Source of the DNA: Octopus vulgaris
Taxonomy: Eukaryota
Length of the DNA stretch: 64,000 bases
Assembly (NCBI GenBank): GCA_951406725.2
Contig: OX597832.1
Span: 50,096,001-50,160,000 of the forward strand
Reading direction: 5' to 3'
Position 1 is the first letter of the stretch. Each line of letters starts with the position of its first letter. Shown here piece after piece: positions 1-64,000 of the stretch. A program made the translations under genes and the position numbers. Under the pieces are notes generated by a model. The model was not told where the DNA came from, did not search any database, and saw nothing but the letters and a program-made list of their open reading frames with translations.

Positions 1-140
1 ACAACTTTCTCTCACTCTTTCCTCCTGCATCTTGCAGCTCACCTGCAATGGACCGGTGTCCCGTCCAGGTGGGGAACCTATACGCCTAGGAAACCGGGAA
101 ACCGGCCCTTTATGAGCCAGGCATGGCTCGAGAAGGAACA
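1..140 (+). mobile_element. 3' part of SINE family C (tRNA-derived; V-SINE-like domain), cut by window edge
   Basis: Matches reverse complement of 27600-27740 (CTGCAATGGACCGGTGTCCCGTCCAGG...GGAAACCGG...GGCTCGAGAAGGAAC). Confidence 0.7.
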
Positions 141-1196
141 CGACAGTTGCAAATGAGCCTCATCATCATGATACAAGCAAGATTGTTCATTTCCTGTCTT
201 CTGTGGAAAATATCCAGCAACGGGAAAGTATTACTTTGCTTTGGAAGCAGGTGAGAGTTGGTGACAGGAAGGGCATCCGGCCATGAAAAAAAAAACCTGC
301 CCTAAATTCCAGTCACGGAAAAGTGGACGTTAAATGATGATGATGGACTTTGAAGGTAGTGTTTCTATGAACCTCTGTGTCTGTTGGTGGGATGGGGTAG
401 GGGTAGGTGCATTATGTAGAGTCTCAATGAAATACTTTCTGTAGATTTGATCACACATGGCGCTATAATAGAATGGTCCAGAACGTTTACCTCTGCAAAA
501 TGAATTGAGAATAAATGAATAATTCAATATAATTATCGAAGGTTGAGTTGAGCTCTATCAGAAAGAATTTTGATGAGACTGATTGATGTGTATAAAATGA
601 CTACTAACAATGAAGATGCTGACAATGACAATGATGATGATGATGACAATGACAATGCTTAGGATGACTATGATGGTGATGATGATGTTGACAATGGCAA
701 CTATAATTTTTTTTTTTTTATCAAAATGATTGTTTTCATATGATGTCTTTTGAAAATAAAAATAAATGAAAAAAACATTTATACAGTTCATCCTTGTAAA
801 CTCATTGTATTATATTCTTAAAAGGAAAAATACAAAAAATAAGTGTAAAGAAAAAGAAAAGAAAAAAAAAACAATCAAATAAAATAGAATAGAATAAATT
901 AAATAAATTGCATAAAAAATTCACCAAAAAAAAAATAGGGAGATTTTTTTGGGTTAATCATAATTTTGTACAAAGGAAAGGCTTTTTCCTCCTGAGATGA
1001 GATAAACAAGTCTTTCTGAAAACATGAAGTCATTTTATTTTAGTACTACCCCTACTATTTCCAACCCCCTTACATATCCCAGATCCCTCTTCAGCACCAC
1101 GTACACTTTCCCCCCATTGTAACAGTCATAGAAACCTTTGAGTCATCCGAGTCATTAATAGAAATGTTGGTTTCTGTTTGTGCGTGCCTTTTATTT

Positions 1197-1231
<35 letters not shown>

Positions 1232-1523
1232 GTGTGTGTGTTTGTTATCTTTTGATCGGAAGGTTTATTTAGTTCAAGGTGTGTTACTCACAAAGTGAGA
1301 ATTGTCCCTGGAAAATAAGTAAATAAAATATAAAAAAAGAAAGAAAAAATGAAAAAAAAAATAGACCCTATCCCATGTATTGTGTCTGTCTATATAAAGG
1401 CGTGTATTTATGCATGTGTGCACATGTCTTTTATGATGTGCGTATTATATATAAAACAAATGAATTGTTTTGTTTTTGGATTTGGTTTGCAAGATTCTTT
1501 GTGAGTTCGTGTGTTGAAGCATA

Positions 1524-2089
1524 TTCTGTTGTGTCTGGGAGAGAGTCATTTTCTTTTTGTGCCTTATAATTTACCATACTCACTGGTAAAATTTCCACTT
1601 ATTTCTTATTTTTATTCTCTTAAAATTTTCGTTGCGTCTTGCAACCTTTTCAATAGTCTTGACCCTATTGAAAAGGTTGCAAGACACAACGAAAATTTCT
1701 TTTTGTGCCTTATAATTTACCATACTCACCGGTAAAATTTTCACTTATTTCTTATTTTTATTTTCCTAAAATTTTCATTGCGTCTTGCAACCTTTTCAAT
1801 AATCTTGACTCTATCGAAAAGGTTGCAAGACACAATGAAAATTTCTTTTTGTGCCTTATAATTTACCATACTCACCGGTAAAATTTCCACTTATTTCTTA
1901 TTTTTATTTTCCTAAAATTTTTGTTGCATCTTACAACCTTTTCAATAGAGTCAAGACTATTGAAAAGGTTGCAAGACGCAACGAAAATTTTAGGAAAATA
2001 AAAAGTAAGAAATAAGTGGAAATTTTACTGGTGAGTGTGTTACATTATAAGGCACAAAAAGAAAATGACTCTCCCCAGACACAACAGAA
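1524..2089. mobile_element. Penelope-like pLTR array: ~146-bp tandem units inside a large inverted repeat, containing six hammerhead-like motifs
   Basis: Units recur at ~1551/1697/1843; 1957-2089 is the reverse complement of 1524-1656; motif CTA-TTGAAAA-G-GTTGC-AAGAC-GCAAC-GAAA-AT-TT-TAG. Confidence 0.7.
1957..1993 (+). ncRNA. Minimal hammerhead ribozyme, U3-A8 core variant (best copy of the array)
   Basis: Stem I CTA/TAG, core TTGAAAA, stem II GTTGC/GCAAC, GAAA, palindromic AAAATTTT helix III, UH=TT. Confidence 0.6.
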
Positions 2090-2232
2090 AATGGATTGTT
2101 GTTGTTTTGCTGCAGGTCAGCTCTCTGATTGAGCAAATTTATATTCAAAGGCTTTTGATATGTCAGCTGGGATTTTCCAGTCTTCTTTATTTTTAGTTTA
2201 TTTTTTTTTTTTTTTTTTTAATGGATACAGTG

Positions 2233-2501
2233 TAGGCATGGCTGCTATGCAATCATGTAGTTTCAGGTTCAGTCCCACTGCATGCTGCCTTGGTCATTTG
2301 TTTTCTACTATGGCCTCTGACTGACCAATGACTTGTGAGTGAACTTGGTAGGCAGAAAATGTGTTGAAGTCCATTGTGTGTGTGTGCATGTGTCTTTGTG
2401 TGTATAAATAGATAGACAAATATGTAAATGTGCATATGTAAATTACATCTTTGTCTGTAATGTATGGTGTAATCACCAATTATTTTATAATATCTATATC
2501 C

Positions 2502-2535
<34 letters not shown>

Positions 2536-2747
2536 ATGTTTGTGTGTCTGTGTTTGTTCCCCCAGCATCGCTTGACAACCGATGCTGGTGTGTTTACGTT
2601 CCTGTAACTTAGCAGTTTGGCAAAAGAGACCAATAGAATAAGTATTAGGCTTACAAAGAATAAGTCCTGGGGTCAATTTGCTTGACTAAAGGTGATGCTC
2701 CTGCATGGCCACAGTCAAATGACTGAAACAAGTAAAAGAGTAAAAGA
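2233..2747 (+). mobile_element. SINE family A (tRNA-derived, internal TA/TG microsatellite), degenerate or composite
   Basis: Head GGCATGGCTG...GGTTCAGTCCCACTG; tail CAGTCAAATGACTGAAACAAGTAAAAGAG. Confidence 0.75.
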
Positions 2748-2754
2748 GGAATGT

Positions 2755-2756
2755 GT

Positions 2757-2791
<35 letters not shown>

Positions 2792-2807
2792 AGCATGTTT
2801 GTGTATT

Positions 2808-2842
<35 letters not shown>

Positions 2843-2860
2843 ATGTGTATATACATACAC

Positions 2861-2899
<39 letters not shown>

Positions 2900-2917
2900 G
2901 TGTGTGTGTATGTGTAT

Positions 2918-2959
<42 letters not shown>

Positions 2960-2985
2960 GTGTGTGTGTATGTGTATATAATATC

Positions 2986-3042
<57 letters not shown>
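2755..3042. repeat. (TA)n/(TG)n compound microsatellite
   Basis: Direct inspection. Confidence 0.95.
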
Positions 3043-3047
<5 letters not shown>

Positions 3048-3544
3048 GTTTTCTTTACTGAGTTTGAGGTATTAATCCTGTAATTGAATTTAAATTTGAA
3101 ATGTAATGTAGTTTGAAAATACATAAACATTGTGCAAGGTAAATAAAAGGAAATGAATGAATATTTTGTGGGGGAGTGGGGGAGAGAGAGAGATAGAAAA
3201 AGAGAGAGTTGAACACCAAATATTAGAAAGAGAGAGAGAGAGAGAGTGTGTTTGTGAGAGTGATTTCAATGTAGATTGAAGATCTAGAATAAGATAAGAT
3301 AAATTGAAGAATAGGTAAATAAATAGAAGTCTAAATTGAAGAATAAACAGTCAGCTAGATAAGAATACATACACATGCATAGCAAATCACCAAAGTTAAT
3401 TACCTGAAGGCGCCGTTTGCATGAAAAACAGTAGTTAAGTTAGTGTTAGCATAACATATTGGGCATAAAAAATGATTTCTAATTAGATATTTGATGCTCA
3501 CTGCATTAAGTTTGTTAGCACTAATTTAACTATTGAAAAGATTT

Positions 3545-3581
3545 GTGTGTGTGTGTATATATATGTCTGTGTGTGTGTGTA

Positions 3582-3630
<49 letters not shown>

Positions 3631-4020
3631 CTGTGTGTGTTTGTGTGTATATGTATATGTATATAGATATATATGTATATGTATATAGATGTATATGTAT
3701 ATAGATGTATATGTATATAGATGTATATGTATATAGATGTATATGTATATAGATATATATATGTATATAGATATATATGTATATATATAGATATATATGT
3801 ATATATATAGATATATATGTATATATATAGATATATATATGTATAGATATAGATATATATGTAGATATATAGATATAGATATATATGTAGATATATAGAT
3901 ATAGATATATATGTAGATATATAGATATAGATATATATGTAGATATATAGATATAGATATATATGTAGATATATAGATATAGATATATATGTATGTATAT
4001 ATATATATAGATATATATGT
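3545..4020. repeat. TA/TAGA-derived compound microsatellite with 18-26 bp higher-order periodicity
   Basis: Repeats of ATAGATGTATATGTAT and GTAGATATATAGATATAGATATATAT. Confidence 0.95.
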
Positions 4021-4811
4021 AAGTATCAGTGGAAGTATACATACTTATGCATATGTATAAGTGGAATTCTATTATAAAATATATATAATTATGAATGTGT
4101 ATGTGTGTGTATATAAATATTATGAAAATCTCTGTGGAAGTATTGGTACTGATGAAAAATATATAAGCATGGAAGGAAATATACTGATACGCCCACACGC
4201 ATATGTATGAGTGCATAGATAGATGCATATAAGTATGTATGGCAGTGTAAATACATAGACACATACAGAAACTACGAGGTTGTTACATAAATTAGATGTA
4301 TGACATACATGAGTAAAAGTGTAAAGAGACATACGAAAGCTTGGATGGATAGATTAAATTCTTGAAAGTATCATTTAAAATATGGATAAACAGAAATATA
4401 CAGGAATGTGCAGTGGGAAGAATGTAAAAAGACGGATAGACACAGACACACCTATATATATATCTATCATAAAGTCAGTGGGTGTGAGAGGTGAAGACAG
4501 ATTTACTTATCCATATAACTTCCATACAATTACTACTGTTTCCATGATTTTCTGAATCCGTATTCTATACTACTCCTTTCATTATCGTTATCCTTGTTTA
4601 ATGTTTGTTTTCCATGCTGGCATGTGTTGGACGGTTTGACCAGAGCTGGCAAAGAGGAGAGTTGCACCAAGTTACAGTCTGAACTGACTTGGTTTCTATG
4701 GCCTGGATGCCCTTCTTAACACCAACCACTTTACAGAAATGTGCTGGGTGCTTTTTACATGACACTTCATGTATATATATATATATTTATCAAGGAGTAG
4801 TATGTATATAA

Positions 4812-4866
<55 letters not shown>

Positions 4867-4919
4867 GATATGAAGGGTAAAAACCTCTTTCATTCCCTCT
4901 CCATTTTTTTCTTCTCAAC

Positions 4920-4957
4920 CCTTTCTGCTGAAGAGCTCAGGTTCGAAATGTCAAAGG
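4920..4957 (+). ncRNA. Decayed minimal hammerhead ribozyme in a Penelope-like fragment (~4870-5190)
   Basis: CCTTT-CTGCTGA-A-GAGC-TCAG-GTTC-GAAA-TG-TC-AAAGG; perfect 5-bp stem I; core carries A6C; downstream sequence resembles 40855-40900. Confidence 0.6.
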
Positions 4958-5410
4958 CTTTTCCATTCTTCCTGAGCATCAAATTAATACACCTGCTTGT
5001 TGTTCCCTCACTTGATTCATGAGCCAAAATTGCGAAGATAATCTGGTACTTAACTGAGGAAAGAAAACTTTGAATGATCCGTCCTTGTTTTCTTTGTATC
5101 ATCTATCTGGATGTTTTGTTGTCCCATTTTTGTACCACCTGATTGTCCAGTTGGTTGTTTTGCGTTCTTGTCCCATTTTGTATTTTTTATATATATATTT
5201 TATATCTAGAATATGTGGGATTTAGTTCACTGATGATCTAAACCAATAGGTATGCTGCATAAGTGCTATAATTGATCTTCCGTTAGGTTCCAAGCTCATG
5301 GCTGAGGCTGTAGTAGTCTTCTAAGTTAGCAAATATATATATATATATATATATATATGAAAAAACAAGTCAGGATAGAAAATGCTAAAATAATTTTATA
5401 GAGAACATTT

Positions 5411-5446
5411 CAGTACCGGTTTCAGTCATTGAGACTTTTTCAACTG
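5411..5446 (-). ncRNA. Minimal hammerhead ribozyme, U3-A8 core variant, in a fragment adjoining a (TA)n tract
   Basis: Reverse complement CAG-TTGAAAA-AGTC-TCAAT-GACT-GAAA-CCGG-TA-CTG. Confidence 0.65.
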
Positions 5447-6120
5447 TAACAATTAAATAATTAGATTTAGAAAAATTAAAAGGAAAGTTTTTTTAAAAGA
5501 ATATTTGTATAGTGTTCAAATACAAGAGGCATTTTCCTTGTTTCTGCCTGTCTCTGTCTCTCTTGTTTACTCTTGTGGGTTCGAGGTCGTTATGAAAATG
5601 CATCTTTATCAGTGAGAGTAGAAAATCCATAGAAAGAGAGAGAGAGATAAAGAGTACATAGAGGAATACAGTTAACAGCTTTGACATTGTGATACCAAAA
5701 CTTGTTTTTAATTCTATTCCTTTTTTCATGTGTGTTTATTCATTGCTTTGACCCCTCCCTGCCCCACTCTTCTTCCTCTCTCACAGTAAATCTTGTAATA
5801 GATTTTTGCCAGAACTGGAAGTTCTCTCTGTTTTGTAACTCTCCTTCATCTGGTGGAATGTTTGGCTTATTTTGTTTGGTTAGGTTAATTAAAGGTGAAG
5901 AGAGAAGCCGGTACTGTTTGGCTGGTGAGTGGGTTGTCTGAAGTTGTGGTGGTGGTGGTTTGACAAGATAGGTAGGTTATTTAGGTAGAGGCGTGTGGTA
6001 ATTGGAGTGCAGATGTCTAATTAGTTCCGTGTTTGTGTGTATTGGTGGTAGTTTCTGTGTGTGTGTATATGGGTCAAGAATGTCTTTCTTTATGCGTGTG
6101 TGTGTGTGTATGTGTGTGTT

Positions 6121-6740
6121 TTATCTCTTGCTTGTTTCATGCTGGGGCATCGCCTTGAAGAATTTTTAATCGACTTAACCCCAGGACTTTATTTTTGTTT
6201 TAAAGCTTGTACTTATTTTATTAGTCTCTTTTACCAAACTGCTAAGTTACATTGATGTAAACTCACCAACACTGGTTGTCAAGCAGTAGTGGGGGACAAA
6301 CACAGACTCAAAGACACATACACACACACATATGACAGGCTTCTTTCAGTTTCTTATTTCTTTGTTGCCCACAGGGGGCTAAACATAGAGGGAACAAACA
6401 AGGACAGACAAAGAGATTAAGTCGATTACATCGACCCCAGTGCATAACTGGTACTTATTTAATCGACCCTGAAAGGATGAAAGGCAAAGTCGGCCTCGGT
6501 GGAATTTGAACTCGGAACATGAAAACAGACGAAATACTGCTAAGCATTTTGCCTGGCATGCTAACGTTTCTGCCAGCTCACCGTCTTATGGCTTCTTTCA
6601 GTTTCTGTCTAAGAAATCCACTCACAAAGCTTTGGTCGTTACATAGTAGAAGACACTTGGCCAAAGTGTCACACAGTGAACTGAACCTGGAACCATGTGG
6701 TTGGGAAGCAAACATCTTACCACTCAGCCACACCTGAACC
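6121..6740 (-). mobile_element. SINE family A with nested SINE family B (~6354-6585)
   Basis: Family A halves flank a family B copy; duplication GGCTTCTTTCAGTTTCT on both sides. Confidence 0.8.
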
Positions 6741-6857
6741 TATATATATATAGATGCACTGAATGTTAAGGGCCTCCTTAGTATAGTAAAGTATTAGATG
6801 TTTGTTTAGCCTCTTTTTCCTAAGGATTAGAGCAGATTAAGATCTCTTCATCTAGTG

Positions 6858-7058
6858 TAGTGCTTTTCAAACTTTTTGCTGGAGCGGAACCCCAAGGAAA
6901 CATTCCACTGGCTCGAGGAACCCCTGTGCAATAATTTAATAGTCTTATGCACACATATCTGCACAGGAGAATTAAAAATTACTGCCGATCTTAGCAGTTT
7001 TGTAACTTCTTGTGGAACTCCTGGACTGTACTGGCGGAACCCTGGTTGAAAACCACTA
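6858..7058. mobile_element. hAT/Charlie-like MITE
   Basis: TIRs TAGTGCTTTTCAA / TTGAAAACCACTA; internal GGAACCC motifs; no clean TSD. Confidence 0.6.
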
Positions 7059-7176
7059 GTGTGTAGTGATCAGAAATGAAACTATGGGTATGAGATGTTT
7101 TGGCACAGCCTTTTCAGTGCCGCCTATTTGGCATCGCTGATTCACCACCAACTTACTTGACTTCAAAATGTTTTAA

Positions 7177-7390
7177 ACCCTTAGCGTTTAAACTGACCAT
7201 ATCTGGGACAAATATTCAACCTACTTTTTATGTTCAAACTGGCTAGATTCAATCTCTCATACCTACCCTACAATGTCATTCTAAAAATAAAACAATCATA
7301 ACATTGAAATCTGAAAACTACAAGACAATGCATGATTAATTTAAAACAATGTGAATTAATAATTTGTCAGAGTAATCTGAATGCTAAGAG
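7177..7390. mobile_element. piggyBac-like TTAA MITE followed by 32-bp tandem duplications of its end
   Basis: Similar to 42584-42803; TTAA at both ends. Confidence 0.6.
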
Positions 7391-7462
7391 TTAATGTTTC
7401 TGAATGTAATCTGAATGCTATGAGTTAATGTTTCTGAATGTAATCTGAATGCTATGAGTTAA

Positions 7463-7680
7463 GGCAGCAAGCTGGCAGAAACGTTAGCACACCGGGCAAA
7501 ATGCTTAGTGATATTTCATCTGTCTTTATGTTCTGAGTTCAAATTCCGCCAACGTCGACTTTACCTGTCATCCTTTCGAGGTCGATAAATTAAGTACCAG
7601 TTACACACTGAGGTCGATATAATCGACTTAATCCCTTCGTCTGTCCTTGTTTGTCCCCTTGTGGGCAATAAAGAAATAAG
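7463..7680 (+). mobile_element. SINE family B (central GCCTTTCATCCTTTCGGGGTCGATAAA domain, Meta/Sauria-like)
   Basis: Matches 8369-8598. Confidence 0.8.
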
Positions 7681-7731
7681 AGTTGATGTTTCTCTTATTC
7701 TCTCTTTCTTTTTATGTGCATGAGTATCTAG

Positions 7732-8256
7732 CAGGCATGTGCTGTCAGTAATTATTCAGGGTAGGCAGTTGGTGACGTTTATGTAGTAAAGCATGCAAAA
7801 ATAAGCGAAACACAGGCACATGACTGAGTTGGAGGCAGATCTACTTCTGCCTTTATAGCACATAAAGAAAACAATGTAGGAATGTACATAGTATGTGTAC
7901 TACAGCAGTACTATGTGTAGCTTTAATACTGAAATTGAAAGGCAGGGGAGAATTATACCTACCCTGATGTAATGTCCAGGGATACAGGCATCCAACAACA
8001 GGACCTCTGATGCTATGATGGACCGTGAAGTCTGGTGTAGCATGGTAAATTCCATTGTCTCGACCACGGTTGAACAATGATGATGATGCCTACCTAATCT
8101 ACAAAAAGAATAAAATATTTTGAATTTTATGCAGAGTAATCAGAGTAACCTTCATAATTTAATGAATTAGGTGCATATTTTGCCATAAAAGGAAAATGTT
8201 ACTATCGATCTATTTTATTCAAGGTAGGCACTGCCTACCCAGGTGACACGTCCCTG
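7732..8256. mobile_element. hAT MITE with 8-bp TSD, carrying a nested RTE-LINE 3' fragment (~7963-8088)
   Basis: CAGG...CCTG ends; TSD GTATCTAG at 7724-7731 and 8257-8264; inverted homolog at 54436-54842; insert matches 49150-49283. Confidence 0.85.
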
Positions 8257-8368
8257 GTATCTAGTTACGTTTGTATATATGCATAATGCACCCCACCCCT
8301 CAAGTGCCAAAACAGGTCGAGTGTCCCTACAGCTGCACCAGATCCTTGCATTCTGCGAAATTGCTGTG

Positions 8369-8598
8369 GTGGTGAGCTGGCAGAAACGTTAGCACGCCGG
8401 GCAAAATGCGTAGCCGTATATCATCTGCCGTTACGTTCTGAGTTCAAATTCCGCCGAGGTCGACTTTGCCTTTCATCCTTTCGGGGTCGATAAATTAAGC
8501 ACCAGTTACGCACTGAGGTCGATGTAATCGACGTAATCCATTTGTCTGTCCTCGTTTGTCCCCTCTGTGTTTAGCCCCTTGTGGGTAGTAAAGAAATA
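8369..8598 (+). mobile_element. SINE family B, near full length
   Basis: GGTGAGCTGGCAGAAACGTTAGCAC...GAGTTCAAATTCC (B-box-like)...GTAAAGAAATA. Confidence 0.85.
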
Positions 8599-9993
8599 GG
8601 TATCTTAATTGGATGGGTGTGGCTAGTTGTTAACTGCCGAGGTGAGAAAGTGGTTGGAAAAGAAGGCAGTGTAGTCTGCCACTGACAGGTAACCTCAGTT
8701 TTCTGGACCTCAACTGTCAGGGCCTATTCATAAACATACAAACACAGAGGTTTATGAATGGGTTTGTATATATAGGGTAGTGTAAAAAGCATATGCTCTC
8801 TCTTATGCACCTACTCGGTTTCTCTTCCCTTTTTATTTGTCCTCTTTTCTTTCTTTCATTGCTTTTGTCAATGTGTGTGTGTTTCTAGCATGTTCTTACA
8901 TTTTGGATTCACTTTGTAATTTTTTCACTTCTTCATTGTTTTGCCTTTGTCTTTCCTTCATTACTTTATCTGCTTTTCTTCCTTTCTTTCACCTAGATCC
9001 ATTTTTTAACTGTCATCCTTCTGTTTCTTTCATATTTTTTCTCTTGGCCTCAACCTCTCTCGTCGTTCCTTCTCTCTCTCTCTCATTTCCTTTTTCTCTT
9101 TTTCTCCTTCTCTCACTTCATTCTCTATCTTCTCCCTATTTCTCTCTCACTTTCTCTCACTCTCAAGTGAGTGTCTTTCTATATTAGTGTCTTTCTCTTT
9201 CTCTTCTCTTGCTCCCTATTAAACATTCATCTTTCACTTCTTTGCCCTCTCTTGAAATCAGTAATTCATTGACATCCTCTCCTTTTTTCTTTTATGTTCA
9301 CTCTCTCCCTATCACCTGACTTATTTCCCTTTTCCCTCCTTGCTCTTTCCAAAACTAATTGGTTCTTTTAGCCTTTCTCTCTCTCAACCCTCTCTCTTTT
9401 GATCACCTGTTTTTCCTTACCCTTTCTAAAACAGTATATAATCTCTTTCAGTTTGTCTCTTGTACTCTATGTCTGTCCCTTGTAACCTATAAACCACCTT
9501 TTGTCTGTCTGTCTGTCTGTTTGTCTGTCTCTCTTTTTGTCTGCTTAACCCATCTCTTTCTGTCACCTGTTTTCCTCCCACTACACTCTTTCCAAAACAA
9601 TGTGCAGCTCACCTTTTCTTTCATATTCTTCTTTCTCCCTCTATCCATTTCACCATAATTATTCTCCGCCACCAACATCATCACCATCACCACTACCATC
9701 ACCACCACTACCAAGATGCTTTCTCTTTCCTCCTTCCTCTCCCCATCATTAATGCATTCTGATAATTTTTTTGACCCATGTTGTTGACATCTCTTCATCT
9801 TACAAGCTTTCCTGCTTGCAATCTGGTAATCAATTCTTTGCCAGCATTTCCGTGTATATGTTTGTGTGTATATGTTTGTGTGTGTGTATGTGTGTTCTAA
9901 ATTAAAACCCCTTATACTTGTTCAACCCCTATTCAAACACTGCACTCAGGATTTCCTTTGCTGTCAGGGTTCCTCCTCTGGTTCCTGTGCCAT

Positions 9994-10074
9994 TACTAAC
10001 CATTTTTCATCTCTCTGCCCTCCTAAACTTTTCTTTCAAACGGAGAAGTGGAACGGGTGTGGTGAGGTGTAAGT
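9994..10074 (+). other. Candidate microexon (about 10046/10049 to 10066/10068) with its splice signals
   Basis: TACTAAC at 9994-10000, AG-free pyrimidine tract, first AG at 10044-10045, GTAAGT at 10069. Confidence 0.4.
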
Positions 10075-10139
10075 GTTGCGTGGCTGACAGCCAAAAAGCT
10101 AAGGGCATTTATAGAATTATATAATTGTAGTGTATGGTT

Positions 10140-10149
10140 TATATATATA

Positions 10150-10209
<60 letters not shown>

Positions 10210-10409
10210 TATATGCATACATTCTATCTGTGTATATATATATATATATATACACACATACATGCATACATTCTATCTGTTATATATATATATATATACA
10301 CACACACATTCTATCTATCTATCTATCATCTCTCTCTGTATGTATATATATATATTTATATATATATATATGCATACACATACATACATTCTATCTATCT
10401 ATCTATCTA

Positions 10410-10443
<34 letters not shown>

Positions 10444-10500
10444 CACACATACATACAATATCTGTACATACATACACACACGCACAAATTTACGTGTGTG
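10140..10500. repeat. (TA)n/(TCTA)n/(CA)n compound microsatellite
   Basis: Direct inspection. Confidence 0.95.
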
Positions 10501-11083
10501 TGTCCATGTATTGTTTCTGAAGTATTGTCAGGTTGTATCAATATGGTGATTAATGTTTTCGAATGTATGAAAATTCTGTCGGATTCAAACTGCGGAGTGG
10601 GTGGTCTGAGATGTTGGATAGCTCTGAATGCTGTTAATATACGTGGAAAATGTAAAAAAAAAAAAAAAAAGAAGGTGGGTAAGAGTCCTTTTCAACTCAC
10701 TTCCGCTGCTAATGTCCTTCATAATGGCACAGAACATCATGCATTATCATTTCTCTCTCCTTTGTTTGTAAATCTGTGGTTTCGCTGAACGGTAAAGTTA
10801 ACTCTGGTGGCATTTGTGCTGGGAAAGCTGAGGGTTAAAAAAACGTGACTGTGGTAGTAGCTGTGGTGTTTATTTGCTGTTTTGTTTATTTGTTTAGATT
10901 AGAGGCATGTTTTTTGTTTTGACCGAGTGTCTACCACTACTGGCTAAGTGGTTAGAGTATTGGACTGCAAAACCAGAACTTTGTAGTTCAAATCCACCCA
11001 TGAACCAGCACATTACAGTGTCGACTGTATCCATGGTCAAGAAAACTAACTTTCAGGGATGAATATATATATATATATATATA

Positions 11084-11482
11084 GGTGCAGGAATGGCTGT
11101 GTGGTAAGTAGCTTGCTATACAACCACATGGTTCCGGGTTCAGTCCCACTGCATGGTATCTTGGGCAAGTGTCTTCTGCTATAGCCCCGGGCCGACCAAT
11201 GCCTTGTGAGTGGATTTGATAGACGGAAACTGAAAGAAGTCTGTCGTATATATGTATATATATATATATGTATGTGTGTGTGTCTGTGTTTGTCCCCCTA
11301 GCATTGCTTGACAACCGATGCTGGTGTGTTTACGTCCCCATCACTTAGCGGTTCAGCAAAAGAGACTGATAGAATAAGTACTGGGCTTACAAAGAATAAG
11401 TCCCGGGGTCGATTTGCTCGACTAAAGGCGGTGCTAGCATGGCCACAGTCAAATGACTGAAACAAGTAGAAGAGTAAAGAGT
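11084..11482 (+). mobile_element. SINE family A, full length (~400 bp)
   Basis: A-box-like TGGCTGTGTGG, B-box-like GGTTCAGTCC, internal microsatellite, GTAAAAGA tail. Confidence 0.9.
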
Positions 11483-11697
11483 AATATAATTAAGAGAAAA
11501 AACCTTTTTAAGTAATTCAATTGATGGTGAAAGATATTATCTATATTAAATCATATAGAAAGAATTTAAATATATTATAATAAATATTATTCTAAAAATC
11601 ACCAAATTAAATAAACATTAAATTGACTACGCTAAATTGAATTTTTCCCTGTAAGTTTGGAATTTTATATTCCCTACTATTAATGATATATATATGC

Positions 11698-11792
<95 letters not shown>

Positions 11793-11810
11793 GTATGTAT
11801 ATATGTATAT

Positions 11811-12120
11811 GTCACCGTCACCGACCAGGCTGTCAGATGTTGCTGCACATCGCTGGTCACAATGAGCTTTGCATTGTTTTAGCCTTCAAATGACGCCACC
11901 CCGCTGGCTAAGTGAGCAGGCCAACAGAAGAAAGAGTGAGAGAAAGTTGCGGCGGATGAGTACAGCAGGGATCGGGATCCCACCACCCCCTGCTGGAAGC
12001 CTCATGGAGCTTTAGGTGTTTTCGCTCAATAAACACCCACAATGCCCGGTCTGGGAATCGAAACCACGATCCTACGACCGCGAGTCTGCTGCCCTAACCA
12101 CTGGGCCATTGCGCCTCCAC
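11811..12120 (-). mobile_element. SINE family C (tRNA-like head GTGGAGGCGCAATGGCCCAGTGGTTAGGGCAGC), alternative tail
   Basis: tRNA cloverleaf-like head with GGTTTCGATTCC; homologous to 25960-26064 and 27790-27898. Confidence 0.8.
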
Positions 12121-12672
12121 ATATATGTATATATGTCACAAAGAACTGGAAACCAGCCCTGTGCTCCTTACGGAGTAATTTGGACTAATCACCCACTTGG
12201 AGAAAGTTGAGAAATTGTTTTCTGGAAGATAGTTATAGTAGAATGGAATTATAGAAATGAAAGGCTGAATAATATACTTTCAGTGTGGTCTTACAGTGAA
12301 ATTGGAACCCTTTTGATATGAACCTGCCTGAGGCTGCCTCTGGTTCTAGGATACAAACTTACTGTTTTCAAGTGATCTAAATAATAATCCTCCATTAAAA
12401 TTTTATGTTAATTTGTTCCAGGTACCAGCTTAATAATGAGGAATTTATTTTACTAAATACTGCTGGGGCCACGTAAATAGCACTCAGCTCACTTTCTGAG
12501 GTGGTTGGTGTTAGGAAGGGCATCCAGCTGTAAAAACCGTGCTAAAACTGACACAGAAGTATGGTACAGTCTTCTGCCTGACCAGCTCCTATCAAATTGT
12601 CCAACCCATGTCAGCATGGAAAGCAGATATTAAATGATGATGATCATGATAATGACTGCATTATTTTAAAAA

Positions 12673-13051
12673 TCTCTCTATATAAAGCTGAAGTTGTCTG
12701 TGTATGGCAGATTTGGTAGCCTTCAACTAATACTATCTCCTCCGAGACCCTGCGGCGCAAGTTGACCAAAATTGAGAATATGATAGAAGAAGGCTTGCTC
12801 TTCCTTCCGTAGAAGAAAAAATTCAAATCAGACCATGTTAACACCAAAAATTATTTACATCAAAAAGGTGCTTTTTTTCTATGGAAATTCTTATTTTTTT
12901 ACTACTGTGTCACCATTTTTCGGTGTATTTCAAGCAGAAAAACGTTCACTTGAAGAGAATAACAAGCTACATAATGCAAAGTTTTTACTTTTTAAAAATT
13001 CCAATTCTAAAGGGTCAAGACAAACCTGAGCAGTGCGGGTGATATTGCTAG
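12673..13051 (+). mobile_element. Non-autonomous Helitron
   Basis: A|TC start, degenerate GC-rich subterminal hairpin CCTGAGCAGTGCGGG, CTAG|T end, no TSD. Confidence 0.75.
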
Positions 13052-15156
13052 TTAATGAAATAAAGGCAATATGTTTCATCAGAAATATACAACAAAAGGG
13101 TTGACAAGAGTCAGGTTGCTACTTGAATTTTGGGAGGGTGTCTTTGAATCCTCAGTTTAGCTTTCTACTGACTGTGACCATCTTCATCAAGTGTTGTGTA
13201 AAATGGAAGTTGGTTGATCTGTGTGTCTGTCGGTCTGTCTGTCTGTCTTCCTCTTTATGTGTTCATTGTTTATTAGTTTTTGAAGGGTGGGTAACCAATG
13301 TACTCTGGGTTTCCTCCCACGAGAAGATCTATTTTGTTGTTTATACTTTTGGGGGCCTAGCTAGGGCCATGTGGGGTAGTTGAGAGAATGCAGAGGGAAC
13401 GAGAGAGAGAGAGAGAGAGAGAGATAGAGAGAGACAGACAGAATGTGGTGTTAGGGGTAGAAAAGTGGAATGGTGTCGAAGGGAAAAGATAGCATAGCAT
13501 CCTTTCACAGCAAAGTGAGGTTTCAAGAAGAGTGATGTGGAGATGGTGATGGTGGTACCATGTTTTATGGAGAGAGAGAGAGCGGGGGAGGGGGAGATAC
13601 TGGGAGTTGTGGTGGCGGGTGTTGGTGGGGTGGGGGTTAGACCGTGAAGACAGGGAGAAGATAGGGTATCATCCACTTAGACAGATTAAGGAAATGGTAG
13701 GAGTCTAAAAAACAAAATGAGGGAGCTTTGAAAGTGAGCTAGCTTGGCTGATGGATTATATATGAACATCACTATAACAGCTGTTTTACATATTTGTGTG
13801 TGTGTGTGTGTGTACGTGTAGACTCTATCTATGTATGTCTTTCTATACTCTATGTGTGTGTGTGTATGTAGTTTCTATTCATATGTATGTCTTCATGTTA
13901 TGTGTGTGTCTGTGTGTGAATGTGTACTTGTAGGTTCTATCTGAATGAATGCGTTAATGGTATGCATCTGTGTGTGTGTGTATAGGTACAAACATTAAAT
14001 TTTTATTCTCTATATCGTCAATAAACCCCTGAAATTATGTGCACACACACACACACACACACATCTATATACACCTACATATAGAGATTTACTCTCTGGT
14101 TTTAGATTTCTAGTGCGTGTGTGTGTATGTATGTATGTGTTTGTAAGTGTTGCACACATACATATATATGTATATTGTGAGAATACGTAAAAAATGTACA
14201 GAAAGGTTTGTATACATAAGCTCACACACACAAATGATACATGCATATGTGTATGTGTGTGTGTATATATATATATAACCATACATACATACATACATAT
14301 ATGCATGTATATATACATGTAGAGGTAGGTACATACATAAATGTATGTATATATGCATATGTTTTATTTATTTATTAATTTATTATATGACAGAACGCAT
14401 GCATCCATTTCTAAGTAAGATTGTTCTACATACATATATATATATATAACCATACATATATGTGTGTATGTGTGTGTGTATATACACACATACATATATA
14501 TGCATATACAAATATATATATACACATATATATATTATATATACACATATGTATATATAGATATACATACATATATATATATATATAATATACACAATAA
14601 CACACATAGGTACATTTGTATATGTATATAGGTATGTGTGTGTGTGTGTGTATGTATATGTATATAGGTGTATGCCTGTATGTATATATGTATGTGTGTT
14701 TGTATGTATGTATATATATATATGTGTGTGCATATACATATGTATGTACTTATGAATGTATTTATACACATACACACGTCATTTTATATTTTCTGTATCT
14801 TTTTTGTACTTGTGTGTATGTATATATATATGTGCTTTCATGCTTTCACAGCTACAAAACATACATACATAAACACACACCAACACACACACACATGCAC
14901 ATATACACAGCCCATATTCACACTGCACACACACACACACACACACAATATAAAGGAGCATTTGTTTTCTAACCTAAATCCATTTCCTAAACTGCAGGAT
15001 GATAGAAAACATGTTATTGGTGTTCTTAAAGACCATCTTAAATACACGAGAATTGGTCTGGCTGTTTTCTTCCAGTGAAAATCAATAGTATATTCTTCAT
15101 ATTCTTCATACTGTACAATATTTATCATCTTCGTGCTCTTTCTGCCTCGGTACAGT

Positions 15157-15482
15157 AGCATCTATTTGTACCAGGCTTCTAAGTAATGTACTAACAGGAA
15201 GATAAGGATAATAGATTTTGACTAAGTCACAAGGCTGATCTTTGATAGGAGAAGTGGTGTTGGGTTTTTACTTGATTAAAACAGCCCCTGTATATGACTG
15301 GTACTTGCTTTGATAATCAGCATCTGTTTGTACCAGGCTTCCAAGCAATGTACTAACAGGAAGATAAGGATAATAGGTTTTGACTAGTCACAAGGCTGAT
15401 CTTTGATAGGAGAAATGGCTGTTGGGTTTTTACTTGATTAAAACAGCCCCTGTATATGACTGGTACTTGCTTGGATAATCAG
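15157..15482. repeat. 162-bp tandem duplication, two copies
   Basis: AGCATCT(A/G)TTTGTACCAGGC starts at 15157 and 15319. Confidence 0.9.
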
Positions 15483-15660
15483 AGGGAGAGAGAGCAGGTG
15501 GCTAAGTTGTTAAAGCATTTGGCAACCAGTTGAATATGGTTAGTCGTTTACATTCTGGTAACAGTAGAGTGTTGGTGTTGGCCAGGATACTTAATTCTCT
15601 GTGGTTAAATCCATCTATAGATCTAAGGCATTGTCATTTAACTTTACAAGGGGTTGCTGA

Positions 15661-16037
15661 AACATAGCCATATTTCGTCTGCTGTTACATTCTGAGTTCA
15701 AATTCCACCGAGGTCGACTTTGCCTTTCATCCTTTCGGGGTCGATTAAATAAGTACCAGTTATGCACTGGGGTCGATATAATCGACTTAATCTGTTTGTC
15801 TGTCCTTGTTTGTCCTCTCTGTGTTTAGCATCCTGTGGATAGTAAAGAAATAGGTATTTCGTCTGCCGTTATGTTCTGAGTTCAAATTCCGCCGAGATCG
15901 ACTTTGCCTATCATCCTTTTGGGGTCGATTAAATAAGTACCAGTTACGCACTGGGGTCAATACAATCGACTTAATCCGTTTGTCTGTCCTTGTTTGTCCT
16001 CTCTGTGTTTAGCCCCCTGTGGGTAGTAAAGAAATTG
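15661..16037 (+). mobile_element. Two tandem 5'-truncated SINE family B copies
   Basis: Repeated family B body. Confidence 0.8.
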
Positions 16038-16057
16038 GTATTGTAGAAGGCCAGGTT

Positions 16058-16219
16058 GGAGGCCCAACCTTCTGAGTTCTTTTACAGGGTTTAGAAAAAC
16101 TGAAGGACTGCTGCAATAAGTCTGTGAATCTGAGAGGGGAACATGTTGAATAAAATCATAATTAACTGATCCTTCGGTATTTTCTTTTACCCAAAGCCAG
16201 GAACTTTTCATGAGCCTTG
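16058..16219 (+). mobile_element. mariner-type transposon relic (transposase C-terminus plus TIR)
   Basis: Translates as AQPSEFF/LQGLEKLKDCCNKSVNLRGEHVE* (frameshifted), resembling mariner C-termini; second copy at 38466-38613. Confidence 0.7.
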
Positions 16220-16494
16220 ATTGAGTAGACCTATATTTAAAGGTGTTCTGGCCATGATTCAGTAGCCGAGGTAGTCGTTAAAGCTTGTATAGTAGCCTTC
16301 TTCATAGACTAATTAATAATAGTTAAAAACAGGTGAACAAACTCAGGTTATATTTCGAGATATTTTCTGGGGATTCTGTCTTTGGGAAAGAAAAAGTTTC
16401 CAAAAAAACGGTCTTTTACTAATTGTGTGTGATTGGGATAGTACACTGAAATCTGGAAGGCTAATTATCTTGTTTTGTTATGTTTCATTTACAG

Positions 16495-16592
16495 CTCGGC
16501 ATTGAGATCCCTTAACAGGCACAGGGAATGGCAGAGTATAAAATTAAGAATATAGTACAGATAATTACCAAACTGGGAATGGTATCCTGCCA
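16495..16592 (+). other. Candidate exon of the unidentified host gene (probably 5'UTR or start exon)
   Basis: GCTAAT branch, TTTCATTTACAG acceptor, CCA|GTATGT donor; stops in all frames read from the acceptor. Confidence 0.3.
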
Positions 16593-16752
16593 GTATGTGT
16601 TTGTCATGAAGAAGCAGTTTGGTTTTGATCTAGTTTTCAAGTATAATATTCTACAGTGACTTACATATTTATTTGCTCTTAATATATTGTAGCAGATTCG
16701 AACGTGAATATGAAAATTGCTCATGTGTTTCATCATAGAACAACTCCTTTAA

Positions 16753-16972
16753 CCCTTTCATTACCAGCCCGGCTGAAACTGGCTCTGGCTCTGAGTACTA
16801 ATGTCTTGTTTTCATAAGTTCTGAATTAAAATCTTCCACCAAACTTTAGTCACAATTTATGTTCCTAACACCAGCTTAATGATAACCAAGTTATTTTACT
16901 AAATTCTTTGTTATATTTAAAGTAATTGAAAGAAACACAGAACATCTCAAAATAAATACAGTAATGACAGGG
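16753..16972. mobile_element. piggyBac-like MITE
   Basis: TTAA|CCCTTTCATTAC ... GTAATGACAGGG|TTAA. Confidence 0.8.
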
Positions 16973-18272
16973 TTAAGATGAATGGGTATTCATGAGTGTA
17001 AAAGGACTCTGGAACATCTGGTGTTTCAACATTATTGTGTCACCTCAGTCAAAGGTATCCTAGACTAATGAATCTAATGAGTTTGTGGATCTTGTTTATA
17101 CTTTGAGCAAACTTTTAGTTATGGATGTAGAGCTACTGCTTGCTATTCAAGAAACTAATATGAATTTAGATATATATCTACTTGTGTTGATAACCTTTAT
17201 TTACACAAACAATTTCAATTATGTTACTGCATCAAGATTGATCATTATCAAAGATTGTATTCTATTGCTTAATATAAATCTGTCAAAGGAGGAGGGGATT
17301 TGACCCTTTACTTTTTCAGACTGGTAACCTTCCAGAGTGGCGGGATTGTTGTATTAAATGTTCTATTTGCACCATGTGCTTACAATCAGCTCAATAAATA
17401 TGATAAATATGTCTGGACTACAAGCGGGGATTCCAGCAATAATTACTCCATCATCATAATTTCGGAGCATATTTTAATAAACGTCAGATCATCCAGACAG
17501 TTTGGTGCAATTTTTGAGGGAGACTTGCTTTGCTGTTTCTTTCTAGCACACAAAATGGTCTCCTGTTTGGTTTGTGAAGAACTAAGCGGTTATTATTATT
17601 TGTGCATCAATCATCATAGTTTTCTTATCATAACGTATTTATTCTATGTTCAGAAAGAGATTGTTGCCGAACACTAATCCTAGCTCAGTTTGTCCACAAG
17701 TTAACAGCATACAACAGACTCCCACTGTAAATACGATAAGTTGTAATGATGATGGCGGTGGTGATGGTGATGGTGGTGGTGGTGGTGGTGGTGAGGAACA
17801 ACAGCCACAGGAGAAAAATGCTATCAGACAAATATAAATAATGTTAGGCTATATTGTTTTAATTCACAGCCAGTAGACGCAAAGTCAGCTTCTAGTCAAA
17901 AGCAGGCATTATTTTCTGAAACCTCTTCCAAGTGAAGAGTTCCTTTATTGACTCTGCTGCTTTTCATTAAGCAATTTTCGCACTTGTAATCTGTTTACCA
18001 ATGAATGTCCATACTGCTACTTTCACCTCCCGCACCACCACCACCGCCATCCCCACCACTGACTTCGTAGCCGCTACCACCACTACCTACTTCACTGCTA
18101 CAACTACTACCATTTTCCACTCTACATCACTCTATTCTTTTCGCTCTTTTTAAGAGTTGCTGAAGCATTCAATAATTGATCTTGGATCAATGAAGACTTC
18201 TCTGTGTGTCTGCTGGACTGATGTAGAGTCTTGAATTCCCTTTACTCAACATTAAAAAAAAAAAACTTTGTA

Positions 18273-18325
<53 letters not shown>

Positions 18326-18407
18326 ATGTATATATACGCCTACAACTTAAACATTTAATATTATAAATGCAATAATGTAGACATATATATATATAGTTGG
18401 AATTTAC

Positions 18408-18457
<50 letters not shown>

Positions 18458-18602
18458 GTATATATTTGTGTGTATATGTATATATATGTATATATAGGTG
18501 TGTATATGTATATATATGTATATGTATTTATATATCTATATATATGTATATCTATATGTATATGTATGTATGTATATATATATATATATGTATGTATGTA
18601 TG

Positions 18603-18647
<45 letters not shown>

Positions 18648-19796
18648 AGAGAGAGAGAGAGAGAGAGAGTGTTATATGTACTACATTGTAAACGCACAAG
18701 TGTATGTTATATACAAACACAAAATTCTCATATTTTAAATTATCACACATTTTGTTATGTGCATGCATACATTATATATTATAAAATATAGGCACATGCT
18801 TACAAATTTTATGTGTAACTGTGAGTGTGTATAACAAATGCATGCATTATATATAATAAACACACATTAAACTAAGAATGTGTACAAATGCATCTTTTGT
18901 CACATACATAAAAGCATTATAACTATCATAATAGATATATGCTATACCATAAATGCATATAGCTTTTCTTGCTGATATTAACTGCAAATTATTTTTTTTC
19001 CAGGCTGGGCATTAGCCACATGAATCTTGGGAGGCCCTCAAGAGTCAAAGAGGCACTGTTTTGCCTCTTTCAAACTAACTTCTTAACAAAGATGAAAAAA
19101 AAGAAAAAAATTTTTAAACAAAAACATCTCTTATAATGGCTGAGATTCTCTGGCACTGAATTAAATTCTTTACTTTCTTATCTGAATTAAATTCTTGCCA
19201 GCTTTTTACAAGTTCACCTTTCATCCCATCTGATCAATAAAACATGACCCAGTGATTTACTGTAGTTCTGATGACTAAGAATTCTCCTTCCATACAAAAT
19301 CTTACCTTGTGTTTTGTCATATATATATATATGTATACATACATTGCATACATACATACATACCTATAATGTGTATGTGTTTTAAATATACATGGAATAT
19401 ATTTCATGTTATAAATACACCCATACATGCATGTGTATACGTGTTTGTTTTATCATAATTTATCTGTGTATTTCCATGTACACACACATTTCCATGGCTT
19501 TATCTTTTTATGTTGAAACGAATACGCATAACGATATTAATTGAGTATGTCAGAAGCTTCACAGCTTTTCTGCTGAGTTGAATGGGATTGAAAAAGTCTG
19601 TTTATTAAACCATCGTGAAAAGTGTGACAGTTAAAGCTTGTTATTTTTGGTTATTTGTGTTTTTTTTTTGTTTTCTTTTGTTTATTTTAAATGGCATTCT
19701 GGATTTTTAATATTGCATGCTGTATTGACATATGAATATGTTTTATGAGTAAATAAGCAGATACATGTTGTTTTTGTATATCAGTTTTTGTATATA

Positions 19797-20209
19797 GGCG
19801 CAGGAGTGGCTGTGTGGTAAGTAGCTTGCTAACCAACCACATGGTTCCGGGTTCAGTCCCACTGCATGGCATCTTGGGCAAGTGTCTTCTGCTATAGCCC
19901 CGGGCCGACCAATGCCTTGTGAGTGGATTTGGTAGACAGAAACTGAAAGAAGCCTGTCGTATATATATATATATATATATATATGCGTGTGTGTGTGTTT
20001 GTGTGTCTGTGTTTGTCCCCCAAACATCGCTTGACAACCGATGGTGGTGTGTTTACGTCCCCGTTACTTAGCGGTTTGGCAAAAAGAGACCGATAGAATA
20101 AGTACTGGGCTTACAAAAGAATAAGTTCCGGGGTCGAGTTGCTCGATTAAAGGCGGTGCTCCAGCATGTCCGCAGTCAAATGACTGAAACAAGTAAAAGT
20201 GTAAAGAGT
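19797..20209 (+). mobile_element. SINE family A, full length
   Basis: As 11084-11482. Confidence 0.9.
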
Positions 20210-20905
20210 GTACAATTCTTGAATGCATGGGTATAGTTGGTGTGTGTATACATGTATGTGTGAATGTATGATTTTGATTTTGATTTTTCCAGTTTCAGCT
20301 AATGAGCTGTGGCCATGCTGGGGCACCGCCATTAGATGCATGTATGCATGTATTTTTTTTGTGTGAGTGTCATTAAAACTTCATATGTAAATATGTAGAT
20401 GAATAAGGCTTATTCGTATTAAGGTAACATGCAACATAGACAAGTAGTGTGTGTGTGTGTATGTGTGTGTGTTGAGAGAGGGGGAGAAGAGTAGGTGTAA
20501 ATTAAACTGAAGGAAATAAGGTACAGAGTGAATATCGGTTTATCAGAATTACTCTTCAAGGAAATCTTAGAGCAAATGTTTTTGAAAGGTTCTCAAAGCC
20601 TTTCATAACCCACAGCCCACCCATATCAACTCTGACGGGGAGTAAAAGCGGGGAGGTTTGATATGCCACCAGCGTGTATATGTGTGTGTGGCTATATTTT
20701 TATATGTAAATGTATTACAGAATTTGAATGTGTGTGTGTGTGTGTGTGTGTGGAGTGTTTGTATAATTTCAAGAGAAGGCTGTTTGCTTTGCATGAATAT
20801 GCTTGGTGAATTAGACATATGTGGACATGTAGCGTATGCATGTTTCTGAATGTTATATTTTTGGAATATGTGTGTGTGTGTGTGTGTGTGTTTTATATAT
20901 ATTTT

Positions 20906-21105
20906 TTTACTTGTTTCAGTCATTTGACTGTGGCCATGCTGGAGCACCGCCTTTTAGTCTAGCAAATCGACCTCGGGACTTATTCTTTTTGTAAGCCCAG
21001 TACTTATTCTATCGGTCTCTTTTGCCGAACTGCTAAGTAACGGGGACATAAACACACCAGCATCGGTTGTCAAGCGATGTTGGGGTGACAAACACAGACA
21101 CACAA

Positions 21106-21142
<37 letters not shown>

Positions 21143-21305
21143 CGACAGGCTTCTTTCAGTTTCCATCTACCAAATCCACTCACAAGGCTTTGGTAGGCCC
21201 GAGGCTATAGTAGAAGACACTTTCCCAAGGTTCCACGCAGTGGGACTGAACCCGGAACCGTGTGGTTGGTAAGCAAGCTACTTACCACACAGCCACTCCT
21301 GCGCC
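20906..21305 (-). mobile_element. SINE family A, full length
   Basis: Reverse complement of family A. Confidence 0.9.
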
Positions 21306-22363
21306 TGTGTATGTGTAGTATTTGCATTTTGTGTGTGAAAATATGTACATGTGCATGAAAATATGTACATTTGTTTAGATATTTGCTCATGTACGCGTTT
21401 TTCTTTGTAGATGGGTGATGCGTGTATGTCTGTGTATATATATGTATTTCAGAACTTGTGTGTGTGTCCCTGCATGTATGTGTAGTATTTGCATTTTGTG
21501 TGTGTGTGTATGCATGAATGTATGTACATTTGTTAGGACATATGCTCATATATAGGTGTGTGTGTGTATGTGTATTTACATGTGTTCATGTGGGATGAAG
21601 ATTGTTCATCCATGTTTATACAGCGGGGTGTGTGTCTCTGTGCACATGCATATCTTTGTAGAGGGTGTTTATATTACTGCTTGCATTTTTCACTAGAGAA
21701 GAAGTACATGTGTATACATGCGGGTATATACATTTGTGCATGTGCATATATTTGCATTTTTATGCTCGTAACATACACATGCATGCATGCATGCATAGGA
21801 AGCTGCATGCATGTATGTTTGTTTGCATGTAAATGTGTCTGGAGTTGGGGGTGGAGGTGGTGGCATATATGCATGAGAGAGAGAATGTGTGTGTGCGTGT
21901 GTGTGCATGTATATGTGTGTGTGTGTGTGCACATGCATGCATGTATTTAATTGTAGGCTTGCATGTTTATATGAGTGCGTGTGCAGTGTCTAAGCATGTG
22001 TGTGTGTGTGTGGGACAAATTGTCTAAATAGTTATTATCAAGAAATGAATGAAAGCTAAAGAATAGGCAGATTATTATAATTATATTTACAGAAAAAGAA
22101 AAAAAAAAGAAGAGGGGGTGGGGGTTAGGTGGAGGGATGGAAACAACAACAACAACAAAGGCGAAAAAGCCAAGTATTTTGGTGGGGGTGGTGAGGGTGG
22201 AGGTGGAGGTGCAAGGGAGAGGAAACCGAATGTGTGAAATACTTATGATGTGTGGAGAAGTGGACTAGAAGTGGTGGTGGTGGTGGGGTGTTCATGGGAA
22301 ATTTCTGCTGATTGATTATAGAGGTGGGTGGGAGCTTAAGGAAAATTATCAAAACAATAAAAT

Positions 22364-22441
<78 letters not shown>

Positions 22442-23584
22442 GATAGAGATAGAGAGAGAGAGACATGCATGTATGTATATATGTGTGTGTGTGTGTGTAT
22501 ATATATATACATATATATACACACACACACACGTGTATGTGTACATGTGTGTGTATGCATGTGTGTGTGTGTGTGTGTGTATATATATACACACACACAC
22601 AATTGTATATACTCACATGTGTATATATACACATACACAGACATATTTGTACATATAGACACCCCCACACACATATAAGACAGTCAGACGAAAATTGGCC
22701 CCTCCCTCTCTTGGCCTTAATTTACTCTACCCCAAAATAATAAATAAAATATAAGTAGTGTGGATGAGGGCACATAATAGCGAAAAAAAAATAACCCCAA
22801 AAATTTATTTCCCTCCCCTCCTCCCCGAAAAAAACTCCGAGATCTCTGCAAAATGTGTTAAGATATTTTTGCTAAAGGTGTTATATGCCATAACGTGGCG
22901 AATATAATTGATGGGTAGAAAAAAAAAAACCCAAAAAACTACACAAATAAATAGCAAAAAAAAACCACCCTAAAAAGCAAACAAATAAAAATAACTTAAA
23001 AAGATTCTTTTGTCACAGAGATGAAGAGAGCGAGAGAGAGACGGGGGAGGATGGAGATGGAGGAGTATGAGGAGAAAATTGGGAGGCGGGGGTGGGATGG
23101 GAGGGGAAGTAGAATGAATAAAACTAAGATAAAAGAATTAACGGAATAAATATGAATCGAAGCAAAAATAAATGAGTAAATAGTAGAAAATTGACGAGGA
23201 ATTAGTGGAAAGAAAACAAATAAATAATGGAAGTTTAAAAAACGAAAAGGAAGAAATTCAAACACATTTTTCTAAGTGAAACGGAATATGTCAAAAACAA
23301 AACAGAATTGAAAAGAAAAGTGAGAAAAAAAAAAAAAAAACTGAAAGAAAGATGGAATTTAGCAACAATGAAGATCTCTATCTTTCTGTTTGTCCATCCG
23401 TCTGTCTGTGTGTCTGTTTGCCTGTCTCTCAGTTTCCAAGTGTGCTCCTGCCTGTAAAACGTGAAAGACTTGAGCCAGTATTGTTCTGGTGGGATGCTCT
23501 TCCTGTTGCCAACCAAGTACCTGTCTGATGTAAAGCAGCGTAGAAAAAGAATGGATGTAAAACAAATGAATGATATACATAATG

Positions 23585-23955
23585 AGTGGCTGTTTGGTAA
23601 GTAGCTTGCTAACCAACCACATGGTTCCGGGTTCAGTCACACTGCGTGGCATCTTGGGCAAGTGTCTTCTGCTATAACCTTTGGGCCGACCAATGCCTTG
23701 TGAGTGAATTTGGTAGACGGAAACTGAAAGAAGCCTGTCGTATATATGTATATATATATATATGCGTGTGTGTGTCTATGTTTGTCCCCTAGCATTGCTT
23801 GACAACCGATGCTGGTGTGTTTACATCCCTATCACTTTTCGGAGTCGATAAATAAAGTACTAGTTACGCACTGGGGTCGATGTAATCGACTTAATCCTTT
23901 TGTCTGTCCTTGTTTGTCCCCTCTATGTTTAGCCCCTTGCGGGCAGTAAAGAAAC
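23585..23955 (+). mobile_element. SINE A 5' part joined to SINE B 3' part
   Basis: Family switch at ~23838. Confidence 0.7.
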
Positions 23956-24758
23956 ATATATATACACACGGTGGGCTTCCTTCAGTTTCCATCTACCTAA
24001 TCCACTCACATGACTTTGGTTGGCCTAAGGCTATAGTAGAAGACACTTGCTCAAGGTGTGCACTGTGCAAGTTTGCAAAACGAACTTCTTAACTACGCAT
24101 CTATGCTTGCACCCATCGTTTCTGTCCAGCTTTTGGCCAGGAGACAAAAGTTATCAGGAAAATTTTATTCCACCGCCATACTTCACTGCTCTTTTTTTCT
24201 ATTGGTCACCACTGAATACAGTGGCTGTGCAAAGAAAATTCTACAAAGGAAAATTCAAGCAGAATCGATTCAATCATTACTCGAGGCATCATGCTACAGT
24301 AGTCTTTCACTTTAGATTTGCGGCTGAATAGATCTGTCCGAATTATAAAGGATTAATATTTCTCTGGCAATCATAACTTCAATTCACTCAGGATTGACTA
24401 TAGTCTGCAGTCCAAACTGTTCGCAATAAGTAAGGAAAGTTTTTTTATATTTTTATTTTTTTTTATTTTTACCACTTGCAGTCAACCAACAAAACCAACT
24501 TAACCAATCTTACTTTCACTTTCTGTTTGCTTGTTTTTTTGTTTTTGTTTTCTGTTTTTGTTGTTGTTTTTATTTTGTTTTTGTTTTCTTACTAGCTAAC
24601 TGTTGTTGTCAGCAATACTTCGGTGGATGTCTTGGCGATTGATGTGCATCGATGTGAATTTACATTAACACGCACCTAGTGTCTTGACACACACTCACAA
24701 GTGCACATACACACACACAGTCACACTGTGACACATACATGCTCACACACATAATCTC

Positions 24759-24795
<37 letters not shown>

Positions 24796-24966
24796 CCCCA
24801 CTCTCTCTCTCTCTCACTCTCTCTTATACACGTAGATTTGTATGTGACTGAATTTGTGTACATGCAAATATTCAACTTTTTCTTACACATAAATACACAC
24901 TGTTTCTTTGCCTCTCTCTGTCACATGTATGTACATTTGTATGTGAATGAGTTTGTGCATATGCAT

Positions 24967-25000
<34 letters not shown>

Positions 25001-25171
25001 ACACGTTATCATCACCATCACAAGTTGTCTGAAAATTGGGTCTTTTTCGATACTAGTTTCAAATCCCTGTTGGAACTGTTCCACTTTAGTTCAGATTTTG
25101 TGGGTTAGGGAAAAGCATGAACAACACTACATTAAAACCAAAAAAAAAAAAAAAAATTAATATGAACAGAA

Positions 25172-25223
<52 letters not shown>

Positions 25224-25767
25224 GGTGGTTGGCTCAGTGGTTAGAGCGTCAGGCTCGCAATCATGAGGTGGTGAGTTCAATTCCTAGGTCCAGGCTGTGT
25301 GTCATGTCCGGGCCTTTAAAGTGGTGATACTCACAATGGAATATTGCCCTGAGTGAGACTCACATTAGAGTATTGCTTTTCATATTCTGGGAGGATGTTG
25401 CTGCCGTTATGCAAACCGACATCTTGGGCCACATCCAGAGCAGGGCCTCTTGACTGATCGACATTAAATCACTAACAGGAACACTCCAGTCCTTGGCCCA
25501 CAAGTCTGCTGCCTTGTCTGTGTATCGCTTCCTTTACTTCTCTATGATGATTGTTGTTCCTTGGAGCTGGCAGATCCCCAACTTGCTTCTACTCATCCTT
25601 GTTATGTTCACCCTCTTCTGGTCCTGCATTGACCACTATACATACTCAATCCTTCCTCCACAGAACCCTATCCCAGTGGAATCCTCTCCATGCTCATGTT
25701 TTTTTTTCCTGCAGGTGTTGACCTGGAACAATTTGAACAAATCATAACAACATCGAAGCTCACTCAC

Positions 25768-26064
25768 CTTAGCCTTTTCAAGCCTAGCCAGGCTCATGGG
25801 CCCGGTTTCTGAGGGGTATGTGTTCCCCCCAGCTGGATGGGACGCCAGTCCATCGCAGTGTTACTCAAGAAACATGAAGAGAGAGTGAGAGAAAGTTGTG
25901 GCGAAAGAGTACAACAGGGGTCCCCACCACCCCCTACCAGAGCCTTGCACAGCTTTTAGGTGTTTTTGCTCAATAAACACACACAACGCCCGGTCTGGGA
26001 ATTGAAACCACAATCCTCCAACCGCGAGTCCGCTGCCCTAACCACTGGGCCATTGTGCCTCCAC
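25768..26064 (-). mobile_element. SINE family C
   Basis: tRNA-like head plus CTGCGATGGACTGGCGTCCCATCCAG domain. Confidence 0.8.
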
Positions 26065-26326
26065 GGAAAAAGAATACCAATTGTTATTCATCAAGAGGAT
26101 AAACTGCCATTTTTAAATAACGAGAAGCAACACCAGTTTACACTGATAAACATGAACACATATACAGGTACATATAGATTCCATGTTCCAGATTTCACAG
26201 ATGAATCATCAACTAGCTTGATGCTATAGTAGCAAACAATTACCCATGGTGTTGTGCTGTAGGATTGAACTTATAACCATACAGCCATGCCTGGTGCATT
26301 TGAAATTGCTTCATATGTTTACTTAC

Positions 26327-26709
26327 TTACTTGTTTCTGTCATTTGACTGCGGCCAAGCTGGAGCACCGCCTTTAATCGATCAACTCGACCCCGGGACTT
26401 ATTCTTTTGTAAGCCCAGTACTTATTCTATCGGTCTCTTTTGCCGAACTCCTAAGTAACGGGGACATAAACACACCAGCATCGGTTGTCAAGTGATGCTA
26501 GGGGGACAAACACACACACACACACATACATATATATACATATATACGACAGGCTTCTTTCAGTTTCCGTCTACCAAATCCACTCACAAGGCTTTGGTCG
26601 GCCCGAGGCTATTGTAGAAGACACTTGCCCAAGATGCCACGCAGTGGGACTGAACCCGGAACCATGTGGTTGGTAAACAAGCTACTTACCACACAGCCAC
26701 TCCTGCGCC
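26327..26709 (-). mobile_element. SINE family A
   Basis: Reverse complement of family A. Confidence 0.9.
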
Positions 26710-27119
26710 TATGTTTACTTGGCTCTGTCTTATATTCTCCCCTACGTCTCTGCTGTCACTCTGAAATCTTAATTTATTTATCTCACTTTTATGTATCTCT
26801 CTGGGGGAATCTTCTTTGATCGTAGATATGTATCCATATAAAGATAAATTTGATCTCCACATTAGTCGAGATGTTGCTTGTACTCTTAAGAAGTACACTT
26901 TCCATTGCCAGGGAATTCTTCTCGGTATTGATCTAATTGTGCATTCATTGAACACACACAGCCATATATCAATTAAACATAATCTATATTGCTATGCACA
27001 TGCCTGCACAAACTGATATATGTTCTCGTATGTACACACACACACACACATCCACACACACACATGTGCATCAGAAGCACAAATACATTTGGGAAACAGC
27101 TTTTATTCTGTTCATGTAG

Positions 27120-27280
27120 AATTAAAAATTAAGTGTTGACTGATGCATCCAATACTAGTCAATATTCACTATTCCGTGTCTTCTAATGAGCTTTCTTCTG
27201 TCTTAATGTAAGAAATGGCCAATTTCCAAACTAGTCTTCTTAGGAGTTTTTCAGCATCGGTCGGTGGTACTTTAGAGACG
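27120..27280 (+). other. Candidate exon with possible start ATG at 27215 (MANFQTSLLRSFSASVGGTLET, phase 0)
   Basis: TTTTATTCTGTTCATGTAG acceptor; ACG|GTAACT donor; unique sequence. Confidence 0.35.
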
Positions 27281-27591
27281 GTAACTTCATTTCTTTCATG
27301 TAACTTCTTCACCTAACTTCTTCCCGAACAAGAAGAGAGAGTGAGTAACATTGCGATGGACTGGCGTCCCATCCAGCTGGGGGAAACACATACGCCTCAG
27401 AAACTGGGAAACCGGGCCCATAAGCCTGGCTAGGCTTGAAAAAGGCAACGTTTATTCTTTTTCTCACCCCTTTTATTTTTACTTTGGAATGCATTCAACA
27501 GGGGTTTTGGCAATACTTACAGTGGAACAACATTGAAGCAGAAGTGTCGACCACTATTGTGCACGTCTTTGTCTTGACTCTTCAGCATGTT

Positions 27592-27898
27592 TTTTTTTTG
27601 TTCCTTCTCGAGCCATGCCTCACTCACAAGGGCCGGTTTCTCGGTTTCTTGGTGTATAGCTTCCCCACCTGGACGGGACACCAGTCCGTCGCAGATGAGC
27701 TGCAAGATGCAGGAGGAAAGAGCGAGAGAAAGTTGTGGCGAAAGAGTCAGCAGAAGTTTCGCCATTACCTTCGGCCGGATCCGCATGGGGCTTAGGTGTT
27801 TTCACTCATAAACACACACATTGCACGGTCTGAGATTCGAACCCATGATCCCTCGACCGCGAGTCCGCTGCTCTAACCACTAGGCCATGTACCTTCAC
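27592..27898 (-). mobile_element. SINE family C with 13-bp TSD
   Basis: TCTTCAGCATGTT at 27579-27591 and 27899-27911. Confidence 0.85.
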
Positions 27899-27997
27899 TC
27901 TTCAGCATGTTGTATGTGGATGTGTTGATAAACTTTGGCTCCGCTATGCACAGCTGATTTCCTCTTGCAGCAGGCCTTTACTGACTCTTACCATTCT

Positions 27998-28384
27998 AGT
28001 AGCTTGCTTACAAACCATATGGTTCCGGGTTCAGTCCCACTGCGTGGCACCTTGGGCAAGTGTCTTCTACTATAGCCTCGGGCTGACCAAAGCAGGGTGA
28101 GTGGATTTGGTAGACGGAAACTGAAAGAAGCCCGTCATATATATGTATATGTGTGTGTGTATATGTTTGTGTATCTATGTTTGTCTCCTGAACATCGCTT
28201 GAGAACTGATGCTGGTGTGTTTACGTCCCTGTAACTTAGTGGTTTGGCAAAAGAAACCGATAGAATAAGTACTGGGCTTACAAAGAATAAGTCCTGGGGT
28301 TGGTTTGCTCGACTAAAGGTGGTGCTCCAGCATGGCCACAGTCAAATGACTGAAACAAGTAAAAGAGTAAAAAGAGTAAAGAGT
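27998..28384 (+). mobile_element. SINE family A, slightly 5'-truncated
   Basis: Family A body and tail. Confidence 0.85.
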
Positions 28385-28641
28385 ATATATAATTTCTAAT
28401 ATCTAATTATAACAATATAGCAAGATATTTTTTTATATGCAGTGAATAGCTAAAGGAGGTCCAGCAGAGTAAAATAGAAATCAAAGGGATCGATAGGGGG
28501 AAAAATGGTTGAGAAACAGTGAGTTAAGGGGTTGGATGCCCTTCCTTTTATCTTCTATAATATGGATTGGGTGTATTGAACATGTATTGACTGCAGAGTG
28601 GTTGCTTTTGATATGACTAAAGAGTCTTCGTTAAAGTACAT

Positions 28642-28672
<31 letters not shown>

Positions 28673-28842
28673 ATATGCGTATGTGAATGTATGTATTATG
28701 TTTATGTACATAAGTACGTGTGTGTGTGTGTGTGTGTATAAATATATATATATATAAATATGTATACATAGAAATGTATGTTTGTATATGTAGATGTGTA
28801 TGTGCTTGTATATAGAAATGTATGTTTTTATATATATATAAA

Positions 28843-28881
<39 letters not shown>

Positions 28882-28894
28882 GATATGTATATAA

Positions 28895-28930
<36 letters not shown>

Positions 28931-29499
28931 GTGTGTGTATATATGGACCTGTATATAAGGATATATATATATAATTGTAAATGATGGAAAGATAGATATG
29001 TTTCTCAGCAACTGTGTATGCATATGGGTGCTGGTGCCACGTAAAAAGCACCCAGTACACTCTGTGGAGTTGTTGGCATTAGGAAGGGCATCCAGCCATC
29101 AAAACCAAACCAAAACAGAACAAAACAGACTATAGAACCTGGTGCAGTCCCTGGCCCTGCCAGTTCCTGTCAAGTTGTCTAACCCATGCCGGCATGGAAA
29201 AATAGATGTTAAATGATGGTGATGATGATGAGGATGATGATGATGATGATGCACATGTATGTGTATGCATGCATATTTTTTATTATTATTATTATTGATG
29301 ACAAAATCATTTTGATTCATTCAGAGAAAATAATTTGAAATGATATACGAAAGTAGCAGTTTAAGCATTAGCCGTGAAATATGGTAAGACCTTATAAAAG
29401 GAACCGTACGTGAGGATCAACTCTTGTGTTTGTTGAGGCCATCAATCATCACTGGTCTTAACTAGTCTTAATGCTACTTCATGAGCAAGTTTATTATTG

Positions 29500-29539
<40 letters not shown>

Positions 29540-29592
29540 TCCTGTAAAGCAATGCTTTATGATGTCTGTATGTGTTTATGCATATATTAGAT

Positions 29593-29982
29593 ACTCTTTT
29601 ACTTGTTTCAGTCATTTGACTGCGGCCATGCTGGAGCACCGCCTTTAGTCGAGCAAATCGACCCCGGGACTTATTTTTTGTAAGCCTAGTACTTATTTTA
29701 TTGGTCTCTTTTGCCGAACTGCTAACTTACAGGGACATAAACACACCAGCATCGGTTGTTAAGCAATGCTAGGGGGACAAACACAGACACACAAACACAT
29801 ACACACACATACATATATATGACAGGCTTCTTTCAGTTTCCATCTACCAAATCCACTCACAAGGAATTGGTCAGCCCGGGACTATAGCAGAAGACACTTG
29901 CCCAAGATGCCACGCAGTGGGACTGAACCCGGAACCATGTGGTTGGTTAGCAAGCTACTTACCACACAGCCACTCCTGCGCC
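29593..29982 (-). mobile_element. SINE family A
   Basis: Reverse complement of family A. Confidence 0.9.
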
Positions 29983-30396
29983 TTGTTGAAATTGTATGAT
30001 ACTTGTATATAAGCATTTGCAAAAGCACGTATCTACATATATGAATTGGTTTGTGTTTGTGAGTGTGTGTGTTTTTGAAGTAATGCTTTAAGATATCTGT
30101 ATGTTTTTACGCATGTATGGCATGTTGAAATTGTAAGATAAATATATAAGTATTTACATACTCCTACATATATCTGCACATGTGAATTGGTTTGTGTGTC
30201 TGTGTAGGTGTGAATGTAAATGAATACATGAATGTATTTGCGTTTGCTTTTGTGTTTGAGAGAAAGAGAGAGAGAAAGAAAGAGGGAGAATGAATAAAAG
30301 CATATTTCTACATATATATACCGAGAGCTCGACTATGTAATACCAGCACTATTTTACTTACTTAATCTAGGTACTTCCATAATTGAAAAGCTCAAG

Positions 30397-30430
30397 TTCC
30401 TTATTTGGTTTCACCTCCTCTTCAGAAAAA
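30397..30430 (-). ncRNA. Degenerate minimal hammerhead-like motif
   Basis: TTTTT-CTGAAGA-GGAGGT-GAAA-CCAAA-TA-AGGAA; canonical core but weak stems. Confidence 0.35.
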
Positions 30431-30639
30431 CATCAAATACTAATCCCACAGACTAGCACAGAATCCTACAATGAAAGAACCCAAAGCTTCTCAGAGACCA
30501 CAAGTAGCATTCCATTTTTCAGGATAAAGTTGTAAAATCAGGAAATGGTGCCTTTAATTAATATTTTTATGGTCTTTTAACAACTAGTAAGTGATCAACA
30601 CTGCTAATAAATTGAAATCCCAACTGTAGATCATGTTTA

Positions 30640-30683
30640 CATGCACACACATACATATATATTTACATACATATTATGCATGC

Positions 30684-30730
<47 letters not shown>

Positions 30731-30817
30731 CATACATTTACATATACATACATACATATATACACATATATATATATATACACACATATATATATACACA
30801 TATATATATATACACAC

Positions 30818-30848
<31 letters not shown>

Positions 30849-30886
30849 CACACATATATATATATATATACATTTACATATACATG

Positions 30887-30933
<47 letters not shown>

Positions 30934-31059
30934 TTACATATACATACACACATATATATATACATTTACATACACACACGTATATATATATATATATATA
31001 TACATTTACACATACACACACATATATATATACATGTGTGTGTATATACATATATATAT

Positions 31060-31121
<62 letters not shown>

Positions 31122-31210
31122 ATATATATATACACTCACACACACAGACACGTGTGTGTGTTTATGTATACTACACATGTGCATACTTACATGCACTCAC
31201 AAACACACAC
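30640..31210. repeat. (TA)n/(CA)n compound microsatellite
   Basis: Direct inspection. Confidence 0.95.
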
Positions 31211-31728
31211 ATTTAGGCTTTATTTTGTTACTTTTAATCATTTCACTCTGCCAATGCTAAGGCACCACTTTTGGGGTTGTTGTTAATTACATCATCCATG
31301 AGTACTTATAACTTTACAAATCATTGAAGTATGAAATGATGTGTATACATTCATATATATATATATATATATAAGTTTGCATATATATATTATCACAGAA
31401 AATACCATATTTCACTGAAAGCATATCTGGCAAAAGCAAGACAATGATGAGTTTACTGAGAATGCATGGTCTACATTAGACAGGGCCACTTTAATTCAGT
31501 AATAGTTAAAAAGGCTCGAATGAGAAATATATCATTAATTAGCTCACTCTAACATTGAATTTAAAGCCAGAACCTTTTCAGGGCAACAGACAAAACACTA
31601 GTGATGTCACACATGTGACATACTGTTGTCTTGTTTCTTTCTTTAAGTATATACATAAGGTGGTGTGTCCTAATTTATGGATATTAGCATCTATGGATAT
31701 TAGCATGGGACTTTATGGATATTAGCAT

Positions 31729-32038
31729 GTAAAAAGCACCATCCGAACGTGGCCGATGCCAGCGCCACCTTGACTGGCTTCCGTGCCGGTGGCACGTAAA
31801 AAGCACCAACCGATCGTGGCCGTTTGCCAGCCTGCTCTGGCCCCTGTGCCGGTGGCACGTAAAAAGTCCCCACTAGACTTACGGAGTGGTTGGCATTAGG
31901 AAGGGCATCCAGCTATAGAAACACTGCCAGATCAGACTGGAGCCTGGTGCAGCCTTCTCGCTTCTCCAGACCCCAGTCGAAACGTCCAACCCATGCTAAC
32001 ATGGAAAACGGACGCTAAACGATGATGATGATGATGAT
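31729..32038 (+). mobile_element. SINE-like family D (internal GGCACGTAAAAAGCACC repeats, GGAAGGGCATCCAGC domain, (GAT)n tail)
   Basis: Homologous to 50111-50526 and 61290-61684. Confidence 0.8.
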
Positions 32039-32937
32039 TATGTTATAGAAGTAACAAGCATTAAAAATACATCATATAAAAGGTACCTATGCTAGTGCCA
32101 CCCAAAAAGCATCTGTTTTGGTGCCATGTAAAAAGCACCCATACTGGTACCATGGAAAAAGTGCCCATGCTGGTGCATGTAAAGTGATTTGCGTTGGGAA
32201 GGGTATACAGCTGTAGAAACCATGCCAAAATGGAGATTTGGAACCTGGTGCAGCTCTCTAGCTGGCCAGCTCCTGTGAAGCTGTCCAACCCATACCTGTA
32301 TGGAATACGGATGTTAAATGGTGATGAAGATGATGATGATGTGTGCGTGTATGTATAGTCCTCAGAATGAAATGCTATAAGCGGGGGAAGGGCAGTTGTT
32401 TAGCTTGATCAAGTAAATCTGTGTTCAAAAGTTTCCTGGTTGTAAACACCCTGTCCCTGTTTCTTTATATATGGGTTGACGAATGCCTTGTGAGTAAAAT
32501 TTGATAAGCAGAAACTGGAATATAGCCCTTGTATGTGTCTATGTACCAGAGTATCAGACGTTGTTATACACTGCTGAACACAATGCGCTTCCTCTCATTG
32601 TTGTAGCCTTTCAAATGATAGCACCCCACCAGCCAGGTGGGCAGGCCAGTATTCATGGATGAGGACAGTTGCTCAAAGAAGTATTGCAAGAAACAGCTTG
32701 GTTTCCTTCTCTGGCATTTTACAAGGGTCGACCTATACAAGTGAATGAGTGAATAACAAAATAGGAATTTTGAAAGACGTATATTTGCCATTTGAATATG
32801 GCTAACCCCTAAGGGTGGATGCTACTGTAGTTTGTAGCCCCAGGAGGACACCTCCTCCAGCTGGCTTTAGACACACTTTCTGTGCCCTATCAGTGTTTGC
32901 GAAGAGAAGCCATCCTTCCCGTCTTCAACTTATGATA

Positions 32938-32982
32938 CTCACGGACTCGAGTTTCTGGGTATTGACCCGTCATCAGCGTGTG
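32938..32982 (-). ncRNA. Type I hammerhead ribozyme with canonical core (Penelope-like pLTR type)
   Basis: CACACG-CTGATGA-C-GGGT-CAAT-ACCC-A-GAAA-CTCGAG-TC-CGTGAG; GUC cleavage triplet, predicted cut between 32944 and 32943. Confidence 0.8.
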
Positions 32983-33434
32983 ACAATCACAGTTGTCGAT
33001 GAAAAGTAGGTTCCCTTCACGAACACTTATCCCTTTTCCTGTATCGTAAAGACACTGATATCGAAAAGGTGTAATCAAGCACTAATAAATCTTGAAGCGA
33101 GTTATAAACAGTAGCTGCAACACATCGTGACGTATAAAGAAATATCTATAAAACTAGTTTTTATACATTGAATGGCTATTGGGGTCCACTAGAATAAAAT
33201 GGTAATCAAAGGGGCCCATTAATAAAACAATGGTTGAGAACCCCTGATCGATGGCATCATCTGTGACAGGCATATGTATGTTCTATGTATGCGTGTATAG
33301 TTGTTATTTAACCTCATGTAAGCTCTGATCAAGGAGACCTTCCAGCAAAGCCTTTCCAGCTATGACCATCCTGTCATTTTGATATGTGAAAAAAATCCAG
33401 GACACATTAGCCAACAAACATGTTCTTTTGCTAA

Positions 33435-33602
33435 GCAGGAGTGGCTGTGTGGTAAGTAGCTTGCTAACCAACCACATGGTTCTGGGTTCAGTCCCACTGC
33501 GTGGCATCTTGGGCAAGTGTCTTCTGCTATAGCCTCGGGCCAACCAATGCCTTGTGAATGGATTTGGTAGATGGAAACTGAAAGAAGCCTGTCGTATATA
33601 TG

Positions 33603-33639
<37 letters not shown>

Positions 33640-33834
33640 TTGTCCCCCTAGCATTGCTTGACAACCGATGCTGGTGTGTTTACGTCCCCGTCACTTAGCG
33701 GTTCGGCAAAAGAGGCCGATAGAATAAGTACTGGGCTTACAAAGAATAAGTCCCGGGGTCGATTTTCTCGACTAAAGGCAGTGCTCCAGCATGGCCGCAG
33801 TCAAATGATTGAAACAAGTAAAAGAGTAAAAGAG
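33435..33834 (+). mobile_element. SINE family A
   Basis: Full body and tail. Confidence 0.9.
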
Positions 33835-34049
33835 ACAGATGTAAGGTATGATTTGAGGGAGATTTGGTTCTAGTATGTTGAGCCACTATCTGTGAGTTCC
33901 CTTGTTTGCTCGCAGTCATGTAAGGTGATGTCCCTGATGTGTCTGTGTATATGTGAGTATGACTATATAGGTCTGTCTTAGTGTATGTGTCTGCATTTGT
34001 GTATGTGCCTACATTTATGCATGTTTGTGTCTGATATCTATGTATGCTT

Positions 34050-34104
<55 letters not shown>

Positions 34105-34262
34105 GTCCCTGTGTGTAATCTCTCTTATGTATTTCTTTTGTATGAGTTATGTGTTATGCATATGAATAGATGTGTCGTGAATGTAAGAGCATGTGATGTT
34201 ATTTGGCTGCAATTGTGCGTGTGTGTATGTGCATGTGTGTGTGTGTGCACATGCATGTGTTC

Positions 34263-34295
<33 letters not shown>

Positions 34296-34449
34296 TCAGC
34301 CGGATCCTGAAATTAATGTATTAAATTACATTTGCTTATTTAAATTACTAAGTTCTGAGATGAGAATGTTACAGAGATGTAGTTTAAGCTGACATAAGTG
34401 ATGTTAAGGTGAACAGAGGTTAATGACTAGAGGATAGAGTGGAGGGAGA

Positions 34450-34658
34450 GTAGTAGTAGTAGTAGTAGTAGTGGAAGTAGTAGTACTGGAAGTAGTAGTA
34501 GTAGTAGTGGAAGTAGTAGTAGTAGTGGAAGTAGTAGTAGTAGTAGTAGTGGAAGTAGTAGTAGTAGTAGTAGTAGTGGAAGTAGTAGTAGTAGTAGTGG
34601 AAGTAGTAGTAGTAGTAGTGGAAGTAGTAGTAGTGGAAGTAGCAGTAGTGGAAGTAGC

Positions 34659-34696
<38 letters not shown>

Positions 34697-34808
34697 AAGT
34701 AGTAGTACTGGAAGTAGTAGTAGTAGTATTAGAAGTAGTAGTAGTAGTATTAGAAGTAGTAGTAGTAGTAGTAGTGGAAGTAGTATTAGTAGTAGTAGTG
34801 GTAGTAGG
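34450..34808. repeat. (GTA)n trinucleotide repeat with GTGGAA interruptions
   Basis: Direct inspection. Confidence 0.95.
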
Positions 34809-34999
34809 AGTAGAGAAGGGGGAGGGAGAGGTGTTTACTTTCTGCAATTTAGAAAGAATTAACCAACCCATAATTAGTTAATCTATAATACAGATCACAA
34901 CAGTTTTCACTAAATGCTTTTTGTCTTCTTTTTCCATCGTTTCCTTCAGTTCATTCTTTCTCCTTCTTTTCCCTCTCCTTCTTCTTTCTTCATCTAAAT

Positions 35000-35332
35000 C
35001 ATTGGTTCCCGACCATTTTTTTTACCCATGGACCCCTTTGATTCACATTTTAATTACTTGGTTGGACCCTCATAGCCATTTGATGCGTAACAAAACCCTA
35101 TTATATTTTGGTAATTAGCTATTATTAGGAATTCTTTTATTCTTTCGTTTGTTTCACTCATTTGACTGCGGCCATGCTGGAGCACTGCCTTAAAGGGTTA
35201 TAGTTGAAGAAATCGACTCCAGGGGTTATTCTTTGTAAGCCTAGTACTTATTCTATCAGTCACTTTTGCCGAACAGCTAAGTTACAGGGACATAAACACA
35301 CCAATATCAGTTGTCAAGCAATGGGGAGGAGA

Positions 35333-35369
<37 letters not shown>

Positions 35370-36064
35370 GCGATGGGTTTCTTTCAGTTTCTGTCTATCA
35401 GATCCACTCATAAGGCTTTGGTCACCCTGAGGTTATAGTAGAAGACACTTGTCCAAGGTGCCATGCAGTGGGACTGAACACAGAACCATGAAGTTGGGAA
35501 GCAAGCTTTTTATTTCTTTATTGCTCACAGGGGCTAAACACAGAGGGGACAAACAAGGACAGACAAACGGATTAAGTCGATTACATCGACCCCAGTGCGT
35601 AACTGGTACTTAATTTATCAACCCCGAAAGGATGAAACGCAAAGTTGACCTCGGCAGAATTACAACGCAGAACGTAACGGCAGACAATATACCTATTTCT
35701 TTACTACCCACAAGGGGCTAAACACAGAAAGGACAAACAAGGACAGACAAAGGGATTAAGTCGATTATATTGACCCCAGTGCATAACTGGTACTTAATTT
35801 ATCGACCCCGAAAGGATGAAAGGCAAAGTCGACCTCGGCGGAATTTGAACTCGGAACATAACGGCAGATGAAATATCGCTAAGAATTTCACCCGGCGTGC
35901 TAACGTTTCTGCCAGCTTGCCGCAAGCTTCTTACCGCACAGCCACGCCTGTGCCTTGTATAAAAAGATTGTTAAAATATTTTATGTATTGTAAAAATATA
36001 AGCAATTTATTGCTCATACATTTTAACAAGAAAATCTTATATGGACCCCAGTTGAGAACCACTG
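35000..36064. mobile_element. hAT/Charlie-like MITE interrupted by SINE A (35141-35950, -), itself interrupted by two SINE B copies (35512-35922, -)
   Basis: CATTGGTTCCCGA / TTGAGAACCACTG TIRs; TSD ATCTAAAT/ATGTAAAT; homologous to 61247-61923. Confidence 0.75.
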
Positions 36065-36626
36065 ATGTAAATCATAAAAATATCAAATCCCTTACGAACC
36101 GAGTTCCTTGGCCATATGTTTTAAACAGAGCAAGGTTCCTGTGAAGATATTTCTAGAGAAGCTAATGACCCATCTCAGAGTGCTCTATGATACACACCAT
36201 ATGCTACTGAAACAAGCCACGTTGTTGGAAGTTGGAAGCATGGAACGGCATTTCCTTCATTTAATAAATCATCTTTGGTAATATCTTCTTTTCTTTTTTT
36301 TTTGCTGTCATTATTCTTTTCTTTATTAATCTCTTGGAGTGAATGCTTTTCAAAGGGTTATGGAATTGAAGAAACTTGAATGGTGGCAGTGGATGTTGGT
36401 GGGTGACGTTAAGAATGCAGAGTTAAAACCACTTTAGTTGCTCTTTAAAAAGAGCATCATAGAGATTTAACCCTTTGAAGAGAAAGAAGGCTAATGCTTT
36501 TTACATTGAAGAGGACAGAATCGTTTTCTGTGACAGCTACAAACAATACAAGGTTGTTGTTTTTTTTTAAATGCTGTAAAAAAATATTTAAATATCTGTA
36601 TACAAAGTATATTATATACATACATA

Positions 36627-36790
36627 CGCAGGAGTGGCTGTGTGGTAAGTAGCTTGTTTACCAACCACATGGTTCTGGGTTCAGTCCCACTGCGTGGCAT
36701 CTTGGGCAAGTGTCTTCTACTATAGCCTCGGGCCGACCAATGCCTTGTGAGTGGATTTGGTAGACGGAAACTGAAAAGAAGCCAGTCGTA

Positions 36791-36823
<33 letters not shown>

Positions 36824-37053
36824 GCATGTGTGTGTTTGTGTGCCTGTGTTTGTCCCCCCAACATCGCTTGACAACCGATGCTGGTGTGTTTATGTCCCCG
36901 TTATTTAGCGGTTCGGCAAAAGAGGCCGATAGAATAAGTACTGGGCTTACAAAAGTATAAGTCCCGGGGTCGAGTTGCTCGATTAAAGGTGGTGCTCTAG
37001 CATGGCCGCAGTCAAATGACTGAAACAAGTAAAAGAGTAAAAGAGAAAAGAGA
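36627..37053 (+). mobile_element. SINE family A
   Basis: Full body and tail. Confidence 0.9.
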
Positions 37054-37057
37054 GATT

Positions 37058-37092
<35 letters not shown>

Positions 37093-37826
37093 TCATGCAT
37101 GCAGGCATGGCTTTCAATGGCTTCCCAACCACATGGTTTTGGGTTCAATCCCACTGTGTGGTACCTTTGGTAAGTGTCTTCTACCATAGCCATGGTCTGA
37201 ATAAAATCTTGTGCATGGATTTAGTAAAGGAAAACTAAAAGAAATCCATTGTGTGTGTGTGTGTGTGTGTGTGTGTACGTACAATGAGCCATCATTGAGT
37301 CTACTATGATACACATCTTATTCTATTGAAAACAGCAGCCTCCTTGATGGAAGCGTGATGTAATACGTGTGAGTGTGTGTGTATGTTTGTGTCACCTTGT
37401 CTTGACACTGCATTATAGTTATAAATCAGTGTCACAACAGTGTCAAGTTGACATTTCCTGTTAACAAATAGTTCTTTAGCTCTGTTTCCAAAGATGAGTG
37501 AACCTTCTCCCGCCTCCCCCCAAAAAAAGGAAAAGAAGGAAGAAAAATCCTTTACTTTAAAAACAGGTAAGGGGTGGCAATAGGAAGAACACTTGGCAGT
37601 AAAATAATGTCTCAGTAATAAGTATTCCTCCAACCCATGCTAGCATGGAAAAACAGATATAAAATGGATGGACGATCAAATGAATATGTGTGTTACACTT
37701 ATATATATATCTGTCTGTCTAATTTCTTCCTCTCTCTCTCTCTCATCTATCCATCCATCCATCCATCCAAATAGAACATATATATATATAGGCAAAATAT
37801 GACCAAGTACAACATGTGTTTGTGTT

Positions 37827-37866
<40 letters not shown>

Positions 37867-38036
37867 CTTTATTTAAAAGCAGCAGAAATTCAACAAAACC
37901 TGTTACTCAGATATATATATAAGACAGATATATATAAGTGAAACTCTGAGTAACAGGTTTTGTTGAATTTTAAATAAAGCATATTACTCTACCCATGGTA
38001 TTTGAGTACTTTTTCCACCTATGTGTTTACTCCAGT
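37867..38036. mobile_element. Penelope-like inverted fragment pair in (TA)n, with the 3' half of a hammerhead
   Basis: 37867-37911 is inverted relative to 37945-37979; GAAA-CTCTGAG-TA-ACAGG at 37940. Confidence 0.55.
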
Positions 38037-38465
38037 ATATATATTTTACTTGTTTCAGTCATTTGAGTGCGGCCATGCTGGAGCACCACCTTTAGTCAAG
38101 CAAATCGACCCCAGGGCTTATTCTTTGGAAGCCTAGTGCTTATTCTATTGGTCTCTTTTGCCGAACCGCTAAGTTATATATATCACCATCATCATCATTG
38201 TTTAATATCCATCATCCATGCATGCATGGGTAGGGCAGTTGACAGGAGCCGGACATGTAGAAAATCTACCCTGGGCTACTGCGTAATGCTTATTGATGCA
38301 CATTGTTTTGAATTCATCATGCTTTATCTCGTAGCTTTGAGATGTCGATGATGTGATTGTTTTTAGAATGACATTGTAGGGTAGGTTTGAGAGGCAGGAT
38401 CTGGTCAGTTTGGACACAAAACAATATTTTGGCCAGATATTGTTGGTTTAAATGCTAAAGGGTTA

Positions 38466-38613
38466 AGGCCCAACCTTCTGAGTTCTTTTACAGGGCTTAG
38501 AAAAACTGAAGGACCACTGCAATAAGTGTGTGAATCTTGGAGGAGAATATTTTGACTGAACTGATCCTCCTATATTTTATTTTATCCAAAGTCAGGAACT
38601 CTTCAGCACCCTC
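38466..38613 (+). mobile_element. mariner-type relic (transposase C-terminus plus TIR)
   Basis: LQGLEKLKDHCNKCVNLGGEYFD*; ends GGAACTCTTCAGCACCCTC. Confidence 0.7.
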
Positions 38614-38739
38614 ACATATATACGAAAAATATGATTATCCCCAAATATAACCTTTCGTTATCTGACATGTGATCCCCACCTCCAATGTCCCCTTCCCTCT
38701 CAAAATCCCTTGTCTTGCGAGTTGCTTGGTGACTCTACT

Positions 38740-39548
38740 GGTGCTGGTGCCATGTAAAAAAGCATCCAGCCCACACTGTAAAACGGTTTACATTTGGAAG
38801 GGCATCCAACCATAAAAACCCTACCAAAACTGACCTTGCTTGTGCTGGTACCACATAAAAAGCATTCAGTCTATACTGTAAAATGGTTTACATTTGGAAG
38901 GGCATCCAGCCATAAAAACCCTACCAAAACTGACCTTGCTTGTGCTGGTACCACATAAAAAGCATTCAGTCTATACTGTAAAATGGTTTACATTTGGAAG
39001 GGCCTCCAGCCATAAAACCCCTGCCAAAACTGACCTTCCCTGTGCTGGTGCTGCATAAAAACCATTCAGTTCACACTGTAAAATAGTTTACATTTGGAAG
39101 GGCTTCCAGCTATAAAACCCCTGCCAAAACTGACCTTGCTTGTGCTGGTACCACATAAAAAGCATTCAGTCCATACTGTAAAATGGTTTACATTTGGAAG
39201 GGCATCCAATCATAAAAACCCCTGCCTAAACTGACCTTGCCTGTGCTGGTGCTGCATAAAAAGCATTCAGTCTATACTGTAAAATGGTTTACATTTGGAA
39301 GGGCATCCAGCCATAAAACCCCTGCCAAAACTGACCTTGCCTGTGCTGGTGCCACATGGAACGCATTCAACTCACTCTCTGGAGTGTTTGGTGTTAGGAC
39401 GGGCATCCAGCTGTGAAAACCCTGCCAAAACAGACACAGTAGCCTGGGGTAGTCATCTACCTGGCCGACTCCTGTCAAATCATCCGACCCATGCCTGCAT
39501 GGAAAGCGGATGTTAAACAACAACAACGATGATGATGATGATGATGAT
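38740..39548 (+). repeat. ~100-bp minisatellite (about 6 units) expanded within a family D element
   Basis: TGTGCTGGT recurs at 38841, 38941, 39041, 39141, 39242, 39342; ends in the family D (GAT)n tail. Confidence 0.9.
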
Positions 39549-39982
39549 ATCAGAAATGTAATCAGAGTTATATCAAGTGTTTGTTAGTAAGCCAGGTCAA
39601 ACAATTATTAAGCTCCACATGCATGACATATTAACATTTTGCCGAGTTTTCTTCTTGTATCCAACAAACGCATAACACATCTCTTGTAAAGAAATTGCTA
39701 ACATCTGTAACACACACACGCTGTGTCGATTAATACGAAAATTAATGCCATCGTTAGAATGCCACCAAAATAATGTGACTTTCGTTATCCTATCATTTAA
39801 TTTGTAAGAGTATTTAGAAATGTAGGTATTTTTGATTTTCTTTTTCTGTTCTTTTTTTTTTTTTTTTTTTTCCTTTCTATTAACTCTTTTCCTGTTGTAT
39901 GTGTGTTTCGACAATCTAATTGGTCTGAGATTGTGTGTTGGAGTTGTATTATGGAAGACTGATATTTGCTGTTTATTAAAGA

Positions 39983-40374
39983 CTAGCAGCATAGCCCGGC
40001 GTTGCCCGGGTATGTAAGAGCCCCTAATAGGCAACGACTAATCCCAATCTAGTCCTTTCCCTCTAGGGAACGAAGGCGCATGTGTAGGTTGCAATGTCTT
40101 CTCTTCACTCGAATACTTCTGTGTATACGATGTCCCTAGCTGTCGAGTTGTGTCCCCTAGACAGAAAATGTGTTGCATATAAAAAGCTTAGATTCTCGAC
40201 CCCATGTCGAATTTATCGATTTTTTTCAGAAGAACAAAATTTTCGCTGCGTTAGTTTTGAATTATGACATTGGGTTATGTGTGTGTCAAGTTTCATCAGA
40301 ATCGGTTGAAAGCCGTGGTCAGGGTGAGGGTACAACCTAACAGACACACAGACTGCCGTTTATATATAGAGAGA
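39983..40374 (-). mobile_element. Non-autonomous Helitron flanked by a 105-bp direct duplication
   Basis: Minus strand TC start, hairpin CCCGG-GCAACG-CCGGG, CTAG end, A|T junctions; 39878-39982 equals 40375-40479 with 2 mismatches. Confidence 0.85.
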
Positions 40375-40542
40375 TATTAACTCTTTTCCTGTTGTATGTA
40401 TGTTTTGACAATCTAATTGGTCTGAGATTGTGTGTTGGAGTTGTATTATGGAAGACTGATATTTGCTGTTTATTAAAGATATACACACACACATACATAC
40501 ATACACACACAATTTTCATTTTTGTTATACTCTTTTTGTTAT

Positions 40543-41127
40543 ACTCTTTTGCTTGTTTCAGTCATTTGACTGCGGCCATGCTGGAGCACCGCCTTTAGTC
40601 GAGCAACTCGACCCCCGGGACTTATTCTTTTTGTAAGCCCAGTACTTATTCTATCGGTCTCTTTTGCCGAACCGCTAAGTGACGGGGACGTAAACACACC
40701 AGCATCGGTTGTCAAGCAATGCTAGGGGGACAAACACACACACATACAGTGACCTCGTGTGTACCGTTGGCGATTTTTTTCCCCCTGTCTTCCCTTCTCG
40801 GGATCTTTCCTTCTCCTATGTTTCCGACAAAGAGCTCCGCTCGAAACGTTAAACCCTCCTTCTTTCCTGAGCGTCCAATAATACTATATTTGTTCCACGT
40901 CCTTGCGTTGTTGTGTTTTTTTGTGTTTTCTTGTTTGGATTAACCATATATATATACATATATATGACAGGCTTCTTTCAGTTTCCATCTACCAAATCCA
41001 CTCACAAGGCATTGGTCGGCCCGGGGCTATAGCAGAAGATACTTGCCCAAGATGCCACGCAGTGGGACTGAACCCGGAACCATGTGGTTGGTTAGCAAGC
41101 TACTTACCACACAGCCTCTCCTGCACC
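40543..41127 (-). mobile_element. SINE family A with a Penelope-like hammerhead fragment (~40749-40945) inserted in its microsatellite
   Basis: Both SINE halves present; insert homologous to 58305-58497. Confidence 0.85.
40820..40854 (+). ncRNA. Minimal hammerhead ribozyme (U4C family; this copy also has G8A)
   Basis: GTTT-CCGACAA-A-GAGC-TCC-GCTC-GAAA-CG-TT-AAAC. Confidence 0.55.
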
Positions 41128-41930
41128 TATTATATTTATTTATTTTTTTTTATCTTAATAGTTAATAGGCTAAATGTCTTCCATGCTACATCTTTGGCTT
41201 GCTCACTGAGATAATACAAGAGGGAAAAAATAAAGAAAGAAAGAAAGGAAGCAGCAGAGAGAGTGATTGATAAGAACGCTTTGCCACCTACATTCATGTG
41301 ATTGTACAACTACATCGGCTTAGGTTAAATCAAATGTTTCCACATGTTGAAAGAAAGAAAAAAAAAGAACAAAAATAAAGAAAAAAAGGGGGAAAAAAAA
41401 ATACAAATAGATTGCAAGTCAATATTTAATTTATTTTTTAAAAAATCTTGTTATGTTATGCTTCAATTATCATTGTGAGATAATTGAAGCATAAGGTAAA
41501 TAACAAAATAAATAAATAATAAATTATTTGATTTCTTAGAGAAGCAAACCTTAAATTAAATTTTAAAAGAGAAGGCAGGAAAAAAAAAAATGTACTTGTT
41601 GATAAATGTTGGGAGTCTTTTTTTCTCTGTATCTTTAAAAAAAAAAAAAAGACAACTTTTTTTTTGTCGTTGCCAAGAAAGCTATAGATCTTAGAACAAG
41701 ACAAGTGTAATAACCCTAACCCTTTGTTCTATAGGTACAAGGCCTGGAATTATGGGGAAGGATCTAATTGATTACATCGAACCCCCCCCAGTATTTAACT
41801 GGTACTTATTCTATTGACTCCAAAAGGACTGAAAGGCCCTCAATGGAATTTGAAGTCAGAACGCAAAGATGGATAAAATGCTGCTAACCATTTTGTCTGG
41901 CATGCTAACAATCCTGCCTGCTCTTCTCTT

Positions 41931-42137
41931 TCTCGTTTACTTGTTTCAGTCATTTGACTGCGGCCATGCTGGAGCACCACCTTTAATCGAGCAACTCGAC
42001 CCAGGGACTTATTCTTTTGTAAGCCCAGTACTTATTTTCTATCGGTCTCTTTTGCCGAACCGCTAAGTAACGGGGACATAAACACACCAGCATCGGTTGT
42101 CAAGCAATGCTAGGGGGACAAACACAGACACACATAC

Positions 42138-42189
<52 letters not shown>

Positions 42190-42327
42190 CAGGCTTCTTT
42201 CAGTTTCCGTCTACCAAATCCACTCACAAGGCCGAAGCTATAGTAGAAGACACTTTCCCAAGGTGCCATGCAGTGGGACTGAACCCGGAACCATGTGGTC
42301 GGTAAACAAGCTACTTACCACACAACC
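41931..42327 (-). mobile_element. SINE family A
   Basis: Reverse complement of family A. Confidence 0.85.
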
Positions 42328-42583
42328 ATTTAGAAAAACTAGTTGGGAAGCATGTCGTACTGTGTATGATGTGATACATATCTGTTGGTTATGTGCGCTG
42401 TTCAATTTAACAAGGCCTGCAGTTTGACATGGGAGCTGAATATGATCTCTAAATATGGTTCCCTAAAGCTAAAGGACTTCATATGACTGCAGCATTACTT
42501 GGATGACAATTCTGTACAAGGAAACTTTCAATAAAGGGATCGAATTAATAACATACTAAACGTGTCATTGTGATATCCCTTAA

Positions 42584-42803
42584 CCCTTTAGCATTTGAAC
42601 TGGCCATATCCGGCCCAGATATTCTACCTGTTTTATGTTCAAGCTGACCAAGTCCAGCCTTTCACACATACCCTACAATATCACTTTAAAAATAAACAAT
42701 CACATCATCGAAATCTCAAAACTACAAGATAATGTGTGATTAACTCAAAACAATGTTGATAAATAAGCATTACATTTTATGAAGTAATCTCAATGCTAAA
42801 GAG
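42584..42803. mobile_element. piggyBac-like MITE
   Basis: TTAA|CCCTTTAGCATT ... AATGCTAAAGAG|TTAA. Confidence 0.8.
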
Positions 42804-42954
42804 TTAAAAAATTGCAGAAGTTTCTCATGGAAGTTAAGAAATACGAAATACATATTCATTTGGAGAATGGACTTTCTGGCACACAGCTGTTTACATATAT
42901 TCATGTTGTTTGTTTTTTCAATGGGTCCCCACCAGCTCTGTTTCTGTCTGTGCT

Positions 42955-43038
42955 CACTAACCCCCCTCCACACAGGTGAGAGAGTGACTTTGAACAAACG
43001 ATAAGCTCTTGGGGAATTTAGTCTATGACCAGGTTTGA
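42955..43038 (+). promoter_or_regulatory. Candidate recursive splice site and RS-exon (42976-43032)
   Basis: CACTAAC branch, pyrimidine tract, CACAG|GTGAGA; alternative donor CAG|GTTTGA at 43033; stops in all 3 frames. Confidence 0.4.
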
Positions 43039-43785
43039 TTCCTAGTTGCAGGAAACTTTTTTTTTTTTATTTGTGCTGCTAATGGACCGTGAGGAATATA
43101 ACAATGGCACTGTTTCCAGTTCAGTTAATCAAGCAAATCATCTTTTGATGGATGAAAAGGCCTGCAAATAATTCTATACATCATTCTGGTTGGGTTGAAA
43201 ATATTTTATCGTACACATGCACACATGCACATGCACATGCTTAGGACACACTTGCTTGCACTAAATCATTCCCATCATTCATTTATTTCTCTGACAAAGT
43301 GGGTTGGATGGGTCTGCAATGAAGCTTGTTCACTTGATTTCAGTTAATTCTTCGTAACCTCACATACTTGAATGACTTTTGTACAATAACTATTTTGCAT
43401 TTGTACCAAATTATACTTGTATCTTTTGCTTGTAATATTTGTATGCATATACGGTACTGTGCAAAAGTCTTCAGCCACTTTAAACTATTTGTAAATTACT
43501 AATTGCCAACTTATAAGTGGATGTTTCGTATTGCGTTTTTTACAGATGAAACATTAGCCCTGTTGGAATCATTTCCATACCTAATCATCATATTTTGTAG
43601 TAGGAGTTCTGAATGGGAGGGGAAGATGCAAGACAACCACCAAAAATGGCTGTGCAAAAGTTTTCGGCCACCTTACATAAAACAATCAAGATACAGTGTT
43701 TTAAAACAGAAAAGTGTCTAAAATGAAAATCTATTACATAATGTTCATTTCAAGAAGTTTTATTTGAAGATTTCTTGTCAATAGA

Positions 43786-43835
43786 GAAAGATCTGGTTTC
43801 TAACCTAGAGCTAAGGTTCCTTCATTGTAATGTCA
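43786..43835 (-). ncRNA. Degenerate hammerhead-like pLTR motif
   Basis: ATGAAGG-AACCT-TAGCTCT-AGGTT-A-GAAA-CCAGA-TC-TTTC; stem II clear, core altered. Confidence 0.3.
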
Positions 43836-44004
43836 ACAACATCAACAGGGTATTTTTGTATGTATATATGCATGTATGTATACATGCAGATTTGTATTTT
43901 TTGTCTTATGTATGCATTCTCATGCATACACATGCATATCTAGACATGCTTATATATACTTAAATGATAAACTTCTGGAAAAGTTTACAGATTTTTACAG
44001 CTTT

Positions 44005-44035
<31 letters not shown>

Positions 44036-44336
44036 CATATATATTTATTTATATGTAATAAATGTACTTATGTATCTAGCTCTCTATACGTATGTATATA
44101 GATATATGTAGTGTATGTATGTATATATATATATATATATACCACACAGCCACACACACACACATAGATACAATCATCGTCATCATTTAATGTCTGTTGT
44201 TCATACAGGCATGGGTTGGACAGTTTGACCAGGGCTGACAAGCTGGAAGGCCTGCACCAGACTCCAGTTTGATTTAGCATGGTTTCTATGACTGCATGCC
44301 CTTCTTGATGCCAACCACTCCAAGAATATAATGGTA

Positions 44337-44378
<42 letters not shown>

Positions 44379-44690
44379 GATAGATAGATGCACATATATA
44401 GAGATACATAAATACATACATATATGCATGCATACACACACACACATATATGTATATATACGTATATTTATGTATGTGTATGCGATTGTTGCTGTCATGC
44501 AAGTAGCTCCCTTTGTTTCCAATCTTCTGTAAAATCATGTCTAGCCATCGGGAAATATTAATTGGAAACCAGTGAAGGTTGGCAAAAGAACATCCACCAC
44601 TATGAATTCTGTGTGACCCATGCGAACCAGGAAAAGTGGACACTAAAATGCTGCTGTGGCTGCTGCTACTGATATTTTATTTAATTGTAG

Positions 44691-44887
44691 ATATTGCTTT
44701 TGCAACCAGCTTGGGAGGCATTACACACACTGCACACAAAATAAATTGATGTTTATATCTTCTTGGTGGTGCAGTTTGTTCAGTTGTTCTGGAAACATGT
44801 TTTCGAATAAGAATTCAATATTCTCTGATAAGCATGAGAGAATGCCATCATATCAGCTTTAAATTAGTCGGCTGTCGAAAGACAAGA
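44691..44887 (+). other. Candidate exon with possible start ATG at 44834 (MRECHHISFKLVGCRKTR, phase 0)
   Basis: ACTGAT branch, TTTTATTTAATTGTAG acceptor, AGA|GTAAGT donor. Confidence 0.4.
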
Positions 44888-45117
44888 GTAAGTAAAACAT
44901 ACAAGGAACTACAGCAGAATAAATTTTCTTTTTATTGTTACGTCCTGGCACATGTTTTGACATTTGGGTTGATAAAGCTTAGCAGTTAAATGCAGAAGGT
45001 AGAATAAATAGCATAAATAAGCTGTTAGATTTTGAAACTAGCAAGCAGAGCAGTTGATCAGTCTGCTAGAAATAGTAGGCAGATCTCCCTTGAGTTACAT
45101 ACATCCTACTGTCTTAA

Positions 45118-45338
45118 CCCTTTAGTGTTCGCATTATTCTGCCAAAATTAAAGCTTTTTCATCCACTTTGTTTTGAACTAATCATGCATTATCTTGTAGC
45201 TATGAGATTTTGATGAGGTAGCTGTTAATTTTTAAAACGACATTGTAGGGTTGGTGTGAGAGACCAGATCTGGCCAGTTTGAACATAAAACAGGCAGAAT
45301 GCTTGTGGCTGGATATGGCTGGTTTAAATACTAAAGGG
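45118..45338. mobile_element. piggyBac-like MITE (opposite orientation to 42584)
   Basis: TTAA|CCCTTTAGT ... ACTAAAGGG|TTAA. Confidence 0.8.
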
Positions 45339-46937
45339 TTAAGAAAAAACAGCAAAGAAGTGATTTGTTTGATAATGTAGGCTTATATATATATCGGAGA
45401 AAAACCTATTTCGTCTTGGTTGGATCATCTTTGATCAGAGGTCTCTGCTTGATTGGAGTTGGTTTGGAATTAAAAAGCACAAAAAGTAATTTAAACAGAA
45501 CAAACAAGCATTGCCTTGAGCTCACAGTTTCCTGAGCTTATGCAATTTTCTGAGGTGTTTAGGTGATTGAGAGTTCAAATCTTCTTCAGTGGACAGGGTG
45601 ATAATTCATCATATGGTTAACATTCAGCTGTTGTTGGTACATATTTTCATTTTAGTGGACTGGACCAACGTGAAATGAAATATTTTGCTTAAAGATAGAA
45701 CACGCTGCCTAGTGCAAGGATTGAACTCATGATCTATGGATTGTGAATCCAATATCACAGCCAAAAGCCCACGTGCCTTCACAAGAGTTATAAGCAATTA
45801 CAAAATTACATGTTAAATTGAATCAATTGCTCTCTGTGGCTTTCCAGTTGATTAATTGATTGTTTGATTGTTCAGAATATGTAGAGTGCTAAGATAAAAG
45901 CTGTTTCCAGACTGGCTTATTTTTAAGGACTGATGTCTCAGTCCCGAGTACAATAAAATGATATGTACACATAATTTTATCACATTTCCGCATAATTCTA
46001 GATCACAGCCTTAATAGATCTTTGTTATATATTACAAGGGTAAATGAATGCAGAGAACATTTCTCTAATCATCCAAGTTCACATAGACATTTGGAACTAC
46101 CTCTGAGAAAATCTAGCGCCAGTTAACGCTAATACAAGACAAGCTAGACCTAATCAATGTTATTCTCGATACTGCCAAATTTATTACTGCCAATGTAGCG
46201 TTAAATTCTTCTGAAAGAATTCTTAAATTGCTGTCTTTCCAAACTGCAAACAGAACTTAATCAGCAGTCAGTTGAACAATTCTTCACAGTCACTGAGTTT
46301 TACTTTACAGCTAGTCACATGATTAAGTATATTTATTAGACACACCTGAAGTTTTCAAGATCTCTCACAGAAGCAATTATTCAGTCCACTTTCATACTGT
46401 ATGAGTCAGTGAAGGAAGCTTCTATACAGTTCTTAAACCTACTAGACAAAGCAGCTAAATTTCCTTCAAGTCACATGTCCTACTATCTTGTACTGAACTA
46501 TGGCCATGTTGGGGTACTGCCTTGAAGGGGTTTTAGTCAGACAAGTGGACCCCAGTATATATTTCTAAAGTCTGGTACTTACTCTTTCGGATTCTGATTT
46601 GGTTTGTACCCCAGTCTGTATTATTATTTGTAAAACTTGGTACTTTTGCTATTGGTTCCTTTTGCCAAAACGGCTAAGTTACGAGGATATAAACACACCA
46701 GCACCGGTTGTTAAATGGTGGTAGGGAACAAACACATATACAAAGACATACACACATAGATATACAAAGCCCCCGTGTAGTGCCACATTAAACCACCCAG
46801 GACACACTGTAAAGTGGTTGGCATTACGAAGGGCATCCAGCTGAGGAAACCATGCCAAATCAGACTGGAGTCTGGTGCAGCTCCCTGGTCATCATGGACA
46901 TCAGACTAAATGATGAAGATATATACGTGTGTGTGTG

Positions 46938-46978
<41 letters not shown>

Positions 46979-47014
46979 CTGTAAAATAATATGTGACAAT
47001 TATTCGGCAGCCAA

Positions 47015-47075
47015 GATAAAACTCTGAGTTTCGGATGCCGAGGTGGAAATCCACACCACCATCTCTTCGGTTATC
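47015..47075 (-). ncRNA. Hammerhead ribozyme, U4C variant with extended stem II (antisense copy)
   Basis: Reverse complement of 47215-47275. Confidence 0.6.
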
Positions 47076-47173
47076 CGGCCAGATATTGTAACATATTATT
47101 TTACAGATAAATTTCCTCTATTTACATAATATTGAGGTCTCTTTCTTTCTTTTGCTATCTTACCGTTTTTACC

Positions 47174-47207
<34 letters not shown>

Positions 47208-47214
47208 GTGTGCA

Positions 47215-47275
47215 GATAACCGAAGAGATGGTGGTGTGGATTTCCACCTCGGCATCCGAAACTCAGAGTTTTATC
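47215..47275 (+). ncRNA. Hammerhead ribozyme, U4C variant with extended stem II
   Basis: GATAA-CCGAAGA-GATG...CATC-C-GAAA-CTCAGAG-TT-TTATC; 5-bp stem I. Confidence 0.6.
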
Positions 47276-47379
47276 TTGACTATTGAATAATTGTCACATA
47301 TTATTTTACAGATAAAATTCCTCTATTTACATAATATTGAGGTCTCTTTCTTTCTTTTGTTATCTTACCATCTTTACCA

Positions 47380-47428
<49 letters not shown>

Positions 47429-48999
47429 ACAGGCTTGTTTTAGTTTCTGTCTACCAAATCCATTCACCAAATCCAAGCTTTGGTTGGCCCGAGGCTATAG
47501 TAGAAGACACTTACCCAAGGTGCCACACAGTGGGATTGAACCCGGAACCATGTGGTTGGGAAGCAAACTTCTTACCACACAGCCATGCCTATACATATCT
47601 GATGGGCTTATTTTAGTTTCTGTCTCCCTAATCCGCTCACAAGGTCTTGGTCAGCCTGGGGCTATAGTAGTGCCATGCAGTGGAACTGAACCCCTGGTCA
47701 CATGGTTAGGAAGCAAACTTCTCACCCACACAACCTTGACTGCACCTCTTATTTATTTAATATTTTTTAGTGAAAAATACAATTTTCTTGTTTTATGCCC
47801 TGCATCGCTCTTTAATTAGTCTCAACAGAATAATTTGTTCTAAGATGACAGCATGGTTGATACCCGGCTCTGTCGTGTATAGGTGAGTGTGTAGGTGTGT
47901 GTTTGTGCCATAACTTTTTTACATGTGCTTAGGAGGTATATGGGTAGGCACAATCTGTGTAATAAATGTGTTGAGGGTATGTGCGTATACTGTCTGGTTG
48001 GTTGTGTGTATGTGTCTTTAAATGTGTATACATGCATGCATAATTTTGACTTGTGCTTCAAGGTATGTGTATAATTGCTTGCAACTGTGTGTGCATATGT
48101 TCGTTAGAGTTTGTAAGCTTGTAGATGATTGGATGTATGTGTATATGCATATTTGTGGTATGCATGTGTGAGTGTGTATATTATTGTGTGTGTGTATTTG
48201 TGTGTTTGTGTGTGAAGAGTTCACCAAATACTTAAAGATCAAATGACTAAAAATATCAAATTTCCTCTTGTTATGAAATTTGATTAACGAGATAGTTTCA
48301 ACGATAATAATTCTGATTGTTTTTTTTATTATTATTTTTATTGCTATTGTTGTTGTTGTTTTGAAGATGTTATTGCATCGACTATGTATTTCCATATACT
48401 TTTTTTTTTTGTTTTTAAAATTCATTTTACTGCACTAAATTACTCTCCACCATTAGTAGATCAGCAGTCAGTTGTGAGAGGAGATGAAATAAAGAACTCT
48501 ACAGAACTATCCAAATATCTTCCCAACAATACCCTTGGCCTTTTCAGCTACAAATACATATTATATTCCACTGCAGGCAGTTTTATATGTATTTTTTTTT
48601 GATTTTTAAAATATTTATTTAGTTATTTATTATCATTATTACTATTTTGCTCTGAATATGACAATTAAATATTCTTGCTTCAGTTTACCTAGTTGGAGAG
48701 AATAGCTAGCTGCCAGGAGAGTTTTCAGAAAGAGAAGGAGAAAAACTAACTCTGTGAGACTAAAACATATCCAAGACAAAATACCATCATCATCATTATA
48801 TATAGAAATACTAAATTAATCCCAGGACTTAACTGGTATGAAACTTTATTGACCCCCAGAAGGATTAAAGACTGTGTTGAACTTGGCAGGATTTGAACTC
48901 AGAATGTAAAGTTGCAGGCATAGATGTGTGGTCAAGAAGTTTGCTTTGCAACCATGTGGTTTCAGGTTCAGCCCCCACCATGTAGCACCTTGGGCAAAT

Positions 49000-49283
49000 A
49001 TATGGGAAACTACCACCTGTGTCATCTTTTGTGAAAGGTAGGAGAATCCAGTTTGCTGGACATTGTTGTAGAGCTGAAAACGAGGTAATTTCTACTCATC
49101 TCCTCTGGAAGCCATCTACTCGCGATACCAGAGGGCGCACACTCTCCTACCCTGATGTAATCTTCAGGGATACAGGCATCCAGCAACAGGACCTCCGTAA
49201 TGCTATGATGGACAGTGAAGTCTGGCGTAGCATAGTAAATTCCATTGTCTCGACCACGGTCGAACAATGATGATGATGATGAT
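49000..49283 (+). mobile_element. 5'-truncated RTE-type LINE 3' end inserted in a SINE A head
   Basis: RRIQFAGHCCR..LLWKP..RGR..YPD..RDTG..AMMD..WRSIV resembles the RTE ORF C-terminus; (GAT)n tail; TSD TGGGCAA. Confidence 0.8.
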
Positions 49284-49521
49284 GGGCAAGTGTCTTATAC
49301 TATATAGCATCAGACCAGCTAAAGCCTTGTTAGTGAGTTTAATAGATGGAAACTTGAGTCTTTGGTGTTCGTCACTGGAACTGGGAATAGCTTCAACATG
49401 CTGCAGAATCAGCTACCGACAGACGCGTGTGGACTGCCTTGACCCATGGCACGATGAACTCAATAGGGGCCAGCTTAACACCTCACTTCCTGAGTGAATG
49501 CTGTTATAAGACAAGAAGACA

Positions 49522-49754
49522 AGGTGGCGAACTGGCAGAAATGTTAGCACACCGGGCGAAATGCTTAGCGGGATTTCGTCTGCTGTTACATTCTGAGTTC
49601 AAATTCTGCTGATGTTGACTTTGCCTTTTATCCTTTCGGGGTCAATAAATTAAGTACCAGCTGCACACTGGGGTCGATGTAATCGACTTAATCCCTTTGT
49701 CTGCCCTTGTTTGTTCCCTCTATGTTTAGCCCCTTGTTGGCAATAAAGAAATAA
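49522..49754 (+). mobile_element. SINE family B
   Basis: Full body. Confidence 0.85.
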
Positions 49755-49907
49755 GAAGACAAGACAAGGAAATTTGTCATACATACACATGTGTGCGTTT
49801 GTATTTGTTCCCTCCCTCAACTGCTTGACAACCAGTGTTGGTTTGTTTATATCTCTGTAACTTAGCAACACGGCAAAAGAGACTGATAGAATCAGTATCA
49901 GAGTTAA

Positions 49908-50545
49908 CCCTTTTAGCATTTAAACCAGTCATATTTCAGGCTCAGATATTCTGTCTGTTTTATGTTCAGACAAGCTAGATCAGGCCTCTCACACTTACTC
50001 TACAATGTCATTCTAAAAAATAAGCAATCTCATCATCAAAATTTCAAAGCTACAAGATAATGTATGACTAATTCAAAACTATGTGAATAAATAAGCATTA
50101 CATTTTTTAACTGGCACGTAAAAAGCACCATCCGATCGTAGCCATTGCCAGCCTCGCCTGGCCCCTGTGCCGGTCACACGTAAAAAGCACTATCTGATCA
50201 TGGTCGTTTGCCAGCATTGCCTGGCCCCTGTGCCGGTAGCACATAAAAAGCACCATCCGATCGTGGCCATTTGCCCCCCCCCCCCCCCTCGGTGCCAGTG
50301 GCACGTAAAAAGCACCATCCGATCGTGGCTGTCTGCCAGCCTCGTCTGGCACCTAAAAAGCACCCACTACACTCACCGAGTGGTTGGCGTTAGGAAAGGC
50401 ATCAAGCCGTAGAAACACTGCCAGATCAGACTGGAGCCTGGTGCAGTCTTCTGGCTTCCCAGACTCCAGTTGAACCGTCCAACCCATGCTAGCATGGAAA
50501 GCGGACGCTAAACGATTATGATGATGAATTTAAATGCTAAAGGGG
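49908..50545. mobile_element. piggyBac-like MITE inside a SINE A tail, carrying a nested family D element (50111-50526)
   Basis: TTAA|CCCTTTTAGCATTTAAA ... TTTAAATGCTAAAGGGG|TTAA. Confidence 0.8.
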
Positions 50546-51062
50546 TTAACAAAAAGGAAAGTACTGGGGTCGATTTCTTTCAAGGTAATGCCCCTTGAAA
50601 CAAATAAAAGAGGTAACTCAAAAACAGCACAGCCATCCGAGCTGTTGCTCTACTAGTTTTGTCAACACTCTCATTGACTCAGCATGTTGTGACTCGCTCG
50701 GATCCCTTATTTTCCCCTCCATAATTAGTGCTATTTTTTTTTAACTGTGTCTTCATCCTGCAAATGACTTCCAATATTTATTCCGCTCTCGCGCTTTACC
50801 ATTACCTACCCATGGTATTGAGCTATCCGTCTTTTAACATGCCAGAACTCTGGAACTTATTTTTCAAGATGACATTCTTGCACTTGCTAATTGGTGTGTC
50901 TTGCCACTTAGCTGCGAACTGTCAGTACCCATTGCAATTATTGATGTCAAACAGAATTGCGCTTCCTGAGTTTTACGAATAATTTTGGTTCTTACCGCCA
51001 CCAACCCTCACCTCCATCCCCAAAAAGTAAAAACAGAAGAAAGGTAATACAAGCAATAAAGC

Positions 51063-51108
<46 letters not shown>

Positions 51109-51498
51109 CTGTGTGTGTGTACGCACACACACACACATACACTTGTATGTAAATATATATATATATACATGTATATATATGTGTGTGTATATATATATAT
51201 ATATGTATATATATGTGTGTGTATATATATATATAAATGTTTGCGTATATATATATAAATACATATGTACATATATACATACACTCAGACACACACACAC
51301 ATACACACACACAGAAATGTACAAGTATAAAGAAGTATATGCTTACACACACAAGCATTTGTACATACATACATACATACATACATACATACATACATAC
51401 ATACATACATACATACGTACATATATGTATATATAAAACACATACACATGTGCACATGTGCATGATTAAATTTATGAGTGGGGAAAGGAAAAGTACAT

Positions 51499-51569
<71 letters not shown>

Positions 51570-52164
51570 GGGTTTATTCACCTATTTAGAACTTAGCCTA
51601 AAAAAAACATAGGGAGACAAAAAGTCATATAATACAAGGGAACAGAGGCAAGAAAGGAAAAGGGGTGGGAGTAGGTGGCAGGCAGATGTAAGGGAAGGAA
51701 AAAGGGAACCCAGTTCAATTTGTGACTTTATTTTTTTTTTTTTGTTTGTTTGTCTGTTTTTCGCTGCATATTAATTTGAGACAGAAAAGAGCAACAGGCC
51801 CTACTGTCAGGACTTGAAACCCCATAATTTTTAGTTGCTAGACAAGTGCCTTATTACTGATCACACAACACATCATCATCATCTTCTTCATCATCTCCAT
51901 CCTCTGTTGATGACTGTATTCCAGTTATTGTCCAGCATGGGTTGACTGGTTTTGCTGTATCTCCAGTGTCTGCTCTGGCATAGTTTCTACAGCTGGGTGC
52001 CTTTCTTAATGCCAAACCCTTTCCAGAGTGGACTGGGTACTTTTTCTTTTGTGGCACCAACTCTAGCCACATCATAAAATAACTCACAAGACAAGAGCCC
52101 TAGACAGAGAAGTGGGCAGCTTTGGGACAGGTGCCGGAACAAGTGTCTTGTAGAGAAGGTATGT

Positions 52165-52392
52165 GGCGAGCTGGCAGAAACGTTAGCATGCCGGGCAAAA
52201 TGCTTAGCGGTATTTCGTCTGCCGCTACGTTCTGAGTTCAAATTCCACCGAGGTCGACTTTGCCTTTCATCCTCTCGGGTTTGATAAATTAAGTACCAGT
52301 TACGCACTGGGGTCGATGTAAATGACTTAATCCGTTTGTCTGTCCTTATTTGTCCTCTCTGTGTTTAGCCCTTTGTTGGTAGTAAAGAAATA
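52165..52392 (+). mobile_element. SINE family B
   Basis: Full body. Confidence 0.85.
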
Positions 52393-53653
52393 GGTATGTG
52401 ACTACCCCAGTACAGCAAAGGGAGAAAAAATGGTGAAGATGAGATAGCAAGAGGTACCCTCAAGGCACAATAAGGTGGGTAGAGAGAGAATAGGGGTAGC
52501 AGCACTAGTGAAGTCATAAAGTAACTCACAAGTCAAGAGCCCCTAAACAGAGTGGGGTCTGCAGTATTGAGGGGGTTGGCTTTGTACCAGGTTCAGTGGG
52601 GACAGTTAGTGGTACAAGTGTCTTGCTGTACAGGAGATCCATGGCTACCCCTTCAGGAAAGGAAGAAAGGCTGGTGGAGATGAGACAACAGAGGATACCT
52701 TCAAAGCACAATAAGTGGGGATAGAGAGAGAGAGAATAGGGGCAGAGAATCTATGATAGCTAGGTGGGTGGGTAGGTAGGTCGGTAGGTAGTTTGGTCAA
52801 GATATATGTTAGGTTTGTGTGTATGTATATGGATATTTTCTATGTGAAGAAGGTAGGTAGATATGTCACAGGGTGCAAGGTTTAGACTGTACGGAAGGTG
52901 AGGGGCAGTTTTGATATCCATCTCTGCCAGGTTACTAGGATGGAATTGTTGGCCTTATGTAGGTGTTCTGGCCTTTTGTGACAAAATCGTTATAATAGAA
53001 GACACCTTAGGTACCATGTGGTGGGACCGAAACAGAAAAATACACGGTTGGGAAGCAAACTTCTTAAGCCCATCGCCATGCTGCATCTACACACACACAC
53101 ATACATACATACACATACATACATACATACACATATATACATACACCTACATACATACACATACATACATACATACATACACACACACATTTCGATTTAC
53201 AGGCAAGGCAAAAAAATAACTTAATATAAGTAATAAATATAATTAAGCACACACAAATACACACAGACACACACACACAGACACACACACACACACAGAC
53301 GCATATAGCACCCAATAAATTATTGGAAGCTTTGTTTTATATGAATGAGACATCAGTTAAAAAGAGGAACGTAACCATAATTAGAAGTAGACAAAGAAGA
53401 GAGAAGGAAAAACTGTGGTGTGTGTGTGTGTGCATACTTATCCCCCCCCCAGTGTTACCTGATGTATTTCATCTAAAATAAGGTATTCTGTGTGTGCTTA
53501 ATGATACTAATTTGAGCATCTTTTCCAACATAAATATATGTTCAGTCAAGAGTATTTTTCTTTCTATATTGATACGTAGTGCAAAAATAGACCAGAGGTG
53601 CTTTAATGTCACACAATTAATATTACATCTTCATGATAGATAAAGGAAAAATG

Positions 53654-53806
53654 AGTGGCTGTGTGGTAAGTAGCTTGCTTACGAACCACATGGTTCCGGG
53701 TTCAGTCCCCTTGCGTGGCACCCTGGGCAAGTGTCTTCTACTGTAGCCTCGGGCCGACCAAAACCTTGAGTGGATTTGGTAGACGGAAACTGAAAGAAGC
53801 CCATCA

Positions 53807-53847
<41 letters not shown>

Positions 53848-54080
53848 GTGTGTTTGTTTGTCTGTGTTTGTCCCCCCCCCCCCCCAGCATCGCTTGACAA
53901 CTGATGCTGGTGTGTTTACGTCCCCGTAACTTAGCGGTTCAGCAAAAGATACCAATAGAATAAGTACTAGGCTTACAAAGAATAAGTCCTGGGGTCGATT
54001 TGCTTGACTAATGGCGGTGCTCCAGCATGGCCACAGTCAAATGACTGAAACAAGGAAAAGAGTAAAAGAGTAAAAAAAGA
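53654..54080 (+). mobile_element. SINE family A
   Basis: Full body and tail. Confidence 0.9.
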
Positions 54081-54435
54081 GCCAAATGGTAAAGTAGTTT
54101 GCTTTGCAATCATGAGGACCTGGGTTTGATCCCACTCTCTGTTATCTTGGCAAGTGTCATTTTCTATAGCCTACTGTTGAATTGTATCTTGTGAGTGGAA
54201 CTGGGTAAACAGAAACTGTGTAGAAGTTTGTTGGATGGAATTTACCTGTAATCCAAAGTAACATTGTCATCATTGTTCCTGTGAGGTCAACTTTACCTAT
54301 AAGGACCTATGAAATAAGTACCAGTTAAGCACTGGGGGGTTGATGTAATTGCTTGAAAAACATGGGTATTAAATGCAGAGGATTTGTACAGTGTGGGAAG
54401 AAACTGTTATTATGCTCTGCATAATGTGTATGAAT

Positions 54436-54842
54436 CAAGGACATGTTGACTGGGTAGGCAAGGTAGGTAGTACCTACCCTGAATAAAATAGATCAATAGT
54501 AACATTTTCCTTTTATGGCAAAATATGCACCTAATTCATTAAAATTATGAAGGTTACTCTGATTATTAAAATGCAAAATATTTAAATTTTAATATTTTAA
54601 GATTAGGTAGGCATAATTCGCCCCAGCCTTTCACTCTTAGTATTAAAGCTCTGCATAGTAATGCTGTAGTACACATGCTGTGTACATTCCTACAACAACG
54701 TTTTCTTTATGTGCTGTAAAGGCAGAAGTAAATCTGCCTTCAACTCAATCGGGTGTCTGTGTTTCGCTTATTTTTTGTGTTTTACTACATAAATGTCACC
54801 AACTGCCTACCCTGAGTAATTATTACTCACAGCACATGTCTG
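54436..54842. mobile_element. hAT MITE with perfect 8-bp TSD
   Basis: GTATGAAT at 54428-54435 and 54843-54850; inverted homolog of 7732-8256. Confidence 0.85.
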
Positions 54843-54867
54843 GTATGAATGATGGAGCAGAAATAAG

Positions 54868-55080
54868 TGGTGGCGAACTAGCAGAAAAGTTAGCACGCCA
54901 GGCGAAATGCTTAGCGGTATTTCGTCTGTCATTACGTTCTGAGTTCAAATTCCGCCAAGGTCGACTTTGCCTTTCATCCTTTCGGGGTCGATAAATTAAG
55001 TACCAGTTACGCACTGGGGTCAATGTAATAAACTTAATCCCTGTGTCTGTCCTTGTTTGTCCCCTCTATGTTTAGCCCCT
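54868..55080 (+). mobile_element. SINE family B
   Basis: Full body. Confidence 0.85.
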
Positions 55081-55381
55081 TCAGTCAAGTACTGGATTTG
55101 ATGTAATTGACTTACTCTCTCCTGCAAAGTCCCAGGCCTTGTCTCAAAATTTGGAACAACTTATTTAATTCCAAGTCAGCAAAGGTATTTTGGATTACTA
55201 TTAAAGAATGCATTCTTCAATTTGTTTAAAAAATGAGTTGAGGTTTGATTGGCGGGCAATTAAGCTGTTGAATTAGGGATCAATTAATCTGTTGTTTATA
55301 ACAACAGGTTGAGCAGCTGTTGAGATCAGCTTCGTCTCTGTCCCTTGTCTCCCTGCCTTACGTTTTTTTTTTCACCTGCAG

Positions 55382-55479
55382 ATGTCTCGATCTATGGATG
55401 TTCAACCTGAACATCACATTACTCTCCACCCCCCGCTCCATCGGCCTCACCAATTTGGAAGAACCTGCAAAGATCATGG
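55382..55479 (+). other. Candidate coding exon (phase 0 MSRSMDVQPEHHITLHPPLHRPHQFGRTCKDH; alternative frame CLDLWMFNLNITLLSTPRSIGLTNLEEPAKIM); 3' end uncertain
   Basis: Very strong acceptor TTTTTTTTTTCACCTGCAG; raised GC; two frames open; only a weak GC donor (GCATGG) follows. Confidence 0.35.
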
Positions 55480-56104
55480 GCATGGCTTCTTCTCCTCTGA
55501 ATTCCTTCTTTTCTCTCTCTCTCTCTCAATCTTTTTTTTTTTTTTTTTTTTTAAAGAAAAACGTGTTATTAATAGCATGCTCTGTTTATACACATCTTTA
55601 TTTCGCAAACTTTCCCTTTTCCGTTGGCTGTTCATTACTCCTGGTTTCTGCATCATTTCACAACTTTTGAATAATACACCTTTTATTGTTTTGTATGTTT
55701 GTATGTGTATTTTTGCTAAGTAAATACACATAGATACATGGTGGGGGGGGGGCAGAGAGAGAGAGAGAGAGAGAAGAATGTACAGATGTTATTACATTAT
55801 TTTCCAATGGAGAATAGTGTGATTAAATAGGCAGATAGATGATTAGAGACTCGTGAGGGAGAATGGCAAAGAGGAAGCATATATTTGTAATGGAGAATTG
55901 ATGTAAGGAATAGATAGAGGTATATATAGATAGATGGATGGATAGGTAGATAGATAGATAGATACATGGATTGATAGAAGAGAGTGAGAGAGAGAGTGAG
56001 CATGGTTTGTTATCATGTTGCTTTGAATTGATAAACAAACAATTTAGTAGTTGATGTATGAATGAATAAACATACAAAATAAATGCGAAGATAGTCAATA
56101 TGGA

Positions 56105-56309
56105 ATTTATATATATAAACGTGTGTGTGTCAATATATATATATATATATGTCTGTGTGTCAATATATATATATATATATATATATATGTCTGTGTGTCA
56201 ATATATATATATATATATATATGTATGTATATGTATGTATGTGTATATGTATGTATGTATATATGTATATGTATGTATATATATGTATATATATGTATAT
56301 ATATGTATG

Positions 56310-56366
<57 letters not shown>

Positions 56367-56417
56367 GTATATATGTATGTATATATATATATATGTATGT
56401 ATGTATATGTATGTATG

Positions 56418-56460
<43 letters not shown>

Positions 56461-56469
56461 GTATATGTA

Positions 56470-56505
<36 letters not shown>

Positions 56506-56511
56506 TGTATG

Positions 56512-56548
<37 letters not shown>

Positions 56549-56670
56549 ATATATATGTTTATAAGTGTATGTGTGAAGGTAGTCAATATGGAATATATAT
56601 ATAAACGTGTATGTCAATATATATATGTGTGTATATATATGTGTATATATATATATATATATATACTTAT
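56105..56670. repeat. (TA)n/(TATG)n compound microsatellite
   Basis: Direct inspection. Confidence 0.95.
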
Positions 56671-57089
56671 ATGGATATGTGTATTTGTATATTGCACATA
56701 TAAATTTATATCTATGTGTGTGTGTGTGTGTGTGGGTTCATACGTGGCTGTGTAACACCAGCTTTCTATGTTTGGCAGCGTGAGTTATATTTCATCGTTT
56801 GCAGTAGTTTTTCGTGGAATAAATCACAGGTGCAAATAAGATGCACCTCTCACTCCATCACCATCAAACCCCAACACCACCACCACCACCCTCTCACAGA
56901 TATTTTTTCACTCCATTTTTCTTTTTGTTTTTAGTTAGTTTTGTTTTTTTTTCTTTTTGGCTTATGTACGTTTTATCTGTTTGTGAATCTTGATGCATTA
57001 ATATATATCTCTGAGGTGTGTATAGGGTGTTTAGGAATTTTTTTGGTATCATGTATTTTGTTCAATATGTATGTTGGTACACATATGCA

Positions 57090-57113
57090 TGCATGTGTGT
57101 GTGTGTATGTATG

Positions 57114-57150
<37 letters not shown>

Positions 57151-57203
57151 ATGTATATATGTGTGTGTGTGTGTATGTATATATGTGTGTGTGTGTGTGT
57201 GTG

Positions 57204-57244
<41 letters not shown>

Positions 57245-57645
57245 GTGTGTGTGTGTATGTATATATATATGTGTGTGTGTGTGTATGTATATATATGTGT
57301 GTGTGTGTGTGTATGTATATATATATGTGTGTGTATGTATATATATGTGTGTGTGTATGTATATATATATGTGTGTGTGTGTGTATGTATATATATATAT
57401 ATATGTGTGTGTATGTATATATATGTGTGTGTGTGTATATAAGTATGTGTGTGTATGTATATATATGTGTGTGTGTGTGTGTATGTATATATATATGTGC
57501 GTCTATGTATATATATGTGTGTGTGTGTGTATGTATGTGTATATATATGTGTGTGTGTATGTATGTGTATATATATATGTGTGTGTATGTATATGTATAT
57601 ATATATATGTGTGTGTGTGTGTATGTATGTATTTATGTATATGTA
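57090..57645. repeat. Alternating (TG)n/(TA)n microsatellite
   Basis: Direct inspection. Confidence 0.95.
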
Positions 57646-58372
57646 GTTGAAATATGAAGCAGCAGGTAGAGCTATTTAGTAACCAGATTTATAGCTTCAT
57701 GGATCCTTCCTTTCCTCCGAAAACAAACAAAGCCTTAAATCCCCGTTGAGCAAAAAGCAAAAAGTAAAAAGTAGATAAATAGGTGCATATATATACAGAG
57801 ATATTTGTGTATGTATGTATGTGTGTCTGTGAATTTTTCTGTGTGTATATCGTGCATACGCATACGCACAAAATATGAAGATGAATGAAAGGAAATTTGA
57901 GCTATGATCTCTTTCTCTCTCTCCCCATCTCCCCATGTATGCACCTAAAAATAAACTAATGTCATATATCCATATTATTACAATTTATGTATACTGATAA
58001 GTATGTGTGTGTGTGTGTGTATATATACATATATACACATATATATATAAGCGCAGGAGTGGCTGTGTGGTAAATAGCTTGCTTGCCAACCACAAGGCTC
58101 TGGGTTCAGTCGCACTTGGGCAAGTGTCTTCTACTATACCCTTGGGCCAACAAAAGTCTTGTGAGTGGATGTGGAAAACGGAAACCGAAAGAAGTCTTGT
58201 TATATATATAGTAGAAGACACTTGCCCAAGGTGCCACACAGTGGGACTGAACCCGGAACCATGTGGTTCGTAAGCACGCTTCTTACCACACAGCCACTCC
58301 TACGCCTCGCGTGTGTACCGTTGGCGATTTTTTACCTCTGTCTTCCCTTCTCTGGATCTTTCCTTCTCCTAT

Positions 58373-58406
58373 GTTTCGACGAAGAGCTCCGCTCGAAACG
58401 TTAAAC
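58373..58406 (+). ncRNA. Minimal hammerhead ribozyme in a Penelope-like fragment (58305-58497)
   Basis: GTTT-CGACGA-A-GAGC-TCC-GCTC-GAAA-CG-TT-AAAC; same family as 40820. Confidence 0.55.
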
Positions 58407-58934
58407 CCTCCTTCTTTCCTGAGCGTCCAATAATACTATATTTGTTCCACGTTCTTGCGTTGTTGTGTTTTTTTGTGCTTTCTTGTTTGAATTAACTATA
58501 TATATAAAAGCACGTAAAAAGCACCCATACACTCACGGAGTGGTTGGCGTTAGGAAGGGCATCCAGCCGTAGAAACACTGCCAGAACAGACTATGCTTGG
58601 CATAGTCCTTTGACATGTAAAATCCTGTCAAATCATCGAACCCATGCCAGCTGGCAATATGGACACTAATGATGATGATGATGATAGCTAACGTCAAATG
58701 GACAGCTGATATCCCTCTAGAGCATATTTTTCACTTTGTGTGCTCCAAACAACAATATCAGATCCTTCATGTTTTGATATGGTTGCTTTTCATATTCTTA
58801 GGATCTGTCAATGTTTTTTCTCTTTTTGCAATCCATTACTCTTAACATGTTCCTCTCTATTCGCTTATACTTTTTGTTACTTTCTTATTTTACCCCAGAT
58901 TGCTCTGGCTACCATCACATCATGCCATGTGGGA

Positions 58935-58972
<38 letters not shown>

Positions 58973-59157
58973 AGGTATGTAATTTGTGTGTGTTTGTTTA
59001 TTCCTTGCTCCATATTTACCGTTTTATATTTGCCTGTTCGTTTTGTATTTCTCCTTATACTTACTTACTTATGTTTACTCAGTCTTCAGAATTGGACTTA
59101 AACTTGCTTGTTGCTATATCTGAAATTTGAAGCTAGGGGAGGTTGTTCCCCTCCTCC

Positions 59158-59592
59158 TCATCGTCATCATTATCACTGTCACCATCATCATCACCGTCAT
59201 CATCATCATCATCATCACCATCACCATCATCATCATCACTATCATCTTCATCATCATTACTATCATCATCACTATCATCATCATCATCGTCATTACCCCC
59301 ATCATCCATCCCCATCCACCATCATCATAACCATAATCATCATCACCACCACCATTATCATCATCACCACCAACACCACCATCATCATCATCACCACCAA
59401 CACCACCATCATCATCATCACCACCAACACCACCATCATCATCACCACCAACACCACCATCATCATCACCACCAACACCACCATCATCATCACCACCAAC
59501 ACCACCATCATCATCACCACCAACACCACCATCATCATCACCACCACCATCACCAACACCACCAACACCACCATCATCATTATTATTATCAT
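59158..59592. repeat. (CAT)n/(CAC)n repeat grading into 24-27 bp units
   Basis: CACCACCAACACCACCATCATCAT repeats. Confidence 0.95.
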
Positions 59593-59995
59593 CCTGTTCA
59601 TCTGATCATTGCGAAGTTAAAGATGGTGTTGAAGAACCACTGTAAACATTTATATTTTAACAGCAATCACAGTTTGTATTTACAGCTTATCTATTTCGTT
59701 AATCATACATCTTCCTCATTCTCACACGAAACAACAACCCCCCACCGCCACCACCGTCTCATACTTCTCTCTCACACTCTTTCTTTTTGTCTTCCTCTCT
59801 CTCACTTTTTCATTCCTTGTTCCTCTTTCTCTCATTTTCTCAATATTTAATTCTCTCTCATTGGTCTCTATTACTTCATCAAACTCATGCCTGCCTCCTC
59901 TCTTCATCTGCATTTATTCTTTCTTTCTACCTTTTTCATTCTTACTGTATAAAATGTGTTCAAATTTTTATATTTTGTGCAACTGGCTGCATATA

Positions 59996-60397
59996 GGCGC
60001 AGGAGTGGCTGTCTGGTAAGTAGCTTGCTTACCAACCATACGATTTTGGGTTCAGTCCCACTGCGTGGCACCTTGGAAAAGTGTCTACTACTATAGCCTC
60101 GGGCTGACCAAAGCCTTGTGAGTGGATTTGGTAGACGGAAACTGAAAGAAGCCTGTCGTATATATATATACATGTGTGTGTGTGTGTGTGTGTGTTTGTG
60201 TGTCTATGTTTGTCCCCCCAACATCGCTTGACAACCGATGCTGGTGTGTTTACGTCCCTGTTACTTAGCGGTTTGGCAAAAGAGACCGATAGAATAAGTA
60301 CTAGGCTTACAAAGAATAAGTCCTGGGGTCGATATGCTCGACTAAAAGGCGGAGCTCCAGTATGGCCGCAGTCAAATGACTGAAACAAGTAAAATAG
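59996..60397 (+). mobile_element. SINE family A
   Basis: Full length. Confidence 0.9.
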
Positions 60398-60675
60398 TAT
60401 AGCAGAAATAACAGCTAAAATTCACCGAAACTACAGCCTGCTGTCTTAAAAGATAAAGTAAAAAAAAACGATGACTTCATCATTGTTGAATCATGTTTCA
60501 TCATAGGCCTGTTGATCTGGACTAAACAACAGCAATAAGTTCTCTAATCAATATGCAAATATATTAATTGAATGAAACCAATCCAAACCATGTTAGTATG
60601 TAAGAATTGATGGAAGAAAAAAAAAACACATAATTGCATTTTTCTTTTTGTATATGTTTTAAATTCCTTCTACTG

Positions 60676-61085
60676 TCTTTACTCTTTAACTTGTTTCAGT
60701 CATTTTGACTGCGGCCATGCTGGAGCACCGCTTTTAGTCGAGCAAATCGACCCCGGGACTTATTCTTTGTAAGCCCAGTACTTATTCTATCGGTCTCTTT
60801 TGCCGAACCGCTAAGTGACGGGGACGTAAACACACCAGCATCGGTTGTCAAGCAATGCTAGGGGGGACAAACACAGACACACAAACATACACGCACATAC
60901 ATATATATATACACATATATACGACAGGCTTCTTTCAGTTTCCGTCTACCAAATCCACTCACAAGGCATTGGTCGGCCCGAGGCTATAGCAGAAGACATT
61001 TGCCCAAGATGCCACGCAGTGGGACTGAACCCGGAACCATGTGGTTGGTTAGCAAGCTACTTACCACACAGCCACTCCTGCACCT
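60676..61085 (-). mobile_element. SINE family A
   Basis: Full length, reverse complement. Confidence 0.9.
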
Positions 61086-61246
61086 ATCCTGTCCGTTTAA
61101 CACAAGTATTTCTAAGATTATAATTTTTGGACTAATTAACTGCATTTTTGGAAATGAAACATTTCTGAATGTTGATATATAAGCCGCATTTTCATCAATC
61201 TCATCTCCAATCATTATTGGGTATTATTATATGTCTAGAATCTAGA

Positions 61247-61923
61247 CATGGTTCTCAACCATTTTTAGCCTATAAATGTGATACCAGTGCCGAGCTGTGA
61301 TACCAGTGCTGGTGGCACGTAAGAGAACCATCCGAATGTGGCCGTAGCCAGCGCCGCTCGACTGGCCTCCGTGCTGGTGGCACGTAAAAAGCACCCTCCG
61401 ACCATGGGCGTTGCCAGCTTCGTATGGTCCCCGTGCTGGTGGCACGTAAAAAGCACCATCCGATCGTGGCCGTCTGCCAGCCTTGCCTGGCACCTGTGCC
61501 AGTGGCACGTAAAAAGCACCCACTACACTCACGGAGTGGTCGGCGTTAGGAAGGGCATCCAGCTGTAGAAACACTGCCAGATCAGACTGGGCCTGGTGCA
61601 GCCTTCTGGCTTCCCAGACCCCAGTTGAACCGTCCAACCCATGCCAGCATGGAAAGCGGACGTTAAATGATGATGATGATGATGAAAACCCTTTGATTCC
61701 TATTTTATTCAAAGAGGGGACCCTCATAGCCATTCAATGTCTAAAAACTCCCTATTATATTTCTATGATTAAATATTATTAGGAATTGAAGAAAAAGTTG
61801 TTTAAATATTTTGGGCAGGGTATAAAGGTAACAAATTTATTGCAGATAAATTTTGAGGACAAAATCTTATGTGGACCTATCCAAGGATCATATCAACTCC
61901 CAAGGGCTGCTTGAGAACCACTG
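61247..61923. mobile_element. hAT/Charlie-like MITE with nested family D element (61290-61684)
   Basis: CATGGTTCTCAA / TTGAGAACCACTG; TCTAGA flanks; homologous to 35000-36064. Confidence 0.75.
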
Positions 61924-62010
61924 GTCTAGATTATAGTACTGCATAGCAACACCAGGCTGGATTTGAACTTGGGAATTTGTTTCCTAAAGGTTCCTGACTG
62001 TTAGTGTATC

Positions 62011-62380
62011 TTTTACTTGTTTCATTCTTTGAACTGTGCCCATGCTGGGGCACTGTCTTGAAGGGTTTAGTCGAAGAAATCAACCCCAGTGCTTTTTTTT
62101 TTATGGTTGGTACTTTTATGCTGTCAGCCTCTTTTGCCAAACAGCTACGTTATGGGGATGTAAACAAACCAACACCGGTTGTCAAGTAATAGGTAGGAGG
62201 ACAAACACACACACATTCAGCAGACTTCTATATAGCCTCTTCCTACCGAATTCACTCACATGGCTTTGATCAACCCAGGGCTATAGCAGAAGTCACTTGC
62301 CCAAGGTGGCAGACAGTGGAACTGAACCTGAAACCATGTGGGTGCAAAGCAAGCTTGTTAACCACTTAACCATGCCTGTG
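62011..62380 (-). mobile_element. SINE family A, old and degenerate
   Basis: Diverged reverse complement. Confidence 0.7.
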
Positions 62381-63390
62381 CACACACACACGCACATACA
62401 TTATATTATATATTTTATTTTAAGAAGGAATAATAAAAAAAATAACTTTAAACATGTTTATATGCTATTATGATCCATTATTTTCGGCAGGTAGCATGCA
62501 CTGTTACATTTGTAAAATATTGCTAATATTTCACTATTAAATACAAAGTGCAATGCTTTTAGGTTAGAAATTTCTCAATGGTTTCACTTGTCATTTTGCG
62601 TTGATGCACAATTCCCTATAATTAACAAAACTACTGCCATTTTTGATGACAAAGGTACACAATCATCATCATCATCATCATCATTTAGCACCTGCTTTCC
62701 ATGCTGGCATGGGTTAGACAGTGTGACTGAAACTAGCAGGTTGGAGAGCTGCGCCAGGTTCCAATCTGATATGGGTTGATTTCTACTGCTGGATGCCCTT
62801 CCTAATGCCAAGAAATCTTATATAATGAAATTAGCTAAATTTATAAGACACCAATGAAAGAGCTGTGTGCTCAACCAGCTAGAAATAGCTGCCAAATTTC
62901 CTTTAAGTCATGTTTTACTAGGTTGTTACCTATCGCTATGCTGCTGGTAAAAATCTTTGTTAGCCATGCATGTAACCTTTATAAATTGTTCAAAGTGAAA
63001 CTCTTTTTTTTAAAGTCTGGGTTGTGTTGTCTATATGTTGAAAGACATACAGAAGCCTACATACACTAACAACCTCCCGCCTAAAAAAAAAAAAAACTAT
63101 GTATTTTATATATAAGTCTTTTTTTTTTGAAGTCTGTGTTTTGTTGTGTTGACAGACTTGCACTTAAAATTCCTGCATTTTTAATCAAAACTTGTTAGTT
63201 ACTAAGGTGGAGACACTACCTATGTATCTGTCTTTCACACACTCTCTTTCTCTCTCTCACTGTATTTCTCACTCAATAACAACTTTTCTCCTCCCCTTCT
63301 TCCCTTTCTCTACACGTTTATTGTTACAGACAGTCAGAGATCAGCTTCTCTTTTATAATATAAGATTGTTTTAACAATGTACAGTATCAC

Positions 63391-63610
63391 TTTGTTTCAT
63401 TCATTGGTCTGTGACCATGCTGGGGTACTACCTTGAAAGGTTTTAGTTGAACAGATTGACCTTAGTAGTAATTTTTTAAGTAGCCTGGTACTTACTTTAC
63501 TGTCGCTTTTGCTGAACTGCTAAGTTATGGGGACATTAACAAACCAACACTGGTTGTCAAGTAGCGGTGGACAAAGGCAGGCACACACACACACACACAC
63601 ACGCACACAC

Positions 63611-63648
<38 letters not shown>

Positions 63649-63750
63649 TGGGTTTCTTTCAGTTTCTATCTACTACATCCATTCACAAGGTTTTGGTTGG
63701 CCCAGGGCTATAGCAGAAGATCATATTGTTGGGACACAAGCTTCTTAACC
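63391..63750 (-). mobile_element. SINE family A, old and degenerate
   Basis: Diverged reverse complement. Confidence 0.7.
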
Positions 63751-64000
63751 TCTCATACTTTAAAATAAATAAATAAATAAAATAAAATAAAAATTAAGAC
63801 AGGTTAGTCATGGCTGGAACATCTTTGACTATGTCTGCCCAATCAGAGTTGACTAGGGCTAAACAGCAACAACTAAATTTATCTCTGTTATTTAAATCAA
63901 GTCTACATTTGTCTTGTATTGTTTTCATGGTGACCTTTCTCTGGTTATAATTGTTTGGCTACTGCAAAAGGTCACTGTTAAAATGGAATACAATTCGATA

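Follow-up and report, generated by a model that had tools for sequence, protein, structure and literature searches.

Layout of the insertion

The window analyzed here is a 64,000-nt stretch of the Octopus vulgaris genome (contig OX597832.1, positions 50,096,001 to 50,160,000). Within it, positions 1466 to 2089 read as a single insertion of a Penelope-like element (PLE), now decayed, that consists of two pseudo-LTRs (pLTRs) placed head to head. A target duplication of 12 nt with 1 mismatch frames the whole insert. In the numbering used throughout, the repeat arm begins at E1 (window position 1957 on the plus strand and 1656 on the minus strand), E34 is the predicted hammerhead cut base, E133 is the end of the pLTR, and the tail ends at about E193. 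The features are as follows.

1458 to 1469, plus strand: left target-site duplication, overlapping the final tail bases; 11 of 12 positions identical to 2089 to 2100
1466 to 1523, minus strand: PLE tail, about E134 to E190, aligning with the tail of family copies
1524 to 1656, minus strand: arm A (m1), full pLTR from E1 to E133; motif at 1656 to 1620 with an intact core and a 2-bp stem I
1657 to 1664, unstranded: spacer 1, the upstream pLTR bases of the left arm
1665 to 1698, plus strand: short copy b1, E1 to E34, ending at the predicted cut base, without the 3' strand of stem I
1696 to 1698 and again 1842 to 1844, unstranded: tail-to-tail junction of E34 with E105 to E108, with a 3-nt TTT microhomology
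1699 to 1802, minus strand: re-copied arm A' (m2), E1 to E105, with C11.1>U
1803 to 1810, unstranded: spacer 2, oriented as spacer 1
1811 to 1844, plus strand: short copy b2, E1 to E34, with U4>C and C11.1>U, without the 3' strand of stem I
1845 to 1948, minus strand: re-copied arm A' (m3), E1 to E105, with G12>A
1949 to 1956, unstranded: spacer 3, the reverse complement of spacers 1 and 2
1957 to 2089, plus strand: arm B (p3), full pLTR without a tail; motif at 1957 to 1993, predicted cut after 1990
2089 to 2100, plus strand: right target-site duplication

An earlier sequence-only reading had described an array at 1524 to 2089. Its left boundary was wrong, as the element continues to about 1466, through a tail of about 58 nt that had been missed. 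The repeat structure in that description was accurate. The three units of about 146 bp are 146 nt each and share 91 to 94% identity (1550 to 1987), the closing inverted copy at 1957 to 2089 is 93% identical to the inverse of 1524 to 1656, the two internal plus-strand copies do end at GAAAATTT (1698 and 1844), and the third spacer is flipped relative to the first two, with one mismatch from each.

The list of open reading frames in the window (standard code; 83 frames, mostly microsatellite) holds no evident host gene. A MITE or other foldback DNA transposon was considered and ruled out, because the ends are unequal, with a tail on one side only, and family copies adjoin remnants of reverse transcriptase (RT) and GIY-YIG endonuclease. 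Further short tandem arrays occur elsewhere in the window, at 15157 to 15482 (162 x2), 15671 to 16042 (184 x2), 35511 to 35868 (184 x2), and 38741 to 39369 (100 x6.3); by their appearance, these four may be duplicated pieces of SINE-like repeats.

Family copies and classification

The family is abundant, with at least 6,194 copies counted as exact matches to one 20-nt pattern in the 2.8-Gb genome. Exact head-to-head centres number 362 genome-wide, and 54 head-to-head junctions were present among 97 loci not chosen for that layout. Arm ends fall in two peaks, E123 to E137 and E187 to E196, each holding 33 of 100 arms in the first 50 listed palindromes and, respectively, 40 and 39 of 98 arms in a second sample. 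This second sample comprised 97 loci out of 100 listed matches to a C3-variant search (202 matches in all), two matches having already been sampled and two lying in one region. Nonrepeat target duplications of at least 10 nt flank 7 of 17 full palindromes, and 3 more palindromes sit in (TA)n.

Coding remnants accompany some copies. At one locus (L012), a frame resembling the RT thumb, a CX4CxxC linker, and a YIGET motif occur about 200 nt upstream of the same pLTR, and at L019/L111 the endonuclease part is present. Pfam gave GIY-YIG at an E value of 0.003, below the cut-off, and no RVT_1 hit; a PDB search with the RT fragment returned 0 matches. Atlas neighbours at 0.95 to 0.97 serve as leads only: HTH_animal occurs in one of their clusters at 67%, and RVT_1 in a second at 11%.

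Remnants of an RT with a C-terminal GIY-YIG upstream, the inverted pLTR pair with an optional tail at one end, and the target duplication were all found, and these sequence features place the family among the EN+ PLEs. A CX2-5CxxC linker before GIY-YIG is given as defining the Neptune/Nematis clade (PMC8557442), and the CX4CxxC linker at L012 points to Neptune or Nematis. PMC3846280 and PMC8557442 describe EN+ PLEs with inverted pLTRs that meet in a palindrome, a tail on one side, and a target duplication. The octopus family is like the Neptune/Nematis-type elements of these sources in its head-to-head pLTRs, joint palindrome, and tail at one end, in target duplications of about 10 to 13 nt with frequent (TA)n targets, and in a C-terminal GIY-YIG after CX4CxxC, the latter seen in one family copy. 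Compared with the elements in the same sources, the window locus differs in having no coding sequence, a tail of about 58 nt rather than 30 to 40, and a centre made into three palindromes.

Arms of the same palindrome are closer to each other than to arms elsewhere (mean distance of 7.4% in 17 palindromes versus 9.7% between loci), which suggests shared templates or conversion between arms.

Several smaller observations concern individual copies. Unusual variants common to both arms of a palindrome were seen at L103 and in the pairs at C4:59102545 and C6:24778429. At L072 and L124 the arms end at E83 and have 12-nt target duplications, one exact and one with a mismatch, and these ends suggest that a third, minor reverse-transcription start site may lie inside the pLTR. 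The 5' ends of truncated copies in L003 to L030 cluster at E-9 to E-7, at an AGTC-AA-GACT hairpin immediately upstream of the hammerhead. At L002 (1240 to 1380), a family insertion lies beside part of a different repeat, which bears a CTGAAGA motif and may be a second PLE pLTR.

State of the hammerhead motifs

The motif carried by the family belongs to the minimal type I hammerheads: it has U3-A8, a single extra base ahead of G10.1, and a 15.2-16.2 palindrome that lacks a loop. Among 20,000 dinucleotide shuffles of a family pLTR plus tail, 0 produced a hammerhead-shaped motif, and the presence of the motif is therefore beyond chance; the earlier attribution to a retroelement hammerhead holds, the element being a PLE pLTR family. 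Metazoan PLE hammerheads are described with U3-A8, the extra base, the loopless palindromic 15.2-16.2, and low activity in vitro (PMC4209133). The octopus motif has in common with them the U3-A8 core, the extra base between 9 and 10.1, G10.1-C11.1, the loopless 15.2-16.2 palindrome, and placement in the pLTR. It differs from the examples in that source in having U at position 17, a stem II of 5 bp and a stem I of 3 bp (7 to 8 and 4 to 5 bp in Schistosoma), and, in the array, damage or incompleteness in 4 of 6 copies.

Six hammerheads had been proposed for the array, a count that was not confirmed: the full descriptor is passed by 1 of the 6 motifs, that at 1957, and by 2 when stem I is relaxed, which adds the minus-strand motif at 1656 with its 2-bp stem I. 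Elsewhere, G12>A is present in the minus-strand motif at 1948, U4>C at 1811, and C11.1>U in the minus-strand motif at 1802, and both short plus-strand copies lack the 3' strand of stem I. No Rfam family reached its gathering score within the window, and the 73 Rfam matches at an E value of 10 or less over 1300 to 2300 included no hammerhead; they were to generic hairpin models and were taken as chance.

Folding of the whole array on either strand gave a predicted stem II pairing of 0.0 for all six motifs, versus 0.89 to 1.0 for three motifs folded alone. Long hairpins are predicted to bury all six motifs, and the array is predicted to be catalytically silent. The sequence-only reading had offered both a long hairpin and dimeric cleavage from either strand. 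The predicted folding supports the hairpin on both strands, and dimeric cleavage is unlikely given four damaged or incomplete motifs and the loss of predicted stem II pairing in 6 of 6.

Non-LTR retrozymes (10.64898/2026.07.22.740005) resemble the array in being tandem units of 100 to 150 nt that derive from a PLE pLTR and carry type I hammerhead motifs. In that source, retrozyme units run head to tail and were counted as active only if consecutive units hold complete motifs. Here, unlike in a retrozyme, the unit is itself palindromic and its motifs are damaged (G12>A in m3, C11.1>U in m2), and it is not dispersed, its junction being found at this locus only. By the criteria of that source, the array was rejected as a retrozyme.

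Across 171 family copies, variation is highest at two CpG sites of the motif. Copies with both C3 and G8 made up 4 of the first 100 of 202 C3 copies, a neutral rate, and no C3-G8 subfamily was found among them. Because the CpG sites are the most variable and C3 is uncompensated by G8, family copies are judged to decay neutrally. A single recent source would give the same absence of 3-8 covariation, so function in the parent is not contradicted.

Breakpoints around the predicted cut base

The sequence-only reading also proposed to test whether truncation points throughout the family cluster at the UH cleavage site. Two pooled samples, anchored upstream of the cut site, yielded 41 early breaks between E20 and E119. 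Only 1 falls at E34 and 3 at E33 to E35; E30 to E36 holds 11 (p of about 9e-5 versus uniform), and the second AAATTTTA run, at E66 to E72, holds 5. By sample, the E30 to E36 interval accounts for 9 of 25 breaks in the palindromes and 2 of 16 in the second sample (p = 0.31), where E34 itself has 0 of 16. At least 5 of the 11 breaks at E30 to E36 are internal deletions or duplications, and among the terminal ends there, four have no target duplication and a fifth lies inside (TA)n.

A genome-wide search for E34 followed by a base other than T gave 243 matches; the first 100 comprised 86 point changes or small indels and 14 breaks, the latter from 10 loci. E34 breaks extrapolate to about 0.5% of the 6,194 copies, close to the per-position background. 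Ends running into (TA)n occur in 26 of 6,194 copies at E28 to E40 versus 8 of 4,570 at E63 to E75 (p = 0.035, or 0.13 after removal of five ends probably broken upstream), and of these 26, as judged by eye, 7 are compatible with E34 and 13 lie at E28 to E30.

The breaks form a broad excess around the cut site with no sharp peak. The cut site lies in an A4T4 run, itself a source of microhomology. The self-complementary run of the hammerhead dimer is also microhomology, and breakpoints there are thus no proof of cleavage. In an anole PLE the endonuclease prefers ATT (PMC11167929), a preference that by analogy could offer an alternative cause of breaks at the A4T4 run.

Sister arrays

With A and B for the arms, S for the spacer, b for the short copy, and A' for the re-copied arm, the array reads A(S b A')n S-flipped B, an arrangement that two further loci share. 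L094 (G000:C5:38736845-38737872) has 7 short units, giving eight palindrome centres with a period of about 102 nt and a flipped last spacer, a tail on the right arm, and a target duplication of about 11 nt. L095 (G000:C7:24860492-24860958) has 1 unit, in the order A S b A' S-flipped B. Its spacer is longer, which leaves no doubt about the flip; its tail is on the side opposite that of L094. Both loci were found via a search requiring E34, so that their end point was selected and the flipped last spacer was not. The short copy ends at E34 in all three flipped-spacer arrays (two of them selected for E34), A' is of the A type at all three, and none of the internal spacers is flipped (0 of 2 in the window, 0 of 7 in L094).

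The junctions of L094 and L095 lie at a 7-nt AAAATTT, a junction class seen at no other locus. The unit junction in the window is private, 2 of 3 genome-wide matches to its pattern being here and the third an unrelated end. An inverted junction not selected for the cut site was found at L207 (228 to 637), where one arm is interrupted at E68, in the other AAATTT run, by an inverted segment from E88 to E15, with a 13-nt target duplication around the insertion. Tail-to-tail junctions of E65 to E80 with E105 to E120, away from the cut site, gave 0 matches, an uninformative result.

Sequence variants bear on the relative age of the units. In the window, m1 to m3 are alike, and differ from arm B, at three sites and in one indel, and a T>G common to all three is near-private (5 exact genome matches, 3 of them here). 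Their mutual divergence of 5.3 to 6.3% is nearly that from arm B (6.3 to 7.4%). At L094, the A-type units are 0 to 2 changes apart in 55 nt and 4 to 6 from arm B, and two changes occur in all seven short units and in neither arm. Because the short units share changes absent from the arms and the A-type units are near-identical, L094 must have expanded after insertion. At L076, slippage occurred with spacer orientation kept. Of 50 simple palindromes, 29 could be scored for spacer ownership, which lies with the tail arm in 17 and with the opposite arm in 12.

Origin of the array

The array is a decayed head-to-head PLE pLTR insertion whose centre was probably amplified in place at the DNA level and not from self-cut RNA. 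A small inverted triplication would turn a simple palindrome into A S b A' S-flipped B. For this, a nascent DNA strand would have crossed between the complementary arms and copied the centre backwards, flipping the spacer, before its return at E34/E105-108, where a short A/T microhomology lies. A and A' form a direct repeat of 105 nt, and slippage across it could then have duplicated S b A'; since units added by slippage keep the first orientation, all spacers but the last would point the same way. The junction likely lies at the cut site because the self-complementary AAAATTTT of the ribozyme dimer helix is also good microhomology for a strand switch. The layout of an inverted triplication was found in single-step form at L095, as this mechanism predicts, and with extra units in the window and L094. 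As m1 to m3 are nearly as diverged from one another as from arm B, the amplification in the window would be an old event, perhaps as early as the insertion or its repair.

Small inverted triplications (DUP/IN/DUP) have been described with median parts of 148/160/148 bp and 6-bp junctions, and slippage over them has been proposed (PMC13334657). Together with short-range template switches (PMC7954356), these events are in the same size range as the PLE arrays and have a reversed middle segment, a short reverse-complement junction, and direct repeats prone to slippage. The PLE arrays differ from them in that one switch would go through the long pLTR arms rather than a 6-bp match (PMC13334657, PMC7954356), and differ from the published triplications in that the unit is further expanded, twice in the window and seven times in L094 (PMC13334657). 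The published events come from yeast, cancer, and ape genomes (PMC13334657, PMC7954356), and PLE insertions were not found among such events in the literature searched.

Some observations run against amplification by inverted triplication. The array junction has three T where both parents have four; a 5-nt microhomology register would leave four, and three fits an end exactly at E34. The short units of L094 lack the variant that A and A' have in common, which is a better fit to slippage and a separate flip, and the comparison covers only three arrays. A stepwise version, again acting on DNA after insertion, is unlikely. In it, two rounds of plain microhomology slippage would have duplicated S b A', and an independent inversion between the longest arms would have turned the last spacer. 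Slippage that keeps spacer orientation does exist (L076), the L094 variants fit a b derived from arm B, and the 17-to-12 split in spacer ownership among the 29 scorable of 50 palindromes is what frequent flips would give, but under this version the last spacer must have turned independently at 3 of 3 loci, a chance of about 1 in 8 at equilibrium, while every internal spacer kept its orientation in the window (0 of 2 flipped) and in L094 (0 of 7). Somewhat less likely still is that the array was made during insertion, with the PLE RT or host repair repeatedly folding new cDNA back on itself, no cleaved RNA being involved. The units are almost as diverged as the two arms, a single target duplication frames the whole insert, and complex tandem and inverted insertions are described as typical of PLEs (PMC8557442, PMC3846280). 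Set against this, folding back on the nearest copy should give alternating spacers instead of all but the last alike, the L094 expansion came after insertion, and the tail is found on either side.

The sequence-only reading had the RT jumping repeatedly onto RNA cut by the hammerhead at E34, an account that was correct in calling for a strand switch, which the flipped spacer needs, and that we consider improbable in its use of self-cleaved RNA as the substrate. Both short copies end at E34 with three T, the junction count being in its favor; 11 of 41 early breaks lie at E30 to E36; and protein-assisted cleavage in vitro is reported for the hammerhead of the anole PLE (PMC11167929). Against these stand the absence of a peak at E34, which takes 1 of 41 early breaks (0 of 16 in the second sample) and by extrapolation about 0.5% of copies, near background; sister arrays joined at a 7-nt microhomology; an inverted junction at the other AAATTT run (L207), not selected for the cut site; and units that share locus-private changes. 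At least 5 of the 11 breaks at E30 to E36 are internal, and four terminal ones lack a target duplication, versus 7 of 17 full palindromes with one. The template would also have had to include the palindrome of this very locus, in which the motif is predicted to be buried. In the anole PLE, insertion did not require cleavage and no RNA reads ended at the site (PMC11167929). Equally improbable is the corollary that the b ends are in vivo RNA 3' ends from self-cleavage that served as templates for the PLE RT, with E34-ending arrays as a genomic footprint of the ribozyme. If true, the model would supply in vivo evidence of PLE hammerheads cutting and feeding the RT, evidence that two papers on the subject describe as lacking. 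Least likely by far is an artefact of palindrome assembly. Among the contigs listed, none spans the stretch or is seen to cross 1698 or 1844, but the units differ by 6 to 9%, with several changes at CpG sites. A contig of run X4 matches 1783 to 1843 with 0 differences, private bases of unit 2 included, and runs X1 and X3 carry the right junction (2066 to 2150) with 0 differences, so the array is unlikely to be such an artefact.

Relation to known elements

Each part of the locus is known: the inverted pLTRs of PLEs, U3-A8 minimal hammerheads, and small inverted triplications. Searches of an open-access library turned up no paper that joins the three, and none of the papers listed there for octopus PLE hammerheads was seen to describe this family. 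The locus is mostly ordinary, one decayed copy among thousands. Head-to-head PLE insertions appear to seed rare palindromic micro-arrays of fixed layout, which are natural substrates for the study of short template switches. A different palindromic arrangement was seen at L117 (G000:C12:35471200-35472300), where two palindromic insertions face each other across (TA)n and form an inverted repeat with arms of about 300 nt that reach into the flanks.
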